Positions 1 through 64,000 of a DNA stretch of 64,000 nt are shown here, piece by piece (position 1 is the first letter of the stretch; each line of letters opens with the position of its first letter). The notes under the pieces were generated by a model. The model was given only the letters and a program-made list of their open reading frames with translations. It was not told where the DNA came from and made no database searches. This DNA is from Nitrospirota bacterium (GTDB lineage: Bacteria; Nitrospirota; Nitrospiria; Nitrospirales; Nitrospiraceae), in NCBI GenBank assembly GCA_963701855.1, contig CAVPBK010000004.1, positions 160,001 to 224,000 on the forward strand. Reading direction: 5' to 3'. The position numbers and the translations under genes were made by a program.

Positions 1-82
1 TCATACAGCGCGAGCCTTTCAGAAACAACTTCTCACCCTCTCGCCGACACAACCGACAGACGGGGCCTCGATACTTTGCCAC
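1..82 (-). CDS. rpsD: 30S ribosomal protein S4, N-terminal part (runs off window)
   Basis: Manual translation from GTG at 82: [33 protein letters not shown] upstream; follows rpsK. Confidence 0.93.
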
Positions 83-163
83 TGCTCTACCTCCGGTTAC
101 CGGACATCACCACGCAGGTGTGCCCAACAATTCTCATGTCTTCGACTCTCCCAACACACACCA

Positions 164-547
164 CTAGACGCGCCGCCGCTTCGGTGGACGGCATCCATTG
201 TGTGGAATCGGGGTTACATCACGAATCATATGGATCCGCAATCCAGCGGCCTGGAGAGATCGGATCGCTGACTCACGACCGGACCCAGGCCCATTCACAT
301 AGACATCCACCGTGCGCATTCCACTCTCCATTGCCTTGCGCGCAGCAGCCTCACCGGCCCGCTGAGCCGCAAACGGCGTGCTCTTGCGAGAGCCCTTGAA
401 GCCCTGGTTCCCTGAGCTTGCCCATACAATCGTGTTGCCGCTCATATCGGTAATGGTGACGATCGTATTATTGAAGGAGGCCTGGACATGGGCCACCCCG
501 CTCTGCACGATCCGGCGCTCTTTCTTCTTCCCTTTTTTGATACTCAT
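164..547 (-). CDS. rpsK: 30S ribosomal protein S11
   Basis: [30 protein letters not shown] motifs. Confidence 0.99.
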
Positions 548-577
548 ACAGCTCCCTAGTCAAGTGACGGCCGCGCA

Positions 578-964
578 CTAGGCCGAACGCGCAGGCGGTT
601 TTGGTTTGCTTCCTACACCTGAGCGACGGCCTTTTCTTGTCCGCGCATTCGTCTTGGTCCGCTGGCCACGGACTGGCAGCCCTTTCCGATGACGCAGACC
701 ACGGTACGTGCCGCTATCGATCAATCGCTTGATGTTCATCGAGAAGGTCTTTCTCAGATCGCCTTCAACCTGATAGCCTTCTTGAATAATTTCTCGAATC
801 TTGACGATATGCTCTTCGCTCAAGTCCTTCACACGAATTGCTCCATCGATCCCGGCCTTGCTCAGGATAGAGAGTGCGGATGCCCGGCCAATCCCATAAA
901 CATAGGTCAGGCCGATGTCCGCCCGCTTCTCCCTCGGCAAATCTACCCCAGAAATACGAGCCAT
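578..964 (-). CDS. rpsM: 30S ribosomal protein S13
   Basis: [36 protein letters not shown]. Confidence 0.99.
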
Positions 965-1009
965 AGTTCCTCCTACCCTCTTCCTGTAACACTCTCACTG
1001 GCCGGAGCT

Positions 1010-1087
1010 GGGTGGGCCTCAACTGCGCGCATCGAACGAGCGCCGTTTCATCGCGCGCGTTCTGCGAGCACGGAGGCCGCCCATCCC
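1010..1087 (+). repeat. Hairpin repeat module A (core ACTGCGCGCATCGAACGA...TGCGAGCAC), copy inside rpmJ-rpsM spacer
   Basis: Same core recurs at ~33069, ~35356 (minus), ~36829, ~37407; flanked by complementary arms. Confidence 0.85.
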
Positions 1088-1098
1088 CTGCCGCACTT

Positions 1099-1212
1099 CT
1101 ATCCTTGGCGCTGCTTGTGGCGCGGATTCTCGCAGAGGATTCGCACCACTCCCTTGCGCCGGACCACCTTACATTTTGCACAGATCGGCTTGACGGATGA
1201 TCGCACTTTCAT
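1099..1212 (-). CDS. rpmJ: 50S ribosomal protein L36 (Zn-ribbon type)
   Basis: Manual translation [37 protein letters not shown] (37 aa), below ORF-track cutoff. Confidence 0.97.
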
Positions 1213-1228
1213 ATTCTATTTCACACTC

Positions 1229-1447
1229 CTACTTAAACCGATAGGTGATCCGCCCACGCGTTAGATCGTACGGCGACAGCTCCACGGTCACCTTATCACC
1301 GGGAAGAATGCGGATAAAATGCATGCGCATTTTCCCTGAAATATGTGCAAGAATCTTATGGCCATTGTCCAGCGATACCCGAAACATCGCGTTTGGTAAC
1401 GTCTCGTTCACTGTGCCTTGAATTTCGATGATATCTTCTTTTGGCAC
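1229..1447 (-). CDS. infA: Translation initiation factor IF-1
   Basis: [27 protein letters not shown]. Confidence 0.99.
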
Positions 1448-1494
1448 TACCTCTATCCCTTCTCTCCAAACCGCATACTCATGCCTTCAACTTC

Positions 1495-2244
1495 TCAGAG
1501 CCGACTTAAAATACACGGCGGCCCGCTCGGCTCAATCGCAATCGTATGTTCGAAATGCGCCGAGAGACTCCCATCTATCGTCACAGCTGTCCATCGATCA
1601 TCAAGAACCTTGACGGCAGCGCCCCCCATGTTAACCATCGGCTCGATCGCGAGGACCATCCCTGCCTGTAACCTGGGCCCCTGCCCAGCCTTGCCATAAT
1701 TCGGCACCTGTGGCTCTTCATGCAACTGCCGGCCAATTCCATGGCCTACAAACTCTGTCACGACCGAGTACCCGGCAGACTCCACATGCCGCTGAACCGC
1801 ATACGAAATATCAGATAGTCGATGACCCACCACCGCTTGCTCGATTCCGAGATACATCGCTTCTTCAGTCACTTGAACCAAACGGGCATTCCGCTCGGTC
1901 GTCTGCCCCACCGGGACCGTGACCGCTGAGTCCCCATAAAACCCGCCAACGATTGCCCCAAGGTCGAGTCCGATGATATCCCCTTCTTTTAGCACTCGCT
2001 TGGAAGGAATTCCGTGGACAACCTGGTCATTTACCGAAGCACAGAGCGTCTTTGGGTAATTCCGATACCCCTTAAACGCAGGCTTCGCACCACGGGACCG
2101 AATCTCTTCCTCGGCTATACGGTCCAACTCATCGGTCGTGATGCCTGGCCGCACGGCCTTCTGCAATATTTGTAATGTCTCTGCCACCACTCTCGACGCC
2201 TGAGCCATCACCGCAATCTCATCCAGCGTCTTGAGAATGATCAT
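1495..2244 (-). CDS. map: Methionine aminopeptidase type I
   Basis: VVHGIP, GHGIGRQLHEEP, SAHFEHTI motifs. Confidence 0.98.
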   Translation of the reverse strand: MIILKTLDEIAVMAQASRVVAETLQILQKAVRPGITTDELDRIAEEEIRSRGAKPAFKGYRNYPKTLCASVNDQVVHGIPSKRVLKEGDIIGLDLGAIVGGFYGDSAVTVPVGQTTERNARLVQVTEEAMYLGIEQAVVGHRLSDISYAVQRHVESAGYSVVTEFVGHGIGRQLHEEPQVPNYGKAGQGPRLQAGMVLAIEPMVNMGGAAVKVLDDRWTAVTIDGSLSAHFEHTIAIEPSGPPCILSRL

Positions 2245-2897
2245 GTTCCCCGGTACGGTGCCAGCTCCTGCGAGAGATGCCGAAAGACGATATCCACTGC
2301 ACCCGATGCATCCATAGGAAACAATAACTGCCGTTCATCGTAATAGCGGACAAGTGGGGCCGTCTGTTCGTCATAGACTTTCAGACGCATCTCGATCGCA
2401 TCGCGGCGATCGTCGCTGCGCTGCACGAGCGGCTCTCCGCATCGATCGCAAATCCCATCCACCTTGGACGGCGCAAAGTCTACATGGAACGTCGCTTGAC
2501 ACTTCGGGCAACTTCGGCGACCGCTCAATCTCCTCACGACATCCTCGCGCGAAACCTGAAAATTCACAACCCGGTCCAACGCAACCCCTTTGGATGTCAA
2601 CACCGTTCCCAATGCTTCTGCCTGTGGAACAGTTCTGGGAAATCCATCCAGAACGAATCCATTCGCGCAGCTGAGATCGGCTAACTTTTCCCTGACTAGT
2701 CCAATCACCACGGCGTCAGGAACCAAGTTCCCCTGATCCATATAACTCTTCGCCTCAAGGCCCAGCATAGTCCGGTTGCGCACCGCCTCGCGAAGAAGAT
2801 CACCGGTCGAGATCTTTGCCACCTGATACTGTGCCGCGATACGGTCAGCCTGAGTCCCCTTGCCTACTCCTGGTGCGCCGAGAAACACCACCCGCAT
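2241..2897 (-). CDS. adk: Adenylate kinase (Zn-lid type)
   Basis: GAPGVGKGTQA P-loop, LDGFPRT, CPKC..CDRC lid. Confidence 0.98.
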   Translation of the reverse strand: MRVVFLGAPGVGKGTQADRIAAQYQVAKISTGDLLREAVRNRTMLGLEAKSYMDQGNLVPDAVVIGLVREKLADLSCANGFVLDGFPRTVPQAEALGTVLTSKGVALDRVVNFQVSREDVVRRLSGRRSCPKCQATFHVDFAPSKVDGICDRCGEPLVQRSDDRRDAIEMRLKVYDEQTAPLVRYYDERQLLFPMDASGAVDIVFRHLSQELAPYRGT

Positions 2898-2906
2898 GGA
2901 TTTCCC

Positions 2907-4226
2907 TCACCCACTCCGCCCACGAAGCGGGGCCATACCCTTACCAAGAAACCCTTCATAATTCCGCATGAGCATGTGAGACTCAATCTGCTGGGCCGTA
3001 TCAAGTCCGACACCGATCACGATCAGCAGCGAGGTGCCGCCGAAATAGAAAGGCACACCTAGTTTATAGATCAATAACTCAGGGATTACACAGACGATCG
3101 CAAGATAGATCGATCCGGCAAACGTAATTCTCGTGAGCACCTTATAAATATAATCAGAAGTCCGTACTCCGGGACGAATCCCGGGAATGAATCCACCATA
3201 CTTCTTCATGTTGTCCGCCATATCCACTGGGTTTAAAACCACGGCGGTATAAAAGAAACAGAAAAATAGAATAAGGCCAACATACATCAGTGTATATAAT
3301 ATCGACCCGGGCGCGAGTTGGGCGCCAATATCCTTGACCCATGGCGTCTCGAAAAACCCGGCAATCGTCGCAGGAAATGCAATAATGGACGATGCAAAAA
3401 TAGGCGGAATTACTCCCGCGGTATTGATCTTCAACGGAATATGGGTGCTCTGCCCACCGAACACCCTGCGTCCGATGACCCGCTTTGCGTACTGAACCGG
3501 TACTTTCCGCCTCCCGCTTTCGAGGAAGACAATGGCTCCCACCACCACGACCATGAGCAAGGCGAGGGAGACTAGCAAGAAAATACTGAGCTGCCCGACC
3601 TTGTACAGTTCAAATGTCTGGGCGACAGCGGAAGGCAATCGCGCGACAATCCCCGCAAAAATAATCAAGGAAATGCCGTTCCCGATGCCTCGCTCGGTAA
3701 TCTGTTCACCGAGCCACATGAGGAAGCCTGTGCCGGCTGTCAAGGTGATAACCGTCATCAGACGGAATCCCCACCCACCGCTCATTACAAATGCGCCGTT
3801 ATTCATTTGTTCGAGACCTACGGCGATCCCGAAGCCCTGAATCACCGCAATGCCGATCGTCCCGAATCGAGTGTACTGAATAATCTTTTTTCGACCGCGT
3901 TCGCCCTCTTTGGCCAACTTCGTGAGGTGCGGAACAACTACGGTCAGCAGCTGAAGAATGATCGACGCACTGATATAGGGCATAATGCCCAGCGCCAAGA
4001 TCGTCAACCGCGAGAGCGATCCGCCAGAAAAAATATCCAAAAACCCGAGCAACGCGCCGCCTTCCTTTTGCAGAAACTCTGAGAGGGCGTCGCCGTTAAT
4101 CCCGGGCGTAGGAATATGCGCCCCGATCCGATACACTACCAACATCCCCATGGTAAAGAGGATACGGGTGCGCAGCTCGGGAATTTTTAAAATATTCTGA
4201 AAACTGGTCAGGAGTCTCTCAAACAC
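2907..4226 (-). CDS. secY: Preprotein translocase SecY
   Basis: LGIMPYISASII, GIGNGISLIIF, FGGTSLLI; GTG start at 4226 chosen (overlaps rplO end). Confidence 0.97.
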   Translation of the reverse strand: MFERLLTSFQNILKIPELRTRILFTMGMLVVYRIGAHIPTPGINGDALSEFLQKEGGALLGFLDIFSGGSLSRLTILALGIMPYISASIILQLLTVVVPHLTKLAKEGERGRKKIIQYTRFGTIGIAVIQGFGIAVGLEQMNNGAFVMSGGWGFRLMTVITLTAGTGFLMWLGEQITERGIGNGISLIIFAGIVARLPSAVAQTFELYKVGQLSIFLLVSLALLMVVVVGAIVFLESGRRKVPVQYAKRVIGRRVFGGQSTHIPLKINTAGVIPPIFASSIIAFPATIAGFFETPWVKDIGAQLAPGSILYTLMYVGLILFFCFFYTAVVLNPVDMADNMKKYGGFIPGIRPGVRTSDYIYKVLTRITFAGSIYLAIVCVIPELLIYKLGVPFYFGGTSLLIVIGVGLDTAQQIESHMLMRNYEGFLGKGMAPLRGRSG

Positions 4227-4674
4227 CGGGGATGACCTCGACTCTCCCTCCAGCTGCTTGAATCTTTGCCTCTGCGGACTTGCTGAACTTATGCGCCTGC
4301 ACCACAATCGCCTTCGTAAGGTCTCCATTTCCAAGGATCTTGATCGGCAACGACTTGCGCTTCACCAAGCCGGCATCGACCAACGTCTGCGGTGTGATGG
4401 TGCCGGGCGTGATCATCTCACTCAAGCTTTTCAGATTGACAATCGAGTACTCTTTGCGAAATATGTTTGTAAAGCCATGCTTCGGCACTCGACGGATCAG
4501 GGACATCTGGCCGCCTTCAAACCCACCCGCCTGTCGACTCCGACCGCCAGACCTGGCTAACAAACCCTTGTGGCCCTTGCCTGATGTTTTCCCATGACCA
4601 GAGCCTGGTCCACGACCGATACGCTTTCGCCGTTTCCTGGATCCTTTTGCAGGAGCGAGATTATGTAAGTTCAT
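4219..4674 (-). CDS. rplO: 50S ribosomal protein L15
   Basis: MNLHNL..RIGRGPGSGHGKTSGKGHKG, FEGGQM; start at MNLHNL. Confidence 0.97.
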   Translation of the reverse strand: MNLHNLAPAKGSRKRRKRIGRGPGSGHGKTSGKGHKGLLARSGGRSRQAGGFEGGQMSLIRRVPKHGFTNIFRKEYSIVNLKSLSEMITPGTITPQTLVDAGLVKRKSLPIKILGNGDLTKAIVVQAHKFSKSAEAKIQAAGGRVEVIPGV

Positions 4675-4880
4675 TGTGGCTGCACTTCCAATAGATATCC
4701 AACTTTGCCGATCATCCCTCTGACTTGCGGAGTATTGGGACGAGTCACTCTCTGTCTGATCTTCCTCAAACCGAGACCACTCAAAACAAGCCGATGCTTT
4801 TGCGGTGTGCCGATCGGGCTTCGTCGCAAGGTGATCACGAACCCCTTTGGAGTAGCCGTGGCGGTCTTCACTGTTGGCAT
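4671..4880 (-). CDS. rpmD: 50S ribosomal protein L30
   Basis: ITLRRSPIG..LGLRKI..TPQVRGMI. Confidence 0.95.
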   Translation of the reverse strand: MPTVKTATATPKGFVITLRRSPIGTPQKHRLVLSGLGLRKIRQRVTRPNTPQVRGMIGKVGYLLEVQPQ

Positions 4881-5389
4881 TAGGCACTCACCTTATCCTG
4901 TGCATCGCCCGTCATATTACGGCGCATTTTGAGAACGTCTTCAGCATTGCGGAGTTGACAAAGCCCGTTGAGCGTGGCGCGAACAGTATTAAATGGATTT
5001 CCACGGCCCAGCGTCTTTGCGATGATGTTATGGACGCCGGCGACCTCGACCACCGCCCGAACGGCGCCCCCAGCAATAATTCCTGCCCCCTTCTTTGCCG
5101 GCTTGAGAAGGACATGCTCGGCCCCGAACAGCCCGTGTACCTCATGCGCAATCGTCCCAGACGTGAGGGCGACATGCACAAGGTTTTTCTTGGCCTGCTC
5201 AACCGCCTTCGAGATCGCCACAGGCACTTCCGCAGCCTTCCCTTTCCCGATGCCGACCCATCCCTGTCCATCTCCAACGACAACCAGCGCGCAGAAGTTG
5301 AACCGCTTTCCACCCTTCACGACTTTCGCCACGCGGTTGATAAAGACAACCTTGTCCTTCAGGCTTAGTTCATCTGGATTAACTCGCAC
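4880..5389 (-). CDS. rpsE: 30S ribosomal protein S5
   Basis: [21 protein letters not shown]. Confidence 0.98.
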
Positions 5390-5448
5390 CTAACATTTCT
5401 CCTCTTTGTTCCCTTCGCTCCCGCACCGTGGCGGAAACGTGGCACGAT

Positions 5449-5814
5449 CTAGAACTGCAGACCGCCTTCACGTGATGCCTCAGCCAACGCTTTGACGCGT
5501 CCGTGGTACATCCGGCCACCACGATCGAATACCACAGTCTGCACCTTGACGGCTTTAGCCCGTTCGGCTAACAACTTTCCAACAGCCTTTGCGCCGGCAA
5601 TGCTGCCGGTGGATTTCACCGAGGTACGCAAAGACTTATCCAGTGAGGACGCGGCAGCCAACGTGGCCCCCTTGAGATCGTCAACGATCTGGGCGTAGAT
5701 ATGAGCGCGGCTGCGAAACACGTTGAGACGTGGCCGCTCAGCCGTTCCAAAGACTCGATTTCGCACCCGCTGCTTTCGCCTGGTTAACTGACTCGCTTTA
5801 TCTGCAGCATTCAT
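5449..5814 (-). CDS. rplR: 50S ribosomal protein L18
   Basis: [26 protein letters not shown]. Confidence 0.98.
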
Positions 5815-5822
5815 GAATCACC

Positions 5823-6359
5823 TTACTTTCCTGTCTTTCCGGCTTTCTTTCGCAACACTTCCCCGGCATAGCGAACGCCCTTTTGCTTATAGACGTCGGG
5901 AGGCTTGATAGCTCGCAAGTTCGCCGCGACCTGACCCACCAATCGTTTGTCAGCCCCCTTCACATTGATCAGCGTTTGCTTGTCCACCTTCACATCGATT
6001 CCAACAGGAATTGGATAGGTGACTGGGTTGATATAGCCCAAATTGAAGCTCATCGTTCGACCCTGCACAGCGACCTTATATCCCACTCCGGTGATTTCTA
6101 AGTTACGTTCATAGCCCTTTGTCACACCTTGAATAATGTTGCTCAGCTCCGCGCGAGTCAACCCATGCATAGCACGGATTTGTCGATCTTCATTTGAGCG
6201 GCTCACCACGAGCTGTCCATTCGCAACTGAAACCCCAAGGCCCGTAGACAACGACCAATCGATTTTCCCGAGTGGACCTTTCACGGACACGATAGGCCCA
6301 GCAACTTTGACATCCACTCCAGCTGGAATTACGATTGGTCTTTTTCCTATGCGCGACAT
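5823..6359 (-). CDS. rplF: 50S ribosomal protein L6
   Basis: MSRIGKRPI, PPDVYKQKGVRY. Confidence 0.98.
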   Translation of the reverse strand: MSRIGKRPIVIPAGVDVKVAGPIVSVKGPLGKIDWSLSTGLGVSVANGQLVVSRSNEDRQIRAMHGLTRAELSNIIQGVTKGYERNLEITGVGYKVAVQGRTMSFNLGYINPVTYPIPVGIDVKVDKQTLINVKGADKRLVGQVAANLRAIKPPDVYKQKGVRYAGEVLRKKAGKTGK

Positions 6360-6414
6360 CGATGCCTCGTTCCTCTAGCCAGCCGTCCATTGACAATCTG
6401 ACTTACTCTGCCCA

Positions 6415-6810
6415 TTACCACACCGCGCACAACACTTCGCCGCCCAATCCAGCACGACGAGAGTCCTGATCCGTCATCAATCCCTTTGAAGTGGACAAGA
6501 TCGCCATGCCAATGCCGTTTTTGACTCGCGGGATGTCTTTGATCCCTACATACACACGGCGGCCAGGCTTACTCACCCGCTGCATGCCGGTGACTATGGG
6601 TTGCCCTTCTGCCACATACCGTAACTGTACTTTCAGCACAGGATGTCCATCCGCGATGTCTGCCTGAACGCTCTGAATATATCCTTCGTTCTGGAGAACC
6701 CGAAGGACTTCGCGCTTGAGACGAGAGGCTGGAACGCTCACAACATCGTGACGTCGCCGAAACCCGTTTTGTAATCGTACTAAGAGGTCGCTAATGGGAT
6801 CTGTAACCAT
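6415..6810 (-). CDS. rpsH: 30S ribosomal protein S8
   Basis: TDPISDLL, RVSKPGRRVY, GGEVLCAVW. Confidence 0.98.
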   Translation of the reverse strand: MVTDPISDLLVRLQNGFRRRHDVVSVPASRLKREVLRVLQNEGYIQSVQADIADGHPVLKVQLRYVAEGQPIVTGMQRVSKPGRRVYVGIKDIPRVKNGIGMAILSTSKGLMTDQDSRRAGLGGEVLCAVW

Positions 6811-6884
6811 ACCAACCCTTTCGCTAACGTTCGTCGTGTGACCGAATGCAACTTACCAGTCCGGTGATGCAGAAAGTAGATACC

Positions 6885-7070
6885 CTACCAACTCGACTTC
6901 CGAACCCCCGGGATTTCTCCCTTCAGGCTCAGCAACCGAAAGCAAATTCTGCACATGCGAAACCGGCGCAAGAACCCTCTCACACGCCCGCAGATCTCAC
7001 ATCGGTGATAGTCTCTGACTGGAAACTTCGCTTTGACGGCCGATTTATTTCTGAGCGCTAATCTCGACAC
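6885..7070 (-). CDS. rpsN: 30S ribosomal protein S14 type Z
   Basis: 61 aa, CEICGR..CRICFR Zn motif, IPGVRKSSW. Confidence 0.97.
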
Positions 7071-7091
7071 CTGCAGCTCCTTCGCTTGACA

Positions 7092-7748
7092 TTACGTCCG
7101 GAATGGCATTCCCAAATGTTTCAACAGCGCCCGGCCCTCATCGTTGGTTCTGGCGGTCGTGACAATCGTAATGTCCATTCCATGGATAGATGCAACCTCG
7201 TCATACTTAATCTCGGGGAAAATGAGCTGTTCTTTGAGTCCAAGCGTGTAATTACCTCGGCCATCGAACGACTTTGGCGAGACCCCTCGGAAGTCTCGAA
7301 TCCGTGGCAACGACAACGTCACGAGACGATCGAAAAACTCCCACATCCTACGACTACGCAGTGTGACCTTGGTGCCGATCGGCATCCCTTGGCGCAACTT
7401 GAAAGAGGCAATGGCCTTCTTTGCCTTTGTAATCAGAGGCTTTTGACCAGTAATCGCGCCCAACTCCCCGGCGGCGCTCTCCAACAACTTCACGTTCTGA
7501 ATGGCTTCCCCCATCCCCACGTTCAATACAATCCGCTCAAGCTTCGGGACCTGCATGATGTTTTTATAGCCGAACTCTTTCATGAGTGCGGGCACAACCT
7601 TCTGCAAGTAGGTCTCGCGCATCCGTGGATTGAACTTGGACTCTTCGCTGCCCTCGTCCATTGCCTGCGGTGCCGACGACCCTTCCTTCTTCTTGGGTGA
7701 TCGCCGCTCTGACGTCTTGCCGCCTTTTCCTGATTCAACCTTCGCCAT
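7092..7748 (-). CDS. rplE: 50S ribosomal protein L5 (with N-terminal extension)
   Basis: [26 protein letters not shown]. Confidence 0.97.
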
Positions 7749-7763
7749 CTGGCGTCCTCACTC

Positions 7764-8099
7764 CTACTCGACTGAGTCGTTCGATTTTTTGCTGAACCGG
7801 ACCCGCCGACCGTCATCGAGCGTCCGCACTCCAAGCCGGGTCGGCTTCTGCGTCACTGGACAGAGATACATCACATTTGAGACCGCAAAGGGCGCTTCTC
7901 GCTCGAGGATGCCGCCTTGCTTGACTTTCTGATTCGGCTTGGTGTGGCGCTTGATCATGTTCAATTTTTCGACCACAACCTTGCCCGCTCCGGGATCAAC
8001 CGAGAGCACTTTCCCAGACTTGCCACGATCGCGCCCAGCGATCACAACCACCACATCGCCCTTACGAATTCGATTCTTCTGCAATCCCTGCTTATTCAT
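7764..8099 (-). CDS. rplX: 50S ribosomal protein L24
   Basis: [22 protein letters not shown] motif. Confidence 0.98.
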
Positions 8100-8118
8100 C
8101 CCACCGTCTCCACCCTCG

Positions 8119-8487
8119 CTACAGCACTTCCGGAGCTAGGGAAATAATCTTCATGAACTTCTTCCACCGCAGCTCGCGCGCAATCGGTCCAAAAATGCGA
8201 GTTCCAACCGGATCACCATCCTTATTGATCAGTACGCAGGCATTCCGATCGAACTTGATATAGGAACCATCATCCCGACGCACTTCCTTGGTTGTTCTCA
8301 CGACCACGGCTCGGCTTACATCGCCCTTCTTGACCGTTGCTGCAGGAATGGCCTCTTTGACAGCCACAACGACAATATCTCCGAGAGAGGCGTACCGACG
8401 CCTGGTTCCCCCAAGCACATGAAAGCACATAGCCTGCTTGGCACCGGAGTTATCGGCCACGTCCATGTATGTATAGCTTTGAATCAT
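8119..8487 (-). CDS. rplN: 50S ribosomal protein L14
   Basis: [28 protein letters not shown]. Confidence 0.99.
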
Positions 8488-8525
8488 AGTCCCGGTGTTT
8501 CCTCTACCCTTCGCACGACCTCAAA

Positions 8526-8792
8526 CTACTCGCCCCGTCCCTTTTCCACGACTTCGATAACCCGCATATGCTTATCTTTACTGATTGGCCTCGTCTCGAC
8601 CATACGCACACGGTCGCCGATCTTGCAGGCATTGTCCTCGTCGTGGGCTTTGAATTTCGTTACCCGTCGAAGCACTTTACGGTAGAGTGGGTGAATAACC
8701 GAACGTTCGATCTCGACGACCACAGTCTTATTCATCTTATTGCTGACCACACGCCCAACCCATTCGCGCCGTTTATTTGCTGACTCTCCCAT
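8526..8792 (-). CDS. rpsQ: 30S ribosomal protein S17
   Basis: [28 protein letters not shown]. Confidence 0.97.
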
Positions 8793-8794
8793 CC

Positions 8795-9016
8795 TCAAGC
8801 CCCTTTCGCCGCGGTAGAGATTGGATCGGCCTGCGTAAGCTCGTATTGAAGCGTCTTTACCCTGGCAATGGATCGCTTCGTCTTTCGAATCTGCATAGGG
8901 TTTTCCAGCCGCCCAGTTCCCAGCTGAAAACGAAGATTGAAGAGTTCCTGCGTGAGCTGCTGCGTCTTCTCAGCCAACTCCGGCCCCGTGAGCTGCCGTA
9001 ATTCTTTCACATCCAT
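8795..9016 (-). CDS. rpmC: 50S ribosomal protein L29
   Basis: [22 protein letters not shown]. Confidence 0.97.
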
Positions 9017-9055
9017 GAATGCACTCCCTTACCCTTGCGTCCGGTTCGATCGATG

Positions 9056-9469
9056 CTAAAACTCTCCGCGAATGACGCACTTTGTGGCAATGGGCAACTT
9101 ATGCGAAGCCAATCGGAACGCCTCTTTGGCGACATCCGGCGTCACACCATCCATCTCATAAAGAATGCGGCCGGGCTTGACAACGGCGACCCAGTATTCC
9201 GGATTGCCCTTCCCCTTACCCATTCGAGTTTCGGCAGGCTTTTTGGTGATCGGCTTATCGGGGAAAATTCTCGTCCACACCTGGCCACCGCGCTTCACAC
9301 ACCGAGTGATCGCAATGCGCGCCGCCTCAATCTGCCGGCTGGTGATCCAGCCAGGCTCAAGCGCCTTTAGCCCAAACTCTCCGAGGGTAATCTGACTGCC
9401 ACGATAGGCCTTGCCCGTCATGCGTCCCTTCATCATTTTACGGAACTTAACTTTCTTTGGTGCTAACAC
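9056..9469 (-). CDS. rplP: 50S ribosomal protein L16
   Basis: [18 protein letters not shown]. Confidence 0.99.
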
Positions 9470-9483
9470 AATACCCTCTTGAA

Positions 9484-10155
9484 TTACCCAAGCCTGCGGT
9501 CAAATGACGACTCTTTATTGAGGGGCTGTAACGGAAGGATTTCCCCTTTATAGATCCAGGTCTTGATCCCGATCTGCCCCATCGTTGTGTGGGCTTCGGC
9601 AAACCCGTAGTCAATGTCTGCCCGGAGCGTATGGAGAGGCACACGGCCCTCGCGGTACCATTCTGAACGAGCGATTTCCGCTCCGCCAAGACGCCCCCCC
9701 ACCATGATCTTGATACCCTGGGCTCCAAGACGAAGTGCGGACTGCACACTTCGCTTCATGGCTCGACGAAATGCCACACGCTTTTCTAGCTGAGTAGCGA
9801 CATTTTCACATACCAACTGAGCATCCAGTTCCGGCTTCTTGATTTCTTTCACCGTAATGTAGACCTGGCCGGAGTAGCTCTTCTCCAACTCCGCCTTGAG
9901 CTTGTCTACCTCAGCCCCCTTACGACCGATGATGATACCGGGGCGTGCGGTGTGAATAATCACACGCGTCTGGTCTCCAGATCGTTCGATTTCCACCTTG
10001 GCCACACCGGCATGAAAGAGGCGTTGCTTGACCATCTTGCGAATCCTGATATCCTGATGGAGCAGCTTCGCGTAATCCTTGCTGGCATACCACCGAGATG
10101 ACCAAGTAACGTTGTATCCTAACCGGTACCCGATCGGATGTGTCTTATGCCCCAT
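9484..10155 (-). CDS. rpsC: 30S ribosomal protein S3
   Basis: [33 protein letters not shown]. Confidence 0.99.
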
Positions 10156-10211
10156 AACTTCTTGCGCCTCACTCAGACAGGAAATGAATCCACTTCACCA
10201 ACCATCTCTAT

Positions 10212-10565
10212 CTACTTCTTTTCTTTCACGCTGGGAACCGACACGACGACAGTAATGTGACTCATGCGCTTTTGAATCGCATTCGCACGCCCCTGCGACC
10301 GCGACCGAAAGCGTTTCAACGTCGGCCCGCAGTCGACAAATGCCTTAGACACCACCATTGATTCACTATCGCCCATCTCTTTTTGCTCCGCATTGGCCAC
10401 GGCAGATCGCAAAATCTTTTCAACCACCTTCGACGCCTGACGCGGCAACCCCCTGAGCATGGCCAAGGCCATGGGAACTTGCTGCCCACGAATCAAATCG
10501 ACCACTGGGCGGGCCTTCCTAGGAGAAACCCGTACGAACCGTAAAACTGCTTGTGCTTCAGCCAT
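10212..10565 (-). CDS. rplV: 50S ribosomal protein L22
   Basis: [25 protein letters not shown]; start MAEAQA. Confidence 0.97.
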
Positions 10566-10608
10566 AACCGTCCTATCCAATCGAGTGTGCCGAGACCGTA
10601 ACCTATCC

Positions 10609-10896
10609 CTATTTAAGGGCGACCGATTTTTCTGTCCTGGCGTGCCCATGCCCCTTAAAGAATCTGGTCGGAGCAAACTCACCCAGCTTGTGCCCAACCA
10701 TGTTTTCCGTTACAAAGACAGGAATAAATTTCTTTCCGTTATGAACCGCGAACGTATGCCCGATCATATCTGGAATGACCGTGGACCGTCGCGACCAGGT
10801 CTTAATAATCTTTCGATCCTTATTCTGATTCATCCGCTCCACTTTCTGGAGCAGATGGACGTCAACGAATGCGCCCTTACTGACTGACCTCGGCAT
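10609..10896 (-). CDS. rpsS: 30S ribosomal protein S19
   Basis: [20 protein letters not shown]. Confidence 0.99.
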
Positions 10897-10905
10897 CGCG
10901 TACTC

Positions 10906-11730
10906 CTACTTGCGGCGGGAAATAATGAACTTGTCCGTCGCCTTGTTGTTCCTGGTCTTGTAACCCTTAGTTGGAAGACCCCATGGGGAAACCGGATGAG
11001 GATTGCCCTGTCCAGATTTTCCTTCGCCGCCACCATGCGGGTGATCAACTGGATTCATCACGACTCCGCGCACATTCGGGCGTCGGCCCAACCATCGCAC
11101 CCGACCGGCCTTTCCAACATTAATATTCTCATGATCCGTATTCCCAACCTGTCCGACAGTTGCCATGCAAGTTGAAAGAATTCTCCGCATTTCACCGGAT
11201 CTGAGCCTCACCTGCACATATTCGCCATCACGCCCCATCACCTGAGCGGCGCCACCCGCACTGCGGATCAGCTGTCCGCCTTTCCCAGGCTTCAACTCCA
11301 CATTGTGAATGGTCGTTCCCAACGGCATACTGGAGAGGGGCAACGCATTCCCAGTACGAACCTCTGAGCCAACACCGGACTGCACCACATTCCCGACTTC
11401 TAGGCCAACCGGAGCCAAGATATAGCGCTTCTCGCCATCCTTATAGTGCACCAAGGCAATCCGAGCCGACCGATTAGGATCATATTCAAGGGCAGCAATA
11501 GTCCCTGGAATTCCAGTCTTGTCGCGCCGGAAATCTATTTTTCGATAGAGCCGTTTATGCCCTCCTCCACGGAAACGTACAGTCGTCCGACCATCGTTGT
11601 TCCTCGCACCGGTGCTGCGACGGAATGACGTGAGCGATTTCTCGGGCCTCTTCTTCGACAGCTCTTCTGTCGTTACCGCAGTCATCCCACGACGTCCCGG
11701 CGTCCTCGGCTTATATACTCTGATCCCCAT
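10906..11730 (-). CDS. rplB: 50S ribosomal protein L2
   Basis: [21 protein letters not shown]; start MGIRVYK. Confidence 0.98.
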
Positions 11731-11780
11731 ACAACAGTCGTCCTTCCAGCACACCGAGGCCAGCCCGGTGCAGGTTCCCG

Positions 11781-12074
11781 CTATGCGCTCTCGTAGAGCT
11801 CCAACTTCTCGCCTTCCTTGAGCTTGACAAAGGCCTTTTTCCAATCTGACCGCTTACCAGAGAAGCGCCCCAAGCGCTTCACCTTGCCCCGAACATTCAT
11901 CACATTCACTCGCTCGACCTTCACCTTCAACAATGTTTCAACCGCTTGCTTAATCTGGACACGATTCGCATCCGGGTGAACGAGAAAACCCACCGTGTTA
12001 TTGCTTTCACGCATCGCCGTAATCTTTTCCGTCAGCAACGGCTGCAACAGAATGCTATGGAGATCCACCTTCAT
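11781..12074 (-). CDS. rplW: 50S ribosomal protein L23
   Basis: [20 protein letters not shown]. Confidence 0.98.
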
Positions 12075-12694
12075 GCCCAGACCTCCTTCACCCGCGGCAA
12101 CTCACGCTCAAGAATCAGAATCACTTCAGCACGAACAATATCGTAGACGTTCAGTCCTTCAGGCCCCACAACGCACACATTGGGAAGATTGCCTGCAGCT
12201 TGAGCCAATCCAGCATGCCCGGCACCCGCCACAATCAAGGCATAGGCCCCAGCGCCCAAATTGGCCAACGCTTGAGCCAATAGTTTCGTCTTGGGCTGGT
12301 CCAACGACAGACTCGATACGATCACCAATTGACCATCAGCCAACTTTGCCGACAGCGCACTTTGAAGGGCTGCACGATATTTCTTTTTCGGCATGCTGTA
12401 GGAATAATCACGTGGCTTCGGCCCAAACACCGATCCACCATGACGCCATACAGGAGAACGAATCGACCCTGCCCGTGCCCGCCCTGTATGCTTTTGCTTC
12501 CACGGCTTTTTACCGGACCCTGCCACTTCTCCTCGCCGCAATGTCGACGCCGTGCCCTGACGCTCACAGGCACGCTGCATCACCACCGCCTCATGAACTA
12601 AGGCCGAATGTGGTTTACAGCCGAATACTTCTTCGGGAAGATCGACGGATCCGACCTTCTGTCTCTTTAAATCAACGACATCAACCGTGGGCAT
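12071..12694 (-). CDS. rplD: 50S ribosomal protein L4
   Basis: KPWKQKHTGRARAGS, FGPKPR. Confidence 0.98.
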   Translation of the reverse strand: MPTVDVVDLKRQKVGSVDLPEEVFGCKPHSALVHEAVVMQRACERQGTASTLRRGEVAGSGKKPWKQKHTGRARAGSIRSPVWRHGGSVFGPKPRDYSYSMPKKKYRAALQSALSAKLADGQLVIVSSLSLDQPKTKLLAQALANLGAGAYALIVAGAGHAGLAQAAGNLPNVCVVGPEGLNVYDIVRAEVILILERELPRVKEVWA

Positions 12695-12697
12695 GCC

Positions 12698-13318
12698 CTA
12701 CCCCTTCTTCGACTTTCTCACCATGATCAGTCCATTTGCCGCACCAGGAATGGCCCCGCGAACGAACAGCAAGTTTTCATCAGGTCTGGATTCAATAACT
12801 CTTAATCTTTGGGCCGTAATCCTCTTCGCCCCCATGTGCCCAGGCAACGTCTTCCCTTTCCAGACACGAGAAGGATAGGAACTAGCACCCATCGAACCGG
12901 GATGACGATGGAACATCGACCCGTGAGATTCTGGGCCACCGGCATAATGATGCCGCTTTACTACCCCCTGAAATCCCTTTCCCTTCGAAATACCGATGAC
13001 ATCCACCCAGTCGCCTTTTTTGAAGATATCGACTTTGATGGATTGTCCCACTGTCACCTCACCGACCTTTTGAAACTCTCTGAGCACACGAGTGGCAGGA
13101 GCTTCCGTCTTCTTCAGATGACCAAGCTCGGCTTTGGACAACTTGCGTTCTTTCACTTCGCCAAAAGACAACTGGACGGATTCGTATCCATCACGCTCTT
13201 TTGTCTTGATCGTAACCACACGGCAAGGACCTGCCTCAATAACGGTCACAGGCGTAAACCGCGTCTCATCAAATATCTGGGTCATTCCTAGCTTTTTACC
13301 CAACAACCCGTTCGTCAT
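12698..13318 (-). CDS. rplC: 50S ribosomal protein L3
   Basis: GKKLGMTQ, SKGKGFQG. Confidence 0.98.
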   Translation of the reverse strand: MTNGLLGKKLGMTQIFDETRFTPVTVIEAGPCRVVTIKTKERDGYESVQLSFGEVKERKLSKAELGHLKKTEAPATRVLREFQKVGEVTVGQSIKVDIFKKGDWVDVIGISKGKGFQGVVKRHHYAGGPESHGSMFHRHPGSMGASSYPSRVWKGKTLPGHMGAKRITAQRLRVIESRPDENLLFVRGAIPGAANGLIMVRKSKKG

Positions 13319-13346
13319 GCGTAACGTTCCTTATCAGTCTCTAGTC

Positions 13347-13661
13347 TTAGAGCTTAATCTCGACATCTACGCCGGCGGCCAAGTTCAACTTCATCAGGGA
13401 ATCCATGGTTTCAGGAGTCGCATCCATGATGTCCATCAAACGCTTGTGAGTCCTGATTTCGAACTGTTCGCGAGCCTTCTTATCTGCATGCGTCGCACTT
13501 TGCACCGTAAACTTCTCGATGCGCGTAGGAAGCGGAATCGGCCCCACAATTTTTGCCCCGCTCCGGCGGACGGTTTCCACAATTTCTGCCACTGACTGGT
13601 CTAAGACGCGGTAATCAAACCCGCGCAATCGAATTCTAATTCTTTGCTCAACCTTAACCAT
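13347..13661 (-). CDS. rpsJ: 30S ribosomal protein S10
   Basis: [25 protein letters not shown]. Confidence 0.99.
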
Positions 13662-13688
13662 TCATTCCTCAATTCATCCGGCCAATCA

Positions 13689-14894
<1,206 letters not shown>

Positions 14895-14932
14895 ACCCGC
14901 TCCCTTTCGTCCGCACTCAAGAATCGACTCGA

Positions 14933-17014
14933 CTACTCACCCCGATACTTGGCAACAATGGCTTCTGAAATCTGCCTGGGCACCGGCTCGTATCGGTCAA
15001 ACTCCATACTATAGGTGGCACGACCCTGCGTTCGAGACCGAAGATCGGTTGCATACCCGAACATTTCACTGAGTGGCACTGACGCATCAATGACCTGAGC
15101 AGCCGCCCGCCCCTTCATACCTTGGATCTTGCCTCGACGACCGTTCAAATTGCCGATCACATCGCCCATAAAGTCCTGGGGAACCACAACTTCCACCTTC
15201 ATGATCGGCTCGAGCAACACCGGATCGGCTCTCTTACAAGCATCGAGAAATGCCATCGAACCGGCTATCTTAAACGCCATTTCATTGGAATCGACGTCAT
15301 GAAACGACCCGTCGATTACTGTAACCCGCACGTCGCGAAGCGGATAGCCCGCGATCACCCCGGAATCAAGCCGTTCCTTCACACCTTTTTCGATCGCAGG
15401 GATGAACTCTTTTGGAATAGAGCCTCCGACAGTCTTATTGATGAACTCCAAGCCTTTACCTGACTCAGTAGGTTCGACAGTCAACACGACGTGTCCATAC
15501 TGGCCACGACCACCGGTCTGCTTAATATATTTAGACTCAGCTTCAGCCTTCCTGCGAATCGTTTCCCGAAAGGCCACTTCCGGTTTTCCGACATTGGCCT
15601 CTACCTTGAACTCACGCAGCATACGATCGACGATGATTTCCAGATGCAGCTCCCCCATCCCTGCAATGATGGTCTGCGCGGTCTCTTCATCCGTCTTCAC
15701 CCGAAATGATGGATCTTCCTGCGCCAACTTCTGGAGCGCGAACCCCATCTTCTCTTGATCTTGCTTGGTTTTTGGCTCAATCGCCATGGCAATGACCGGC
15801 TCAGGAAACTTCATCACCTCGAGCAGGACCGGCTGCTTTTCATCCGCTAGCGTATCTCCGGTTGTCGCCCCCTTTAGTCCGACGGCTGCGACAATATCAC
15901 CCGCATAGGCCACATCGATATCTTCCCGCTTATTTGCATGCATCTTCAGAAGACGTCCAACGCGATCCCTCGTCCCCTTCGTCACATTCGAGACCGACGT
16001 TCCCGTCTTCAACGTGCCGGAATATACCCGTAGAAATGTGAGCTGACCCGCAAAGGGATCTGTCATAATCTTGAAGGCTAAGGCTGCGAAGGGCTCACTA
16101 TCTGACGGACGTCGCTTTACTTCCTGTTCGGTATTCGGATCAATCCCAGTCACTGATTCGACATCCAGAGGAGACGGAAGAAAATCTACGACCCCATCCA
16201 ACAACTGCTGCACGCCCTTGTTCTTAAAAGCCGACCCGCACAGAATAGGAGTCATCTTCATCGAAATCACGCCCGCACGAATAGCGCGACGAATCTCTTC
16301 TTCCGTTAAGGGCTGGCCATTGAGATACTTTTCCATTGCCTGCTCGTCAAATTCAGCAACCGCATCCAGCATTTTATCGCGGTATTCCTTAGCCCGGTCG
16401 AGCAGATCAGGAGGAATCTCCTTGACGATGTACTTGGCACCAAGCGTCTCGTCGTCGTACACATAGGCCTTCATTGTCACAAGATCGATCGACCCCTTAA
16501 ATTCAGACTCTCGCCCGATGGGAATCTGAATCGGAACAGGGTTTGCTCCCAACCGATCAATCATTGTCTGGACGCTGACATAGAAATCTGCGCCGATTCG
16601 GTCCATCTTGTTCATGAACGCAATCCTCGGCACACTATACTTATCCGCCTGCCGCCAGACCGTCTCCGATTGCGGCTCAACCCCCTGCACGGAGTCAAAC
16701 ACCGCCACAGCCCCATCGAGAACCCGAAGCGAACGCTCGACCTCAATCGTAAAATCAACGTGCCCTGGGGTGTCGATGATATTGATTCGGTGGTCTCGCC
16801 AGAAACAAGTCGTTGCAGCAGCCGTAATTGTAATACCGCGCTCCCGCTCCTGCTCCATCCAGTCCATCGTCGCCGCACCTTCGTGAACTTCACCCATCTT
16901 GTGTGAAATTCCTGTGTAGAAGAGGATGCGCTCCGTAGTCGTCGTCTTACCGGCATCAATGTGAGCCATGATGCCGATATTCCGAGTTTGCTCTAATGGT
17001 GATTGACGCGCCAC
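14933..17014 (-). CDS. fusA: Elongation factor G
   Basis: [23 protein letters not shown] start at 17014 chosen. Confidence 0.98.
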
Positions 17015-17125
17015 GTACTTCCCCTGAAAAAATATATGCCGCAACCAGGGCCGGTGAAACGCTGCGATTTGCAATCACCCGCGTGAGCGGATCGCAGCAC
17101 GGCCCAGCTGCAGCACAGAACGACG

Positions 17126-17596
17126 CTACCAGCGATAATGCGCGAACGCCTTATTGGCTTCCGCCATCCGATGCACGTCTTCTCGCTTCTTAACCGCCGC
17201 CCCCGTATTGTTCGATGCGTCCAACAACTCAGCTGCAAGCTTCTCTCTCATACTCTTACCGCCTCGAGTCCTGGAATATTCCGCCAACCATCGAAGCGCC
17301 AGCGACATCCGGCGAGCCGGGCGAATTTCCACCGGCACCTGGTACGAGGCACCACCCACTCGACGCGACTTCACCTCAACGACTGGCTTCACATTATCAA
17401 GCGCTGACCGGAATACTTTAAGTGGATCGTTGCCGGTCTTCTCCTGAATAACATCGAAAGCTCCGTAGCAAATACGCTCAGCCGTACTCTTCTTTCCACC
17501 TGACATCAGAATATTCAAAAATTTCCCGACGAGCTTATCCCGATATCGCACATCAGGAAGTGGATCGCGGTGGTCTAAAAATCTAGTCCTTGGCAT
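17126..17596 (-). CDS. rpsG: 30S ribosomal protein S7
   Basis: [24 protein letters not shown]. Confidence 0.99.
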
Positions 17597-17636
17597 GTGT
17601 CATTCACTCTCTCATTACCAAACTGTGATAATTATC

Positions 17637-18008
17637 TTACTTGGGACGCTTCGCTCCATACTTCGAACGGCTCTGTTTTCGATCCGCCACACCGACAGCA
17701 TCAAGAGCACCTCTGACAATGTGGTAGCGCACACCCGGCAAGTCCTTCACACGACCGCCACGCACAAGTACGATGGAATGCTCTTGAAGGTTGTGGCCGA
17801 CACCGGGGATATATGTTGTGACTTCCATTCCGTTCGTCAACCTGACACGCGCAACTTTACGCAGCGCCGAGTTCGGCTTCTTCGGCGTTGAGGTATAGAC
17901 ACGAAGACAGACACCACGCTTCTGAGGACAGGACTTGAGTGCAGGACTCTTGGTCTTCCCGTGCGCTAGCTGGCGACCTTTTCTGACTAACTGATTAATT
18001 GTCGGCAT
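17637..18008 (-). CDS. rpsL: 30S ribosomal protein S12
   Basis: [26 protein letters not shown]. Confidence 0.99.
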
Positions 18009-18080
18009 TAGTACGTCACTCTCATCTTCGTAACAGTTTGACCGTTTTCCACTTTAACCCTTCAGGGGCAGAGCCGGTGG

Positions 18081-18109
18081 ATTGTAGTGAGCATTGATCG
18101 CTGTGTCAA
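18081..18109 (-). promoter_or_regulatory. Sigma70-type promoter of the str operon
   Basis: Minus strand TTGACA-17 nt-TACAAT upstream of rpsL. Confidence 0.75.
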
Positions 18110-18131
18110 GCCTTCACTTTCATCGCTTGCA

Positions 18132-22310
<4,179 letters not shown>

Positions 22311-22359
22311 GGTAGTGACCTCCTCTGACGCCGACCGCTATGGCCGGCACACAAATGGG

Positions 22360-25300
22360 TTAGTCTTGCGACTTGACCAGTTCGACGTCGAGTCCCAAAC
22401 TCTGCAGCTCTTTGACCAAGACGTTAAACGACTCGGGCAATCCAGGCTCCAGGAATGGCTCACCCTTGACGATCGCTTCGTACATCCGCGATCGGCCCGG
22501 CACGTCGTCCGATTTGACCGTCAAGAACTCTTGCAGCGTGGACGCAGCCCCATAGGCCTGCAACGCCCACACTTCCATTTCTCCTAACCGCTGGCCGCCG
22601 AATTGGGCTTTGCCGCCGAGCGGTTGCTGCGTGACGAGCGAATAGGGACCGATTGACCGTGCGTGAATCTTGTCATCGACCAAGTGGTGGAGCTTCAAGA
22701 CATACATGTAGCCGACCGTGACGGGACTGCCGAACATTTCTCCGGTTCGACCGTCCATCAGCAGGGTTTGCCCGCTGGTCGGCAAGTTCGCTTTTTTGAG
22801 TAGTTCCTTAATCTCTGTTTCTGACGCCCCATCGAATACCGGGCTCGCCACCTTGATCCCCAATGCCTTGGCCGCCCAACCCAGGTGAGTTTCTAGAATT
22901 TGACCGACGTTCATTCGTGACGGCACGCCGAGTGGATTCAGCACAATTTCCACCGGAGTCCCATCCGGTAAGCAGGGCATGTCTTCCTCGGGTAAGACCC
23001 GAGAGACCACGCCTTTGTTTCCATGCCGCCCGGCCATCTTGTCGCCGACCTGAATTTTGCGCTTCATCGACACATAGACCTTGACGAGCTTGATCACACC
23101 AGGCGGAAGCTCATCGCCCCGCTTCAGGCGTCCCACCTTCTCGTCGTACAGCGTCTGAAGGATTTCGATCTGCTCCTTCGCCCGCCGCTCGACGTCTTCC
23201 AGTTCTTTCTGCTCGTCAGGATCGCTCAGAATGATGTAGCGGACCGTCTCATCCGGCAACCGTTTGAGAATCTCTGCGGTCAGCTTGCCCTTCTTTTTCA
23301 GAATGACATCGCCGCTCTCAGGATCCATCAAATCACGGCCGACCACCTTCCCCAGCAGCAGTTTTCTGAACTTCTTCGTTTTTTCTTCGTCGATGATACG
23401 AAGCTCCTCGTGGTGATCACGCTGGAGCTTCATCGCATCGTCGCTTTCGATACTCTTGGAACGTTCGTCCTTATCGAGCCCCTTGCGTGAAAAGATTTTC
23501 ACATCGACGACGATGCCCTCGACACCCGGCGGCACTGTGAGCGATGTATCCTTCACATCGCCCGCTTTCTCACCAAAGATGGCCCGCAGCAGCTTTTCTT
23601 CCGGCGTCAGCTGTGTTTCGCCTTTCGGCGTCACCTTCCCGACCAGAATATTTCCAGGCTTCACTTCGGCCCCGATACGGATAATCCCGCTCTCGTCAAG
23701 ATCGCGAAGCGCTTCCTCTCCAACGTTCGGAATGTCGCGCGTAATGTCCTCTTTCCCCAACTTGGTGTCGCGGGCCTCCACTTCGAATTCCTCAATGTGA
23801 ATCGAGGTGAACGCATCCTCACGCACCAGCTTTTCACTCAACAGAATGGCGTCTTCGAAGTTGTATCCGCCCCAGGGCATGAAGGCGACCAAAATGTTCT
23901 TACCCAATGCCAGTTCGCCATGATCGATGGCGGGACCGTCGGCTAAGACCTGTCCCACTTTCACGGGCTGCCCAAGCCGAACCACTGGCGTCTGCGTAAT
24001 GGTCGTACTTTGATTCGATCGCTGAAACTTGATCAGATCGTACACGTCCAAGCCGGCATCATTTCTTTTCCGACCTTCTTTCGAGTCGGCACGCACAACG
24101 ATCCTCGTGGCATCCACGCTTTCCACGACACCGGCACGCCGGGCCTGCACGACATAGCCCGAATCACGCGCGACCACGGTTTCCATTCCCGTACCGACTA
24201 ACGGAGCCTCCGACTTAAGCAGCGGCACCGCCTGACGCTGCATGTTCGATCCCATCAAGGCACGGTTGGCGTCGTCATGTTCCAAGAACGGCACCAAGGC
24301 AGTAGCCACGCTCACCACCTGTTTCGGCGACACGTCCATGTACTCGATCTTATCTGAGGTGGCTGTCACGAAATCTCCGGCAGCTCGCGCCGAAATATTT
24401 TCGGATACCAGGCGGCCAGACGCATCCACTTTGGAGTTCGCCTGTGCGATGATGTACTTATCCCCTTCGATCGCGGAAAGAAACTCGATTTCGTCGGTAA
24501 CCCGCCCCTTCACCACTTTGCGATATGGCGCTTCAATAAATCCAAACTTATTGATGCGCGCATAGGTCGCCAACGACGTGATCAAGCCGATGTTCGGGCC
24601 TTCCGGCGTTTCAATCGGACAAATACGGCTATAGTGCGAAGGATGGACGTCGCGAACTTCGAACCCCGCTCGCTCTCTGGTCAACCCGCCGGGACCGAGC
24701 GCAGAAAGCCGCCGTTTGTGTGTAATTTCTGCGAGCGGGTTCGTTTGGTCCATGAATTGAGACAGCTGGCTGCTGCTGAAGAACTCTTTCACGGCAGCGA
24801 CCACGGGCTTCGCATTGATCAAATCGTGCGGCAGCACTGTTTCCATATCCAGCAGATTCATCCGTTCCTTGATACTGCGCTCCATGCGGACTAACCCGAG
24901 TCGGAATTGGTTCTCCAACAACTCGCCGACCGAACGGACACGACGATTGCCCAGGTGGTCGATGTCGTCGATTTCGCCCTTGCCCAGTTTCAAGTTCACG
25001 AGATAGCGAATCACCTCGACCATGTCCTGCGCCGTTAGCGTCCGCTGCTCCAGCGGCAGATCGAGACCCAGCTTCTTATTCAACTTCAGGCGCCCAACCG
25101 GCGAAAGATCGTACCGCTTGGAGTTCATGAACAGATTGTCGAAGAGTGCTCGCGCCGTGTCGACTGAGGGCGTTTCTCCCGGCCGCAAGCGGCGATAGAT
25201 CTCGACCATCGCCTCCTCTTTGGAGACGGTCTTATCCATCTCCAAGGTGTCCAGAATCACCGGCGTCGATGTAACCGTATCGAAGTAGATCGCCTTGAAT

Positions 25301-26316
25301 TCTTCAATGTCGCTTTCGAGCAGCGACTCGACAATCTCAGCGGTGAGCCGCTGATTTTTCTCAGCTATCTTGTTTTTCTTTGAATCCACCAGTTCGGTCA
25401 GGACCGCACGACCGACCAATTCGCTCGGCGCAAGCGGGATTTCCTTCACGCCAGCCGCCTTGAGCTTTGCGATGAGCCCCTTCGTAAGCTTGGCGCCTTC
25501 CCGCACCAATGGTTCCTTGCCGCCTTTTTCTAACACTTCCGCCGAACAGCGCAGACCCTGATGAATCTCAGGGTCGAGTTTTCGCAGCATCTTGCCCTTG
25601 GCGATCCGAATCTCCTCGACCGGGTAATACATCTTGAGCAAATCGTCGCCCGAATACCCGAAGGCCTTCAACAGAATGGTCGTCGGCATTTTTCGCCGAC
25701 GGTCAATGCGCACATAGAGAATATCGCGAGCATCGAATTCGAAATCCAACCACGATCCGCGATAGGGAATGATTCTGGCAGAGTACAACACCTTGCCGCT
25801 GGAGTGCGTCCGGCCCTTATCGTGCGTAAAAGACGCCCCCGGAGACCGATGCAACTGACTGACCACCACACGTTCCGTGCCATTGACAATGAAAGTTCCC
25901 CGCTCCGTCATGAGCGGCAGCTCGCCGACGTAGACTTCCTGCTCTCGGACGTCGAGCACCTTTTTCTTGGAACCCTTATCTTCCTTGTCGAACACGACCA
26001 AGCGTACTCGGAGCTTGAGTGGAACAGCAAAGGTCATTCCCTGTTCAAGGCATTCTCGCTCATCGTACTTTGGGGTGCCGAGCGTGTAGCTCGTAAACTC
26101 CAATACGGCCGTATTGTTGTAGTCCGGAATCGGAAAGACGCTCGCCAGGGCTGCCTGGAGCCCATGATCTTTGCGACGTTCCGGCTCGACCTCCCGCTGA
26201 AGAAATTCTTCATAGGAGCGCTTCTGGATCTCAATAAGATCGGGAATTTCGATGCTGCTATGAATGCGAGAGTAGTCTTTTCGCTCGATAAACTCTTGCA
26301 GAGTCGTTTCGGACAT
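22360..26316 (-). CDS. rpoB: RNA polymerase beta subunit
   Basis: [31 protein letters not shown]; start MSETT chosen. Confidence 0.98.
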
Positions 26317-26403
26317 TCGCCGGTCCTCCACTACACAATGGGCAAACTTGGGCGCCCGCACATGGCAGACGCCCACAGATTCTAGAGACTGGTCAAATCG
26401 AGA

Positions 26404-26802
26404 CTACTTGATCTCGACCTTGGCGCCGCTCTCTTCGAGCTTCTTCTTCATGGTGTCGCATTCTTCCTTCGTCACACCGGTCTTCACAGGCTTTGGCGCG
26501 CCTTCGACCAGATCCTTCGCTTCCTTCAACCCGAGGCTGGTGAGTTCGCGAACGACCTTAATGACTTGGATTTTCTTGTCCGCCGGAGCAGACACAAGCA
26601 CGACGTCGAACGCTGTCTTCTCTTCAGCTGCAGCGGCGGCACCCCCACCTGCTGCAGGAGCGGCAGCAGCGACCGGTGCGGCAGCAGTGACGCCGAATCG
26701 AGCCTCTAACCCCTTCACGAGTTCTGCTAAATCGAGCACACTCATCGTCTCGATGGCCTTGATTAACTCTTCCTGTGATAATTTTGCCGTGGTCGTTGAC
26801 AT
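26404..26802 (-). CDS. rplL: 50S ribosomal protein L7/L12, predicted internal in-frame start
   Basis: AAGGAG SD 8 nt upstream of in-frame ATG at 26802 (MSTTTAK...). Confidence 0.8.
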
Positions 26803-27336
26803 GTCCCCATCTCCTTTTCGTTTGTCTTGAATGGCTGCAATGACTCTCACAAATTTCGACAAGACCGCGCTAAGCGTATACACCAGGCCACGCGCCGGTC
26901 CCTGCATGGCCGACAATAACATCGCAATGAGAACTTCCTTCTTCGGCAGCTTCGCAACCGCCGCCAACTCAGCCGGCTGCACCACCTTGCCTTCCAACAC
27001 ACCGATGGTGATCTTAATCTTCTGTTCGCGCTTCTCCGCCAGAATAAAATCCCGAAGGATCTTGGTGGGGAGCACCGGATCGTCATAGCCGATCACCAGC
27101 CCCGTCGGTCCCTTAAGATACGTCTTCACCCCTGAAAGGATCGTGCCCTCAGAAGCACGGGCAGCCAACGTATTCTTCACGACCTTGTATTCGGCTTTGG
27201 CGCCTCGCAACAGCTTGCGAAGTTCCGTAACCTGGTTGACGGAAAGCCCGGCACTTTCGGTGACTATGGCAAGCCGTGCACGACCGAATGTCTCCGTCAA
27301 CTCTGCAACGGCTGTCGATTTCTCGTCCTTATTCAT
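26404..27336 (-). CDS. rplJ: Fused 50S ribosomal protein L10-L7/L12 (310 aa)
   Basis: N-terminal L10 (VVKNTLA, LKGPTG, VAKLP) continues without a stop into L12 ([32 protein letters not shown]). Confidence 0.93.
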
Positions 27337-27373
27337 AATCGAACCCTTCCCCTTCCACGCGGCAACACCCCGA

Positions 27374-28066
27374 CTAACTCCACTCCTTGGCTAACGCAAT
27401 GGCGTCAAGCTTCACCCCAGGCCCCATCGTGCTCGAAAGAGTCGCGCTCATCAGATAGCGCCCTTTGCACGAGGCGGGCTTTGCTTTGATCACGGCCTCA
27501 AGAACCGCCGCAGCATTGTCATAGAGCTGCTCAGGCTGAAACGATACCTTCCCGACAGGCACCTGAATGATTCCGGCCTTTTCAACCTTGTACTCCACAC
27601 GACCCTTACGGATTTCCGACACGGCCTTGCCGACGTCAAAGGTCACGGTCCCGGTCTTCGGATTCGGCATAAGCCCGCGAGGGCCCAGAGCCTTTCCGAG
27701 CTTCCCGACGGCCGCCATGAGATCCGGAGTCGAAATGGCACAATCGAAGTCCAGCCATCCACCCTTGATCTTTTCCATCAAGTCATCGGACCCGACATAG
27801 TCCGCTCCGGCTTGCCGCGCCTCCTGCTCCTTCTCTCCCTTGGCAAAGACCAGCACGCGCACTTTCTTCCCCGTGCCATGCGGCAGCGAGGTCGTGCCAC
27901 GCACCATTTGGTCCGCACGTTTAGGATCGACGCCTAGGCGAAGCGCCAGATCGACGGATTCATCAAACTTTGTGAAGGCTGAACGCTTCACCGCCTCGAC
28001 TGCCTCACGCAGAGCATAGGTCCGAGGTTCAAGCTTCTCAACTGCCGCTCTCATCTTCTTCCCCAT
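27374..28066 (-). CDS. rplA: 50S ribosomal protein L1
   Basis: [27 protein letters not shown]. Confidence 0.99.
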
Positions 28067-28139
28067 TTCCGTTCTCCCCTCTACACCATCGCAAATTCTG
28101 GATCGGGCAGTACGTGGCAGTCCTGCCTGATCTAACGCC

Positions 28140-28565
28140 TCACCCTTGAACTACCACTCCCATACTGCGCGCCGTCCCCTCAATGATCTTGATCGCCCCC
28201 TCAAGATCGACGGCATTGAGATCCGTCAGCTTTTTTTGTGCGATCTCACGCAACTGCGCCTTTGTAATCTTTCCGACCTTGTCTTTCTGGGGAACACCTG
28301 ATCCCTTAATGATACCCGCAGCCTTCTTCAAGAGATCGGACGCCGGCGGAGTTTTCATCACAAAGGTAAACGACCGGTCCTTGTAGACCGTGATGACCAC
28401 CGGGATGATGCTATCCCCTTCTTTTTGCGTCTTCGCGTTGAACTGCTTGCAAAACTCCATGATGTTGACACCGTGCTGACCCAGCGACGGTCCGACAGGG
28501 GGAGCCGGGTTTGCCTTCCCGGCTGGAATCTGCAACTTAATCTGTGCCGATACTTCCTTGGCCAT
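28140..28565 (-). CDS. rplK: 50S ribosomal protein L11
   Basis: [20 protein letters not shown]. Confidence 0.99.
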
Positions 28566-28602
28566 GTCCTACACTCCTACCCGCGTTCGACCATTTCGGA
28601 GG

Positions 28603-29139
28603 TTAAATCCGCTCAACTTGCAAAAACCCAAGCTCCACCGGAGTGGAGCGTCCAAAAATACTGACCAGGACTTTAAGCCGGGCATGGTCCTGAGCCACTT
28701 CGTCCACCACACCATTAAATCCAAGAAACGGCCCATCGATGATCCGCACATTATCCGTCTTGATAAATTTGACCTGTTCACGTGGCCCGGACGCTCCCAC
28801 ATCAACCTGCTTCAACAGCGACTCTACTTCGCCCATCGACAAGGGTGTAGGCTGCGCACCAGCGCCGACAAATCCTGTGACCTTCGGCGTCTCTTTGATC
28901 ATCTGCAAGGTCTCATCGATGAGCGGGGACTCCAACTCCACAATCACATAACCCGGGAAAAACTTTCGTCGAGACGTTCGGCGCTTACCGTCCTTGATCT
29001 CGATCACATCCTCCGTCGGCACGAGTACCTGTCCCAGCTTCTCAACCAATCCCATTTGATTGGCTCGTTCCAGTAAGCTGGTCTTCACCCGTCCCTCGAA
29101 GCCTGCGTAGGTATGAATGACGTACCAATTCTTTGCCAT
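28603..29139 (-). CDS. nusG: Transcription factor NusG
   Basis: WYVIHTYAGFE, FPGY, KOW DGPF, IFGRSTPVEL. Confidence 0.99.
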   Translation of the reverse strand: MAKNWYVIHTYAGFEGRVKTSLLERANQMGLVEKLGQVLVPTEDVIEIKDGKRRTSRRKFFPGYVIVELESPLIDETLQMIKETPKVTGFVGAGAQPTPLSMGEVESLLKQVDVGASGPREQVKFIKTDNVRIIDGPFLGFNGVVDEVAQDHARLKVLVSIFGRSTPVELGFLQVERI

Positions 29140-29203
29140 GCCCTACCCTCGGATCATTGGTTGACTGTATGTCATGCGGAGGCTCTCACTTCCTGATATC
29201 TGT

Positions 29204-29398
29204 CTATATAATCTTGCTCACTACCCATACGAGAATCGAGTCGACGGCCGACAGATACAGAGACATGATGATGCAGAAGACAATGACCACTGTCGTGGAC
29301 CCGATCGTTTCGGCCCGAGTCGGAAACGACACTTTCTTCAACTCTCCACGCACATCGATGAAGAACTCTCGGATAGAATCCGTAAACTTCCTGAACAT
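29204..29398 (-). CDS. secE: Preprotein translocase SecE
   Basis: ELKKVSFP motif plus single TM helix; between tRNA-Trp and nusG. Confidence 0.95.
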   Translation of the reverse strand: MFRKFTDSIREFFIDVRGELKKVSFPTRAETIGSTTVVIVFCIIMSLYLSAVDSILVWVVSKII

Positions 29399-29532
29399 GC
29401 GCACCTCACCTTCGCTTCTTAGAGAGAGAGAACGCGCTTCGCCCCCTCACCTCGCCCAACTTCCCCGCTCGCCACAAACCTACTCGCAATCTACCGTCGG
29501 TATTGATCCTGACCCTTCCACTACCCAGCGAT

Positions 29533-29607
29533 TGGCAGGGGCACTAGGATTTGAACCCAGACTCTCGGTTTTGGAGACCGATGTGCTACCATTGACACCA
29601 TGCCCCT
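29533..29607 (-). tRNA. tRNA-Trp (CCA)
   Basis: Cloverleaf AGGGGCA...TGCCCCT-GCCA, anticodon loop CTCCAAA, GGTTCAAATCC T-arm. Confidence 0.96.
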
Positions 29608-29646
29608 ACGACGGCTGACACCCAGCCATTGAGCCGGCAGCCCAAC

Positions 29647-29796
29647 TTACTTCACTTCCTTATGGGCAATGTGTTTCCGACAGAACTTGCAGAACTTATT
29701 CCGCTCAAGCCGATCCGGATCGTTCTTCTTATTCTTCATCGTGGAATAGTTCCGCTGCTTGCAGATCGTGCATGCCAAATCAATGATCTCTCGCAT
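29647..29796 (-). CDS. rpmG: 50S ribosomal protein L33 (Zn type)
   Basis: Manual translation [49 protein letters not shown]. Confidence 0.96.
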
Positions 29797-29834
29797 CTCA
29801 ATACTCCCATGCCGTCATACGACAACAGTCAGAT

Positions 29835-31040
<1,206 letters not shown>

Positions 31041-31123
31041 ACCGTACTCCTTTTCTAAAAATCCCCGGAAGCCCTACCGCCTCACGCACTCTTAATGAGC
31101 CCATGGATCGAGCGATCTCTTCC

Positions 31124-31199
31124 TGGAGCCCACGACGCGGATCGAACGCGTGACCTCGTCCTTACCAAGGACGTGCTCTACCAACTGAGCTACGTGGGC
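31124..31199 (-). tRNA. tRNA-Thr (GGT)
   Basis: GCCCACG...CGTGGGC-TCCA, anticodon loop TTGGTAA. Confidence 0.96.
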
Positions 31200-31209
31200 G
31201 TCCCTCTCC

Positions 31210-31297
31210 GTGAAACGTGAATCGTAAAAGGTGAAACGGCGCTCCATATCTACCGAACTACCGACCCAGACACTTCCTCGACATTTCACGTTTTACG
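31210..31297. repeat. Inverted pair of degenerate heptamer tandem repeats (GTGAAAC)n ... (TTTCACG)n
   Basis: GTGAAAC GTGAATC GTAAAAG GTGAAAC then TTTCACG TTTTACG. Confidence 0.6.
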
Positions 31298-31312
31298 CCT
31301 CGCGTCTTCTCT

Positions 31313-31387
31313 TGGAGCGGGCGATGGGATTTGAACCCACGACAGCCAGCTTGGAAGGCTGGAACTCTACCACTGAGCTACGCCCGC
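31313..31387 (-). tRNA. tRNA-Gly (TCC)
   Basis: GCGGGCG...CGCCCGC-TCCA, anticodon loop CTTCCAA. Confidence 0.96.
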
Positions 31388-31398
31388 CCATCATTGAA

Positions 31399-31471
31399 TG
31401 CTGAGTGCGCAGTGCTGAGTTCAAAGGCTGATTTCTCATTCGCTCAACATTCAGCACTCACCACTCGGAAC
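31399..31471. repeat. Inverted pair of heptamer repeats (TGCTGAG)n ... (CTCAGCA-like)n
   Basis: TGCTGAG TGCGCAG TGCTGAG then CATTCAG CACTCAC CACTCGG. Confidence 0.6.
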
Positions 31472-31488
31472 TTGCCTGCATCCAGCTT

Positions 31489-31573
31489 TGGTGGGCAGGC
31501 AAGGATTCGAACCTTGGAAGCCGATGGCAACAGATTTACAGTCTGCCCCCTTTGGCCACTTGGGTACCTGCCC
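31489..31573 (-). tRNA. tRNA-Tyr (GTA)
   Basis: GGGCAGG...CCTGCCC-ACCA, anticodon loop CTGTAAA, long variable arm. Confidence 0.96.
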
Positions 31574-31741
31574 GAAACGCTTTCACACGACACAACAATT
31601 CTAAATGCTTCCTTACCATTATCTTTTTCATCCGTATGATGAAAAAATAAAAGCAAGCCGGTCCACGCACGGCCCCCACTCCTTATTGAACAAGGATGAA
31701 TGAGGTGCGCTGTGGACATAGACTTGTTTATGAAACGCTGG

Positions 31742-31770
31742 ATTCTATTGATGAAGTATGGCGATGTCAA
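31742..31770 (-). promoter_or_regulatory. Sigma70-type promoter of tRNA-tuf operon
   Basis: Minus strand TTGACA-17 nt-TAGAAT. Confidence 0.75.
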
Positions 31771-31962
31771 GACCCAAAAGCAGAATTATCTTGTTTTTAT
31801 CCGAAACTCATTTCCATAGAGAGGAGGTTTCCCCTAGCCCCGTCCTGCCAAGTCCTCTCTTTTTCGTATTTACCTTTCTCGACGATATCTTATTTCCTAT
31901 GTCAATCTCACTTTCCCGACGCCCCACAGATATTTCATATGCTTATGGAAATACACATTTTA

Positions 31963-32856
31963 CTATCTGCACTGACCTTGTCGTTCAATTCCCTGACCCA
32001 GGCCAGAGAGCGCCCCGCTCGCGCGGGCGAGGAGGCTGGGGGAAAACTCAAGGACATCCTTCATAATTACCGCGGCTTCCTGTTCCGATAAACGCGAGGC
32101 AGGGGCCAAATACCGCTTTTGAGCGATGGCCCGCTCAGCAGAATCTTCCGGTTCGTAATACCCACGGAGAGTTCCTTCTCGATCAGCACGGCTGAGACGA
32201 CTCACCCATTCATCCTGACTCTTCCCAGATTTTTGAATCGATTGTCCTGCGCGACTAGTCAATTCCAACTGGTTCCATACAATCCACCCGACAAACACCC
32301 CCCATGTTTCGTTGAGAGCTTCCCAGGATTCACGCTCAGTCAGAACCCGCTCCTCAGTTTCACTCTTTCTCTGCACGATCGGTGTGATCAATACCGCTTC
32401 ATAATGGCAGCGCTGCTGCGCTCTCGCGAAAGCCAACACTGGATCCGGCACGACTTCGGACGAAGACACAGCCGATGTCACCAGATAGTCGATATAGGCG
32501 TGAAACAGTTCGTGATAGAGCGTTTCAATCTCGGCATGGGTGAGCCGCCCGAGCGGACGCAACGTGGCACCCGCTCTATTAAAGGACAGCGCACGATTGA
32601 GCACCATCCGATGCTCCCCAGGATGATACTCGGCGGCGTAACTGTGCAAATCGTCGAATTCAAACCGAACGAAGCTCGGTGGGATAGCCCTGAGAAACTT
32701 TGTCGGGAGACCCAGAGCATGGGCCTCACTGAGCAACTGTCCCCACATCCGGTCAGCTGACGATCGACGCTCTTCCGACATCCCCACATTCGGCGCGAAA
32801 AGAAGTCCGCCCATGAGAAGACCCATCGCGATTACTCTGCACAGCGCACGCATCAT
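31963..32856 (-). CDS. Exported hypothetical protein with HExxH (zincin-like) motif
   Basis: Signal-peptide-like N terminus; TLYHELFHAY and downstream ALNE. Confidence 0.75.
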   Translation of the reverse strand: MMRALCRVIAMGLLMGGLLFAPNVGMSEERRSSADRMWGQLLSEAHALGLPTKFLRAIPPSFVRFEFDDLHSYAAEYHPGEHRMVLNRALSFNRAGATLRPLGRLTHAEIETLYHELFHAYIDYLVTSAVSSSEVVPDPVLAFARAQQRCHYEAVLITPIVQRKSETEERVLTERESWEALNETWGVFVGWIVWNQLELTSRAGQSIQKSGKSQDEWVSRLSRADREGTLRGYYEPEDSAERAIAQKRYLAPASRLSEQEAAVIMKDVLEFSPSLLARASGALSGLGQGIERQGQCR

Positions 32857-32909
32857 TGATGGAAATCCATTTCGATGCCGGGAGGTTTACGCAGGGGTAT
32901 CGCCTCCAT

Positions 32910-33244
32910 CTAGCAGGCTGCGGAAAAACTCAGTTTGTGCTCAAATCGCGCTGTACACTTATCGAATGGCATTGACGCATGAACACCTGGCAGGATGCTC
33001 AAAAAGGCCAGATTTCTCACCCGCCCAACCCTGGCGAGGACCTTCCGCTTTCTTATGTTTTTCTTGGAGGGAGTGGCCAGGGCTGCCCTTTACTGCGCGC
33101 ATCGAACGAGCACCGTTTCACCGTGTGCGTCCTGCGAGCAAGAAGGGCACCTGGCCGCTCCCTCCTCACTCTTTTCAAGCCGCGCGTTGCGCGAGCACGG
33201 GGATCGTCCCAGCTACCCCACCCCCTTTTCCCGCATCCTGCTAG
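32910..33244. mobile_element. MITE-like element A (composite), CTAG at both ends
   Basis: CTAGCAGGCTGCGGAAAAA ... TTTTCCCGCATCCTGCTAG; contains hairpin module A; right CTAG is helicase stop codon. Confidence 0.75.
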
Positions 33245-35262
33245 CGATCGTCGCGAGAATACCAGTCATGCTGCCCACCTTCCTCCACCAAAACCAGCTG
33301 GTCCAGCAATGCAGGCGAAACATGGTCCAGAAAACGTGACGGCTTCGACAGTACCATGCCACTGCCCCTGTCAAACACATTGATCGGGTAGGTCAAGTAC
33401 AAATGCCGCTTGGCTCTCGTCACGGAAACATAGAACAACCGACGCTCCTCCTCCAACTCCTCATCTTCACTAAACGAATAGACCGATGGGAATCTTCCAT
33501 CCACGATCCAGATGACAAATACACATTGCCATTCAAGCCCCTTGGCAGAGTGGATCGTGGACAACACCAGCCGCTCATCGTCACGATCGGGCGCCTCGGC
33601 ACGGGCAGCATTTCCGTCCGGCGGCTCCAACGCGAGATCGGACAGAAATGTTTCGACCGCTTGATACCCCTCCGCGATCGTCTGCAAATGATCCAAGTCC
33701 CGCGTACGTTTGGGATAGTCGTCGTACTGTTCCTTCAGAATCGGCAGGTAGTACTCATAGATATGACCCACTTGCTCAGCCGGACGAAGATCTCCGGCTC
33801 CGGCAAGGCTTTCGAGTGTCAGGGCTAAATCTTTTAGCCCTTTCCCCGATCGCCCCGGCATTGCGCGAAGGGCGACATAGGGATTATCCGATTTCACGAG
33901 CGCAGCCATGACATCCTGCGCCTTCTTCGGTCCCACCCCTTCGACGAGCATGAGCACTCGATGCCAACTGACTGCATCCAATGGATTGGCCACCACACGC
34001 ATGTGGGCCAACAGATCCTTCACATGCGCAGTCTCGATAAACTTCACCCCGCCGCGCTTGACAAACGGCAGTCCATGACGAGAAAGCTCAATTTCAAGAT
34101 CGAACGAATGAAAGCTCGACCGAAACAACACTGCCATTTCTCCGAGCGGAACCCCTTCCTCCCGCAACTCCAAAATCTTTTGCGCAATGAACCGCGATTG
34201 AGCATTCTCCCCCGCCGCCTCCACCAGAACCGGCAGCGGCCCATCGATCTTCCTTGTAAAGAGATGCTTGCTGTACTTCTCCTTCGCCTCTTCGATAATC
34301 GTATTCGCGAGGTTCAAGATCGGCTGGGTGCTGCGGTAGTTCTCTTCTAGCTTATAGATGGTGGTGCCGGGAAAGAGTGTCGGGAACTCCATGATGTTTT
34401 TGAACGTCGCGCCTCGGAAGGCGTAGATCGACTGCGCGTCGTCGCCAACGACCATCACATTCTGATGGGTGGATGCGAGATGCCTGACGACATCCGCCTG
34501 CAAACGATTGGTATCCTGATACTCATCCACCAGGATATACCGATACAAAGATGAGATGGCCATGCGGCTTACTTCATCCTCCATCAAAAGTCGCCGCAGC
34601 AACACCAGTAGATCGTCATAATCCACCAGTTGACGCTGACGCTTCGACGTCTGATATCCCCGCTGTAACTGTTCCAATGCATCGAGATGGTCGGAAAAAT
34701 GATCGAACTCTTCGACCACGATCTCGTCGAGCGGACGTAACGTATTCTCGGACTTGCTGAACATCTCCGCGATCGTGCCCTTGCGGGGAAACCGTTTATC
34801 CTTTTCGTTCAAACCCAGCTGCGCACGAACCAAGGCGATCAAGTCTTCAGCGTCGCCCCGATCGAGGATCGTGAAGCCCGGCTCAAGACCGATAGACCGG
34901 CCATAGCGCCGGAGCAACATATTGGCCACAGAGTGGAACGTGCCGCCACGGACACGTTCGCTGCGGACGCCGATCAATTCACCGGCTCGATCGAGCATTT
35001 CCTGCGATGATTTTCGCGTAAAGGTCAGGAGCAGAATCTGAGAAGGATCGATCCCCGAATCGATCAGATACGCCACGCGATAGACCAAGGTGCGCGTCTT
35101 GCCGCTGCCAGCGCCGGCAATGACCAGCGATGGCCCTTCGCCCGCAGTCACCGCCGCAAGCTGCTGGCTATTCAATGCCGCCACATAGTCAATGGAGAGC
35201 TTCCGGGAAGCGGCCTCGTCAACGGGGCGCTTCAGCACATAGGTTTTCGTTTCTTGTTCCAT
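33241..35262 (-). CDS. ATP-dependent DNA helicase, UvrD/PcrA/Rep family
   Basis: AGAGSGKT, VDEYQDTN, VGDDAQSIYAFRGA, ENYRS, STIHSAKGLEW, EERRLFYV; start MEQETK (longer ORF-track start lies in a repeat). Confidence 0.95.
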   Translation of the reverse strand: MEQETKTYVLKRPVDEAASRKLSIDYVAALNSQQLAAVTAGEGPSLVIAGAGSGKTRTLVYRVAYLIDSGIDPSQILLLTFTRKSSQEMLDRAGELIGVRSERVRGGTFHSVANMLLRRYGRSIGLEPGFTILDRGDAEDLIALVRAQLGLNEKDKRFPRKGTIAEMFSKSENTLRPLDEIVVEEFDHFSDHLDALEQLQRGYQTSKRQRQLVDYDDLLVLLRRLLMEDEVSRMAISSLYRYILVDEYQDTNRLQADVVRHLASTHQNVMVVGDDAQSIYAFRGATFKNIMEFPTLFPGTTIYKLEENYRSTQPILNLANTIIEEAKEKYSKHLFTRKIDGPLPVLVEAAGENAQSRFIAQKILELREEGVPLGEMAVLFRSSFHSFDLEIELSRHGLPFVKRGGVKFIETAHVKDLLAHMRVVANPLDAVSWHRVLMLVEGVGPKKAQDVMAALVKSDNPYVALRAMPGRSGKGLKDLALTLESLAGAGDLRPAEQVGHIYEYYLPILKEQYDDYPKRTRDLDHLQTIAEGYQAVETFLSDLALEPPDGNAARAEAPDRDDERLVLSTIHSAKGLEWQCVFVIWIVDGRFPSVYSFSEDEELEEERRLFYVSVTRAKRHLYLTYPINVFDRGSGMVLSKPSRFLDHVSPALLDQLVLVEEGGQHDWYSRDDR

Positions 35263-35355
35263 AGAGATGCGCGAAAGAGTTGTTGGGCAGTCCGGTCGTT
35301 CAGGGGAAGCGCTGTATAACATACTCTCCGACGCCCTTTCAAAGAGAAGGGGAAC

Positions 35356-35645
35356 GGAGCGGCCAGGTGCCCTCCGTGCTCGCAGAACGCGCACGGTGAA
35401 ACGGTGCTCGTTCGATGCGCGCAGTTGAGGGCAGGCTTGGCCACTCCTCTAAAAAGATGGAAAGAGAGAGGAAGGCCCTCGCCAGGGTAACTGGCACGTC
35501 TCGGCGTGCCAATGGGTGGGTGAGTGAGAAAGTCGCGCGCAGTAGAAGATCAATCAGCCCCCATCCCTGAAGAGACAACGAGCGAGCTTGGAAGAAACAT
35601 GTATATCGTTCGACACGCGCAATCGAGGATCGACTAGGCCATCCT
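35356..35645 (-). repeat. Composite intergenic repeat (module A plus shared segments)
   Basis: Reverse complement matches parts of 33010-33162 and 37250-37440. Confidence 0.75.
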
Positions 35646-35994
35646 GAAGGGAGCAAGTGGATGAAAAACCATAGCGCTCATGAGTGTCATTGCACGGCAG
35701 CCCAGAAACTTACCCCGCTTTGCCTACCAGAAAATAGCGAAGGGAGCGAGATGTGAAACCCCCGATGCCACAGAGACTATAAAGCCTGATCTTACCGCAT
35801 CGGTTCTATCTCAATCATTTACGAAGGCCAGAGGCAGATAAAAGACCGATCAAACCAGATTGGGCACGATGGTTCCGCTACAGTTAAGCTACAGAAATCC
35901 TATGACGTGAGAGTGCCTCATCCACTATTTCCAACCAGGCTCTACTCGATATGCGCCAACTCGCTCCACCCATTTCCCCATCCTTGCCATCGAT

Positions 35995-36324
35995 TCATCT
36001 CTTCCTCTTCGGATCAATGTGCTTCGTCCATTCATTCATCGTTGTGACCGGATGAATGCTCCCGGTTTGGGTCGGGGCCAACGGCTCGAAAAACTCCAGT
36101 ATGGATTGATAGTCTTTAGCCTGGAGAGTGATGTAGTAGGTATGTTCCGTGACTGCCACATAGGCGCTCAGGATCTTGATTCCTTTCTTTGCGGCGAGAT
36201 CCCGCTTTGCCCAAAATTCATTGAGCATGGTAGCGCCTTCCTTGCTTCTTCCGGGGCAATTCTCAGGTGTGTGCGTCCAATGGGCTACAAAGATCATTCC
36301 GTCGTCATCCATCCTCGCCTCCAT
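35995..36324 (-). CDS. Small hypothetical protein (possible DUF3303/GYD-like fold)
   Basis: IFVAHWTHTPENCPG...EHTYYITLQA...IHPV pattern; family is my recollection only. Confidence 0.6.
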   Translation of the reverse strand: MEARMDDDGMIFVAHWTHTPENCPGRSKEGATMLNEFWAKRDLAAKKGIKILSAYVAVTEHTYYITLQAKDYQSILEFFEPLAPTQTGSIHPVTTMNEWTKHIDPKRKR

Positions 36325-36828
36325 CTGTTTGGAATTAAGTGTCGCGACTTCCCCCTCGACGCAAGCGCCATGCTATTCCAATATTGCCACAAACCAGAGA
36401 AGACACGCTGAGAAAAATCGCCACGATCAAACGGAGTGGAACGAATGTTTGTCCAAAGTAGGGGGAACTGGCAGAGGAATGCTGCCTCAGTATCAGACTT
36501 ATGCAGGGGGTAAATAGCTACAGCATCTGGCTCTGTGTTTCATCGTATTATTCACGCGAGGAGGCCGAAGGATTGCGTATTGCCTATTCGCAGCGCTCCT
36601 GAGCTTCCTGTTTTCATTCTGGAAGTCTTCAACCTGTGGCTGAATTGTGGCTGATTTGAACGTGGGTGGAGCGCTCACGAGTTTCACTGCTTGACCTGCC
36701 AAGGGAAGATAACGGTATCAAGAATCATATTCGCCAAAACTTACAGCCGTCAATTCAAACAATGCTGACACCTTTTTATTCCCTTGCTACCAATGATCCC
36801 TCCAAGCTCACTCGTTACCTTCTTTCAA

Positions 36829-36922
36829 GGGGTGGCCTGGCTGGTCCTCAACTGCGCACATCGAACGACTACTGCTTCATCGTGGTGGTTCCGTGAGCAC
36901 GGGGGACCAACCAGGCCACCCC
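36829..36922 (+). repeat. Hairpin repeat module A copy
   Basis: GGGGTGGCCTGG...ACTGCGCACATCGAACGA...GAGCAC...CCAGGCCACCCC. Confidence 0.75.
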
Positions 36923-36931
36923 TCCCCCCTT

Positions 36932-37186
36932 CTACTGCGTCGATTCCTTGCTCTGAGCGGCTGTCTGCTCAGCCGATTGCTCCAATGTACTTTCCACCTG
37001 ACGGGCCTTATCCATCGGAGTCTTTATCGCATCCATCGTAGCCTGCCCTGCTGCCTGCGTTGCCGCATTGCCGGACGCAGCCGCAGCCTTCGTCTTTTCA
37101 ATCGGCGTCTCCTGACTACAACCGAATAGCCCCATCACCGATAGCAACCCGACAACGAATAGAACACCGCTTTTAGATTTCTTCAT
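36932..37186 (-). CDS. Small lipoprotein
   Basis: Basic N terminus, hydrophobic stretch, LFGC lipobox; GAGGAG SD. Confidence 0.8.
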   Translation of the reverse strand: MKKSKSGVLFVVGLLSVMGLFGCSQETPIEKTKAAAASGNAATQAAGQATMDAIKTPMDKARQVESTLEQSAEQTAAQSKESTQ

Positions 37187-37223
37187 CGCAATCTCCTCAT
37201 CTCACAATTCAACATTGAACGTC

Positions 37224-37527
37224 GCAGGATGCTCAAAAAGACCAGATATTCCACCCACCTAACCCTGGCGCGCCGAGACGCGCCCTGTCCCAAACAAGGC
37301 CGCAGCGCGCTACCACTCTATAATTAAGGGATGGCTCGACTGAATCCCCCACCTCACGCATCGAGCGATATACATGCTCCCTCCAAGCTTGCTCGTTCTC
37401 TCTCAAGGGATGGGGGCTGATTGATCTTCCACTGCGCGCGTCCAATCGAGGGCCTTCTCAGGCCGCGCGTTGCGCGAGCACAGAAGATCATCAGGCTCCA
37501 TCCCCTCCTTTTTCAGCATCCTGCTAA
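37224..37527. mobile_element. MITE-like element B (composite)
   Basis: GCAGGATGCTCAAAAAG ... CTTTTTCAGCATCCTGC terminal inverted repeats; contains module A variant. Confidence 0.75.
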
Positions 37528-37633
37528 GCAATCGTACCCGCGAGGCACCGAACGGACAAGACATTGCTGAAACAACCTCTTTGATCGCCGAGCCTGTCTC
37601 CGTTATAATCCCGCCACTGAAGAGGAGACCCCT

Positions 37634-38491
37634 ATGGCAACCGCCAACCAAGAACAACTATCGCAACTTCGCCAGCTTGCCGAGCTCATACTCGCTGTTG
37701 CGGGAGAATCCGTGACGGTTATGAAACGGACCGCCCCGGAGCGGGCTTTGAAATTGAAACGACAGGATGAGTGGAGCCTCTACCTTGAATTTCTCAAGGT
37801 CATGTTCAATCTCACCGACCGGCTCTCCGCCCTGTATCTGCCGGTCAAAGCACAACCCCAGTTCATGGACAATCTCGAGGACGCCGTCACCCTGCAATTG
37901 AAGAACGTACTCGAACCGGCATTCGGTTCCGGCATCGATCAAACAGAAATTATGCTCACCGTCGGCGCAGCGGTGGCAGAAAGTCGGCAGACCTATGAGC
38001 AGTACAGGTTTCTTGTCACCGAAAATAATTCCGTGAAGGACGAGATGTTGAAAGACTTTGGTGGACGAGTCGCCGACACGATGGGAATCGCAGGAAACGC
38101 GCAGGTCTCCTCCGCCGCAATGCTCTGCGCGAGCGCCGTGATTCCCGCTATCAAGGCGATCTTGGCTGGAGACGAGCCGCCAGCCGCCGTGGTCAGTACA
38201 GCCACCCCAGCGACCAATACAACGTCCGCGTCACCACCCACCGAAACGCCTAAACCTCAAGGTCCGACGGGAACCGAAATTAAGCTGTTGAGTGTGATGT
38301 CAACCGTCACCGGAGAAGAAGTGGAAACCCGATGGGGGTTGCACCCTCGATTTCGGCAAGACCTTCCCCTGGAGGACATGCAACAAGTCGCCAAACTGAT
38401 GAACCGAGTTGCTAAAATACTTGGCGAACGGTATGCCTCCGTGGCATTCTCAGACGAATGGACATCCTGGCATAAGGCCGGTCACGCGTGA
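37634..38491 (+). CDS. Hypothetical protein
   Basis: 285 aa ORF with GAGGAG SD and TATAAT upstream; Pro/Thr-rich linker. Confidence 0.8.
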   Translation: MATANQEQLSQLRQLAELILAVAGESVTVMKRTAPERALKLKRQDEWSLYLEFLKVMFNLTDRLSALYLPVKAQPQFMDNLEDAVTLQLKNVLEPAFGSGIDQTEIMLTVGAAVAESRQTYEQYRFLVTENNSVKDEMLKDFGGRVADTMGIAGNAQVSSAAMLCASAVIPAIKAILAGDEPPAAVVSTATPATNTTSASPPTETPKPQGPTGTEIKLLSVMSTVTGEEVETRWGLHPRFRQDLPLEDMQQVAKLMNRVAKILGERYASVAFSDEWTSWHKAGHA

Positions 38492-38565
38492 TCGCTCTCG
38501 CCAATCGAGCTTAAGCCGTTCCCACACGACAACGCCGACTTCGATATCAGCAACGAGGAGGTGCA

Positions 38566-40725
38566 GTGGATACTTCGCAAACAGCAACTGGTCTACCGAA
38601 TGGCATTCCATCCGGTCTCTCCCGTCTCATGGAATTGGCACATAACCTTTGGTGGAGTTGGACTCCGGAGGCCCGTCGGCTGTTTGAATACATCGATCCG
38701 ACCCTCTGGGAACTGACCCATCACAACCCCGTCGAACAACTGGCCAAAGTCAGGCCAGACCGGCTCATGCACCTCACCCAAGATCCCTCGTATATGCGGT
38801 TGTACTCTGCCGCCCTCAAGATATTCGACGAGTACCTTCAGAACAAACACAGTTGGTTTAAAACACAGCACGGCGATTTGAAAGCCCCCACCATCGCCTA
38901 CTTCTCTGCGGAATTTGGTCTGCATAGGTCCATCCCTATCTACAGCGGTGGTCTGGGCATTCTTGCCGGGGACCATTGTAAGGAAGCCAGTGATCTGGGT
39001 GTGCCCCTAGTGGGAATCGGATTCATGTATCCACAAGGATATTTTCGGCAGCGGATCACGCCGGAGGGATGGCAGGAGGCGGCCTATGCTCCGTTCAAAC
39101 AAGCAGAATCGCCGATTCATCCCGCCCTCACTCCATCAGGAAACGCATGCAGGATTACGGTCGAGATCGGTAGCCGGGTCGTCACTGCAGCAGTCTGGAA
39201 AGTGCTCGCCGGACGGGTGCCCCTCTACCTCATCGATACAGACGTCCCCGAGAACAGTCCGGAGAATCGGGCTCTTTCAGCTCGACTGTATGGCGGCGAT
39301 CAGGAGATGCGCCTCTGTCAGGAATATCTGTTGGGTATCGGCGGTGTCCGTATGCTTCGTGCATTGGGCATCGCACCGACGGTCTGGCATGCCAATGAGG
39401 GCCACTCCTCCTTCCTCACATTGGAGCGCGTTCGCGAATTGATCCAGAAGGGATCGACGCACGCGGACGCCTGCGAAACGGTCCGCCAGAGCACGGTGTT
39501 TACCACCCATACACCAGTGCCAGCTGGTCACGACGTGTTTCCCCACCATCTCATGGACCGGTACTTTACCGGCTATTGGGAGCAATTGGGCCTCTCGCGA
39601 GAAGATTTCCTCCGCCTAGGCGATACCCCAGAATCCCAGGGGCAAGGCTTCAACATGACGGCGCTCGCTCTCCGGCTGGCCGCCCATGTGAACGGGGTCA
39701 GCCGTGAACACGGGCAGGTCTCACGAGAGATGTGGCACCATATGTGGCCCGGACTACCGACCGAGCAAGTCCCGATCCACAGCGTGACCAATGGCATTCA
39801 TGCGCCGACCTGGATCGCGCCGGACCTCAACCAACTATACGGCAAGCATCTCGGCCCGGAATGGACGGAGAAATGCGACGACACGGCGATGTGGCAACGA
39901 GTCCTGGATATCCCCGACCAAGAACTCTGGGCCGTACGCCAAACCATGAAACGTAAACTCATGAGCTTCATCCGGGAACGTGCCAGGAGCGGGTGGATGC
40001 AGGGGCATCTCCAAGCCTCGCAGGTCATATCGCGAGGCACGCTGCTAGACCCCGAAGCACTCACCATCGGCTTCGCCAGGCGATTTGCCACCTACAAGCG
40101 GGCCACCTTGTTGTTCCGCGACCTCGAACGGCTGAAACAGATACTCCATAACCAGTGGCGTCCCGTCCAACTGATCTTTGCCGGCAAGGCCCACCCGGCT
40201 GATGAACCCGGCCGCTATTTCATTCATGAAGTGGTGAGCTTTTGCGACGACCATAAGTTGGGCGGCCACGTGGCGTTCATAGAAAACTATGATATGCACA
40301 TGGCGAAGTATCTCGTCCAAGGAGTCGACATTTGGCTTAACACGCCGCGCTTTCCCTTGGAGGCGAGCGGAACGAGCGGGCAAAAAGCCGCGCTCAATGG
40401 TGTCATTAATCTCAGCGTCCTCGATGGATGGTGGAAAGAAGGCTACAACGGAGCCAACGGATGGGGCATTGAACCCTTAGTCGGGAGCCAGGACATTCAG
40501 GCCCAGGACGAGCATGACGCGCAGCAACTCTACCGCATGCTGGAGCAAGAAGCCATTCCCCTCTACTATCAACGAGACCTTGATGGAATACCTCGCGGCT
40601 GGGTGCAACTCATGAAGGAAAGCCTCAGAACCAATGCTCCCCGCTTCTGCACCAAACGGATGGTCAAGGAATACGTCGACACAATGTATGCGCCCGCCAT
40701 GGTCATCGCGCCGTCGACATGGTAA
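38566..40725 (+). CDS. glgP: Alpha-glucan (glycogen) phosphorylase
   Basis: YSGGLGILAGD, HANEGH, ARRFATYKR, EASGTSGQK PLP-lysine motif. Confidence 0.96.
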   Translation: MDTSQTATGLPNGIPSGLSRLMELAHNLWWSWTPEARRLFEYIDPTLWELTHHNPVEQLAKVRPDRLMHLTQDPSYMRLYSAALKIFDEYLQNKHSWFKTQHGDLKAPTIAYFSAEFGLHRSIPIYSGGLGILAGDHCKEASDLGVPLVGIGFMYPQGYFRQRITPEGWQEAAYAPFKQAESPIHPALTPSGNACRITVEIGSRVVTAAVWKVLAGRVPLYLIDTDVPENSPENRALSARLYGGDQEMRLCQEYLLGIGGVRMLRALGIAPTVWHANEGHSSFLTLERVRELIQKGSTHADACETVRQSTVFTTHTPVPAGHDVFPHHLMDRYFTGYWEQLGLSREDFLRLGDTPESQGQGFNMTALALRLAAHVNGVSREHGQVSREMWHHMWPGLPTEQVPIHSVTNGIHAPTWIAPDLNQLYGKHLGPEWTEKCDDTAMWQRVLDIPDQELWAVRQTMKRKLMSFIRERARSGWMQGHLQASQVISRGTLLDPEALTIGFARRFATYKRATLLFRDLERLKQILHNQWRPVQLIFAGKAHPADEPGRYFIHEVVSFCDDHKLGGHVAFIENYDMHMAKYLVQGVDIWLNTPRFPLEASGTSGQKAALNGVINLSVLDGWWKEGYNGANGWGIEPLVGSQDIQAQDEHDAQQLYRMLEQEAIPLYYQRDLDGIPRGWVQLMKESLRTNAPRFCTKRMVKEYVDTMYAPAMVIAPSTW

Positions 40726-40743
40726 CGGGCCGTCCGGCGATTC

Positions 40744-42195
40744 GTGAAACGTGAAACGTTAGACGTGAAAAGTTTCAAAGGGAATTGCTGCGCTGCCACA
40801 GCACACCTACAAGTGCTCCTGCTGCTCACACTTGTCTCAACTCTCGTAAGCCCGCTCCTTGCAAACGCAGGTGCGCCAACGGCACAGGCCGGCTCAGCTC
40901 TCGAACGTGAGGCCGCGAACGCCTTCAACCGTGCCGAATACGACCAAGTGTTAAAGCTCTGGTACTCGCTTCCACCCGAGACCACGGCATCGAAGCCGCT
41001 CATTCAACTCGCCTTCCAGAGCGCCCTCAAGCTAGGGCGGCCGGAAGAAGCCCTCACGCTCTATCAACGGCTAGTCCCTGCAGATCGGCCGGATGATCCA
41101 GCCCTCTTACGCTCATTGGCACTTAGCTTTCTGACCAGCCATGTCCGCGACTCACAAGAACATGTGCGGATCGCGGCCTATACGATGCTGGCTGAACTCG
41201 GCCTCGCAGAAACACAGGCCGTCCTGGAAGACGGGTTGCTCGATACATCGGTCCTGGTGCGGGCTCGTGCCGCGGACGCCATCGGGAAAGCCGGACTCGC
41301 AGGGAGGTCCGGCCCCTTGCGACGAGCCCTCAACGACGCGATGCCGGCCGTACGAATTGCCGCAATGAACGCGCTCAGTGGGGCCAACGTCACTGACATC
41401 AAGCCCTATCTCACCGAGGTCGCAAGAACGGACGACGGACCGGAAGCCGTGTTCGCCTGTGCAGCACTGTACAGGCTCGGCAGGCAGGACATGCTGACCG
41501 ACATCACCGGAGCAGCGACGCTGCCGGACCCCGATGTCCGCATGGCAGCCCTGGGGGTATTGGGGCGGCTGAAGCGCCCATCGAGTCTATCGGTCCTGAG
41601 CCAAGCCGTGTACGACCCGGAGCCGTCTGTTCGCGCATTTGCCGCCGGCGCATTGGGAGACTATGGACAAGCCGGTGGCGTCGCGCCTCTCACCCATGCC
41701 CTGGGGGACGAAAGTGCGCGCGTGCGCGCGGTGGCAGCCATAAGTCTTGGGCGGCTAGGAATTCGCGAAAACCATCCGTTACTGCAAGCGCTCACACGCG
41801 ATGCCAATATGCAGGTACGGACCAGCGCAGTGGAAGGATTGCTTCGACTGGGCGACATATCGGCTATCTCACTTGCCACGGACTTGGCGAGACACCCGGA
41901 TCCATCTATACGCGCCGCTGTAGCCCATGCATTAGCCGCGACGTCCGACAAGCAAGCGGTGGCAATTTTACAGACGCTCCTGCAAGACCAGCAACCACAA
42001 CCACGTCTCTTCGCGACGAAAGCTCTAGGCACGAGCGACGCACCGGTGACGCCGTTGCTCAAAAAATGCCTGCAAGACTCAGATGTCGCCATTCGCCTTG
42101 CTGCGGCAGGAAGTCTGCTCCAACAGCTCCACCGTTCTGAAACGGTTCCTAGCAGGCTGCGGAAAAATAATGTCGGCATAACAGAACATCGATAA
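40744..42195 (+). CDS. Exported HEAT-repeat protein
   Basis: Hydrophobic leader; repeated D..VR..AA.ALG units; start uncertain; last codons come from MITE C. Confidence 0.85.
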   Translation: MKRETLDVKSFKGNCCAATAHLQVLLLLTLVSTLVSPLLANAGAPTAQAGSALEREAANAFNRAEYDQVLKLWYSLPPETTASKPLIQLAFQSALKLGRPEEALTLYQRLVPADRPDDPALLRSLALSFLTSHVRDSQEHVRIAAYTMLAELGLAETQAVLEDGLLDTSVLVRARAADAIGKAGLAGRSGPLRRALNDAMPAVRIAAMNALSGANVTDIKPYLTEVARTDDGPEAVFACAALYRLGRQDMLTDITGAATLPDPDVRMAALGVLGRLKRPSSLSVLSQAVYDPEPSVRAFAAGALGDYGQAGGVAPLTHALGDESARVRAVAAISLGRLGIRENHPLLQALTRDANMQVRTSAVEGLLRLGDISAISLATDLARHPDPSIRAAVAHALAATSDKQAVAILQTLLQDQQPQPRLFATKALGTSDAPVTPLLKKCLQDSDVAIRLAAAGSLLQQLHRSETVPSRLRKNNVGITEHR

Positions 42196-42352
42196 TCTGT
42201 ACGTCTGGGATAAGAGCGGAGCACTCCCGCAGGATGCTCAAAAAGACCGTCCAGCAAGGCCGCAGCGAGCGAAGGCCCGAGGCGTACCCTTGGGGTACGT
42301 TGAGGGGCTGAACGATGCGAGAACGCCGCTGGCGGTTTTTTTCAGCATCCTG
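42149..42352. mobile_element. MITE-like element C with hairpin module B
   Basis: CTAGCAGGCTGCGGAAAAA, internal GCAGGATGCTCAAAAAG, end TTTTTCAGCATCCTG. Confidence 0.75.
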
Positions 42353-42380
42353 ACATCTCGTTAGTCGAAAGGATTGCATT

Positions 42381-42836
42381 ATGTGGAAATTCGTCGCCAT
42401 TCTTGCCCTAACCGCCGCGTCATTCGGTCTCGGGTTTTACTTCGGCCAACGTCCGGTCGGCACGCTCCAACAGACGGCCTCGGACCTCCAACACTCGCTC
42501 AAAGACACGTCGCGCAACATCATCGACACCACGATGGGAATCGAAAGAGACCTGCGCAGGCGGCAGGGGTTGCTCGACGCCAAGTCAAGGCTAGTACAGG
42601 CGAAATCAGACCTGTTCGATAAAAACTTCGGGGAATCCGCCAACCAATTAGGCGAGGCAGCCGAAAGACTGGACAATGTCACAAAGAACGCGAAGCAAGA
42701 TGAGTCGATCCTCGCCATGCGAGCGCTGACCGGAACGCTTCGGGAAGTGCGGCTGGAGTTGTCGATGGGAAGACCGGTGTCGATTAAGAAGCTCGATGAC
42801 ATTCAGCGGGAAATCGACCTGCAGTTGAACAAGTAA
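42381..42836 (+). CDS. Membrane-anchored helical hypothetical protein
   Basis: N-terminal TM segment then coiled-coil-like sequence. Confidence 0.8.
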   Translation: MWKFVAILALTAASFGLGFYFGQRPVGTLQQTASDLQHSLKDTSRNIIDTTMGIERDLRRRQGLLDAKSRLVQAKSDLFDKNFGESANQLGEAAERLDNVTKNAKQDESILAMRALTGTLREVRLELSMGRPVSIKKLDDIQREIDLQLNK

Positions 42837-42937
42837 CGTAACTACTCAGGTAGGAAGATTCATCTCTGTTTGAACCAAAGGTCGTAGAAACCAACTTTAG
42901 CCTTCAGCCTAGACCCCTGATAGTTACCCAATAACCA

Positions 42938-43756
42938 CTACGTGGTGGCAGGCTGTTTCTTCCACTTGGCAAGAATCCGCTCCACCCGCATCCGTACCAC
43001 CATATCCGGATCTTTCATCAAAGGCTTGATCGCTTCTCGGCCTCGGTCATCGCCGATCGCCTCGAGCGCCGCCGCAGACGTCAAGCGGGTAAACCAATCG
43101 CTGTCGGCAAGCATGTCGATCAGAGGGTCGATCGCCTTGGCATCTTTGATTCGCCCCAAGGCCAGCACCGCTTGCTTCCGGACATTTTCGTCTTTGTCTT
43201 TCAGCGCTGTGACCAATCGCGGCAACGCCGGTTCACCCAGCTCGACCAACGCGTTGAGCGCATCGTCTTTGAACTCATCATTTTTCAGCTGAAGCATCAA
43301 CGGATCAAGCACACGCTCGTCGCGAATCTTCCCTAATGCGGCAAGCGCATACTTTCGGACGTCCCAATCGCGGAGCAACTTAATCAGCAATTCAACGGCG
43401 GGAGAACCAATCTGCCCCAACCCCTCGATCGCGACTTCCCGAACTTGCCAGTCACCGTCGCGCAATGCATGACCCAGCGGTTCCACGCAACGCTCATCAC
43501 CCATTTCTCCAAGAGTGATGGCAGCCTCGCGACGGACCACCCAATCAGGATCCTTGAGCAGGTCGATCTGGATCTCGATCTCATCCTTGACCCGCTCTTC
43601 TTCAAGGACGACCTGCTCGGTCGGTTCCGCTGTCATCTCTGCCGATACCTGGGGCTCCCCTGTAAACTCCGCCGCCACCTGATCGGTCAATGCATCGGTC
43701 ACCGTCTCTGAAACGGTGGGAGTCGCACCTTCTTCTGTCGGTCGTGATAGTTCCAT
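42938..43756 (-). CDS. HEAT-repeat (PBS lyase-like) protein
   Basis: Repeated LKDPDWVVRREAAITLG-like units. Confidence 0.9.
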   Translation of the reverse strand: MELSRPTEEGATPTVSETVTDALTDQVAAEFTGEPQVSAEMTAEPTEQVVLEEERVKDEIEIQIDLLKDPDWVVRREAAITLGEMGDERCVEPLGHALRDGDWQVREVAIEGLGQIGSPAVELLIKLLRDWDVRKYALAALGKIRDERVLDPLMLQLKNDEFKDDALNALVELGEPALPRLVTALKDKDENVRKQAVLALGRIKDAKAIDPLIDMLADSDWFTRLTSAAALEAIGDDRGREAIKPLMKDPDMVVRMRVERILAKWKKQPATT

Positions 43757-43806
43757 TCGTATTACCTTAACAATTCATTTGCCCGTCGGCTGCCCAGACA
43801 GAACGA

Positions 43807-44016
43807 CTATTTCGCAGCGGGAGCGGCCGTTTTCTTGCTCGCAGAATTTTTCTTACGCAGCGCTACCGTACGCCGTTTCCGTTGTGTCCGTCGCAGCCGT
43901 TTCTTCAGCGAACGAAGGGTCTCATCCACTTTGGCATCCTTGTGGTCGGTCAATTTTGCCGCCACCTTCTTTTTCAGTCTGGTTTCGTCCGATTCACTCG
44001 TCGTTTTCTTTGCCAT
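43807..44016 (-). CDS. Small basic hypothetical protein
   Basis: Lys/Arg-rich 69 aa ORF with GGAGG SD. Confidence 0.7.
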   Translation of the reverse strand: MAKKTTSESDETRLKKKVAAKLTDHKDAKVDETLRSLKKRLRRTQRKRRTVALRKKNSASKKTAAPAAK

Positions 44017-44188
44017 CCGGATTCGGGCCTCCCTGTGTTCCTCATGATCAAGATTGTCTCCCAGCTCCCATAGGAATTTTGCAGTCTAGTAGAGAGATTC
44101 ACACCCTGTCAACCGGGGCTTGTACAACGAGGAGACCCCCTTCGCCACTCCATACTTTACATGCCGATATGCCCCACCCCTTTGCGAA

Positions 44189-44218
44189 TTGACACCCTCG
44201 TCCCCTCGTCTCTAGAAT
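44189..44218 (+). promoter_or_regulatory. Sigma70-type promoter directly before hemE (leaderless arrangement)
   Basis: TTGACA-18 nt-TAGAAT, ATG 6 nt after -10 box, no SD. Confidence 0.7.
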
Positions 44219-44224
44219 GCCGAA

Positions 44225-45253
44225 ATGATCAACGAGCGCTTCCTCAAAGCCTGCCGGCGTGAGCCGGTCGATTGTACGCCAGTCTGGTTCATGCGCCAAG
44301 CAGGTCGGTATATGGCAGAATATCGTGCCCTCCGCGCGAAGCATTCGATCCTCGATCTATGCAAGACGCCCGAGTTGGCGGCGCAGGTCACGCTCCAGCC
44401 GATCGATCGCTTTCCGCTCGATGCCGCCATCATTTTTGCCGACATCCTGTTGCCGCTTGAACCGATGGGTCTCAGCCTGGAGTTCGCAGCAGGCGAGGGG
44501 CCAGTCATCCACAATCCGGTGCGGGACCAGGCGGCTGTGGAACGGCTCAACGTCATCGACGGCGGCGAACTCGACTATGTGGCCGAGGCCATCCGTCAGG
44601 CTCGTCGTGCCCTGAATGGACGAGTGCCACTGATTGGATTTGCCGGGGCGCCGTTTACACTCGCCAGTTATGCAATCGAGGGCGGAAGCTCGCGAAACTA
44701 TCTCCTCACCAAACAACTGATGTACGGCGAACCGAAGGCCTGGCACCAACTCATGGACAAGTTCGCGCGGGTCATCACGGGCTACTTACGCCGACAAATC
44801 AAAGCCGGCGCGCAGGCGATCCAATTGTTCGACAGTTGGGTGGGCTGCCTCTCGGTCGGCGACTATGTCGAGTACGTGATGCCGCATGTCCAATTGATTT
44901 TCGATGGACTGAAACGGGAAGGTGTGCCGATGATTCATTTCGGCACTGGCACCTCGGCGATGCTGCGTCAGATGCGAGAAGCGGGCGGCGATGTCATTGG
45001 AATCGACTGGCGCATCCATCTCGACGAGGCTTGGGCGGCGGTGGGACATGACGTAGCGGTGCAGGGGAATCTCGACCCCTTAACGTTGTTTGCCCCCTTG
45101 CATGAAATCGAACGGCGCGTGGAAGATATTTTGCGCAGAGCCGGCGGGCGCCCAGGACATATCTTTAACTTGGGCCATGGAATCTTGCCGACAACGCCGA
45201 TCGACCATGTAGCCGCGACCATCGACATGGTGCACAAGTTGAGTCAACGCTAG
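44225..45253 (+). CDS. hemE: Uroporphyrinogen decarboxylase
   Basis: PVWFMRQAGRY, GAPFTLASY, QGNLDP, FNLGHGI. Confidence 0.98.
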   Translation: MINERFLKACRREPVDCTPVWFMRQAGRYMAEYRALRAKHSILDLCKTPELAAQVTLQPIDRFPLDAAIIFADILLPLEPMGLSLEFAAGEGPVIHNPVRDQAAVERLNVIDGGELDYVAEAIRQARRALNGRVPLIGFAGAPFTLASYAIEGGSSRNYLLTKQLMYGEPKAWHQLMDKFARVITGYLRRQIKAGAQAIQLFDSWVGCLSVGDYVEYVMPHVQLIFDGLKREGVPMIHFGTGTSAMLRQMREAGGDVIGIDWRIHLDEAWAAVGHDVAVQGNLDPLTLFAPLHEIERRVEDILRRAGGRPGHIFNLGHGILPTTPIDHVAATIDMVHKLSQR

Positions 45254-45437
45254 GAGCCTGTCCGACATTGCCTTCGTGACGAGGCGAAGGAAGTGCGGCC
45301 AGATGCGAGGCCGCAGGCCTGGAAAAACCGGAGGCGTATTCGCGGAATACGTTGAGGATTTTTCCGGGCCGAGAACGACGCAGATGGTCGCGAATCGTTC
45401 GCCGTAGTAGAAAGGTCAATGTTGAACAGGCTCCTAG
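45250..45437. mobile_element. MITE-like element D with distinct TIRs and hairpin module B
   Basis: CTAGGAGCCTGTCCGACATTG ... CAATGTTGAACAGGCTCCTAG; left TAG is hemE stop. Confidence 0.8.
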
Positions 45438-45510
45438 GAGACGTTATTCGTGAATCGTCATTCGAGCAGACTCCCTGCGTTTAACGATTCACGAATAACG
45501 AGGAGAAGGC

Positions 45511-46461
45511 ATGCCAGTATCGCAACGCCCCATTGCCGTTCTTCTGATGGCCATGGGTGGGCCGGATAGCCTGGAGAATGTGGAGCCGTTTCTCCTGGAT
45601 GTGCGGGGCGGTCGTCCCACACCGCCTGCACTTGTCGAAGAGATTCGGGAACGGTACCGGGCAACGGGCGGGAAGTCTCCAGCGGTCGGAATCACCAAGG
45701 ATGTGGCGAAGAAGCTGGAACAGCGATTGAACGAGCCAGGTGGAGAACGGTATCGTGTCTACGTCGGGTTACGGCATTGGCATCCGTTTATCAAACAAAC
45801 CTATGCCGAATTGCTCGGCGACGATCCTGAACAGGTCATCGGGCTCTGCCTGGCCCCCCAACAGTCCTCTCTGAGCACCGGGGCCTATCGGAAGAAAGTT
45901 GAAGAGGCACGGTCTGCGTTGCAGAGTACCTGCCCTGTCAGTTACGTCGGCAGTTGGCACCGGCATCCCGGACTGATTGCGGCGATTGTCGAGAGTATTC
46001 ACCGGGCGTTACTGACGTTCCCTCCCGACGTGCGAGCGACAGTGCCGGTGCTCTTTACAGCCCACAGCCTGCCGGAGCGTATCATTGCGATGAAGGATCC
46101 CTACCCCGATGAGGTAAGAGGCACGGTTGCGGCGGTAACGGCGCTTCTGGACGGCAGGTCCACGTTTTTTGCTTACCAAAGCCAAGGCCGATCAGGAGAA
46201 ACATGGCTGGGGCCGACCGTGGAATCGGTCGTAGATGAGCTAGCGCGCAACGGACGCCGACAGGTGCTGATCGCGCCGATCGGCTTTCTCTGCGACCATG
46301 TAGAAACGCTCTATGATATCGATATCGAATTGAAACGATTCGCGGCGGGCCGGGGCCTCCAACTCGAACGAATCGCGATGCTGAACGATTCAGCTGCGCT
46401 CATCGACACACTGGCCTCTGTGCTCACCGCACACGAATCCTCCCTCTGTCCTACGTCGTGA
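45511..46461 (+). CDS. hemH: Ferrochelatase (probably coproporphyrin ferrochelatase)
   Basis: LFTAHSLP, YQS..WLGP, GFLCDHVETLYDID. Confidence 0.96.
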   Translation: MPVSQRPIAVLLMAMGGPDSLENVEPFLLDVRGGRPTPPALVEEIRERYRATGGKSPAVGITKDVAKKLEQRLNEPGGERYRVYVGLRHWHPFIKQTYAELLGDDPEQVIGLCLAPQQSSLSTGAYRKKVEEARSALQSTCPVSYVGSWHRHPGLIAAIVESIHRALLTFPPDVRATVPVLFTAHSLPERIIAMKDPYPDEVRGTVAAVTALLDGRSTFFAYQSQGRSGETWLGPTVESVVDELARNGRRQVLIAPIGFLCDHVETLYDIDIELKRFAAGRGLQLERIAMLNDSAALIDTLASVLTAHESSLCPTS

Positions 46462-47906
46462 GCAACCTCCGCACTGTCGCCGTCATCGGTGGAGGGATCT
46501 CAGGTCTCTCGACCGCTTACGCTCTGCACGAACAGGCGGCAGCGGCCGGTATCCCGATCCGCTGTACGGTGGTCGATGCCGCTTCCGACTGGGGAGGCAA
46601 GATCGTCACCCATCGAGTCGGCGACCTTGTGACAGAGGCGGGACCCGATTCCTTTCTGTCTCAGAAACCGGCCGGCCTCGAACTCTGTGCCAAATTGGGG
46701 CTGAGCGATCAGCTCATTAACACAAACGAGACCGGCAAGAGAGCCTCCGTCTTCTCCCGTGGCCGGCTGCACGAACTCCCTGAAGGATTGGTGATGATTG
46801 CCCCCGGCCAGCTGGGGCCCTTTCTCCGAAGCGGTCTCATGAGTTGGGCGGGACTCGCACGGATGGGACTGGATCTGGCCGTGCCAGTGAAGCGGTCGCC
46901 GGAAGATGAGTCCTTGGCCAACTTCTTCCGACGGCGGGTTGGCCGGCAAGCATTCGAGCGGATGATCGAACCATTGATGGCCGGTATCTATGCGGGAGAC
47001 GCGGAGCAGATGAGCGTGCAGGCGACCTTCCCACGGTTTGTCGAATTGGAACAGCAGTACGGGAGTGTGATTCGCGGGATGATGGCATCCCGGAAGGCCG
47101 ATCCACCCGCCACACACTCCGGTCCAAAACGCACGATGTTCGTCAGTCTCAAGAATGGATTGTCGGATCTGGTCGCCGCCCTCGTCCATCGATTGACAGA
47201 CCAAGGTACCGTGCTCAAGAGAGGCTGTGCCGTCGATGCCCTGCGTGTGCGGTCCCATCAGCTCGGTCGTTGGATGTACGATGTCATTCTCAATGACGGC
47301 TCGGCCTTGTCCGCAGACAGCCTCGTGTTGGCCACCCCGGCCTATGTATCGGCAGAACTGGTTCGCCCGCTCACGCCCATTGCCGGCGGGTTGTTGGAGA
47401 TGATCCCCTATGCCTCTACGGCAACGATCGCAATGGCCTATCCGCGTACGGCAGTGTCCGGTGTGGCTGAGGGTTTCGGATTTGTCGTCCCGAGGGCAGA
47501 AGGGCGCGACCTCATTGCGGCAACGTGGACATCCCTCAAGTGGCCACACCGCGCTCCGCCGGATCAATTGCTGGTTCGTTGTTACGTCGGCGGAGTCGGG
47601 CGAGAGGCTATTTTAACGTTGGATAACCAGGCCTTGGAGGCGCGGATCAGAACAGAATTGGCCAGTATGTGTGGCGTAACTGCGAAACCGGGGTTTGTGG
47701 AAGTGAATCGCTGGATGAGGGCCATGCCGCAATATACACTGGGGCATCTCGAACGGCTGAGCCAGATTGAGGCGGCGCTCAGCCGCTATGGGGGACTGAT
47801 CCTCACTGGCGCTGGCTATCGGGGCGTCGGGATTCCAGACTGTATCCGTGACGGGGCAGTTGCGGCCGAGCGGGTCGTGCGCTATCTGTCGGGAGAACGA
47901 TCCTAG
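46458..47906 (+). CDS. hemG: Protoporphyrinogen/coproporphyrinogen oxidase, HemY family
   Basis: GGGISGL FAD motif, EAGPDSF, GIYAGD, MPQY, GVGIPDC. Confidence 0.95.
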   Translation: MSNLRTVAVIGGGISGLSTAYALHEQAAAAGIPIRCTVVDAASDWGGKIVTHRVGDLVTEAGPDSFLSQKPAGLELCAKLGLSDQLINTNETGKRASVFSRGRLHELPEGLVMIAPGQLGPFLRSGLMSWAGLARMGLDLAVPVKRSPEDESLANFFRRRVGRQAFERMIEPLMAGIYAGDAEQMSVQATFPRFVELEQQYGSVIRGMMASRKADPPATHSGPKRTMFVSLKNGLSDLVAALVHRLTDQGTVLKRGCAVDALRVRSHQLGRWMYDVILNDGSALSADSLVLATPAYVSAELVRPLTPIAGGLLEMIPYASTATIAMAYPRTAVSGVAEGFGFVVPRAEGRDLIAATWTSLKWPHRAPPDQLLVRCYVGGVGREAILTLDNQALEARIRTELASMCGVTAKPGFVEVNRWMRAMPQYTLGHLERLSQIEAALSRYGGLILTGAGYRGVGIPDCIRDGAVAAERVVRYLSGERS

Positions 47907-48114
47907 CAGGGTGCTGAAAAATCCGCCAACAGAAGAAGACCGTTATTTGGTTTATTTGGTTTGTCTCGTTTGTTTGGTTAAACCAGACAGACCAGATGAA
48001 CCAAATAAACAAAACAAACCAGTTTGAGCGTCCTGCAGCTATCTTGAGATGGTATCGCTATGCAAGACTCAAACGGTGTTTGCCTATAAACTGAGTTTTT
48101 CTGCAGCCTGCTGG
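47903..48114. mobile_element. MITE-like element E containing inverted 9-mer tandem repeats
   Basis: CTAGCAGGGTGCTGAAAAA ... TTTTTCTGCAGCCTGCTGG; (TTTATTTGG)n/(CCAAATAAA)n at ~47942-48022; left TAG is hemG stop. Confidence 0.7.
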
Positions 48115-48122
48115 AGATTGTC

Positions 48123-48530
48123 ATGGATATTCGAATGAAAATAATTGATGTGGTCGGCCCCTTCCGCGAACCTCGCGAACAGGTGTTTTCCTATGACTAT
48201 TCGATCCAACGGGCCTCCTGGCCGACCGCCCAAGCTGTACGCGTGAAGGTGGCCATTCCAGAGGAGTTGGATGTGGTCCGGAGCAAGATTTTAGGGGATG
48301 TCGTCGGAACATCAGGCCAGCAACTCATGATTTCAAAGTTCTTGTCGCGGCATATCGCGGACGAAAAATTTCGCATCGCCGAAGCCGACGGCATGTTGAG
48401 TGAGCGCCGCGACATAGTCGTGGTTCCCTTCACAGGCCCTATGGTTCATTTGTTCGCACGACTAGACGCCTGGGCAGCTGAACAAGAAAAGACGTTGCGG
48501 GCAGAAATCAAAACGTTGGTTGGATTGTAG
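48123..48530 (+). CDS. Hypothetical protein
   Basis: 135 aa ORF with GGAG SD; 3' end duplicated at 49431-49503. Confidence 0.8.
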   Translation: MDIRMKIIDVVGPFREPREQVFSYDYSIQRASWPTAQAVRVKVAIPEELDVVRSKILGDVVGTSGQQLMISKFLSRHIADEKFRIAEADGMLSERRDIVVVPFTGPMVHLFARLDAWAAEQEKTLRAEIKTLVGL

Positions 48531-48734
48531 CTGCAACCGCCCCTTCTGGGTAGGCTGAGGCTAAGGTCGAGGTTGAGTATGAAACCAGGTGGCGAATCGA
48601 GCCAGAATCCCCTGCTAGACAGGCGAACGGGACAGTCTTAATCCAGGTGTCTGTTATTCCGGGGCCACCTCAATCAACGAGGAGCAATCGGTTTGGTCAA
48701 GGGGAAAACTACTGGCAAGTCTAGCCCAAAGCCC

Positions 48735-49100
48735 CTACCGGACCTGCGGACGGGACGCCTTCGTGTCGGTTATCTCAATGTCAGACTCGGTGACCGTGAT
48801 CTCATCCTGGAAGTCCACTCCATTCGTGACGTATCCCGTTTCTTTCCGGAGTGTCTTTCCAGACTGAAACTCGACCTCAATGGTGTAACCGCTATCGCCC
48901 GTCACCTTGTAAAAACCCGCTGCGCTTGTGTTGGGCTGAATGTCTTTCAGCTTGATCGTCTGACCACAGATTGCCACCGACGCACGGGCGATTGGTTCCT
49001 TGGTCTTGTTGACAAGAGAGAAGCTTCCCTTGCCATTTGCGCAGGAAATCAGGAACAGCGCGACCAGTGTGGCAGCAACGCCGAGTACGAGATGCCGCAT
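48735..49100 (-). CDS. Putative lipoprotein
   Basis: Hydrophobic leader with LISC lipobox, beta-rich mature part; TTG start with GGAG SD. Confidence 0.7.
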   Translation of the reverse strand: MRHLVLGVAATLVALFLISCANGKGSFSLVNKTKEPIARASVAICGQTIKLKDIQPNTSAAGFYKVTGDSGYTIEVEFQSGKTLRKETGYVTNGVDFQDEITVTESDIEITDTKASRPQVR

Positions 49101-49430
49101 TTCAACGTCTCCCAGATATTGATATGGTGAGGCACTAAAGCCAAACAGAACAACTTTTCAGTGGTCGGACCAATATTTCCCCAAGTGAACTAAATAAAAC
49201 AACAACTGGGTGAGTGGATCAGGGTCAGGACTTGCAATCGCAACTGTATCCCTAACTTTGATGCTGCAGGGCAGCCTAAAGGTAGATTCTACAGACTTCC
49301 GCACTGGAGGCAACGAGAATGCCTCATCGATCATCCAGAGCGCAGGAGTAGAAGATATAACCTGCCGAACTGATCACCGGGCTTTACTCGAAACGGCCAA
49401 CCGAGTGATTGAACGACCTCGCCTCGATCA

Positions 49431-49503
49431 ACGCCTCGATACCTGGGCAAATGTGCCGCGGGAATCGTTGCGAGTAGAAATCAAAACGTTGGTTGGATTA
49501 TAG
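49431..49503 (+). pseudogene. Displaced duplicate of the 3' end of gene 48123-48530
   Basis: Encodes RLDTWANVPRESLRVEIKTLVGL* vs RLDAWAAEQEKTLRAEIKTLVGL*. Confidence 0.75.
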
Positions 49504-49516
49504 CCTGTCGGCTGTT

Positions 49517-49645
49517 GCAGGCTGCTCAAAAAGGCAGCCAACGAAGCCGCAGGTGAGAGAAAACCGGAGGCGTACCCTCTGGGGTACGTTGAGGATTTTG
49601 TCGAACCGAGAACGAAGTTGGGGGCCTTTTTCAGCAGCCTGCTAG
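49517..49645. mobile_element. MITE-like element F with hairpin module B
   Basis: GCAGGCTGCTCAAAAAGG ... CCTTTTTCAGCAGCCTGCTAG; CTAG is stop of gene 49642-50262. Confidence 0.8.
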
Positions 49646-50262
49646 AAGATTTTTCGATACTGGCGTGAGTGCACCCCCGACTCGTCGGCAAAGCCGAGGG
49701 AGGCACTGTCTGGGTTGCCTGTGTCGTTGAGATCGATTCGATAGTGTCCGCGGATGGCTTCCATCGCCGTTTCAAAGGGAACGGCCTGAGGATAGAGGTT
49801 GCCCGGTGCATGTGCGCCGCGGGTCAGGGTGCGGATCACGTCAGCCTTCGCGTACTGAGCATCGGACACAACGTAGATGTCGGCAACGGCGTGGTCTCCC
49901 AGTTTGTGGCCGGGTGTTGTGGCAGGCAAGAGTTCGGTCAAGGTGCCGGCAAGCCGATCATTTTTAAACCGCTTCAAAAGTCCGGCAATTTGGCTGTCGG
50001 TCGCTTCAGGAGGGACCGTGAGACTGATGGCATTCATTTCCAAAATGGTGGCCTGGACTTTGAAAAGCACAGGCGCCGCTTCGGGATCTTCAATGATCGG
50101 TCCGGTTGGTCCTTCCGTACCAGCGGCTTGCTTGTTCTTCGAGCTGGGCACGATGAGAAACACAAAAAGCCAGAGCCCCAACAGCACGCCGAAAATCACG
50201 ATCAAGGGATGAATTCCAGCGCGCTTGCCTTCTTGGTAGGGATGTTTTGGCTCGTCACTCAT
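49642..50262 (-). CDS. Membrane-anchored hypothetical protein
   Basis: Start MSDEPK coupled to mazG stop; single TM helix. Confidence 0.8.
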   Translation of the reverse strand: MSDEPKHPYQEGKRAGIHPLIVIFGVLLGLWLFVFLIVPSSKNKQAAGTEGPTGPIIEDPEAAPVLFKVQATILEMNAISLTVPPEATDSQIAGLLKRFKNDRLAGTLTELLPATTPGHKLGDHAVADIYVVSDAQYAKADVIRTLTRGAHAPGNLYPQAVPFETAMEAIRGHYRIDLNDTGNPDSASLGFADESGVHSRQYRKIF

Positions 50263-51133
50263 CACGGCGTTCCTTGGTAAGGGTGGCAGGATTCTGCTTC
50301 TTGGCTTCGTCCCACAATCGATCCATCTCTGCAAACGAGAGGTCGCTAACCGTACGGCTCGACGCAGCAGCCTGGGTTTCGATGAATTGGAATCGTTCGA
50401 CGAATCGGTTGGCAGCTTGGCGCAGGGCATCTTCCGGGTTCACTTTGATGAATCGGGCGAGATTCACGAGTGAAAACACCACGTCGCCGAACTCCGCAAC
50501 GATCTGCGCTTGTCGTGCTATTGCGGCGCCTGCCTCGGGTTCTATCTGGTTCGACGCAGGGGCTCGGATCGCCGCGCGGAGCTCCTGGATTTCTTCCTCG
50601 ATTTTCCCGAGAATCTGATCGAAGCCTTTTGCGTCATGGGTCCAATCGAAGCCGACGCGCGAGGCGCGGGCTTGAAGTTGGTAGGCCCTCAGAAGGGCCG
50701 GCAGCGTTTTCGGCACGCCGTCGAGCACTGAGTCTGGCCGGCCAGAAGCCTGGCGCTCTATGCGCTTGATATCTTCCCATCGCGCGACTACTTGGTCGGC
50801 ATTCGTCGGGGTCGGGTCAGCCAGCCCATTGCCAAATACGTGGGGATGCCGTCGAACCAATTTGTCGGCCAGTTGTTCGAGCACGTCCTCAATGGTAAAG
50901 CTGCCAGCCTCTGACGCGATCTGACTATGAAAGAGCACTTGCAGCAGCACATCGCCCAGTTCCTCTGGAAGTTTAGCGCGATCCTGTCGATCGAGAATTT
51001 CTAACACTTCGTAGGTTTCTTCGAGCAAATAGGGCTTCAGCGACTCATGCGTTTGCTTACGGTCCCAGGGGCATCCGTCCGGCGCGCGCAACGCGGCCAT
51101 CAAATCGACGAGTGTGTGAAATCGTTCCGACAT
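50255..51133 (-). CDS. mazG: Nucleoside triphosphate pyrophosphohydrolase MazG
   Basis: GCPWDRKQT, EETYE, EELGDVLLQV, RRHPHVF, EFGD. Confidence 0.96.
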   Translation of the reverse strand: MSERFHTLVDLMAALRAPDGCPWDRKQTHESLKPYLLEETYEVLEILDRQDRAKLPEELGDVLLQVLFHSQIASEAGSFTIEDVLEQLADKLVRRHPHVFGNGLADPTPTNADQVVARWEDIKRIERQASGRPDSVLDGVPKTLPALLRAYQLQARASRVGFDWTHDAKGFDQILGKIEEEIQELRAAIRAPASNQIEPEAGAAIARQAQIVAEFGDVVFSLVNLARFIKVNPEDALRQAANRFVERFQFIETQAAASSRTVSDLSFAEMDRLWDEAKKQNPATLTKERRDE

Positions 51134-51306
51134 CGTTCTCCTCATAATAGTCGCACAGAGTTGGGCGCTCATTATACCCGGTTCTCGACAGGCTTCAATC
51201 GGCTGACGTGCCAGTCGGCGCAGCTTGCGCGTTTGTCTAGCGTCTTGCGCCGCTTCAGGGCCTATGGTAGGGTACCGTCGCTGCATCTGGAGCGGGGGAA
51301 AGGCCT

Positions 51307-51699
51307 GTGGCCGCAGAACAGGAAGAAGGATTTGTCGTTCGGGATCGGCGGGGCGGGAGTGGACCCGACCGTCCCTCCACCACTTCGCCTGCAGCGGCGG
51401 AGATACAGCCCCACAAGGAGGCGGCACACTCCGATCCACACCAGGGTTCGGGAATTCCCGTCACCTTTTCATCTTTCGTCATTTCACTGGGCAGCTCTTC
51501 AATGATGTTGATGGGGGAACAGCTAGATCCCCAGCAGCCTCCGATGCCGCCGAATCTACCGCAAGCCAAAGACATTATCGACTTGCTCTCGGTCTTGGAA
51601 AACAAGACCACAGGTAATCTCACGACGGAAGAACAAGCGGTGCTGCGGGATATGCTCTACGCCCTTCGGATGAAGTACGTGAGTTTAGCTGCCACGTAG
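51307..51699 (+). CDS. DUF1844 family protein
   Basis: AKDIIDLLSVLENKTTGNLT.EE...L...LYALRMKY pattern. Confidence 0.85.
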   Translation: MAAEQEEGFVVRDRRGGSGPDRPSTTSPAAAEIQPHKEAAHSDPHQGSGIPVTFSSFVISLGSSSMMLMGEQLDPQQPPMPPNLPQAKDIIDLLSVLENKTTGNLTTEEQAVLRDMLYALRMKYVSLAAT

Positions 51700-51832
51700 T
51701 CGTACCCCCTGCCGCCGGCCGACCCCAGACCTGTCTGTCAGCCACCGTGGTTGATGCGACGGGGGGGAGACACTTGCCTGATTCGGTGAACGTGAGTAGT
51801 CTGTCCTCCATATATTATCGTAGCGCCGACAA

Positions 51833-54190
51833 TTGGAAATGCCGGATGTGAGTGATATCAAGAAAGACACAGGCTCTCTTTCCGGGGCAAAAACGAACCG
51901 TGGTTCCATGACCAGGAGCGCACCACCTTTTGCTGAGAACAGCCGTTCTTCACGGCTATCCGGACCTACTACGGAGCCGGAACGCGGGAAGATGCATTTG
52001 CGGCCAGTCTGGATCGTCCTCATTCTGCTGATTCCCTGTTTAGCGCTGACCTTCTACTACTCTCAGGTCGTGGCTCCGAGTGGCGAGGACACAGATTCCT
52101 TTCTGCCGACGACCAGCTACGCATTCGTGCTCCTGCTGCTCAATCTCGATCTGATCGGGTTTGTGGTCCTGATGCTCCTGCTCTCCCGCAACCTCATCAA
52201 GGCCTATTTCGAGCGGCGGCATCGACTATTTGGGTCGGGATTTCGGACAAAATTGGTGGCGGCCTTCATCGGCTTTTCACTCATCCCGACAGTACTCCTT
52301 GCTCTGGTCGCGAGCGGGCTGGTGAATAAGGCCGTGGATGTGTGGTTCAGCGATCAGATTGAGCAGGTGATGCGGGACTCTTATGACGTGGCAAGAATGC
52401 AGCATGCCGGCCATATTACCCTGGCTGTAAACAGTGCCAGAGCCATCAGCCATGAAATCTATCGGGAAGACATGCTGCTGGCAGCACAACGCGATCTGCT
52501 GGTGGCTGCAATGGCGCGTAAACGGGCAGAATTCGGTGTGGCAGGGATTGAAGTCTTTTCAGCCAAAATGGAAACACTCACCAAGGCATTGGATCTCGAC
52601 GTGCCCTCATCGGCTCTCGATCTGCCGATCGGCCAGCTGGTACTCCAAGTCATCAATGGGAAGCATGAAGTGAATGCGGTGCAGGAGGCTCAAACCGGAC
52701 GTTTGGTGCGGGCTGCGGCCCCCATCGCCGCGAGCGGACGGGCCGGCGAGATCGGCGGCGTCGTCGTCGTCGAGGCCTACGTGCCTGAATCGTTGCTGGC
52801 AAAAATGGAAGGGATCGGCCATCAGTACGACGAGTATAAGCAAACCAAGGCCATGAAAAATCCGATCAAGGCTGGGGCCTATCTCTTCGTTGCCGTCATC
52901 ACGGTGCTCATTTTGTTCGGGGCGACCTGGTTTGGGTTTTATGTCGCACGAAGCATCACGGTGCCGATTCAACGGCTGGCCGAAGCGACAGAGGCCATTG
53001 CCCAAGGGGATCTCTCTGTTCGTATCGAAGCCAAGGCAACCGATGAAATCGGCACGTTGATCGATTCGTTCAACCGCATGACGTCGGATCTGCAAGGGAG
53101 TAAGTCCGAGATCGAAGAGGCCAACATCTCGTTGCGCCACAGCAATCTTGAACTCGATCGCCGTCGCGCCTACATTGAGACAGTCGTCGAAACAATCGCC
53201 GCGGGCTTGCTCTCTATCGACAAGAATGGACTGATCATGAATTTCAATCCGTCCGGTGAACGGATCCTTGGGCTTACAGCGGATCGATTTCGTAGCCGAC
53301 CGGCCAATGAGGTGTTTAAAGAGTTTAAACTCGATCTGTTCCAGACGGTCTACGATCGGATGTTGGCCGATCAGCGCGATACGCTGACGCTTGAGGGCCC
53401 GATGGAGATCGACGGCAGATTCTTGACCATCGGACTTCACGGGTCCCGTATGAAGGATGAAGCAAGTAAGGACCTCGGTATCGTGCTGGTGTTTGAAGAT
53501 CTCACAGAGTTGATCAAAGCTCAAAAAGTGGCGGCGTGGCAAGAGGTGGCGCGGCGGGTGGCGCACGAAATTAAGAACCCGTTGACGCCCATCCAATTGT
53601 CCGCACAACGGTTGCGCAAAAAGTTCTACGAGAAGTCGCCGGATTTCGAGACGATCTTCGACGAAGCCACCAACGTGATCATCAACGAAGTGACGAGTCT
53701 CAAGCATATGGTCGACGAATTTTCGAAATTTGCCCGCCTGCCGACTCCGCAGATGGCGCATCAGTCGCTCCACGATGTGATCAACGAAGTCACGGCGCTC
53801 TATCGAGAGGCTCACAAGGATGTGGAGCTGATCCTGACGCTGGACGAAGACCTCCCGTTGCTCAATTTCGACCGTGAACAGCTCAAGCGGGTGATGGTCA
53901 ATCTGCTGGACAACGCGATTCAAGCGATGCAACAGAAAGGGCGAGTGTGGCTCTCGACGAAGTACGATACGAAGCGTCGGCGGGCCGTGGTGAGCGTGGC
54001 AGATGAGGGCCCGGGCATTGCGCCGGAAGACCGGGAAAAACTGTTTGTGCCATACTTCACGCGGAAAAAGACGGGAACGGGGCTGGGATTGGCAATCGTG
54101 CGGCGGATCATTACCGATCACGAGGGGCAAATTCATGCGAGCCAGAATCAGCCCAAAGGGGCCGTGTTCACGTTCGAATTACCGGTCTAG
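51833..54190 (+). CDS. NtrY-like HAMP/PAS sensor histidine kinase
   Basis: TM helices, GFRTKLV, HAMP, AWQEVARRVAHEIKNPLTPIQL H-box, GTGLGL; start uncertain. Confidence 0.92.
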   Translation: MEMPDVSDIKKDTGSLSGAKTNRGSMTRSAPPFAENSRSSRLSGPTTEPERGKMHLRPVWIVLILLIPCLALTFYYSQVVAPSGEDTDSFLPTTSYAFVLLLLNLDLIGFVVLMLLLSRNLIKAYFERRHRLFGSGFRTKLVAAFIGFSLIPTVLLALVASGLVNKAVDVWFSDQIEQVMRDSYDVARMQHAGHITLAVNSARAISHEIYREDMLLAAQRDLLVAAMARKRAEFGVAGIEVFSAKMETLTKALDLDVPSSALDLPIGQLVLQVINGKHEVNAVQEAQTGRLVRAAAPIAASGRAGEIGGVVVVEAYVPESLLAKMEGIGHQYDEYKQTKAMKNPIKAGAYLFVAVITVLILFGATWFGFYVARSITVPIQRLAEATEAIAQGDLSVRIEAKATDEIGTLIDSFNRMTSDLQGSKSEIEEANISLRHSNLELDRRRAYIETVVETIAAGLLSIDKNGLIMNFNPSGERILGLTADRFRSRPANEVFKEFKLDLFQTVYDRMLADQRDTLTLEGPMEIDGRFLTIGLHGSRMKDEASKDLGIVLVFEDLTELIKAQKVAAWQEVARRVAHEIKNPLTPIQLSAQRLRKKFYEKSPDFETIFDEATNVIINEVTSLKHMVDEFSKFARLPTPQMAHQSLHDVINEVTALYREAHKDVELILTLDEDLPLLNFDREQLKRVMVNLLDNAIQAMQQKGRVWLSTKYDTKRRRAVVSVADEGPGIAPEDREKLFVPYFTRKKTGTGLGLAIVRRIITDHEGQIHASQNQPKGAVFTFELPV

Positions 54191-54289
54191 CACAGAGGTC
54201 AATCATCACTCGTCAATGATCAATCCAAAAAGCGAGCTGGAGATCAAGGCACAGTTGACGCTTTACGTTTCACGTTTTATGGGGGATTC

Positions 54290-55684
54290 ATGTCTGCATC
54301 GATCTTAATTGTGGATGACGAAGAGCCGATTCTCACATCCTTGAGCAGTATTCTACGGGATGAAGGGTATGAAGTAGCGGTGGCCAAGAACGGCGTGGAG
54401 GCGTTGCGCGTCTACACCATGGATCCGCCCGACCTCATGCTCCTCGACATCTGGATGCCGGAAATGGACGGCATGGAAACCTTGCGCCGAGTTCGTGAGT
54501 TGGTGCCGACCGCACAGGTGATGATGATGTCTGGGCACGGCTCGATCGAAACGGCGGTCAAGGCGATCAAGCTGGGGGCCTATGATTATATCGAAAAGCC
54601 CCTGTCGCTCGAAAATGTCACGCTGCGTGTGAAGCATGCCTTGGATCAACACCGGTTGGAACAAGAGAACCGGACGCTCCGAACCACGGTCCAGCGGAAG
54701 TTTGAGTTGGTGGGACAGTCGCCTGCGATGCAGTATTTGCGGCAACTGATCGAGACAGCCGGGCCGACTAATAGCCGCGTGTTGATCGGAGGAGAGAACG
54801 GGACAGGAAAGGAACTTGTTGCGCGGGCGATCCATCTGCAAAGCGCACGGGCCAGCCGGCCGTTTGTGGCGGTGAACTGTGCGGCTATCCCGGAGACCTT
54901 GATCGAGAGTGAGCTGTTCGGACACGAAAAGGGCTCCTTCACCGGTGCAACGTCGATGAAACGCGGGCAGTTCGAGCAGGCGGACGGAGGCACGTTGTTT
55001 CTCGATGAAATCGCCGACATGAGCTTGAGCACCCAGGCGAAGGTATTGCGGGCCCTCCAGGAACAGCAATTCACTCGTGTCGGGGGAACCAAGCTCATGA
55101 AGGTAGATGTTCGGGTGTTAGCCGCGTCCAATAAGGATTTGCTCAAGGAAATCGAGAAAGGCGCATTTCGCGATGATCTCTTCTACCGGCTGAATGTGGT
55201 GCCGATTATCGTACCGCCGCTCAGGGAGCGTCGGGAAGACATCCCGCTCCTCGTTCGCCACTTCATGAAGGTCCATGCAGAAGAGCAGGGGTTGCGGATG
55301 AAAGAGATCTCGCCGGAGGCGATGGTGGTGTTTCAACACTATGACTGGCCGGGGAATATTCGAGAATTGCGGAACCTGATCGAACGATTGATGATCATGG
55401 TGCCGGGACCCGTCATCGATCCAGCGCAAGCGGGTCTTTCCTTACAGGCGCGTCCAACTGGGCCGGCGTCCCAATCTGCGATTCCCATAGCCAATCCACT
55501 TTTCACGCAGTCGTATGACTCGCTCAGAGACGCCCGCAATGCATTTGAAAAGGACTATATCGCGAGAAAGTTACGTGAGCATCATTGGAACATATCCCGC
55601 ACGGCTGAAGAGTTGAAAATCGAACGAAGTCATCTCCATCGGAAAATCAAGTTGCTGGATGTGGAGATGCGGCCGGAGGGATAG
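54290..55684 (+). CDS. NtrX-like sigma54-type response regulator
   Basis: Receiver (VDDE, LDIWMP), GENGTGKE, ESELFGHEKGSFTGA, C-terminal HTH. Confidence 0.93.
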   Translation: MSASILIVDDEEPILTSLSSILRDEGYEVAVAKNGVEALRVYTMDPPDLMLLDIWMPEMDGMETLRRVRELVPTAQVMMMSGHGSIETAVKAIKLGAYDYIEKPLSLENVTLRVKHALDQHRLEQENRTLRTTVQRKFELVGQSPAMQYLRQLIETAGPTNSRVLIGGENGTGKELVARAIHLQSARASRPFVAVNCAAIPETLIESELFGHEKGSFTGATSMKRGQFEQADGGTLFLDEIADMSLSTQAKVLRALQEQQFTRVGGTKLMKVDVRVLAASNKDLLKEIEKGAFRDDLFYRLNVVPIIVPPLRERREDIPLLVRHFMKVHAEEQGLRMKEISPEAMVVFQHYDWPGNIRELRNLIERLMIMVPGPVIDPAQAGLSLQARPTGPASQSAIPIANPLFTQSYDSLRDARNAFEKDYIARKLREHHWNISRTAEELKIERSHLHRKIKLLDVEMRPEG

Positions 55685-55900
55685 CGGGGATGGCGAAACG
55701 GTTAGGACGGCCTCCATGCTCGCAAAGCCCCTACGATAAAGAGTAGTCGCTCGATCCACGCAGTAGAAACCACCCCAGCCGCCTTGCCATTCAAGCAGAA
55801 TTTGAGCAACGCCCCGACTTTTTGTTCTCAGCCTTAACCTGAGCCTAAACCTTCCATACACGCTGGCGGATCTTTTCAGCATCCCACCGGTGTTCGCGCG

Positions 55901-55930
55901 TTGACCACGGCAATAGCCCTCCGCTAAGAT
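55901..55930 (+). promoter_or_regulatory. Candidate sigma70 promoter just before purM
   Basis: TTGACC-18 nt-TAAGAT, ATG 9 nt downstream, no SD. Confidence 0.5.
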
Positions 55931-55939
55931 GCGCACCCT

Positions 55940-56977
55940 ATGACAACCTATCGAGATGCCGGAGTCGATATCGATGCGGGTGACGAGTTCGTCGACCGGA
56001 TTTCACCACTGGTGCGATCCACGTTCCGTCCGGAAGTCCTGACGGACCTCGGCGGATTCGGTGGATTGTTTAAGCTGCAGGCCCATCGCTATGCCGAACC
56101 AGTCCTTGTCTCCGGCACGGATGGAGTCGGAACGAAATTGAAGATCGCCTTCCTCACGGATCGTCACGATACCGTCGGAATCGATCTGGTGGCCATGTGT
56201 GTCAACGACATTGTGGTCAGCGGGGCCGAACCCCTGTTCTTTTTGGATTATTTCGCAACGGGAAAGCTTGCCGTCCCCAAGGCTGAGTCCGTGCTCAAGG
56301 GAATCGCCGAAGGCTGTCGCCAGGCCGGCTGCGCCTTGATCGGTGGGGAAACCGCCGAGATGCCCTCCTTCTATGCAGAGGGCGAGTATGACCTGGCTGG
56401 GTTCGCCGTCGGAGTGGTGGATCGGCCTAAGATCATCGATGGCCGCAGCATTGTGCCAGGCGATGTCCTGATTGGATTGGCTTCTACCGGTCTTCATAGC
56501 AACGGCTATTCGTTGGCACGCCGTGTCTTGTTGGATCAGGCACAACTCAGCGTGACTAGTCGCCTGACTGATCTCGATCAGCCACTTGGGGACGTCTTGC
56601 TGACTCCGACCAGAATTTACGCCAAACAGATTCTCACCTTGATCCAGGAATATCCCATCAAAGGCATTGCCCATATCACCGGCGGGGGCATTACCGAGAA
56701 TCTCCCGCGAGTATTTCCCTCCGGCTTGCGGGCACAGGTGCGGCGAAGTGCCTGGTCCGTGCCACCTATTTTCCAAGCGATTGCACGGATTGGACAGGTC
56801 GAGCGTGAGGAGATGTATCGCGTTTTCAACATGGGAATTGGGTTGATTCTCGTGGCGCCGGCAGCAGTCGCCCAGTCTATCGTCGCGCGTGCCACATCGT
56901 TGGGCGATCCGGCTTGCCAAATCGGGACCATGATCTCATCGATCGACGGGGAGGCATTGGTGGAGTATGTCGACTAA
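55940..56977 (+). CDS. purM: Phosphoribosylformylglycinamidine cyclo-ligase
   Basis: YRDAGVDI, TDGVGTK, GGETAEMP, HSNGYSL, HITGGG. Confidence 0.98.
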   Translation: MTTYRDAGVDIDAGDEFVDRISPLVRSTFRPEVLTDLGGFGGLFKLQAHRYAEPVLVSGTDGVGTKLKIAFLTDRHDTVGIDLVAMCVNDIVVSGAEPLFFLDYFATGKLAVPKAESVLKGIAEGCRQAGCALIGGETAEMPSFYAEGEYDLAGFAVGVVDRPKIIDGRSIVPGDVLIGLASTGLHSNGYSLARRVLLDQAQLSVTSRLTDLDQPLGDVLLTPTRIYAKQILTLIQEYPIKGIAHITGGGITENLPRVFPSGLRAQVRRSAWSVPPIFQAIARIGQVEREEMYRVFNMGIGLILVAPAAVAQSIVARATSLGDPACQIGTMISSIDGEALVEYVD

Positions 56978-57641
56978 GCGAACGGATGCGCTGCGAGTCG
57001 CCGTGTTGGCATCCGGACGCGGATCGAATCTTCAGGCGGTCATCGACGCGATCGAAGCGGGGACGGTCTATTCAAAGATTGTCGCCGTTATCAGCAACAA
57101 GAAAGACGCCCCAGCATTAGATCGCGCCCGCCGACAGGGACTCTCCGGTCTCTTCGTCGATCCCAAGCCCTATGCAGGTAGACCCGACAGCCGTGAGGCC
57201 TACGATCGCGAACTACTCAATGTGCTTCGGCAGCATGATGTGGAGTTGGTGTTACTAGCCGGGTACATGAAAATTGTGACCCGTGTCCTGGTTGAGGCCT
57301 TTGCAAATCGCATGATGAACATCCATCCGTCTCTGTTGCCTTCTTTTCCAGGGTTGGATGTGCATAAGAAGGCAATCGAATGGGGGTGCAAACTTTCCGG
57401 ATGTACGGTCCACTTTGTGACGGAAGGCATGGATGAAGGGCCGATCATTCTTCAAGCGGCGGTGCCGATTCTCGATGATGACACTCCCGACACACTGGCC
57501 GCTCGAATTCTTGATCAAGAGCACAAGATCTACCCGCGAGCAGTCCAGCTTTTTGCCGAGGGGCGCCTGCGGGTTGAGGAGCGCCGAGTATTCATCGAGG
57601 CTGGAAAGCCGGAGGGTGAGTCGGTGATCAGCCCGTCATAG
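56967..57641 (+). CDS. purN: Phosphoribosylglycinamide formyltransferase
   Basis: SGRGSNLQA, LAGYM, NIHPSLLP, DEGPII. Confidence 0.98.
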   Translation: MSTKRTDALRVAVLASGRGSNLQAVIDAIEAGTVYSKIVAVISNKKDAPALDRARRQGLSGLFVDPKPYAGRPDSREAYDRELLNVLRQHDVELVLLAGYMKIVTRVLVEAFANRMMNIHPSLLPSFPGLDVHKKAIEWGCKLSGCTVHFVTEGMDEGPIILQAAVPILDDDTPDTLAARILDQEHKIYPRAVQLFAEGRLRVEERRVFIEAGKPEGESVISPS

Positions 57642-57810
57642 CGTTACGCGCAGGCAGGAAGAGGTCAAGACTGAGGCTGCGCGAGGAGAATTATATTTTC
57701 TCAGCCTCGGCATAGGCCTCGACCTGTTTCGGCTAGAGACTCAAGAAACGGTCGTGTATAATATGATCGATGGTGAGGCGCTCGTCTCTCCTGTTGAATG
57801 TCGATCGAGT

Positions 57811-57886
57811 GGGGGGCTAGCTCAGTTGGGAGAGCACTACGTTCGCAACGTAGGGGTCGGGGGTTCAACTCCCCTGCCCTCCACCA
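57811..57886 (+). tRNA. tRNA-Ala (CGC)
   Basis: GGGGGGC...GCCCTCC-ACCA with G3:U70, anticodon loop TTCGCAA, GGTTCAACTCC. Confidence 0.95.
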
Positions 57887-57892
57887 AAATAC

Positions 57893-57916
57893 CACAGTAT
57901 ACCTAGGTATACTGTG
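57893..57916. repeat. Perfect 24-bp palindrome CACAGTATACCTAGGTATACTGTG
   Basis: Direct reading; 6 nt after tRNA CCA. Confidence 0.9.
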
Positions 57917-57996
57917 AGTCATTCGAAGTGGCCTATTTCCGAAAGAGGAGAGTCGTCAGTCAGCACGGCGATCATCCCTGAGATCCTGTGACCACC

Positions 57997-58911
57997 TCAC
58001 GGTGTCCCTTCCTGCACGGTCACATTGGCCCGCCCGATCTCGGTTGTCGTGCCTTCCAGGTAGAACACGAACTCCACCTTATGCGAGCCAGTGCCGAACC
58101 GCCCCGTCGTCGCCGTCAGGCCATTGTCATTAGGGAAGCCATAGGGTGCGTCATGTTCGACATGATGGACGACCCCATCTAAGAGAACCGTCGCCATAAC
58201 ATCCCGGAAATCGGTTGTAGACCCCTCCACACCCCACATACCGGCGGCAGGAAAGCCCACGACCGTCAAATTCACGTTCCTCATCGCGGGAGGCGGCGGG
58301 GGCGCAGACGGGTCCCCTTCCTGCACGTTCACATTGGCCCGCCCGATCTCGGTTGTCGTGCCTTCCAGGTAGAACACGAACTCCACCTTATGCGAGCCAG
58401 TGCCGAACCGCCCCGTCGTCGCCGTCAGGCCATTGTCATTAGGGAAGCCATAGGGTGCGTCATGTTCGACATGATGGACGACCCCATCCAAGAACACCGT
58501 CGCCATAACATTCCGGAGGTCGGTCGTGTCCCCTTCCACACCCCACATACCAGCGGCAGGATTACCCACGACTGTGAGCCTCACTGTCGTCATAGGGGGT
58601 GGGGACGGGGGCGAAGACCCGACGGGAGTAAAGGTCGCGAGGTTGCTAATACCCGACTCATTGTTGGTCGAGTCATATGCGGTAATAAAATAATAGTGAG
58701 TGATTGCCGGTGTTCCAATATCGAAACTAGTCCCCGTTCCTAATGTGATGAGAAGAGTCCCGGACGATTTGATACAGGGCAGGAGACTGCATTGATAGAT
58801 ACGATAGCCCGCCAGATCCGGTTCACTATTGGAATTCCAGGTCAACGTGGCACCCCACGCACTACTAGACGAGAACATCAGAAAACACGCGATGGCTCTT
58901 ATCCAGTTCAT
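57997..58911 (-). CDS. Secreted protein: fibronectin type III-like domain plus two tandem Ig-like repeats
   Basis: Signal peptide, LTWNSNSEPDLAGYRIY...YFITAYD..NES FN3 pattern, Pro linkers, 103 aa repeat period. Confidence 0.85.
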   Translation of the reverse strand: MNWIRAIACFLMFSSSSAWGATLTWNSNSEPDLAGYRIYQCSLLPCIKSSGTLLITLGTGTSFDIGTPAITHYYFITAYDSTNNESGISNLATFTPVGSSPPSPPPMTTVRLTVVGNPAAGMWGVEGDTTDLRNVMATVFLDGVVHHVEHDAPYGFPNDNGLTATTGRFGTGSHKVEFVFYLEGTTTEIGRANVNVQEGDPSAPPPPPAMRNVNLTVVGFPAAGMWGVEGSTTDFRDVMATVLLDGVVHHVEHDAPYGFPNDNGLTATTGRFGTGSHKVEFVFYLEGTTTEIGRANVTVQEGTP

Positions 58912-59073
58912 TCGGACACTCCTATAGGTATGTGCTCACCGGCAGTAGGCACACCAGTCTCGGAGAAGCCAACTTCTCGCGAACAAGTGCCTCTGTCGGA
59001 TTGCAGAACTGACTCCGTCAACCGAGGAGAGATTGAAGAGGGCAATCGTTTACCTCTTCACTGTGGTAATTAC

Positions 59074-59088
59074 GCAAGGTGCGTGCCG
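59074..59088 (-). promoter_or_regulatory. Candidate sigma54 (-24/-12) promoter for the FN3 gene
   Basis: Minus strand CGGCAC-GCACC-TTGC matching GG-N10-GC. Confidence 0.5.
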
Positions 59089-59302
59089 TCGCAGGCGGAG
59101 GATGGTCAGAGCAAAAGCCCTGGAAATGAGCTATGGCGAGCGAAATACTGATGGTGGTGTGCTGGGAAACTGTAGGAGACGGGAGCAGATTATTCAGGCA
59201 ATGCTAGCATTTCTCGGAGGATAGACACTGCAGTCGGTTGCCTTCAGATACGACAGTGAAGAATGATACGGAGGTAATCGGTTAATAAACCCGTCACGAC
59301 AT

Positions 59303-59337
59303 AACAAAACCCCCAGAAGCCGTGCCTGCTGGGGGTT
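59303..59337 (-). terminator. Rho-independent terminator-like hairpin
   Basis: Minus strand AACCCCCAG-loop-CTGGGGGTT followed by TTGTT. Confidence 0.65.
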
Positions 59338-59951
59338 CATGCGATCAGCGCGAGCGTGTGAATTTCAAAAGAAAGCGCGTCGGTTAACGACGGTAGGAAC
59401 CCCTGTGGGTGCCCAACCCTCAAGGATTAAAAATGAATGGAGATTGAGACAGACCACTGTCTTGATTTGGAATGGGCGCGGGTGAGCAAGATTTGATGGC
59501 AGTCCCACTTCGGAGAGAGAGACTTTCCAGTGAGGACCCCTTGGCGATACTAGGACCAAAGGGGTGTTCCTCTTGTGATACGATCGGATTGGTAGGCGTT
59601 CCCAGTTGATCACCAGACAACGCCCGTTGATTCAGATCTGACTCTTTTTTTGTGATGCCTCGACGGGGTAAGTGACAGATAGACATCGCGGGATGGCAGT
59701 TCTGGCGAGAGGTCGGAATTGGTGAGTTTTTGTGGTCCCAGTCGCCGTACTCCCGTGGAGCCAGTGCATCCGGCGAAAGGCAAAGCCCCACGAGTACGAC
59801 AACTGCAATTCCATCCATTTAACAACATTGTCTCCTTCACCTAACGATCCGTCAACGGATAGACTCTTTTTTCCTTTCTTCCCTTCGCGGTGTTCGCAGC
59901 GGCACACGAATCGTGGGGTAAAATAAATCAGGTAGCGGGCACCCTCCACCA

Positions 59952-61199
59952 AAATAGCATTAACTACCTAGGTATTATATTACCATTCCGCTTCAAAGAA
60001 AAACCAGACGTTGTTGGCCTTATTTTCGAGGCGGAGTTCGTCAAGACCTCGCTGAAACAGAAATACGGAATCACAGACTGATCTAGCATCTTACCCTCTT
60101 CTTCCTGATTGACTATTGCCATACGCCGGTGTATGAGCTATCCGAATCAAATACCTGTGTGCGATAGATGGCTGAAAGGGAACGAATGACCATGAGCGAC
60201 CACACATGAGAAGCAGTTTGACTTTCCGTGTCATACACACACCAAAGGAGGCGACGATGCGACGTATCCTAGGGATCGTGGCGATCTCTCTTCTCATCGG
60301 GGCAAGCGGCTGCGCCTCGACACAAGAGGCCAAGTCGGTAGAAAAATCAGGCTTTCTTGGTGACTATTCCAGGCTGAAGGAAGGCCAAAGAGGCAGCTTC
60401 ATGTCGCAAGGGGCGGAGGGCCAGGCCTTGTTGGTCTATAAGAATCCTGACGCCGATTGGCGAAAATATAAGAAAGTGTGGCTGGATCCAGTGAAAGTCT
60501 GGATGAATCAGAAAGACTCACAGCTCAACGACGTGGCGGACGAAGATCGGCAACGGCTGGCGGGGTTGCTCTGGTCGAAGGTGAACGAACAGCTCAAACA
60601 AGATTACGTGATGACGAGTACCCCTGGTCCGGACGTAATGCGCATCCAAATGGCCATTACCGAAGCCGCATCTTCCAACCCCTTTATGGATTTTCTCACG
60701 AGCATCTATTTGCCGGCGAAATTGCTGTTGACTCCGAAGAGCATGGCCACCGGCGTGGCAGCATTCGCGGGCAGTGCGAGTGCAGAATTAAGGGTAACCG
60801 ATACTGCCACTGGAACTGTTCTCATGGAAGCAGTCGATCGCCGGGGCGGTACGAAGAGTCTCGGTGGGTCCTGGTCCTCCTGGAACGACGCCGAAGAATC
60901 GTTCCGTTTCTGGTCCGAAAAGATGCGCTATCGCTTATGCCAATTTCGAGGGGGCATGGACTGCGTGGAGCCGAAGGCCTGAAGGTCAGGTAAGCACCGC
61001 GCTCATCTTGTACGGCGAGCGCGGTACTGTTCCCCGCTGGCGGCCCTGGCCCCTGTGAGACCCCCTCAGCGCAGTGAAATCCTCAAGGTTTTCGGGTTTA
61101 AATAATGCCCGAATCGAGCCCCCGCAACCAACTGGGGAGGGCGCAGCGGCACCTTGATTTTGGGGCTGAAATAATTTATGCCTCGGTTGCCCTCCACCA
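59952..61199. mobile_element. Putative non-autonomous tRNA-Ala cassette 2
   Basis: Bounded by CCCTCCACCA at 59942-59951 and 61190-61199; end motifs shared with cassette 1. Confidence 0.65.
60257..60982 (+). CDS. DUF3313-like lipoprotein
   Basis: AAGGAGG SD, ASGC lipobox, SGFLGDYSRL motif. Confidence 0.85.
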   Translation: MRRILGIVAISLLIGASGCASTQEAKSVEKSGFLGDYSRLKEGQRGSFMSQGAEGQALLVYKNPDADWRKYKKVWLDPVKVWMNQKDSQLNDVADEDRQRLAGLLWSKVNEQLKQDYVMTSTPGPDVMRIQMAITEAASSNPFMDFLTSIYLPAKLLLTPKSMATGVAAFAGSASAELRVTDTATGTVLMEAVDRRGGTKSLGGSWSSWNDAEESFRFWSEKMRYRLCQFRGGMDCVEPKA

Positions 61200-61446
61200 C
61201 CATTGTTGCCAATTCGCACCCCCGTCAATAATCGATCAAAGGTGCCCGTCGCCGTAAAGCGATACCCTGCCTTTCCCCCATCCATAATCGGCTCATAGAC
61301 TATGTGTCCATCTAAGAGCTTTTTAAGCATCTGGCGGGCGGGTGGCACGTGGCGAGCGAAGAGAGCAAGAATGTCTTCCAGAAGGCTTCGGAGCTCTTTG
61401 GCGAGACGCTTGGCGTCCAGGGAAACCACTTGAGCGAAGGCATCGA
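61190..61446 (-). pseudogene. C-terminal remnant of a probable large serine recombinase
   Basis: ARQMLKKLLDGHI..EP...GYRFTATG...NGGGGQ; GGGGQ is encoded by the antisense of the tRNA 3'-end copy; no catalytic domain upstream; family is recollection. Confidence 0.55.
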
Positions 61447-63612
61447 TTATTTCGTGACGACAACATCGACCCGACCTTCTTGTCGCAGGATGGTGATGCC
61501 GACATCCTGCGCCTGACGTTCAAGCGAGAGGTCAACTACGGCGTCTCCAATCCTCAGATTTTTCATCTCAATGTGGTCCAGAAACGGCGGCAAGACCGGT
61601 TGGAAGAACGACAGGCGACTCCGAGTGGCCTCAATTTGCAAACCGAGGCAGGATTGGAGCAGCAGAAACACGGCGACTGAGGACCACGTCTGAGGATTAC
61701 AGGCAACCGGGTAGAGCGTTGGACCTTCACCTGGGCGACGTGGGAAGCCGCACAGCAATTCAGGCAACCGATGCAGTTCGAGAAACATGGTGGCGTCGAA
61801 GAGTCCGCTAAGAATCTTCAATGCGCCTTGTTTGAATCCGTAGGAGGCCATCCCCGCTGCGATCAGGGCATTATCGTGCGGCCAGACCGATCCGTTGTGG
61901 TATGCCATCGGATTAAAGCGGGTCTCAGTCGCTGCCACGGTTCGGACCCCCCATCCGTTAAACAATTCTTCACCCATTAAGGTCTTGGCCGTTCTCATGC
62001 CGTGCTTTTTGTCGGCAATACCGGCCCAGAGGCAGTGGCCGGCATTCGACGTCCTGACACGACAAGGCTGCTTGAACCCATCCAACGCTAACGCGTAGGA
62101 CGAGAGATCGTTGCACCAGAAGCGTCGCTCGAACTGAGTGCGTAACGTGTCCGCCTCCTTGAGCAAACGTCTGGACTGCTCGGTATGGCCCAGCGCCACC
62201 GCTAATTGGGCCGCACGCCGTTTAGCGGCAAACACATACCCTTGTACTTCGCAGAGCGCGATAGGCCCTTCCGCCAGGCTGCCATCTGCATGAAATACGG
62301 CATCCTGCGAATCCTTCCACCCTTGATGGATAAGCCCGTCTTTCGACCGGCGGGTGTACTCCACGAAGCCATCGCCATCGAGATCCCCCGTATGATCAAT
62401 CCACTGCAACGCAAGCTCAATATTCGGCCAGATTTGTGTGATGAAAGCCTTATTGCCTGTTCGTTCGTAATAGGCTCCGGCCAGCATAATGAACAGTGGC
62501 GTCGCGTCGATGCTACCGTAGTAGCGACCGTACGGAATCTCGTTAAGGGCCGCCATCTCCCCCTTCCGTGTTTCATGCAAAATCTTGCCGATCTCAGCGT
62601 CCTGCTCCGGTAGAACTTCCTTCGCTTGTGTCGCAGCCAGATAGGCCAATACCCCTCGGGCGATGCTTGGATTAATCCACAGAAATTCGAATGCGGTGAT
62701 GAGGCCGTCGCGTCCGAATGGGGTGCTGAACCATGGAACCCCGGCGTAGGGGTATGGGCCGTCAGAAGTGTCTGAGACCATCATGTGGAGGTCGGCCAGC
62801 GCGCGGTTCAGCCACATATTGAATTGCGCATTCGATGTCACGATGTGGCAGTCGTCAGCCCTAGCGGAATGGAGCGCTCGCTCCACTTCGACGAGTGCAT
62901 GCTCATATGAATGATCACACCTGATTCGCTGGGTGACTTCACAGGAGATAGTCAGATCCCACTGGACAACTTCTCCCGCCGGCAAGAACGTATCGAAGCG
63001 AATCTCCTCGGGATAGACTGCCGTCGGAGCCGGTGCACAACGGACAGTGACCCACCGTTCCACATGATCTAACCCCTCATATCCGAGCGATAGTCCGTCC
63101 TTGAACATGACGGACTCTAACCGTCGGCCTCGCCGGCTTCGTATCGTCCCACGGACTTCGAACAGGTCGGCAAAATCCGCATCCACTGAGACGGAGAGCC
63201 GGACCGGAACGGGATGGAGGCTATAATTGTGCACTCGAAGGCGCTCGAAGCAGAGGCCTTGCCACAAGAACCGAGTTCGAGACAAGTGCAGCGATCCACG
63301 CGAAATTTGTACCTGTCCGTCAGCGGCCATGTCAGGATTCGTGAGATCGACGTTGAGCAAGACATTGTCTTGCTTGACCGTCGAGCTGAGCAGCAACGGC
63401 CGTTCCCCATTGAGGGTCAGCACAAAATGGGACAGAAAACGGGTCCCTTCATGGTAGAGGCCATGCGAGCCCGTTCTCAGAGAATGGATGTCGCCGTATT
63501 GATCGAACAGGCCGAACGTGTCGCCTTGCTTCAGCACCTCGATGTGGTCGTCGGTCAGCGAGGAGGAGGCCACAATCTGATATTGATCAGTCCGACGTTC
63601 GACGTGTTCCAT
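61447..63612 (-). CDS. Amylo-alpha-1,6-glucosidase / glycogen debranching-type glycoside hydrolase
   Basis: AGVPWFSTPFGRD, GKILHE, YYGSIDATPLF, QGWKDS, YHNGSVWPHDN. Confidence 0.93.
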   Translation of the reverse strand: MEHVERRTDQYQIVASSSLTDDHIEVLKQGDTFGLFDQYGDIHSLRTGSHGLYHEGTRFLSHFVLTLNGERPLLLSSTVKQDNVLLNVDLTNPDMAADGQVQISRGSLHLSRTRFLWQGLCFERLRVHNYSLHPVPVRLSVSVDADFADLFEVRGTIRSRRGRRLESVMFKDGLSLGYEGLDHVERWVTVRCAPAPTAVYPEEIRFDTFLPAGEVVQWDLTISCEVTQRIRCDHSYEHALVEVERALHSARADDCHIVTSNAQFNMWLNRALADLHMMVSDTSDGPYPYAGVPWFSTPFGRDGLITAFEFLWINPSIARGVLAYLAATQAKEVLPEQDAEIGKILHETRKGEMAALNEIPYGRYYGSIDATPLFIMLAGAYYERTGNKAFITQIWPNIELALQWIDHTGDLDGDGFVEYTRRSKDGLIHQGWKDSQDAVFHADGSLAEGPIALCEVQGYVFAAKRRAAQLAVALGHTEQSRRLLKEADTLRTQFERRFWCNDLSSYALALDGFKQPCRVRTSNAGHCLWAGIADKKHGMRTAKTLMGEELFNGWGVRTVAATETRFNPMAYHNGSVWPHDNALIAAGMASYGFKQGALKILSGLFDATMFLELHRLPELLCGFPRRPGEGPTLYPVACNPQTWSSVAVFLLLQSCLGLQIEATRSRLSFFQPVLPPFLDHIEMKNLRIGDAVVDLSLERQAQDVGITILRQEGRVDVVVTK

Positions 63613-63621
63613 GAGTCCCTC

Positions 63622-64000
63622 TCATCGGTTTCGGATGGACCAGCTCAACCAGCCTCCGAGAGAGGCAGTGAGAAGGAAGGTCGCGCCAATGCCTGTAATT
63701 CCCGCCGCTTCACCAAACCGTTCTGTGACCCAACCGAATATGCTGATCCCACTGATGGCGGCCGTCATGGCACCAGTGCTGTAGAGGCCTAGGACGCGCC
63801 CCACCATCATTTGAGGCGTCAGCTCTTGCACGATTCCCCACGCGATCGGGGTGAAGGCTCCCATCCCTCCTCCAATCACGATCATGAGGAGACTGACCAG
63901 GTAGAGGTCTTTCGTCCAGACGAGCACCCCGATAGCCAAAGCACTGGCCACGCTCGCCCCAGCGATGATCTTAGTGCGGTCCGACAAGTTCCACTCGGTG
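63622..64000 (-). CDS. MFS transporter, C-terminal part (runs off window)
   Basis: SDR motif, multiple TM helices, QELTPQMMVGRVLG. Confidence 0.85.
   Translation of the reverse strand, partial: TEWNLSDRTKIIAGASVASALAIGVLVWTKDLYLVSLLMIVIGGGMGAFTPIAWGIVQELTPQMMVGRVLGLYSTGAMTAAISGISIFGWVTERFGEAAGITGIGATFLLTASLGGWLSWSIRNR

Follow-up and report, generated by a model that had tools for sequence, protein, structure and literature searches.

Recombinase-less units stacked at a tRNA-Ala gene of a Nitrospiraceae genome, probably derived from large serine recombinase elements

Most accounts of serine integrases have them insert within protein genes, and the 3' ends of tRNA genes are best known as targets of tyrosine integrases. 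A close precedent for the locus presented here is found in the ssrA islands of Dehalococcoides, whose large serine recombinase (LSR), DsiB, is CcrB-like; these islands lie in tandem, and 15 of them, having no integration module, were proposed to be mobilisable in cis (McMurdie et al. 2011, PMC3146451). The same account describes several traits that recur at our locus: a reverse-strand LSR gene beside attL, at the 3' end of a tRNA-like gene; a direct repeat of the target-gene end that bounds each unit (20 bp there, 10-12 nt here); a conserved motif just upstream of each repeat; and the tandem arrangement itself (PMC3146451). The two systems differ in that the target here is a true tRNA gene (Ala-CGC), with sister clades using Ser, Glu and Met tRNAs, and in that the host belongs to the Nitrospiraceae and the units, of one gene and 1.2-2.1 kb, are much smaller. 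In addition, the recombinase ORF here ends within the tRNA, and no second small recombinase of the DsiA type was seen in the element of one relative, G014; DsiB is likened to our recombinase by layout.

A second precedent is provided by the composite SCC islands of staphylococci, with pseudo-SCC and ACME units, as described in PMC7029136: an LSR inserts at the 3' end of a conserved gene, which is regenerated, 18-bp direct repeats mark the units, the units stack, and some of those without ccr keep the repeats. Their cargo includes surface proteins, as here, whereas their target is a protein gene, rlmH, and their units measure many kb (PMC7029136). The CIMEs of the ICESt1/ICESt3 family keep attL and attR and have lost the genes for integration and transfer, along a course of integration, decay and accretion (PMC5704250). 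The units described below are CIME-like in that att ends are kept and integration and transfer genes are gone, and probably also in further entry at the retained site; in contrast, the CIMEs of that account use tyrosine integrases and conjugative partners (PMC5704250). Site-specific IMEs with serine recombinases are said there usually to insert within genes and disrupt them, whereas insertion here restores the tRNA (PMC5704250). Finally, the tycheposons of Prochlorococcus, 474 of 501 of which carry tyrosine recombinases, come from a preprint that likewise gives tRNA 3' ends as tyrosine integrase targets (bioRxiv 10.1101/2020.12.28.424599). Their islands share with ours a tRNA as seed, the outward displacement of older elements, and the partial tRNAs and broken integrases left behind, but tycheposon units are larger and often satellite-like (bioRxiv 10.1101/2020.12.28.424599).

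The DNA analysed here, hereafter the window, is a 64-kb stretch of contig C4 of a metagenome bin made up of 15 contigs. Three copies of a short core divide the region behind a tRNA-Ala gene into two segments, with the following features:

57811..57886, plus strand: tRNA-Ala(CGC), the attachment target (ARAGORN; Rfam tRNA, 62.6 bits)
57875-57876, plus strand: TG, the putative crossover dinucleotide
57877-57886, plus strand: core copy 1, the last 10 nt of tRNA-Ala(CGC)
57887..57917, plus strand: left end of segment 1, type L-a (by similarity to the left end of segment 2)
57997..58911, minus strand: cargo of segment 1, a 304-aa protein (ORF list)
59359..59405, plus strand: R2-like right arm inside segment 1, with no recognisable core after it (nhmmer)
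59891..59941, plus strand: right arm of segment 1, type R1 (nhmmer, E 7e-12 on the genome)
59942..59951, plus strand: core copy 2, the last 10 nt of tRNA-Ala(CGC)
59952..59991, plus strand: left end of segment 2, type L-a (nhmmer, E 1e-4 on the genome)
60206..60982, plus strand: cargo of segment 2, a DUF3313 protein (Pfam PF11769, E 5e-44)
61141..61189, plus strand: degenerate R1-like right arm of segment 2, ending in TG
61190..61199, plus strand: core copy 3 (identity to the tRNA end reaches 12 nt, from 61188)
61187..61450, minus strand: 264-nt remnant of the 3' end of an LSR gene, abutting core 3 (six-frame search with the G014 protein)

An Rfam search returned the tRNA as its sole match. 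The core 10-mer, CCCTCCACCA, occurs four times on the plus strand of the window (51373, 57877, 59942 and 61190), where 0.18 copies are expected per shuffled window and none of 100 shuffles reached four. This count confirms the tripling of the tRNA 3' core in one orientation (57877, 59942, 61190) from which an earlier note on this DNA had started. The copy at 51373 lies within an unrelated ORF and looks like a chance occurrence; 17 copies are present in the 4.3-Mb genome as a whole, both strands counted.

Relative to other genomes, the 3.3 kb between tRNA-Ala and 61199 are a precise site-specific insertion. In five of the 40 relatives searched (G007, G011, G013, G014 and G020) the tRNA is joined directly to the sequence that follows 61199 in the window; in each of them the match to the tRNA and the match to 61188-61446 overlap by the core, as seen by direct inspection of the sequences. 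Thus the flanks meet exactly at the cores. Both these empty sites and the content of the array behind tRNA-Ala, which varies between genomes, had been foreseen in the earlier note. The hybrid junctions fall at one conserved target, which is also used by seven of 21 LSR copies (see below). Contigs from independent runs span junction 1 (57807-58100, no differences) and junction 3 (60848-61204, four differences); no piece spanning junction 2 was found among the independent-run contig matches listed.

The remnant at core 3 identifies the class of enzyme. It comprises about the last 88 codons of an LSR gene, aligns at 75% identity (E 1.9e-36) with residues 487-574 of the G014 protein, which has 576 aa, and has neither the catalytic nor the DNA-binding domains. 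The homology stops at 61446/61447, where an unrelated glycogen-debranching gene begins (61447-63612, minus strand). The view that the segments themselves carry no recombinase stands, and tblastn over 57800-61150 found no further LSR fragment; the broken LSR gene adjoining core 3 nonetheless qualifies it, and shows the enzyme class to be that of large serine recombinases, where tRNA islands commonly have a tyrosine integrase. As a side observation, the earlier note had not recognised 61200-61446 as an LSR gene tail.

In relatives the intact LSR gene (576 aa) abuts the tRNA, convergent with it, and has its stop codon within the tRNA. The G014 protein carries the Pfam domains Resolvase, Recombinase and Zn_ribbon_recom, a combination found in the elements that occupy this site in relatives and missing from the window. 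Of the 85 genus genomes, 37 have homologues at E<=1e-10. Among the full-length or long copies inspected (n=21), seven adjoin tRNA-Ala(CGC), eight tRNA-Glu(TTC) and three tRNA-Ser(GCT), with two more at tRNA-Met(CAT); LSR clades track the tRNA species, and the gene is fused onto the tRNA end in every intact case. The LSR is the sole recombinase of the small G014 element. The far end of a G014-type element was sought and not found, and a search of the present genome for an intact cognate LSR was likewise negative.

The two segments have matching ends, as the earlier note had held. TACCTAGGTAT is found on the plus strand of the whole genome only at 57900 and 59965, at equal spacing from the core, and the left ends are 82% alike over 34 nt. 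The right ends agree at 75% over a stretch of 24 nt and at 70% over 37 nt, with a single offset of 1 nt, and AAATAA begins 21 nt 5' of the core in both segments. A second left motif (57929 and 60015) is also confined to these two sites genome-wide, but its offsets from the core differ (52 versus 73 nt). To search with ends from elsewhere, we used profile HMMs built solely from other genomes' ends, core omitted, on the plus strand of the 64-kb window; the L-a and R2 models comprise 19 and 14 sequences, respectively, all from other sources. The L-a model has its best match at 59952-59991 (E 7e-7) and its second at 57899-57917 (E 0.054), and the R1 model at 59891-59939 (E 5e-14) and 61141-61174 (E 0.41). 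The foreign models thus recover the predicted segment ends, with two of the four arms weak: because of their E values in the window, the right end of segment 2 and the left end of segment 1 are weak members, and the former was not recovered by the R1 model genome-wide at E<10.

These end motifs are members of genus-wide families. The left-end pattern was found around other cargo, as anticipated, in 10 of 85 genus genomes and on 12 metagenome contigs, with no hits for the reversed-pattern controls in the 85 genomes; left ends that bound other cargo match that of segment 2 at 76-88%. Cassettes with unrelated cargo have in common only their first 34-92 nt and last ~79 nt, at 76-88% identity. Complete L-a...R2 units measure 1.36-1.53 kb and hold one minus-strand gene each, encoding 223 aa in G069, G076 and two metagenome contigs, 190 aa in another and 304 aa in the window; by eye, the N-termini of the products read as signal peptides or lipoprotein signals. 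In G069 the 223-aa cassette is the unit that adjoins the tRNA, in G083 and L068 it follows R1-ended units, and in G055, G076 and G091 R2-ended ones; its four complete copies have three kinds of downstream neighbour. The G069 copy is 93-95% identical to those of five other sources, where purM-purN is 86-87% identical.

The two cargo assignments differ in strength. In segment 2 the DUF3313 assignment is upheld by Pfam; the gene likely starts near 60257, behind a ribosome-binding site, and its product appears to have a lipoprotein-like signal, both judged by eye. A paralogue is present at C9:336801-337471 (81% nucleotide identity). The FN3/Ig assignment for the 304-aa protein of segment 1 was not confirmed, its Pfam search being without a match; a language-model look-up ranked an fn3 cluster first (0.90), which is a lead only, and the single-sequence fold (pLDDT 37) gave no usable structure. 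Its N-terminus looks, to the eye, like a signal peptide. The gene contains a 309-nt tandem duplication (57999-58298 and 58308-58607, 89% alike) and has paralogues elsewhere in the genome at 72-75% nucleotide identity. Segment 1 looks composite: the R2-like arm in its interior (59359-59405) is the best match of the R2 model in the window (E 2e-4; E 0.025 on the genome) and suggests an L-a...R2 cassette of ~1.5 kb fused to a remnant of ~0.5 kb.

The left ends point to the ancestry of the units. That of segment 1 includes a perfect 24-nt palindrome (57893-57916), reads on the minus strand as a terminator-like hairpin followed by a T-run (57917..57892), and has 14 codons open in the recombinase frame; it is a putative diverged tail of the recombinase ORF. 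When translated in the LSR frame, L-a ends give a tail resembling the LSR C-terminus. In G070, L-a runs straight into a match to the LSR C-terminus (residues 511-551, E 3e-7), and 4.6-kb versions in G055 and G083 have kept an internal LSR fragment. As vestiges of LSR 3' ends, the left ends therefore suggest that the units arose when autonomous elements decayed. No autonomous parent with an L-a end was seen: none of 21 L-a sites is followed by a full-length LSR, and 14 of these sites have 1.3 kb or more of sequence. The earlier note had envisaged a recombinase-bearing element with the same ends; LSR elements with related ends do exist, and R1 closes the intact LSR element of G023, the only intact tRNA-Ala element shown to end in R1.

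In G023, right end, core and left end together form a putative attP-like site of ~50 bp with imperfect dyad symmetry, centred on the TG 5' of the core. Sites composed of R1, core and L-b (G023, G083) have 16-17 dyad matches out of 25, centred at -1.5, where the 95th percentile of shuffles is 14; R1 with L-a gives 13 of 25, which is not above chance, and neither R2 with L-a nor the two reconstituted circle junctions of the window show a dyad signal. R1 homology halts at TG whether or not a core follows. It is from this boundary and the dyad centre that we infer a crossover at TG. Six of seven aligned right ends have TG, and the R1 arm of segment 1, at junction 2, ends in CA.

Our preferred interpretation, which we hold to be probable, is that LSR elements specific for tRNA-Ala integrated here repeatedly and decayed, and that the window contains a stack of two CIME-like derivatives of them, both without a recombinase and now stranded. 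The LSR would cut at the TG that immediately precedes the final 10 nt of the tRNA, and the incoming element would bring its own 10-nt copy in the P' arm, restoring the tRNA and pushing the old copy downstream. As the inner half of the right half-site would be regenerated each time, further elements could enter and the stack could grow, with the newest unit closest to the tRNA. Deletions would then strip the recombinase and most other genes, leaving the left end (recombinase tail and terminator), one useful exported-protein gene and the right arm. Units stripped in this way match the CIME definition: in the window the flanks are att-derived, and Pfam, LSR and PF00589 searches found no recombination or transfer genes. 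The LSR-tail vestiges and the fragments in G055 and G083 favour an origin by deletion, and yet none of the 21 L-a sites belongs to an autonomous element. We know of no classical serine integrase that uses attL as a target; re-entry at an occupied site is argued here from the regenerated 10 nt and by analogy with SCC and Dehalococcoides. Ccr activity on ccr-less SCC-type units is experimentally backed, whereas the units of the window are known from sequence alone. The latter are probably stranded in this genome, because it has no intact cognate LSR and the junctions are degraded. Stacking and decay account only loosely for the R1 and R2 copies away from the tRNA, which are spread over at least seven contigs of this genome and mostly adjoin degenerate cores; the R1 model has matches in 48 of 85 genus genomes, some with no adjoining core.

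One could also envision that the units are active, non-autonomous mini-elements of one gene each, the L-a...R2/R1 units being moved in trans by LSRs encoded elsewhere, or in cis by a neighbour, with an integron-like shuffling of exported proteins at tRNA-Ala. We regard this as possible but rather unlikely. Conserved ends around unrelated cargo, the uniform size of the units with their single signal-bearing (by eye) minus-strand gene, the differing contexts of the 223-aa cassette and the absence of a full LSR from all 21 L-a sites would all fit; moreover, the excess of cassette identity over that of purM-purN hints at transfer. However, the terminator hairpin and descent from a recombinase tail could explain the conservation of L-a, contexts may differ through newer tRNA-proximal insertions, deletions or homologous exchange, and units with lost ends would escape detection, which biases ascertainment. 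Both units of the window have weak or degraded arms in a genome with no cognate LSR, and no circle or deletion joint was listed among the assembled contigs, all of low depth, of four runs.

That these are eroded tyrosine-integrase islands, one of which happened to carry the LSR gene as unrelated cargo, seems very improbable. A tRNA 3' end would be the expected target, and 54 kb downstream there is a 25-nt copy of the tRNA end, a usual length for islands of this kind, but that copy, too, is followed by a decayed LSR tail. Furthermore, none of the 22 PF00589 matches in the genome is on contig C4, the tRNA-Ala contigs of five relatives have none, and the LSR's constant place at the tRNA end, the agreement of its clades with tRNA species and its being the only recombinase of the G014 element are hard to reconcile with passenger status. 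Still less credible are chance repeats, local duplication or mis-assembly of the bin in place of insertion: the core is only 10 nt long, the right arm of segment 2 is weak and the bin is in 15 contigs, but the shuffles, the exact joints in relatives, the matches of foreign end models at the predicted places and the independent contigs across junctions 1 and 3 all oppose this idea.

Like integron cassettes, the units are small, mostly of one gene, bounded by conserved ends and stacked at one site; unlike them, they have a tRNA anchor, cargo genes in both directions, no IntI and no conserved hairpin (R2). The consensus of the 14 R2 arms folds at -4.4 kcal/mol, with seven predicted pairs and almost no covariation. 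Identity with an integron was rejected because contig C4 has no IntI-type gene and the R2 arms have no attC-like fold. Overall, what survives of the earlier reading is insertion at the tRNA end, ends shared by other cargo, variable arrays and recombinase-bearing relatives; the enzyme class is that of the LSRs, and the array is not an integron.

The collection of accessory genes by LSR stacking is a known way of island growth, seen here in a nitrite-oxidiser lineage. A full-text literature search found no account of LSRs that target tRNA genes in Nitrospirota, the nearest case being the tmRNA of Dehalococcoides. In this lineage an LSR family, whose ORF ends in the tRNA, uses tRNA genes (Ala, Ser, Glu and Met) as targets at their 3' ends and probably builds stacks of small accessory-gene units there. 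It is tempting to speculate, and we do so tentatively, that the L-a...R2/R1 units are a living class of ~1.4-kb, one-gene, recombinase-less cassettes moved in trans by tRNA-specific LSRs. If so, the Nitrospiraceae would possess an integron-like platform for gene capture, based on a different enzyme and anchored at tRNA genes. Units that were still movable would allow a cheap exchange of envelope proteins between strains, and would be a source of compact, naturally tRNA-specific pairs of serine integrases and att sites. If they are immobile, the locus is a clean record of how a tRNA-anchored island grows and decays.

The window, C4:160001-224000, comes from a genome bin of 15 contigs (4.3 Mb). 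The last 10 nt of its tRNA-Ala(CGC) gene, hereafter the core, recur on the tRNA strand at 59942 and 61190 and delimit two segments. The features of the locus are as follows:

51373-51382: fourth core copy, within an unrelated long minus-strand ORF (50255-51439)
57811-57886: tRNA-Ala(CGC)
57887-59941: segment 1, carrying a 304-aa gene on the minus strand
59952-61189: segment 2, carrying the gene for a DUF3313 protein (Pfam E 5e-44)
61447-63612, minus strand: glycogen-debranching-type gene

The core occurs four times in the window against an expectation of 0.18, with four or more copies in none of 100 shuffles, and 17 times genome-wide. The copy at 51373-51382, whose flanks have no similarity, is most likely due to chance. 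The repetition of the core behind tRNA-Ala, from which the earlier note had started, is thus borne out, and the end motifs it described are present at the positions it gave.

Segments 1 and 2 are an insertion. Among 40 relatives searched with positions 56900-61700, five (G007, G011, G013, G014 and G020) carry the tRNA gene followed directly by a homologue of 61188-61446, the two matches overlapping by the core; reading the loci bore out this direct junction. Integration at the tRNA 3' end, with empty sites in relatives, had been predicted, and in these 5 of 40 genomes the flanks are indeed joined at the core. Composition gives no clear foreign signal (GC of 0.47-0.58 in the segments vs 0.53-0.59 in the flanks). 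In low-depth contigs of four soil-metagenome runs from four studies, the pieces listed include no core-joining excision or circle joint and none spanning junction 2. The 304-aa gene of segment 1 contains an internal tandem duplication of 309 nt (within 57999-58607, 89% identity); a single-sequence fold model of its product reached a pLDDT of 37 and is unusable. The gene has several genomic paralogues at 72-75% nucleotide identity, one of which (C6:1289324-1290635) lies 1.4 kb downstream of tRNA-His.

In G014, a 576-aa ORF stands next to the tRNA gene on the opposite strand, its final codons and stop lying within that gene. Because it combines Resolvase, Recombinase and zinc-ribbon domains, it is a large serine recombinase (LSR). 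It is part of a compact element of about 4.5 kb behind tRNA-Ala (locus L017:4716-9144), which also encodes a replication initiator (Rep_trans), a RadC-like JAB protein and an HTH_17 protein but has no second recombinase. Short repeated motifs occur towards the far side; in the interval from the HTH gene to the hydrogenase genes that flank the element, neither a tRNA-end repeat nor one of the right arms described below was recognised. The window keeps only LSR residues 487-574 (75% identity to the G014 protein, E 1.9e-36), and the supposedly integrase-less array therefore terminates in a broken recombinase gene. Homology to relatives breaks off at 61446/61447, within this remnant, and the rest of the LSR element was removed by rearrangement or deletion; the glycogen-debranching-type gene that follows is not next to tRNA-Ala in relatives, where it is located elsewhere. 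The genome has no intact cognate LSR, the best other match being partial and 37% identical; the term "integrase-less" overlooks the gene remnant that adjoins the third core.

LSR homologues were found in 37 of the 85 genomes of the genus set (E<=1e-10). At the 21 loci inspected (L017 was left out, the ORF picked there being a non-LSR), the adjoining tRNA is Ala(CGC) in seven, Ser(GCT) in three and Glu(TTC) in eight, and the fetched stretch has no tRNA in three; two more distant copies adjoin tRNA-Met(CAT). The LSR ORF enters the tRNA 3' end in every tRNA-adjoining case. In the Ser(GCT), Glu(TTC) and Met(CAT) sister clades (L071-L089, L103, L105), the depth at which the ORF ends inside the tRNA varies. 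Tyrosine integrases are absent from C4, the window's contig (0 of 22 genome matches), and from the tRNA-Ala contigs of five relatives.

Two types of right arm, R1 and R2, recur. The intact LSR element of G023 ends in R1; G073 and G047, considered as further R1-ended elements, were rejected as both adjoin tRNA-Met. R1, core and the left end of the G023 element together give 16-17 of 25 dyad matches (95th percentile of shuffles, 14), centred between the two bases 5' of the core, and R1 homology stops at this TG, also in copies without a core. Because the dyad is centred there and R1 homology ends there, we place the putative crossover point at the TG just 5' of the core, tRNA positions 65-66. 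A structured-RNA or attC-like reading of the arms was rejected, since R2 arms have no conserved fold and no Rfam family matches the arms.

The left-end type, L-a, was found in 10 of the 85 genus genomes (0 in controls) and in 12 metagenome contigs, always preceded by a tRNA or a conserved right arm. Its exact pattern occurs in eight stretches among 185,579 species genomes. Six are in Nitrospiraceae/Nitrospirales bins, five of which were matched to genomes already in the genus set; the other two (a Vibrio and a Cyclobacteriaceae genome) are likely chance matches. When L-a is translated from the opposite strand, the recombinase frame yields a tail resembling the LSR C-terminus, and in G070 an LSR C-terminal match directly follows it (E 3e-7). 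On the minus strand, its palindrome and A-run resemble a terminator hairpin for the converging cargo gene. An intact recombinase element with a matching end, as the earlier note had envisaged, exists for R1 in G023; no full LSR was found at any of the 21 L-a sites, nor an intact recombinase with an L-a end among 20 further LSR loci. A second left motif (57929-57958 and 60015-60043; 52 and 73 nt from the core) is present in both left regions and nowhere else in the genome.

Models of R1, R2 and L-a built without the window's genome match the window at the predicted places:

57899-57917: L-a match, weaker (E 0.054)
59359-59405: R2-like arm inside segment 1 (E 2e-4)
59891-59939: R1 match (E 5e-14)
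59952-59991: L-a match (E 7e-7)
61141-61174: R1 match, weak (E 0.41)

The internal R2-like arm suggests that segment 1 is composite, made up of a cassette and another remnant joined to it.

Copies of R1 and R2 occur on seven or more contigs of the window's genome, mostly next to degenerate cores, and some R1 copies adjoin no core. With the window's R1 copy included, an R1 model matched 48 of the 85 genus genomes, with up to eight matches per genome, sometimes 0.5-1 kb apart. The dispersed copies may stem from old arrays that rearrangement has scattered, or from insertion at secondary sites. Outside the window, 54 kb downstream, the final 25 nt of tRNA-Ala are repeated (G000:C4:271641-271674; L026:7641-7675), followed by the decayed tail of a different LSR subfamily. 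A match to the closest relative, G015 (96% identical), starts exactly at this repeat; it was the only usable one in a synteny search dominated by dispersed repeats. More R2 and R1 arms are found at C4:279848-280752. Because of the far repeat, the start of the G015 match and these arms, the array region may span more than 60 kb, or may have been split. The final 10-20 nt of several other tRNAs also recur downstream of them (three times each for Glu-TTC and Lys-CTT, twice for Thr-CGT, and others); on contig C12, which carries tRNA-Glu(TTC) at 71533-71610 on the minus strand, an LSR homologue (54071-55060) lies just past one tRNA-end repeat.

Are the segments living cassettes or debris? We consider them probably stranded derivatives resembling cis-mobilisable elements (CIMEs). 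Recombinase tails at the left ends argue for decay, as do the internal LSR fragments that G055 and G083 have in their 4.6-kb units. In the window itself, the reconstituted circle junctions have no dyad, CA replaces TG before core 2, at 59940-59941 (TG stands in 6 of 7 aligned arms), and the genome is without an intact cognate LSR; these last features also weigh against active cassettes mobilised in trans, the reading of the earlier note, which we find rather unlikely. With this CA, segment 1 would be expected not to excise by itself, whereas both segments might still excise as one. In its favor, the same ends do surround other cargo, as that note had anticipated: between units of unrelated cargo, likeness is confined to 34-92 nt on the left and about 79 nt on the right, and the L-a...R2 units (1.36-1.53 kb) each hold a single minus-strand gene whose product has, by eye, an export-signal-like N-terminus. 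A unit with a 223-aa gene recurs in several array contexts and, in pairs involving G069, is 93-95% identical vs 86-87% for purM-purN. The lack of a full LSR at L-a sites counts on the same side. The earlier interpretation is half right, and the observation behind it real. The G055 and G083 units (L044, L045; 4.6-4.8 kb, L-a and R1 ends) comprise genes for a KaiC-like ATPase, a CheB-type methylesterase and a 223-aa lipoprotein along with the recombinase fragment.

The array is not an integron: C4 has no tyrosine integrase and the R2 arms have no conserved fold. The closest known system is that of the Dehalococcoides ssrA islands. These have a CcrB-like serine recombinase adjoining attL and a gene-end repeat of 20 bp, and stand in tandem, 15 being without an integration module (PMC3146451). 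Composite SCC islands with pseudo-SCC units (PMC7029136), the CIME/accretion model (PMC5704250) and tycheposon islands seeded at tRNAs (bioRxiv 10.1101/2020.12.28.424599) are also similar to the tRNA-Ala array. What is new in the latter is the use of true tRNA targets, the end of the LSR ORF within the tRNA, the lineage and the very small size of the units, which hold one gene each.
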